This document shows, one piece after another, positions 1-6,214 of a DNA stretch of 6,214 nt. The position numbers were made by a program, and so were the translations under genes. The notes beneath the pieces were generated by a model, which worked only from the letters and a program-made list of their open reading frames with translations, was not told where the DNA came from and did not search any database. Position 1 is the stretch's first letter. The number at the start of each line of letters is the position of its first letter. Source of the DNA: a virus; IMG/VR virus record IMGVR_UViG_3300045988_026359, positions 1 to 6,214 of that record; one strand, written 5' to 3'.

Positions 1-55
1 CAGCAGACGTCATATAGTCCGTCATCTGAGTAAACGCCTGAGGAAGAGCGCGAGA
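1..55. repeat. Terminal direct repeat, copy 1; circular-genome closure overlap
   Basis: The 55 nt cagcagacgtcatatagtccgtcatctgagtaaacgcctgaggaagagcgcgaga at 1..55 are identical, base for base, to 6160..6214. The capsid reading frame runs through the junction without interruption. Confidence 0.97.
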
Positions 56-304
56 AATCAAGCGTAACGGCACAGCATAAAAGTCATAATACTCTTTAAT
101 ACGAGTATATGCAGCCGTATTAACGGGAACAGTACGAGTAAACCACTCAGAAGAAATACGATATTTGTTACCAGGAATAGCAATCTGCCAATAACAAGGA
201 AGGATCTCTCCGACTTTTGCCGTAAATAGTTTTTTGCTAGACAAATCAAAGGAAGAGCGATGAACGGCAATTTTCGCTCGATCCAACGGATTAAAATCAC
301 TCAT
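1..304 (-). CDS. VP1: Major capsid protein VP1 (phiX174 F homologue), N-terminal segment; continues across the circular junction into 4730..6214
   Basis: My hand translation of the reverse complement from the ATG at 302..304 gives MSDFNPLDRAKIAVHRSSFDLSSKKLFTAKVGEILPCYWQIAIPGNKYRISSEWFTRTVPVNTAAYTRIKEYYDFYAVPLRLISRALPQAFTQMTDYMTSA with no stop before position 1. It joins in frame to the 484-aa ORF, since 6184 is equivalent to 25 and both are 1 mod 3. The N-terminal pattern R-S-x-F-D-L-S ... K-x-G-E-L/I-x-P ... P-G-D/N ... R-T-x-P ... Y-D-F-x-x-V-P is typical of Microviridae capsid proteins. The ORF track misses this segment because it runs off the window edge. Confidence 0.93.
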   Translation of the reverse strand, partial: MSDFNPLDRAKIAVHRSSFDLSSKKLFTAKVGEILPCYWQIAIPGNKYRISSEWFTRTVPVNTAAYTRIKEYYDFYAVPLRLISRALPQAFTQMTDYMTSA

Positions 305-325
305 AAATAATTAAAAATTAACAAG

Positions 326-2146
326 TTAAATCATCTGGTTAAATATATCATTCGCGTCATTAAGCTTCTTATGCTTGATCATATCGCGGCAGAAGGTAGC
401 AGCACGGAAATCAAGACATCTTTGTAAATCGCTACTTTGCCTACTATCATAGGCACTTCTTGTATCGGGTTTCGCGGATTTGATGTAATTACAAGCCGCG
501 AGAAATGGGATTCGGGGGTCATCAAACGGAACGCATACCTGTTCTTTAATGGGACGAACAAATCCGTCTGCATATTCTCCGTCTTCTCCGATACCAATGG
601 TCGCCATTTCGCATCCTTCGGCTGGTACATAGAAATACCGAAGCATAGGGGCTGGCAAAGTCTGTTGTATTCGCAACGAATCACACATTCGTACATAGTC
701 CGCTTTCTTTTCATATTCTATTCCAGTTTTGAGGATAAAATCAATACGACTGGCATAAGAATCAAGATTGCCACCAATGGGAGGCAAATGCCAGTTCCTA
801 AGGAACTTACTGACATAAAGGAATAGCCGATATAACTTATTAATATAAGATTCAATATCGACATCAGAAGAACTGTTACAGAGCCTAGTAAGGCACCGAG
901 CATTATGTAATATAATTTCGTCTTCATTGGGTAAATGATGATTCAATGTAAGATACTGATAATAAGCACGAACAATAGAAAGGACAGAATCAGAATCATA
1001 ATCTATGATACCGAACCTTGCAATTCTTTTTGGCGCGCTTGCAACAGCTCGAATAATTCCAGCAATCGCAATAGCATCGTCATAACGAGCACTTGAGAAT
1101 CGGGGGAGTAAGGTACGGATATACGACATGGGGGGAGTTGAGTTAACACTAATCCCGTTGAAGTTATAGATTCGTCCATTAATGACAGAATCGATCTTTT
1201 GTTCAATCGCGTGATAGATGTCTTCACTCTCCTCAAAAACCTCGCCTTTCTCAAAAAATCCAATAGACGCTCTTTGGCGGGGTTTAAACGCACGACATGA
1301 TCTATATAACAGGGGAGTAGAGCAAGAGCTATTAATGTAACCCGCAACGTACGATGCAGCTCCACCGCGGGAAGTCTGGAAATCTGAACGACCGAGCTTC
1401 CAACTCTTATCATGACACTGTCGTAATACCTTTGGGATCTGTTCCGAGTTTGTGAATAGTAAGATATGATAATGCGGGCGGAAATGGACTGGTCCATATT
1501 CACCCACAGCGTAGAAATGTAACGTCTCATAAGAACCTAAAACCGTTTTTAAATGTTTACGCAATCGTTTAATATAATTCTGAACATCAACATAATTCAA
1601 ATAAGGGATAAGATTATCTCCGTATCTAGCGGAAAGTTCTCCTTCTTTACCGTAAGGCGTAGCGGACTGCGTCTTAGCAATAAAGGAACGGATAGCATCC
1701 ATAGAAAGAAACCAATTATCCTTAACCGGTTCATGCTGACCTGATTCACGGTTATACGGAACTGTACCCTGTACTTGTGTAAAGTATATATGACGCAATT
1801 GTTGTGAATCTGAGCAACTATACTCGGATACCGGGACACACGAATGTTTTTCATAACCATAAACAAAACCGGAATCACTTAAAACATCGTCGTATTCAGA
1901 GTGGTGCACCTCGCAATTAAACAACGGAATGTGCTCATTATCATAGGTGAGCGTAACAAACCAACAATGTTCGAAGGCACTTCCAGCGGTCTTCACACGC
2001 ATAGACGCCTTTTGAGCTCGCTTATGGATACAATAGTCGCATTGACCACAATCTACAGCGATACGCTTACCCGTATATCTGTTGGTAATAAATGAGCGAT
2101 GCTGACAATGATCAGCAGCTTTAAGCAACTCCGGTGTATATTTCAT
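326..2146 (-). CDS. VP4: Replication initiation protein VP4 (HUH rolling-circle endonuclease, phiX174 A homologue), 606 aa
   Basis: N-terminal Cys cluster CGQCDYC. Motif I FVTLTY at 1943..1960. KRLRK box. Motif II RPHYHILLF, with H-Y-H at 1466..1474. Motif III with two Tyr three residues apart, YVAGYINS (Y-V-A-G-Y at 1337..1351), comparable to the phiX174 A active-site Y-x-x-x-Y. I verified all of these by translating the stated coordinates by hand. Confidence 0.93.
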   Translation of the reverse strand: MKYTPELLKAADHCQHRSFITNRYTGKRIAVDCGQCDYCIHKRAQKASMRVKTAGSAFEHCWFVTLTYDNEHIPLFNCEVHHSEYDDVLSDSGFVYGYEKHSCVPVSEYSCSDSQQLRHIYFTQVQGTVPYNRESGQHEPVKDNWFLSMDAIRSFIAKTQSATPYGKEGELSARYGDNLIPYLNYVDVQNYIKRLRKHLKTVLGSYETLHFYAVGEYGPVHFRPHYHILLFTNSEQIPKVLRQCHDKSWKLGRSDFQTSRGGAASYVAGYINSSCSTPLLYRSCRAFKPRQRASIGFFEKGEVFEESEDIYHAIEQKIDSVINGRIYNFNGISVNSTPPMSYIRTLLPRFSSARYDDAIAIAGIIRAVASAPKRIARFGIIDYDSDSVLSIVRAYYQYLTLNHHLPNEDEIILHNARCLTRLCNSSSDVDIESYINKLYRLFLYVSKFLRNWHLPPIGGNLDSYASRIDFILKTGIEYEKKADYVRMCDSLRIQQTLPAPMLRYFYVPAEGCEMATIGIGEDGEYADGFVRPIKEQVCVPFDDPRIPFLAACNYIKSAKPDTRSAYDSRQSSDLQRCLDFRAATFCRDMIKHKKLNDANDIFNQMI

Positions 2147-2151
2147 AATTA

Positions 2152-2457
2152 TTATCTTTTATCAATCACTTGGCGACGACTACGCGGACCAAACGAAACA
2201 TGAATAAAACCAGAGTAAATGATAAGTTGGTCAAAAGGAGAAGCATAATCAGAATAACTATGAATCAACTCAAGCAACTTACTAAAACCAGTAGAACCGT
2301 AAGGTTTGATATCAATAGCTTCACCTATCAGATGTTGAGAATTAGGAGCGCCATTACAAGCCTTGTTCTGTTCAGGAGTACGCCTCGCACTAGTCACCGT
2401 AAAATGAGCGTTAGAATAAAGCAAATACTCAAGGAAACACATAAGGGAATAGTTCAT
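2152..2457 (-). CDS. Peptidase M15 family (Peptidase_M15_3 / LAS-type zinc D-Ala-D-Ala peptidase-like) cell-wall hydrolase, 101 aa; candidate endolysin
   Basis: The sequence ...VTSARRTPEQNKACNGAPNSQHLIGEAIDI... contains the S-x-H-x-x-G-x-A-x-D zinc-binding signature exactly (SQHLIGEAID, 2311..2340). It is preceded by the S-x-R-T/S-P-E-x-N segment typical of this family. The distal His sits in FIHVS (His at 2200..2202). The start ATG overlaps the stop of the upstream small ORF (TTATGA). The stop lies 5 nt before the VP4 ATG. Confidence 0.88.
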   Translation of the reverse strand: MNYSLMCFLEYLLYSNAHFTVTSARRTPEQNKACNGAPNSQHLIGEAIDIKPYGSTGFSKLLELIHSYSDYASPFDQLIIYSGFIHVSFGPRSRRQVIDKR

Positions 2458-2537
2458 AATCCGATAGCATTAAGAATGTAACCAAGCGCAGCAGAAACAG
2501 CACCAATTATAATTTTCCAAATATTATTACTTTTCAT
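2454..2537 (-). CDS. Small hydrophobic micro-ORF, 27 aa (MKSNNIWKIIIGAVSAALGYILNAIGL), with one predicted transmembrane helix; possible holin-like or membrane partner of the peptidase
   Basis: The ATG at 2535..2537 overlaps the last codons of the 64-aa ORF (overlap 2527..2537). Its TGA overlaps the peptidase ATG (ATGA at 2454..2457). It has a short polar N-terminus followed by about 21 uncharged, mostly hydrophobic residues. It is the 3' part of the 74-aa frame 2454..2678. Support is contextual only, because the ORF is too short for composition statistics. Confidence 0.35.
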   Translation of the reverse strand: MKSNNIWKIIIGAVSAALGYILNAIGL

Positions 2538-2721
2538 CAGCTTGAGTTTTAAGTTCGACAAAGTCATTTTCTTCTTTAATTGAATCCACAATAACAATAA
2601 GACCCAACGAAGAAACTCGCTCAGAATAATATCCAAGATCATCCAAAGAATTGACAATATAAGGCGGTATGACATCACGACCAGTCTGTTTTTCTTTAAG
2701 GGAAATAATAAATTTCAGCAT
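2527..2721 (-). CDS. Hypothetical protein, 64 aa, acidic
   Basis: It is the first ORF downstream of the long non-coding region on the coding strand. Its composition looks like a balanced globular protein (MLKFIISLKEKQTGRDVIPPYIVNSLDDLGYYSERVSSLGLIVIVDSIKEENDFVELKTQADEK). It packs tightly against the following ORFs. I recognise no motif in it. Confidence 0.5.
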   Translation of the reverse strand: MLKFIISLKEKQTGRDVIPPYIVNSLDDLGYYSERVSSLGLIVIVDSIKEENDFVELKTQADEK

Positions 2722-2772
2722 AATTGTAAAATTTTAAATGTTAATAATTTAACGAGTTGGTTTCTACAGGGG

Positions 2773-2803
2773 CAAAGGAAAGCATTATTTTCGAATAAAC
2801 AAA
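2773..2803 (-). promoter_or_regulatory. Candidate Bacteroidota-type promoter (-33 TTTG, 19-nt spacer, -7-like TTCCTTTG)
   Basis: The minus strand reads TTTG (complement of 2800..2803), then 19 nt, then TTCCTTTG (complement of 2773..2780). The Bacteroides consensus is TTTG-N19-21-TAnnTTTG, so there is one mismatch (T for A). The -7-like box ends 51 nt upstream of the ATG at 2721, and the element lies downstream of the terminator-like hairpin. The call depends on a host assignment that is itself inferred. Confidence 0.25.
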
Positions 2804-2868
2804 ATATTTCGGAGTTTTTTATTCTACGGTTAGGGTGTGAGTTGTGCGTTTATGGACAAGAGAGACCG

Positions 2869-2891
2869 AATTTGAGATGATAACTCAAATT
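2869..2891. repeat. Inverted repeat / stem-loop (8-bp stem, 7-nt loop)
   Basis: aatttgag (2869..2876) pairs perfectly with ctcaaatt (2884..2891), with loop atgataa. It is flanked by a further 7-bp complementarity, agttgtg (2840..2846) with cacaact (2901..2907). Confidence 0.6.
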
Positions 2892-2924
2892 TCCTCCGGA
2901 CACAACTAGGGGCTTCGCTTGATT

Positions 2925-2966
2925 AAAACAAAAAAAAGTCCTAGATCCATTACTAATAGATCCAGG
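2925..2966 (-). terminator. Intrinsic-terminator-like hairpin followed by a T-tract on the coding strand
   Basis: The minus strand reads CCTGGATC-tattagtaatg-GATCTAGG-AC-TTTTTTTTGTTTT. The stem pairs 2959..2966 with 2940..2947. It has 8 pairs, one of which is G:T(U) on the minus strand but an A:C mismatch on the plus strand, so the structure favours the coding strand. The loop is 11 nt. The T8-G-T4 tract is the complement of 2925..2937. Confidence 0.5.
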
Positions 2967-2996
2967 GCGTGGATGCATACAAAGGTGTATAGGCAC

Positions 2997-3018
2997 GGCA
3001 GGTCAGATAGAACCTGCC
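2997..3018. repeat. Inverted repeat / stem-loop (7-bp stem, 8-nt loop)
   Basis: ggcaggt (2997..3003) pairs perfectly with acctgcc (3012..3018), with loop cagataga. Confidence 0.6.
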
Positions 3019-3043
3019 TTTGCGCACCTACGTGCTAAAATAC

Positions 3044-3077
3044 CGAAGCGAAACGCTTCTCCAAGGAAGTCGCTTCG
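3044..3077. repeat. Nested or alternative stem-loops built from GAAGCG/CGCTTC repeats
   Basis: Inner hairpin: gaagcg (3045..3050), aaa loop, cgcttc (3054..3059). Competing outer helix: cgaagcga (3044..3051) with tcgcttcg (3070..3077), 8 bp, plus cttc (3056..3059) with gaag (3066..3069). A further gcttcgct copy sits at 2912..2919, matching 3072..3079. Confidence 0.6.
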
Positions 3078-3103
3078 CTCCGTTTTATAAAGGCCCTACG
3101 CGG

Positions 3104-3136
3104 GCGGCGGGTGTATATCGCTCAAACGCCGCGATA
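3104..3136. repeat. GC-rich stem-loop immediately downstream of VP2, with two mutually exclusive pairings
   Basis: gcggcg (3104..3109) pairs with cgccgc (3127..3132): 6 G:C pairs and a 17-nt loop. Alternatively tatcgc (3116..3121) pairs with gcgata (3131..3136): 6 bp and a 9-nt loop. It is the GC-richest patch in the window. Confidence 0.55.
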
Positions 3137-3154
3137 GGCTTTTAGTCCTGAAGA

Positions 3155-4276
3155 TTAATAACCTATTCCATTGGCCGAGGAAGGATTACCACGAGAACTG
3201 ATCCTTAGCTTAGGCATGTTCTGAAAGATCTTCGTACCATAATCTACAGCATTACGTAGACCATAAGTATCAAAATCCTTCTTGGCATTTCCAGCAGACC
3301 ACTTATAATAATCGCGCAAGGCCTTGTCCTTAGAATACTGCATATTCTTACGATTATTGACGTTCTTGTAGTCCCAAAGAGAATCATAATACTGTGTATA
3401 GTAAGCCATATTAGTAGCACTCATAAGAGCATCGGCAGTACCAGCAGCTATCCTATTAGAAATCTTCTGTCCTTGCGTCTGAGCAGCTATCTGGATTGCA
3501 CGTTGAAGTTCAGTTTGAACCTGGCGCTCAGTCAAAGCGCCTTGCTGTACAAGGTTATAAAGATACTGAGCTTTTGTAAACAGATCCGCTTGCTGTTGAG
3601 CATCCATATATCTATTCAGAATAACTTGAGAATCAGATTGAAGATAAATTTGCGACGTTTGAGCGGCCGAAAGCTTTCCTGCTGAAACAGCGTTCTCCAG
3701 TCGCTGACGCTCCATAGACTGATCCAACTCGGCAGATATACGGCCTGTCTGCTTATTCCAATAACCAGATTCACCGACACCTATCTGCCTATAATCCGTA
3801 TCACCTTGCATCTTCTTAATCATATACGGAGTCATAGTATCAATCTGATTAGATTCAGATATAAGCTTCTTGGCTTGAGCGAATGAGGCCAAAGCAGTAT
3901 CCACGCTTGAAAAGTCGGGATGAAAAGCCTGGGCAGGAATAGGACTAACAGCAGAAGCCTGAGCACCAGAAGGGGAAGAACCTGAGCCAGAACCAGTCTG
4001 AGCAGCAGAACCAGACATAAACGGATTCAAACCACGGGAAATCATAGCTTCAGGAGAATTATATTCTCGCGATTCATCAACCATTTTTTCTTGCCAATCA
4101 CGCTGTTTCTGGGCTTCCAGCATATTGAACTTATTAGTAGTCTGAGTATTGCGGAAATTAGCACGATTAGCGCTAGACTGTTGCAATGAACCAAAGATAC
4201 CACTAATAGCAGCACCAAGAAAATGATGTTCATTTCTAGGAGAGAGTATGCTCTCTCCAATCTCTAAATACCTCAT
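3155..4276 (-). CDS. VP2: Minor capsid / DNA pilot protein VP2 (functional analogue of phiX174 H), 373 aa
   Basis: The N-terminal Gly/Ala/Ser segment GAAISGIFGSL is followed by ANRANFRNTQTTNKFNMLEAQKQRDWQEKM...YNSPEAMISRGLNPFM. This matches the N...N...A-x-K-x-R-D/E-W-Q-E-x-M ... G-L-N-P pattern of Gokushovirinae/Alpavirinae VP2. A Ser/Gly/Ala-rich linker lies at 3929..4015, and the C-terminal part is Gln-rich and helical-looking. The ATG overlaps the upstream stop (CAATGA at 4273..4276). Confidence 0.85.
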   Translation of the reverse strand: MRYLEIGESILSPRNEHHFLGAAISGIFGSLQQSSANRANFRNTQTTNKFNMLEAQKQRDWQEKMVDESREYNSPEAMISRGLNPFMSGSAAQTGSGSGSSPSGAQASAVSPIPAQAFHPDFSSVDTALASFAQAKKLISESNQIDTMTPYMIKKMQGDTDYRQIGVGESGYWNKQTGRISAELDQSMERQRLENAVSAGKLSAAQTSQIYLQSDSQVILNRYMDAQQQADLFTKAQYLYNLVQQGALTERQVQTELQRAIQIAAQTQGQKISNRIAAGTADALMSATNMAYYTQYYDSLWDYKNVNNRKNMQYSKDKALRDYYKWSAGNAKKDFDTYGLRNAVDYGTKIFQNMPKLRISSRGNPSSANGIGY

Positions 4277-4719
4277 TGCGCACTAGCGGCAGGGGCGGTA
4301 ACCTCTTGGGCGGGCGCTGCCGTTTCCTCTGCCAGCATAGACTTGGCATATGCAGTCAACTCAGATTTCTCATTAGCCAATTGTTGTAACACAGCCTGGC
4401 GTTCAGACATAGTCTGACAATGACGAGAAATAACACAATTAAAACGTTCCTCATCCGTCATGCCGTCCATCACAGTAGATTGAGTAGGATGCATTTGAGC
4501 AAGGATATCATTGACGTTCATATCACCAAGCAAACGACGGTACTTTTCCTGGTTCAGAAGGATCTGAGTCATATCACACTGGATCAGATCACCGTCAAGA
4601 GTCTTATCATACATAACCGGATCATAAGCAGAAGCCTGGTAGCACGGATTGTCTTCCTTCAGCTCGGGAACATACGAATCTCTTTCAAAATTCTCATTTT
4701 TATAAGCAAAACTTCTCAT
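4273..4719 (-). CDS. Putative internal scaffolding protein (VP3-like) / hypothetical protein, 148 aa
   Basis: An acidic 148-aa ORF that starts at the ATG 4717..4719, 10 nt after the VP1 stop, and ends in an ATGA overlap with VP2. Its size and its position between capsid and pilot genes fit a VP3-type scaffold, but I recognise no diagnostic motif. The 190-aa version in the ORF track begins inside VP1 in another frame. An alternative start is at 4744..4746. Confidence 0.6.
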   Translation of the reverse strand: MRSFAYKNENFERDSYVPELKEDNPCYQASAYDPVMYDKTLDGDLIQCDMTQILLNQEKYRRLLGDMNVNDILAQMHPTQSTVMDGMTDEERFNCVISRHCQTMSERQAVLQQLANEKSELTAYAKSMLAEETAAPAQEVTAPAASAQ

Positions 4720-4729
4720 AATCAATACA

Positions 4730-6214
4730 TTAATAAGGTAAACCATTTCTATCCAAGTTCTGAACAGCATAAACCTGGAAATTAACATTACACAACAACT
4801 GGTCATAAGCAACGGAACAGTTCTGACCAGAAACCTGGGGATCAAAAATAGAGTTCAATTGCTGAGGACGAACTTTCATTGACCGATAAGACCAAGTACC
4901 AGAAGAAGTCAAAACATCCCAACCGTCAACAGGGGCAGACCAAGACTGATACGCCATACCAGGACGAAACGCAGCGTGAACAGTATCAATATTAGACTTC
5001 CATTGCCAGTACCGAAGATTATAACCAATAGAACCAGAAACGGAACGAGACGGGTTATTCTGTAAGTTCAAAGCAGGGACAGGCTGCATACCCAACTGAT
5101 CGAACGCAGGTTGGGGGAAATCAGTAATAGAAGTAACAGTCAACTGAGGATTTTGACCAGTCAAACTCCAGTCAACCATAGGAACAGCATGATATACACA
5201 CATAATCACTTGATGTTCAGCGCCACAATCATAAGTCAGCGTATGTCCAGACTGAGAACCAACGCCTTTACCAGCGATCACGGCTTGAGACCTGTCAGAC
5301 TCTAAGTTGGTATTCAAGACTTCATTGATATTGATCACATTAGACCAACCTCCAATATAATGAGCGTGATTTCCCATATATTCAGGAGCTTCAATTCCGA
5401 ATTGAGCCCGCATCTGATCCGAGTAATCCTTACTACTGAATTGAACTACCTCTTTCCAGCGCTGTAAGTATTCAGTTGCACGAATTGCAAGGGCAGAAAG
5501 ATCGGCAGAAACATAAGCAGAACGTGCAGAAGGAGAAGTACTATCAGACTGCACATTATTAGAATCAGCAAGATTTGAAAGACCTGAAGCCGGAGATTGA
5601 ATGTTTTCATCAGGGCTAAATACGACACGGTTAGAAACGAATGCACTAGAGTGAGAAGGCAAAACAGCTACACCACCGTACTGACTGCGCGGCAAAATAC
5701 CCATAAAGTAATCTTTCGGATAATTAGAATAACGAAGCTGAAGCATTTCGGGAGCGAGTAGCAATTGAGATTTACCGTCCCAATAATCTACATTATATGC
5801 ATAAGCCAGGTGCTTTTCCCATTGAGAGTCAGAGAAGAAATCATAGTAGATCTTCTGATAAGACAACAACGGAAGAAGATTCACAGTTTGACTAACAGAA
5901 TAAATCAAAGGATTCAACGTATCTTCAAGAGACTTAATCCCTAAATAAGATTCAGTAATAGTAGCTTTAGCAGTATTCGAAGACGCAAGGAAAGAACCAT
6001 ATCCAAGCATGTCTAATACCTTAGAGGCACCATAGACATAAGGGAGACCAGCATCATCAAAGACATCCTTATTACTAATCGACTGAAGACTCAGCGACAA
6101 CAAGTTCAACGTTGTATTCGGTACAGAAGTCAACATCTCGGTGTTAGCAGTGTTACTAACAGCAGACGTCATATAGTCCGTCATCTGAGTAAACGCCTGA
6201 GGAAGAGCGCGAGA
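4730..6214 (-). CDS. VP1: Major capsid protein VP1, C-terminal segment; the full protein is 577 aa (56..304 plus 4730..6214, stop TAA at 4730..4732)
   Basis: The frame is open from the window end down to 4730. The Met at 6184 used by the ORF track is internal (residue 94). Motifs shared by Microviridae F/VP1 proteins are present: LPLLSYQKIYYDFF, YPKDYFMGILP, LSALAIRATEYLQRWKE, RAQFGIEAPEYMGN..YIGG and AGKGVG. Confidence 0.95.
   Translation of the reverse strand, partial: SRALPQAFTQMTDYMTSAVSNTANTEMLTSVPNTTLNLLSLSLQSISNKDVFDDAGLPYVYGASKVLDMLGYGSFLASSNTAKATITESYLGIKSLEDTLNPLIYSVSQTVNLLPLLSYQKIYYDFFSDSQWEKHLAYAYNVDYWDGKSQLLLAPEMLQLRYSNYPKDYFMGILPRSQYGGVAVLPSHSSAFVSNRVVFSPDENIQSPASGLSNLADSNNVQSDSTSPSARSAYVSADLSALAIRATEYLQRWKEVVQFSSKDYSDQMRAQFGIEAPEYMGNHAHYIGGWSNVININEVLNTNLESDRSQAVIAGKGVGSQSGHTLTYDCGAEHQVIMCVYHAVPMVDWSLTGQNPQLTVTSITDFPQPAFDQLGMQPVPALNLQNNPSRSVSGSIGYNLRYWQWKSNIDTVHAAFRPGMAYQSWSAPVDGWDVLTSSGTWSYRSMKVRPQQLNSIFDPQVSGQNCSVAYDQLLCNVNFQVYAVQNLDRNGLPY
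6160..6214. repeat. Terminal direct repeat, copy 2; circular-genome closure overlap
   Basis: Exact 55-nt duplicate of 1..55. This gives a unit genome length of 6159 nt. An exact end overlap of fixed length is what a circular contig written out linearly looks like. Confidence 0.97.

Follow-up and report, generated by a model that had tools for sequence, protein, structure and literature searches.

Gene organization of the microvirus genome

The stretch of DNA analysed here (the window, 6,214 nt) represents an entire circular genome of a microvirus: the same 55 nt stand at both of its ends, and the real length is therefore 6159 nt. All genes of the window are carried on the minus strand, and the gene for the major capsid protein VP1 spans the circle junction, across both window ends. 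Based on the ORF list and on Pfam and PHROG assignments, the gene order on this strand is VP1 (capsid), a VP3-like scaffold gene, VP2 (pilot), a structured non-coding stretch of ~430 nt, ORF64, the peptidase gene and Rep, with a 27-codon gene, here named TM27, located between ORF64 and the peptidase gene. The closest GenBank records, microviruses from faeces and other mammal-associated sources, have the identical gene order. The features discussed below are as follows:

2527..2721, minus strand: ORF64, an acidic 64-aa protein from the ORF list that leads the ORF64-TM27-peptidase-Rep run
2454..2537, minus strand: TM27, an unannotated 27-codon gene (MKSNNIWKIIIGAVSAALGYILNAIGL) whose product is predicted to form one transmembrane helix and is a candidate for a holin-like or single-gene-lysis-like role
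2152..2457, minus strand: M15_3/M15A (LAS) zinc peptidase, 101 aa, minimal domain, candidate accessory endolysin (ORF list, Pfam, PHROG, AlphaFold2, Foldseek, selection)
2311..2340, minus strand: peptidase motif S40-x-H42-x-x-G45-x-A47-x-D49 (SQHLIGEAID, residues 40-49), an exact signature with H42 and D49 as predicted zinc ligands 1 and 2
2194..2202, minus strand: distal H86-V-S88 of the peptidase, with H86 as predicted distal zinc-ligand His and a Ser that is typical of the branch
326..2146, minus strand: Rep/VP4 replication initiator (Pfam PF23343, 3.7e-16; PHROG 942, 2.2e-35)

The last 11 nt of ORF64 overlap the start of TM27, the TGA of TM27 overlaps the ATG of the peptidase gene by 4 nt (…GGA TTA TGA AC…), and Rep begins 5 nt past the peptidase stop codon, which places the 101-aa M15_3 ORF directly upstream of rep, as the initial annotation had it. 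ORF64 has no match in Pfam, PHROG or NCBIfam; it is conserved in relatives, where it is labelled 'hypothetical protein', and it is also kept in the relatives without a peptidase that are described below. Searches of the window for the Bacteroides-type promoter motif TTTG-N17-21-TAnnTTTG and against Rfam gave no match. A host-assignment search for relatives of the peptidase in prophages found none in 185,579 species genomes, while VP1 copies of 26-27% identity in two Prevotella MAG contigs give a weak hint of a possible Bacteroidota host.

A minimal M15_3 peptidase with an intact predicted metal triad

The peptidase ORF starts with ATG, comprises 101 codons and has the N-terminus MNYSLMCFLEYLLYSNAH. 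The profile search that had been proposed as a check returned Pfam PF08291 (Peptidase_M15_3) with E = 4.4e-9 and 36.9 bits (gathering cut-off 23.2), and the protein also matched PHROG 894 'endolysin' (E = 1.3e-16), scores that chance would not give. A metagenome protein collection yielded 1497 homologues; the best 120 of these have identities of 82-91% and lengths of 101-104 aa, and a large number are encoded on contigs of ~6 kb. The S-x-H-x-x-G-x-A-x-D signature reported at first is present exactly, as SQHLIGEAID, together with the distal His (H86). When the window protein was aligned with close homologues and representatives of distant clusters (121 sequences in all), R26, N31, G36, S40, H42, A47, D49 and H86 were invariant and S23, G45, D76, Q77, I79 and R94 nearly so.

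Structure prediction, the other computational check that had been suggested, also placed the protein in the LAS group. AlphaFold2 returned a compact alpha/beta model from the 121-sequence alignment (pLDDT 96.8, pTM 0.87), and a Foldseek search of the PDB with this model gave the Streptomyces albus zinc DD-peptidase 1LBU as the best match (probability 1.0, rmsd 2.0 Å over 77 columns), followed by VanY, LdcB and the Sonic hedgehog N-domain (ShhN), with VanXY also among the fold matches. Dozens of fold matches named 'Peptidase M15A', other microviruses included, were found among the predicted viral structures of BFVD. The alignment profile matches 1LBU as well (E = 4.9e-14), with SQHLIGEAID opposite SRHMYGHAAD of 1LBU and 'fiHvSf' lined up with the Hedgehog 'hiHCSv' strand. 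Searched by themselves against the PDB, the C-terminal 43 residues of the peptidase produced only a spurious match to a repeat protein. H86 lies in strand 85-88 of the model and is aligned to the second His of Hedgehog HIHCSV, which we take to be the third zinc ligand of LAS enzymes; H42, D49 and H86 are thus the predicted metal triad, whose His/Asp/His residues are all in place and would bind zinc. That the ORF encodes an LAS/M15 peptidase is virtually certain.

The domain had been called minimal, and this description fits. The PF08291 match is confined to profile positions 42-107 of 108, with segment 1-41 missing, and residue ~50 of the canonical relatives (130-150 aa) aligns to residue ~19 of the window protein, such that the relatives carry ~30-35 additional N-terminal residues. 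From profile coverage and alignment offset, the peptidase is an N-terminally trimmed 'minimal' M15_3 variant of the same family. The short form is not peculiar to this genome, as lengths of 101-104 aa are kept among the best 120 homologues and forms of 101-103 aa persist to ~50% identity. The missing N-terminal segment might matter for peptidase activity. Codon changes point clearly to purifying selection on the peptidase gene, with a synonymous to nonsynonymous count of 1440:1489 in frame versus 595:2488 and 270:2727 out of frame.

The distal Ser and the signal-less N-terminus are typical of this branch

Two details of the peptidase had been singled out as unusual in the initial annotation, namely the Ser after the distal His-Val, where Asp (HVD) was said to be usual, and the N-terminus without a signal peptide or signal-anchor. 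The first is no departure: Ser follows the distal His-Val in 119 of the 120 close homologues, and an alignment of the window protein with 114 representatives of distant clusters, among them non-microvirus proteins of 130-150 aa, has 85 Ser, 17 Gly, 8 Ala and no Asp at this position (n=115). Homologues of 33-47% identity across the catalytic core are annotated endolysins of tailed phages and include gp29 of Stenotrophomonas phage Salva and gp42 of Burkholderia phage KS9, both encoded beside holins and spanins, and gp15 of Bacteroides phage BS-TP3, encoded beside a holin; the Salva and BS-TP3 proteins have HVS and that of KS9 has HIG. Ser88 is not a metal ligand in the LAS fold and His-x-Ser is the norm in this branch. 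The presence of Ser in close and distant homologues and in the Salva and BS-TP3 endolysins, together with the Hedgehog alignment, rules out Ser88 as a sign of inactivation.

The second detail was described correctly but is not the oddity it seemed. The highest 19-residue Kyte-Doolittle mean of the peptidase N-terminus is 0.81, there is no signal- or transmembrane-like stretch, and residues 3-14 of the model form the first helix of the peptidase fold; the hydropathy maximum and this helix rule out a hidden signal or anchor. The homologous tailed-phage endolysins are equally signal-less and are encoded beside holins, which makes the lack of a signal peptide ordinary: it is normal for the holin-dependent endolysins of this branch. 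As these homologues hold the endolysin slot in holin/spanin cassettes of tailed phages, the earlier designation of the microvirus protein as a candidate endolysin was reasonable, and we consider it probable that the peptidase acts on peptidoglycan during lysis.

TM27 is a conserved gene overlapping the peptidase gene

TM27, which the initial annotation overlooked along with the close relatives without peptidase, encodes a peptide whose N-terminus is short and basic and whose remainder is a single hydrophobic stretch of 19 residues (Kyte-Doolittle mean 2.03) that reaches the C-terminus (…NAIGL) and is rich in small residues (G/A/S). TM27 was present, and overlapped the peptidase start in the same ATGA-type manner, in the majority of 82 listed loci, which were retrieved through the peptidase alone and hence are without bias regarding TM27. 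Among 73 unique sequences the frame is open in 72 and starts with ATG in 68; entropy by codon position (0.34/0.09/0.81) reveals a 3-nt periodicity, and synonymous changes outnumber nonsynonymous ones in frame (325:89), as opposed to 63:360 and 10:411 in the other frames. By these counts TM27 is under strong purifying selection and more constrained than the peptidase, and there is very little doubt that it is a real protein-coding gene.

Peptides of this kind are also encoded next to more divergent peptidases. The marmot microvirus mar56, whose peptidase is 50% identical, has the TM27 version MKRNWIKILIGAVSAALGYVLNSLGL, and in Dulem viruses 257 and 236 and bajarodmic virus 410, whose peptidases are 48-55% identical, the corresponding position is taken by a diverged peptide that is built alike (MKSETKSKIWSAIIAAAVSLLTSIAQIFS). 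TM27 is unannotated in the GenBank records examined, or else the region is misread as an N-terminal extension of the peptidase (PP511396, PP511332). Metagenome gene callers sometimes give it as 37-aa or 73-74-aa forms with no useful name, on contigs of microvirus size only. We found no significant family match for TM27 in Pfam, PHROG (best E 0.13-0.4) or NCBIfam, and no paper describing it in the literature searched. In distant microviruses the arrangement differs, as no TM27-like gene was found next to the M15 peptidase of phiHBP1 (a cultured Bacteroides fragilis phage) or of mar63. A scan of distant peptidase-bearing microviruses for small hydrophobic ORFs returned only noise, such ORFs being abundant by chance in AT-rich genomes.

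Other readings of the TM27 frame were considered and rejected. A signal-anchored endolysin made by fusion of TM27 and the peptidase through readthrough or frameshifting is ruled out: relative to TM27 the peptidase is read in the -1 frame, that frame is closed in the window by a stop codon five codons before the peptidase ATG, and …ATC GGA TTA TGA holds no X XXY YYZ slippery site. The conserved ATG and the ATGA-type overlap fit reinitiation, not fusion. A 74-aa ORF starting with GTG was likewise discarded, as its upstream part is a poorly conserved out-of-frame reading of ORF64, whereas Met1 of MKSNN is ATG in 68 of 73 sequences.

TM27 fits the holin trait of a small protein with at least one transmembrane domain whose gene adjoins or overlaps that of a candidate endolysin. 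It does not have a charged hydrophilic C-terminal tail or similarity to known holin families.

Relatives with TM27 but no peptidase

A degenerate DNA pattern based on the TM27 core gave 109 matches in viral contigs. A peptidase gene lies downstream in 99 of these; in eight related microvirus contigs ORF64 and TM27 are followed directly by rep, with no peptidase in between, and the remaining two are one unrelated contig and one genome with a variant-motif peptidase. Neither tblastn nor profile HMM searches detected an M15 gene anywhere in the eight contigs, three of which (L091, L128 and L138) are complete circles with terminal repeats. In place of the peptidase they have a conserved, T-rich spacer of ~50-60 nt and no decayed gene. 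Identity clustering of Rep intersperses the peptidase-less genomes among the peptidase bearers, with nearest neighbours 86-94% identical, from which we infer that the peptidase behaves as a cassette that has been gained, lost or recombined. The three complete genomes without it argue for a peptidase that is optional in this lineage. The retention of TM27 where the peptidase is absent leads us to propose TM27 as the core element, with the peptidase as an optional booster cassette that was inserted between it and rep, and it is consistent with a possible role of TM27 as a single-gene lysis protein (Sgl/amurin).

A proposed lysis mechanism and its alternatives

On balance we lean towards a model in which TM27 triggers lysis and the peptidase serves as an optional, translationally coupled booster that degrades the wall. 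TM27 would insert in the inner membrane with its basic N-terminus predicted to be cytoplasmic, and the peptidase would be translated by termination-reinitiation right after it. Late in infection TM27 might damage the inner membrane or make it permeable by forming lesions as a holin does, or it might instead inhibit a membrane step of wall synthesis in the manner of single-gene lysis proteins, for which LysM with its target MurJ is a precedent. The damage would start lysis and let the soluble, signal-less peptidase reach the murein, where it could cleave stem peptides or cross-links, speed or complete lysis and help the release of progeny. Putative parts of this model are that the substrate is peptidoglycan, that TM27 acts on the membrane and that the peptidase depends on it. 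TM27 is the obvious candidate for the route of the peptidase across the membrane, and we give an even chance to its providing that access. In a bolder form, TM27 would be a new lysis peptide, 27 residues in length, with which gut microviruses lyse the host unaided, and the peptidase would be a plug-in booster, the two forming a ~390-nt two-gene cassette that is a hybrid of single-gene and holin-endolysin systems; this is a tentative proposal that we rate as rather doubtful.

Several observations speak against the model. A globular enzyme of ~11 kDa needs large lesions to cross the membrane; TM27 has neither the hallmarks nor the homology of holins; the peptidases of phiHBP1 and mar63 have no adjacent TM27; and TM27 persists without the peptidase, which means that the two are no dedicated pair and that TM27 may have a role other than lysis.

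These same points (retention in peptidase-less genomes, no holin homology, and phiHBP1 and mar63 peptidases without a neighbouring TM27) also speak for a TM27 that is unrelated to lysis, for instance a membrane anchor for replication or assembly or a factor in superinfection exclusion, with the peptidase using another route such as a phage or host factor or leakage from damaged cells. We judge this explanation, the strongest of the alternatives, to be unlikely: the overlap of TM27 stop and peptidase start is kept in most of the loci listed, a diverged transmembrane peptide precedes divergent peptidases in the same position, and the ~6.2 kb genome showed no further candidate for a membrane gene. 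Moreover, the peptidase-less genomes still require a lysis function, and TM27 is their only conserved membrane-protein candidate.

A peptidase without a signal peptide could also stay in the cytoplasm and act in a VanX/VanY-like manner, trimming D-Ala-D-Ala from soluble or lipid-linked precursors and starving transpeptidation, a 'protein antibiotic' type of lysis that needs no export. The nearest solved structure, 1LBU, is indeed a muramoyl-pentapeptide DD-carboxypeptidase, the fold matches include VanY and VanXY, and small phages classically lyse their hosts by blocking wall synthesis. Signal-less homologues with the same motif are, however, part of canonical holin-endolysin-spanin cassettes and act from the periplasm, and a role in export or access accounts better for the coupled membrane peptide next door, which renders the cytoplasmic mode improbable.

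More improbable still is a function in entry or another purpose apart from lysis, such as local wall digestion at infection or remodelling of the host wall: M15A domains do occur inside tail and baseplate proteins of tailed phages (in BFVD, as Gp5 OB-fold fusions and in proteins of 500-1200 aa), but the free 101-aa protein gives no sign of fusion to a virion protein or of being packaged together with one, and its gene lies between the non-structural ORF64/TM27 and rep. Finally, that the trimmed protein is an inactive remnant in the course of being lost, as the ~30-35 missing N-terminal residues and the peptidase-less relatives might suggest, is hardly credible in view of the invariant triad and motif residues, the in-frame selection (1440:1489), the 101-104-aa length kept in the best 120 homologues (101-103 aa down to ~50% identity) and the confident, compact model.

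Significance

Microviruses other than phiX174 relatives are among the most abundant phages of mammalian guts, yet no experimentally established mechanism by which they lyse their hosts was found in the literature searched. The peptidase alone adds little, and its value resides in its surroundings: what the analysis adds is a conserved, overlooked TM27 gene coupled to the peptidase and the natural relatives that have no peptidase. The system offers a compact, testable answer, comprising a near-invariant 27-residue peptide that had been overlooked, a coupled minimal endolysin, and natural genomes with and without the enzyme. Should TM27 be the lysis trigger, gut anaerobes would be the target of a very small peptide that acts on membranes or blocks wall synthesis. 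The 101-aa enzyme would then rank with the smallest lysins of the LAS type, and this gene would have to be added to hundreds of public microvirus records.

Comparison with known systems

M15 peptidases in microviruses are already known and have been annotated since 2012. The earlier remark that such a gene is probably not unprecedented was right but understated the case: Roux et al. 2012 described genes for M15_3 peptidases from 11 human-associated Alpavirinae and Gokushovirinae, made the case that they had been acquired horizontally and suggested that they serve as endolysins (PMC3394797), and their annotation has been routine in later papers and GenBank records. Kirchberger et al. 2022 listed peptidases among the lysis-associated accessory genes of microviruses, in an analysis that omitted overprinted genes (PMC9239249); an M15A metallopeptidase is reported for phiHBP1 (PMC13064476), and marine roseophage microviruses have an M15 peptidase, with peptidase-less subgroups noted (PMC11499846). 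None of these four papers contains an enzymatic or genetic test of a microvirus peptidase.

The window enzyme belongs to the same family, and comes from the same kind of virus, as the gut Microviridae M15_3 peptidases of Roux et al. 2012, OP549867, the Dulem viruses and phiHBP1, and it has the same proposed endolysin role; among those literature and GenBank records that we examined, there is no mention of TM27. With the 'peptidase' of Microvirus sp. OP549867 it shares 88% identity across 101 aa, and the order VP1-VP3-VP2-ORF64-peptidase-Rep is common to both genomes. The phiHBP1 enzyme, in contrast, is full-length (134 aa), located after rep and without TM27, whereas that of the window has 101 aa and precedes rep.

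With the Salva, KS9 and BS-TP3 endolysins the window enzyme shares the S-x-H-x-x-G-x-A-x-D signature, the distal H-[VI]-[SG], the absence of a signal peptide and a neighbouring gene for a membrane protein, which in the window is a predicted one and in the tailed phages belongs to a lysis cassette. It differs in that the tailed-phage enzymes (132-149 aa) retain the N-terminal segment that it is missing and have as partners multi-pass holins of 100-160 aa, plus spanins in Salva and KS9, instead of a 27-aa peptide. Fold and metal-ligand motifs are common to the window peptidase, 1LBU and the LAS group (VanY, LdcB, Hedgehog N-domain), although 1LBU, a D-Ala-D-Ala carboxypeptidase of MEROPS family M15A, is a secreted bacterial enzyme with an extra N-terminal wall-binding domain that the window enzyme does not have.

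As for TM27, it resembles phiX174 E, LysM and holins as a very short, predicted single-pass membrane peptide from a tiny phage genome, and its gene abuts that of a predicted wall hydrolase as a holin gene does. LysM of levivirus M has 37 residues, acts within the membrane and blocks MurJ. TM27 has no sequence similarity to any of these and, at 27 aa, is shorter than the characterised examples named; nor is its gene embedded in another one, overlapping its neighbours by just 11 nt and 4 nt.

A complete circular genome with a structured non-coding stretch

The window holds one full circular genome. The 55-nt direct repeat at its ends (1-55 = 6160-6214) is a leftover of assembly, so the real genome length is 6159 nt. 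The capsid gene VP1 wraps around these ends, and the 484-aa VP1 ORF as listed is the post-junction part only, the N-terminal ~100 residues being coded at 304..2 (-).

from ~304 (-), across the junction, to 4730: VP1, capsid gene wrapping the window ends
2722-3154 (-), especially 2840-3155: non-coding stretch of ~430 nt between the pilot gene VP2 and ORF64
2527-2721 (-): ORF64, an acidic product of 64 aa with no family match

The non-coding stretch between VP2 and ORF64 is higher in GC than the genome as a whole (0.475 versus 0.414), contains several stable hairpins and, when folded as ssDNA, reaches an MFE of -55.6 kcal/mol (z = -5.3 relative to shuffles). It had no match in Rfam and may serve as an origin for complementary-strand synthesis or as a group of terminators.

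A possible alternative allele in relatives lacking the peptidase

ORF64, whose end overlaps the start of TM27 (the predicted single-TM-helix peptide gene) by 11 nt, is kept in peptidase-bearing and peptidase-less relatives alike. Seven peptidase-less relatives (L091, L128, L138, L146, L161, L169 and L177) have one conserved T-rich spacer in common between TM27 and rep (…TTGATTTTATTGTTTATTT…CAGGCTCTTGGTTAT-ATG), and in most of them TM27 ends in …SAIGV rather than …NAIGL. This common spacer and TM27 ending suggest that the TM27-rep region of the peptidase-less relatives is a single alternative allele that moves by recombination.

Candidate membrane peptides beside M15 peptidases

In the GenBank records examined, annotation hides the TM27 gene: in two records the peptidase carries a 21-residue N-terminal extension that corresponds to TM27 read out of frame, and in other records the site is left as a "gap" of ~70 nt.

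3935-4309 in PP511396 (L003): peptidase as annotated, with the 21-residue extension
3985-4359 in PP511332 (L004): peptidase as annotated, with the 21-residue extension
1058-1201 in PQ006251 (L210): hydrophobic ORF of 47 aa in a distant microvirus, taking up the space that separates rep from an M15 peptidase of 158 aa

The 47-aa ORF is strongly hydrophobic and may be an independent membrane partner; hydrophobic ORFs often arise by chance in these genomes. The membrane peptide also exists in a second, diverged form (MKSETKSKIWSAIIAAAVSLLTSIAQIFS), which lies just upstream of the peptidase in PQ006527, PP511646 and PP511776 (L087, L088 and L089). There the peptidase ATG follows one codon past the stop of the membrane peptide in the same frame; the two genes stand in tandem and do not overlap. 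In the cultured Bacteroides fragilis microvirus phiHBP1, a 54-aa ORF ahead of the peptidase has an "…ILDSI…" pattern that resembles that of ORF64.

Follow-up and report, generated by a model that had tools for sequence, protein, structure and literature searches.

The window, by which we mean the whole 6,214-nt stretch of DNA analysed, is the complete circular genome of a 6.2-kb ssDNA microvirus in which every gene lies on the minus strand. The genes for the pilot protein and Rep flank a module of three genes, namely orf64, a small gene for a putative membrane protein, and a gene for an M15 peptidase. The features of the module are as follows:

2454..2537, minus strand: core small ORF, 27 aa plus stop, MKSNNIWKIIIGAVSAALGYILNAIGL; identified by conservation across group-1 genomes
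2454..2675, minus strand: probable long isoform, 73 aa, from the first ATG at 2675..2673; identified by genome comparison and stop avoidance
2454..2678, minus strand: GTG-start frame, 74 aa; from the ORF listing
2527..2721, minus strand: orf64, the 64-aa gene hosting the probable overprint; identified by its frame-0 coding signature
2527..2537, minus strand: 11 nt shared by orf64, at its end (..GAT GAA AAG TAA), and the small ORF, at its start (ATG AAA AGT AA.)
2454..2457, minus strand: ATGA overlap between the small-ORF stop and the peptidase start; in all 88 aligned group-1 genomes
2152..2457, minus strand: 101-aa zinc peptidase without a signal, Peptidase_M15_3 / PHROG 894 endolysin; identified by family profiles

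The comparative set consists of about 90 related microvirus genomes (88 aligned for the short ORF, and 87 used for some counts), and a sister clade with identical gene order served as a control. A search of Rfam gave no match across the whole window.

The orf64 product is acidic and is predicted to be a small beta-sheet protein. The gene shows a frame-0 coding signature (pi by codon position 0.176/0.080/0.231; pN/pS 0.44), and its homologues fall into 2623 database clusters, every one of which is named hypothetical. The AF2 model of the protein is a three-stranded sheet (pLDDT 74) for which a Foldseek search of the PDB returned no significant fold match (best E-value 0.29), and neither Pfam nor PHROG gave a match.

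The peptidase is predicted to be a signal-less, endolysin-type cell-wall enzyme. In particular, it matches Pfam Peptidase_M15_3 (E = 4.4e-9; 36.9 bits, against a cut-off of 23.2 bits) and the PHROG 894 endolysin family (E = 1.3e-16), and its zinc triad (H-x6-D...H; residues H42, D49, and H86) is invariant in 87 genomes. The protein lacks about 40 N-terminal residues of its tailed-phage homologues (profile positions 42–107 are matched), and it has no sequence match in the PDB. Homologues are found in holin/endolysin/spanin cassettes of Stenotrophomonas phage Siara and Bacteroides phage BS-TP2. The microviral peptidase was proposed as a possible endolysin by Roux et al. 2012 (PMC3394797); no means by which it crosses the membrane has been described.

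The 27-aa ORF coupled to the peptidase

The original prediction placed a small hydrophobic ORF, coupled to the peptidase, immediately upstream of it, and the 88-genome alignment, in which the ATGA is present throughout, confirms that this ORF is a real conserved gene. Specifically, the ATG at 2537 opens a frame encoding MKSNNIWKIIIGAVSAALGYILNAIGL, as claimed, and the coding strand at the end of this frame reads ...GGA TTA TGA AC, so that the stop TGA (2456..2454) and the peptidase ATG (2457..2455) share nucleotides. An ATGA stop/start overlap is a classic signature of translational coupling; the two products are therefore expected to be made as a coupled pair.

The 27-aa ORF is unbroken in every one of the about 90 related genomes. 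Its start codon is ATG in 87 of the 88 aligned genomes and GTG in 1, and its 83 distinct nucleotide sequences encode only 38 distinct peptides, the peptide being nearly invariant. Diversity by codon position is 0.118/0.040/0.298, and the ratio of replacement to synonymous change indicates strong purifying selection (pS 0.43; pN 0.07; dN/dS about 0.12); the two other frames over the same DNA are unconserved. The conservation of the peptide exceeds that of the downstream peptidase. The ATG at 2537 is kept despite divergence of the orf64 C-terminus (for example in genomes L008, L009, L011, and L012), and the GATGAAAAGT junction at the overlap of orf64 with the small ORF is also present in the sister clade.

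Open alternative frames are common in this genome, and third-position T yields hydrophobic +1 translations, so that a chance open frame made of T-rich codons could be taken for a gene encoding a hydrophobic protein. For the 27-aa ORF, this reading is refuted by the unbroken frame in all clade genomes and by the dN/dS value. The conservation and selection statistics contradict chance for the long frame as well, and the peptidase gene, with equal composition, has stops at the expected rate; we regard the probability that no gene is present as negligible.

The DNA between orf64 and the peptidase might instead be read as an N-terminal extension of the peptidase, perhaps forming a signal-anchor (SAR-type) endolysin. 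In Dulem viruses 238, 243, and 226, the peptidase frame is open back to an ATG and is annotated as a 124-aa 'peptidase' or 'hypothetical protein'. However, in the window and in L009 the peptidase frame has upstream stops, and its translation is unconserved (YLENYNWCCFCCAWLHS followed by a stop, and MEDYHWSCFRCSRLRLEYSWF), whereas the +1 frame over the gap hardly varies across all genomes. Sister-clade genomes always encode the peptide (MKSETKSKIWSAIIAAAVSLLTSIAQIFS) immediately before the peptidase, but the spacer varies, the peptide can occupy each of the three frames with respect to the peptidase, and stops intervene. A signal-anchored endolysin was rejected on these grounds and on the position of the hydrophobic segment, which is out of the peptidase frame; an N-terminal extension of the peptidase is thus very improbable. 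A programmed frameshift joining peptide to peptidase was ruled out because neither the frame nor the spacer is constant in the sister clade. No natural peptide–peptidase fusion was found, and database matches that start with the peptide continue into unrelated sequence.

The 27-aa peptide comprises a Lys/Asn head, a Trp, and then a helix rich in small residues (IIGAVSAALGY), and it terminates in ...LNAIGL, within the helix or at its end. The hydrophobicity of the C-terminal helix is 2.03 (Kyte-Doolittle, 19-residue window), with a Hessa value of +1.27, and the peptide would presumably insert into the membrane as a single-pass peptide. Searches of Pfam, PHROGs, and NCBIfam with the 27-aa and 73-aa products gave no significant match, the best PHROG E-values (0.03–0.07) being to families of unknown function. 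The ORF is absent from the annotation of all GenBank relatives inspected. What is new here is a concrete candidate partner gene for the peptidase, missing from those records; a literature search found no holin or membrane partner for the microviral peptidase, in agreement with the original prediction, which was aware of no description of such a cassette for Microviridae.

A probable extension overprinted on orf64

The frame of the 27-aa ORF continues upstream of its ATG. This longer frame had been described as starting with an ATG at 2678 and as lying almost entirely inside the 64-aa ORF; in fact a GTG stands at 2678, the frame's first ATG follows at 2675 with a product of 73 aa, and only 152 of the 225 nt are within orf64. 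Codons 1–46 of the 73-aa form lie in the +1 frame on orf64, and the final 24 codons of the long frame fill the 69-nt 'gap' between orf64 and the peptidase. The 73-aa form would consist of an N-terminal hydrophobic segment, a Lys-rich linker, and then the 27-aa core.

Selection on the alternative frame, as anticipated by the original prediction, is evident in stop avoidance, in lowered synonymous variation in orf64, and in conservation of the first ATG, which about 80 of 87 genomes have at the corresponding position (with a 73-aa product in 68 of the 87). Stops in the +1 frame within orf64 number 0.30 per genome, against 3.93 expected from synonymous-codon resampling, an approximately 13-fold depletion. 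Expressed per codon, the values are 0.0044 observed versus 0.063 expected in orf64, and 0.051 versus 0.048 in the peptidase gene. No depletion was found in the peptidase gene, in the first third of Rep (codons 1–203), or in the sister clade (13 stops observed versus 17.7 expected). The stop-creating context is avoided in orf64 (NTG followed by A, 1/467; NTG followed by G, 180/682), and the ratio of safe to unsafe distinct codon types is 76:3 in orf64 versus 60:32 in the peptidase (Fisher P = 2e-7). Taken separately, three diverged lineages give P = 0.01, 0.05, and 0.04 for selection on the long frame. Codon shuffling within orf64 was rejected as a null model because orf64 is already without stop-prone codons, making the shuffle uninformative.

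Synonymous sites of orf64 are constrained, as the original prediction had proposed to check: four-fold-site diversity is 0.19 versus 0.35 (P = 0.006), and synonymous diversity is 0.19 versus 0.33 in adjoining genes, about half that of the peptidase. Stops in the long frame beside an intact orf64, a pattern named in the original prediction as speaking against an overprinted gene, are present in a minority, 3 of the about 90 clade genomes. The accompanying caveat, that T-rich codons generate hydrophobic pseudo-proteins, was well placed, the overprinted half being no more hydrophobic than stop-free synonymous resamples (P = 0.65).

A frame of the 73-aa type is called as a gene in 217 database clusters. 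When a profile of the 73-aa product was searched exhaustively with HMMER against 1.84 billion representative proteins, only 24 clusters matched, all of them clade members or chimeric/frameshifted calls, and no bridge to other families emerged.

We consider it unlikely that only the 27-aa peptide is functional and that the 46 upstream codons are stop-free merely so that ribosomes starting at 2675 reach the peptide/peptidase junction, as a coupling or regulatory device in a non-Shine-Dalgarno host, with an extension having no function of its own. Such a device would fit the poor conservation of the extension between lineages, its hydrophobicity at the compositional null, the ability of the sister clade and of 3 clade genomes to dispense with it, the shorter variants of the long form present in the database, and the finding that no Shine-Dalgarno-like sequence precedes any gene start read in the window. 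However, the orf64 four-fold sites that are unable to create stops are also constrained (again 0.19 versus 0.35); for example, the third bases of a Pro-Pro pair specify Arg4-Leu5, residues conserved in the long form. This pattern argues for constraint on the amino-acid sequence of the extension, not on openness alone. The device is also at odds with the retention by the 27-aa ORF of its own conserved ATG.

By comparative criteria, both frames are genuine genes, with the extension probably overprinted on orf64, and two nested products of 73 aa and 27 aa are possible. On sequence comparison, the 27-aa core is the indispensable unit, because 3 clade genomes have stops in the long frame and the sister clade lacks selection on the extension. 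Overprinted genes are known at least in Bullavirinae, and the taxonomic survey of Kirchberger et al. 2022 left such genes out as unverifiable by computation alone (Kirchberger et al. 2022). The stop and synonymous-site data presented here are statistical evidence for an overprinted gene outside Bullavirinae.

Comparison with holins and other small membrane proteins

Class II holins have two TMDs and an N-in/C-in orientation. The original prediction assigned this topology to the long form, which does not fit it. The N-terminal segment of the 73-aa form has a hydrophobicity of 1.97 (Kyte-Doolittle, 19-residue window), but D, E, and R are present in helix 1, whose simple Hessa-scale sum of +3.3 kcal/mol is that of a borderline, marginally membrane-competent helix. 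A charged C-terminal tail is lacking. The linker, with 7 Lys, is predicted to be cytoplasmic by the positive-inside rule, which would leave both termini outside (N-out/C-out), the reverse of the class II arrangement. The AF2 model of the 73-aa form has a continuous helix at residues 2–49 and a second helix at residues 51–71, with no clear hairpin (pLDDT 87; pTM 0.41), and a Foldseek search of BFVD with this model gave no match.

The gene shares with canonical holin genes a small product, a predicted hydrophobic helix, and a position adjoining a putative endolysin gene; the product has no highly charged hydrophilic C-terminal cytoplasmic domain. Known holins are about 60–220 aa in length and carry a charged C-terminal tail, whereas the core here is smaller and tailless; to our knowledge, 27 aa is far below the size of any characterised holin. 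The peptide shows no sequence similarity to these proteins, its PHROG holin matches reaching only E = 0.13. The arrangement of the genes resembles that of tailed-phage holin–endolysin cassettes, in which a small membrane-protein gene abuts the gene for a homologous signal-less M15 peptidase: the holin and M15 endolysin genes of Bacteroides phage BS-TP2 overlap by 4 nt, and the order in Stenotrophomonas phage Siara is peptidase–holin/antiholin–holin–spanins. No spanin equivalent was seen in the microvirus genome. The pair of nested starts in one frame is reminiscent of holin/antiholin genes with dual starts, for example lambda S105/S107. A holin-like role for the peptide is inferred.

Small hydrophobic type I toxins such as TisB and Hok are membrane-depolarising peptides of less than 50 aa. 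The peptide here resembles them in size, in its single helix, and in a plausible membrane-depolarising action, but it has no homology to them and no antisense-RNA context, and its gene lies in a phage late-gene context, coupled to a hydrolase.

In phiX174 E, which is overprinted on D (Bullavirinae), as in the long frame here, a small upstream microvirus gene contains, shifted by +1, a reading frame for a membrane protein whose hydrophobic part comes from T-rich third positions of the host gene. However, E is wholly embedded, whereas here 46 N-terminal codons overlap and the conserved core is outside the overlap. There is no sequence similarity between the two proteins, and E acts alone, by inhibiting MraY (PMC3394797), whereas the peptide here is paired with a hydrolase.

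Smalltalk peptides and a candidate role in lysis

The window peptide resembles the smalltalk peptides of Bacteroidales (NCBIfam NF033879 / Pfam PF20096, DUF6486), a family of uncharacterised function for which a literature search on DUF6486 and 'smalltalk protein' found no functional study. Both are about 30 aa in length, with a Lys-rich head, a conserved Trp, and one small-residue-rich helix (..W..ILKVIIAVASAIAGALG.. in smalltalk; ..W K IIIGAVSA ALGY.. in the window peptide), and their helices have similar values (Kyte-Doolittle 2.31 and Hessa +0.97 for smalltalk P0177; 2.03 and +1.27 for the window peptide). In both, the gene often shares a 4-nt ATGA overlap with that of a murein hydrolase lacking a signal. 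Of 22 strict smalltalk genes in Bacteroidales genomes, 8 precede a signal-less Amidase_2 gene, and 6 of these 8 pairs have the same 4-nt overlap. A profile–profile comparison by hhalign aligned the window peptide with smalltalk end to end over 26 columns anchored on the Trp (probability 75.5%; P = 2.4e-5).

The window peptide is 3–5 residues shorter than smalltalk and falls below both family HMMs (no match at E <= 10 in Pfam or NCBIfam), the only link being profile to profile. A jackhmmer search started from the window peptide, run over a set of smalltalk proteins and 10,219 ORF segments from six-frame translation, gathered the peptide's own clade at convergence without reaching smalltalk. A tblastn search with the sister-clade peptide gave no match, probably owing to low-complexity filtering. 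The smalltalk HMM ranks sister-clade peptides 4th and 5th of 1286 ORF segments (E = 0.06–0.13), and peptides at the equivalent position in other gut microviruses pass the smalltalk cut-off (L108, E = 9e-10; L117, E = 1e-10). The partner enzyme also differs (M15 here, Amidase_2 in bacteria), the 46-codon overprinted extension occurs only in the window clade, and orf64 has no homology to the small ORFs found ahead of smalltalk in bacterial toxin loci. We regard the window peptide as probably related to smalltalk, in divergent form, and otherwise as a close analogue. The proposed link connects the microviral module to a named but uncharacterised family of gut Bacteroidales whose genes are coupled in like manner to an unrelated cell-wall amidase, and the finding may bear both on phage lysis and on a common feature of gut-bacterial genomes.

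The small ORF is probably the membrane component of a lysis pair. Whether the peptide, or peptides, and the cytoplasmic M15 peptidase make up a two-component, holin/endolysin-like lysis module is in our judgement evenly balanced. In such a module, the peptides would insert late in infection into the cytoplasmic membrane of a presumably Bacteroidales host, would oligomerise through the small-residue face (GAVSAALG), and would breach or depolarise the membrane; the cytoplasmic peptidase could then reach the murein and cut its peptide cross-links. The long and short isoforms may act as an effector/regulator pair, like those of dual-start holins, the peptide frame having been extended in this clade 46 codons upstream into orf64, where selection holds the extension open.

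Single-gene lysis by targeting a host envelope pathway is known for phiX174 E and MS2 L. The peptide could likewise have a membrane function independent of the peptidase (single-gene lysis through a host envelope pathway, superinfection exclusion, or export of another cargo), with the peptidase a later accessory, a reading that we consider fairly unlikely. It would accommodate the bona fide smalltalk genes of microviruses lacking any peptidase: smalltalk-type peptides are encoded, directly upstream of Rep or after Rep, in the peptidase-free bajarodmic virus 622 and Dulem virus 247 and in prophages L151 and L175, again with no peptidase. These cases imply that an obligate holin/endolysin relationship is not established and that function is not strictly peptidase-dependent. 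In bacteria, smalltalk genes also lie upstream of giant RHS/SpvB-like proteins or alone after HU-like genes, and the microviral peptidase is a sporadic, horizontally acquired accessory (Roux et al. 2012, PMC3394797; Kirchberger et al. 2022). However, tight ATGA coupling with a murein hydrolase has evolved for two enzyme families that are unrelated (M15 here, Amidase_2 in bacterial genomes), which is hard to explain without a functional partnership. The better conservation of the peptide than of the peptidase downstream also counts against this reading.

Extending the lysis-module reading, we tentatively entertain, as a possibility on the doubtful side, that smalltalk-type peptides form a hitherto unrecognised, minimal (27–33 aa) holin-like class that passes signal-less murein hydrolases across the Bacteroidales inner membrane, and that the clade here gained a de novo N-terminal domain by overprinting, such that the long/short pair times lysis. 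If true, this would be a first function for the widespread smalltalk family and would also explain host lysis by non-phiX microviruses. In bajarodmic virus 1034, a bona fide smalltalk gene lies 25 nt upstream of a gene for a full-length M15 peptidase.

Genome layout and a 27-aa gene upstream of the peptidase

The window is a complete circular microvirus genome, with its first 55 nt recurring exactly at 6160..6214 as an assembly overlap (unit length ~6159 nt) and with all genes on the minus strand. Because the terminal repeat and circularity make the capsid gene wrap, the 484-aa ORF 4730..6184 is a truncated reading; the gene ends at 4730, and comparison with the 577-aa capsid proteins of relatives places its expected start near ATG 303..301. 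The nearest GenBank records are lemur, dog, and human "Dulem virus" and Microviridae genomes, with 75–85% nucleotide identity.

Main features of the window
wraps, ends 4730, minus strand: capsid protein (Pfam Phage_F)
326..2146, minus strand: replication initiator, Rep (Pfam REP_ORF2-G2P)
2152..2457, minus strand: 101-aa Peptidase_M15_3 (Pfam, 36.9 bits versus a cut-off of 23.2)
2454..2537, minus strand: 27-aa ORF
2527..2721, minus strand: orf64, a 64-aa gene
2722..3154: non-coding region, 433 nt, with G+C-rich hairpins (terminator-like stems 2966..2940 and 3059..3045, minus strand)

Region 2722..3154 could serve as an origin, a promoter, or a terminator; Rfam returned no match for it. Within it, block 3017..3148 shares 81% identity with Dulem virus 226, a genome that gives no other megablast match. 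The peptidase is assigned by PHROGs to endolysin family phrog_894 (E = 1.3e-16), retains H42, D49, and H86 in 87/87 genomes, and lacks about 40 N-terminal residues present in homologues. Its tailed-phage homologues are located in holin/endolysin/spanin cassettes.

The original prediction proposed a two-helix holin-like gene coupled to this peptidase. The sequence bears out the ATGA overlap, in which the small-ORF TGA shares bases with the peptidase ATG, and the product from ATG 2537, MKSNNIWKIIIGAVSAALGYILNAIGL. The minus-strand frame 2454..2678 is open for 74 aa from a GTG; position 2678, previously taken as the first ATG, is that GTG, and the ATG lies at 2675, giving a 73-aa product (the long form). 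The frame does overlap orf64, but only 152 of its 225 nt (about two-thirds) lie inside 2527..2721, rather than almost all of it. The last 24 codons occupy an apparent 69-nt intergenic gap between orf64 and the peptidase, which is equally long in most GenBank relatives and contains no annotated gene in the GenBank records inspected. In the records of Dulem viruses 238, 243, and 226 (PP511322, PP511887, and PP511489), a 124-aa "peptidase" or "hypothetical protein" spans the gap in the peptidase frame, its first 23 codons being small-ORF DNA read in another frame; this annotation is probably a misannotation that hides a conserved peptide gene. An N-terminally extended peptidase was rejected, as the peptidase frame over the gap is unconserved and carries stops in the window and in one GenBank relative, L009.

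The 27-aa ORF is, with near certainty, a gene. Three-frame translation of 10 GenBank relatives shows a nearly invariant frame, M..N[IL]W[KR]IIIGAVSAALGY[IV]LN[AST][IL]GL*. Eighty IMG/VR loci with peptidases 64–89% identical were then fetched; in the resulting set of 88 aligned genomes, the ORF is intact in 88/88 (87 ATG starts and 1 GTG start) and is closed by the ATGA overlap in every case. Its 83 distinct nucleotide sequences encode 38 peptide variants, with Nei-Gojobori pS of 0.43, pN of 0.07, and dN/dS of about 0.12 (peptidase pS and pN, 0.50 and 0.15), and its codon-position diversity (0.118/0.040/0.298) follows the classic coding pattern. ATG 2537 is retained despite differing orf64 C-termini at that point (DEK, DNGK, QDGN, and KDEA). 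A chance ORF was rejected.

A 30-nt duplication of the small-ORF/peptidase junction is present in one further genome, L020 (IMGVR_UViG_3300029238_000092, about 430–470), where an intact peptide ORF is followed by a 10-codon remnant (MIILCNAIGL*) and then by the real peptidase start.

Probable overprinting of the long form on orf64

Translation of the long frame and selection on it are both very probable. The original prediction named two marks of overprinting, an alternative frame kept open in relatives and constrained orf64 synonymous sites, and both are present. In particular, the orf64 +1 frame has 0.0044 stops per codon, versus 0.063 predicted by resampling synonymous codons from pooled codon usage (0.30 versus 3.93 stops per genome), while observed and predicted values are 0.051 and 0.048 for the peptidase and 0.023 and 0.030 for Rep. 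Of the stops observed in orf64, nearly all precede the +1 ATG, at codons 2 and 8. Synonymous diversity is 0.19 in orf64 versus 0.33 in each neighbouring gene, and third-position diversity is 0.23 versus 0.35 at equal T3 content.

Stop avoidance in orf64 depends on the first base of the next codon. Specifically, Leu/Ile/Val codons end in G in 180/682 cases (26%) before G, where the resulting TGG is harmless, and in 1/467 (0.2%) before A, where TGA would be created; NTA occurs in 5/1149 cases before a purine versus 14/172 before a pyrimidine. The same unsafe combinations are freely used in the peptidase (142/540 and 178/1003). When each column-codon type is counted once, which lessens phylogenetic pseudo-replication, safe and unsafe types number 76:3 in orf64 versus 60:32 in the peptidase (Fisher P = 2e-7). 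Constraint extends to four-fold sites unable to create stops (mean pi 0.19, n = 13, versus 0.35, n = 22; Mann-Whitney P = 0.006); for example, the constrained third bases of an orf64 Pro-Pro pair encode conserved Arg4-Leu5 of the long form. The probability of the open frame is 0.010, 0.050, and 0.044 in three lineages sharing <75% nucleotide identity.

In about 80/87 genomes, the open frame has its first ATG 46 nt past the orf64 ATG, a site that holds though the frame is often open at least 100 nt further upstream, and the product has 73 aa in 68/87. Independent gene-caller predictions of the long ORF, mostly 73 aa and all effectively unnamed, are found in 217 database clusters. Among the exceptions, stops leave only the 27-aa form in L030 and L093 and 62 aa in L088, and L048 and L051, without the first ATG, encode 69 aa. 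In a sister clade, +1 stops are not depleted (13 observed versus 17.7 expected); the sister clade provides both a negative control and evidence that the extension is clade-specific.

The extension is no more hydrophobic than stop-free synonymous resamples (P = 0.65, 0.08, and 0.60 in three lineages), so the caveat that T-rich codons yield hydrophobic pseudo-proteins, raised in advance, stands. A narrower alternative reading, in which the extension matters to translation alone, appears rather unlikely.

Kyte-Doolittle 19-residue windows of the long form peak at 1.97 (residues 13–31) and 2.03 (residues 55–73), and simple Hessa-scale sums give +3.3 and +1.3 kcal/mol for the first and second segments, the first of which includes D, E, and R. 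AlphaFold2 (52-sequence alignment) predicts helices 2–49 and 51–71 (pLDDT 86.7, pTM 0.41), a model with no match in BFVD. The net charge is +7, and the linker carries 7 Lys; the positive-inside rule would place this linker in the cytoplasm, with the two termini outside. Class II holins have the opposite orientation, and the long form has no charged C-terminal tail, contrary to the class II topology first suggested.

Smalltalk-like peptides in microviruses and Bacteroidales

In more distant peptidase-bearing microviruses of the sister clade (bajarodmic 410, Dulem 257, Dulem 236, mar62, and eight IMG/VR contigs), the peptidase is closely preceded by an ORF of equal conservation, MKSETKSKIWSAIIAAAVSLLTSIAQIFS. 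This ORF has the window's GATGAAAAGT junction, here with an upstream 57-aa ORF that ends in DEK, and its spacer and frame relative to the peptidase are variable. In bajarodmic virus 1034, 25 nt separate a 31-aa ORF, MSTKNKTFETILRVIIAVASALAGAFGYSQF, from a full-length 162-aa M15 peptidase downstream; the 31-aa ORF matches Pfam DUF6486 (E = 1.8e-11) and NCBIfam NF033879 "smalltalk protein" (E = 9e-10). The window peptide reaches neither HMM, and jackhmmer started from it does not reach smalltalk; its hhalign alignment with smalltalk runs from end to end (probability 75.5%, P = 2.4e-5). We therefore call it smalltalk-like and claim no membership.

Similar peptides occur directly upstream of Rep in bajarodmic 622 and after Rep in Dulem 247, genomes in which tblastn with five diverse M15 queries found no M15 peptidase. 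The Dulem 247 peptide (..NVWRTILEVIGAVISALLGALGG..) looks intermediate between the window peptide and smalltalk. Its ORF immediately follows a 73-aa acidic ORF (L117, 5902..6220), mirroring in arrangement the orf64 and peptide pair of the window. Bajarodmic 66 and 850 (L110 and L111) have unrelated 35–40-aa hydrophobic ORFs just after the pilot gene, 400–600 nt upstream of their peptidases.

Smalltalk-type peptides are also present in integrated microviral prophages, including L151 and, in Xylanibacter caecicola, L175. In L151–L153 (JGI contigs) and L175 (NZ_JABKKJ010000014), the prophage begins with a bona fide smalltalk gene, which directly precedes Rep and, in L151, adjoins host uvrA. This arrangement points to Bacteroidales hosts for microviruses of this kind.

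Smalltalk database members come from Bacteroidales chromosomes (Phocaeicola, Bacteroides, Parabacteroides, Mediterranea, and others). A recurrent order is VapE-like primase, DUF4248, HU-like protein, smalltalk, and Amidase_2, with the smalltalk TGA overlapping the Amidase_2 ATG (TCG TTA TGA CGG) exactly as at the peptide/peptidase junction of the window. A strict-pattern scan of one genome per GTDB species yielded 22 smalltalk genes: 8 are followed by this signal-less Amidase_2 (6 with a −4 overlap), 4 precede RHS/SpvB-like proteins of >1000 aa, and 1 precedes a microviral Rep. Elsewhere, smalltalk follows HU-like genes and stands alone, or lies between a CI/LexA-type repressor and giant RHS/SpvB-like proteins. 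In Bacteroidales loci of this last type (L118–L125, L146–L150, L155, and L172), smalltalk lies downstream of a divergent CI/LexA-type (Peptidase_S24) repressor and two small ORFs and 80–110 nt upstream of SpvB/RHS/YD-repeat proteins of 1000–2000 aa, the make-up of an SOS-like regulated toxin locus.

Possible function and a second overprinted candidate

The best argument for a functional partnership, albeit an indirect one, is that smalltalk-type peptides are tightly coupled in the same way to two unrelated murein hydrolases. Whether the product breaches the membrane for the peptidase, the two forming a holin/endolysin-like lysis pair, we regard as an even call. The chief alternative, a peptidase-independent membrane function of the peptide, is suggested by the peptide-bearing microviruses without a peptidase and seems rather unlikely.

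Microviridae M15_3 peptidases have been reported with a suggested endolysin role, a contrast with single-gene lysis being remarked on and no microviral holin described (Roux et al. 2012, PMC3394797). Kirchberger et al. 2022 (PMC9239249) treat peptidases as lysis-associated accessory genes and left overprinted genes out of their analysis, noting that Bullavirinae, at least, are known to have such genes and that computation alone cannot verify them. Our literature search turned up neither a paper on DUF6486 nor any functional work on smalltalk. Lysis cassettes and overprinted membrane genes of microviruses are already known in kind; new here are the unusually small putative effector and the link to an uncharacterised bacterial peptide family.

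A 175-aa Arg/Lys-rich ORF at 1003..1530 (minus strand), in the +1 frame of Rep codons about 203–381, is a candidate second overprinted gene and has no PHROG match. In 81 relatives, this stretch has a mean of 0.23 +1 stops versus 3.23 expected from synonymous resampling and is stop-free in 71, while Rep codons 0–203 show no depletion (7.17 versus 7.12). The start (M[KR]RY.STLW) and stop position of the ORF are kept in divergent relatives, and its placement inside Rep recalls that of phiX174 B and K inside A.
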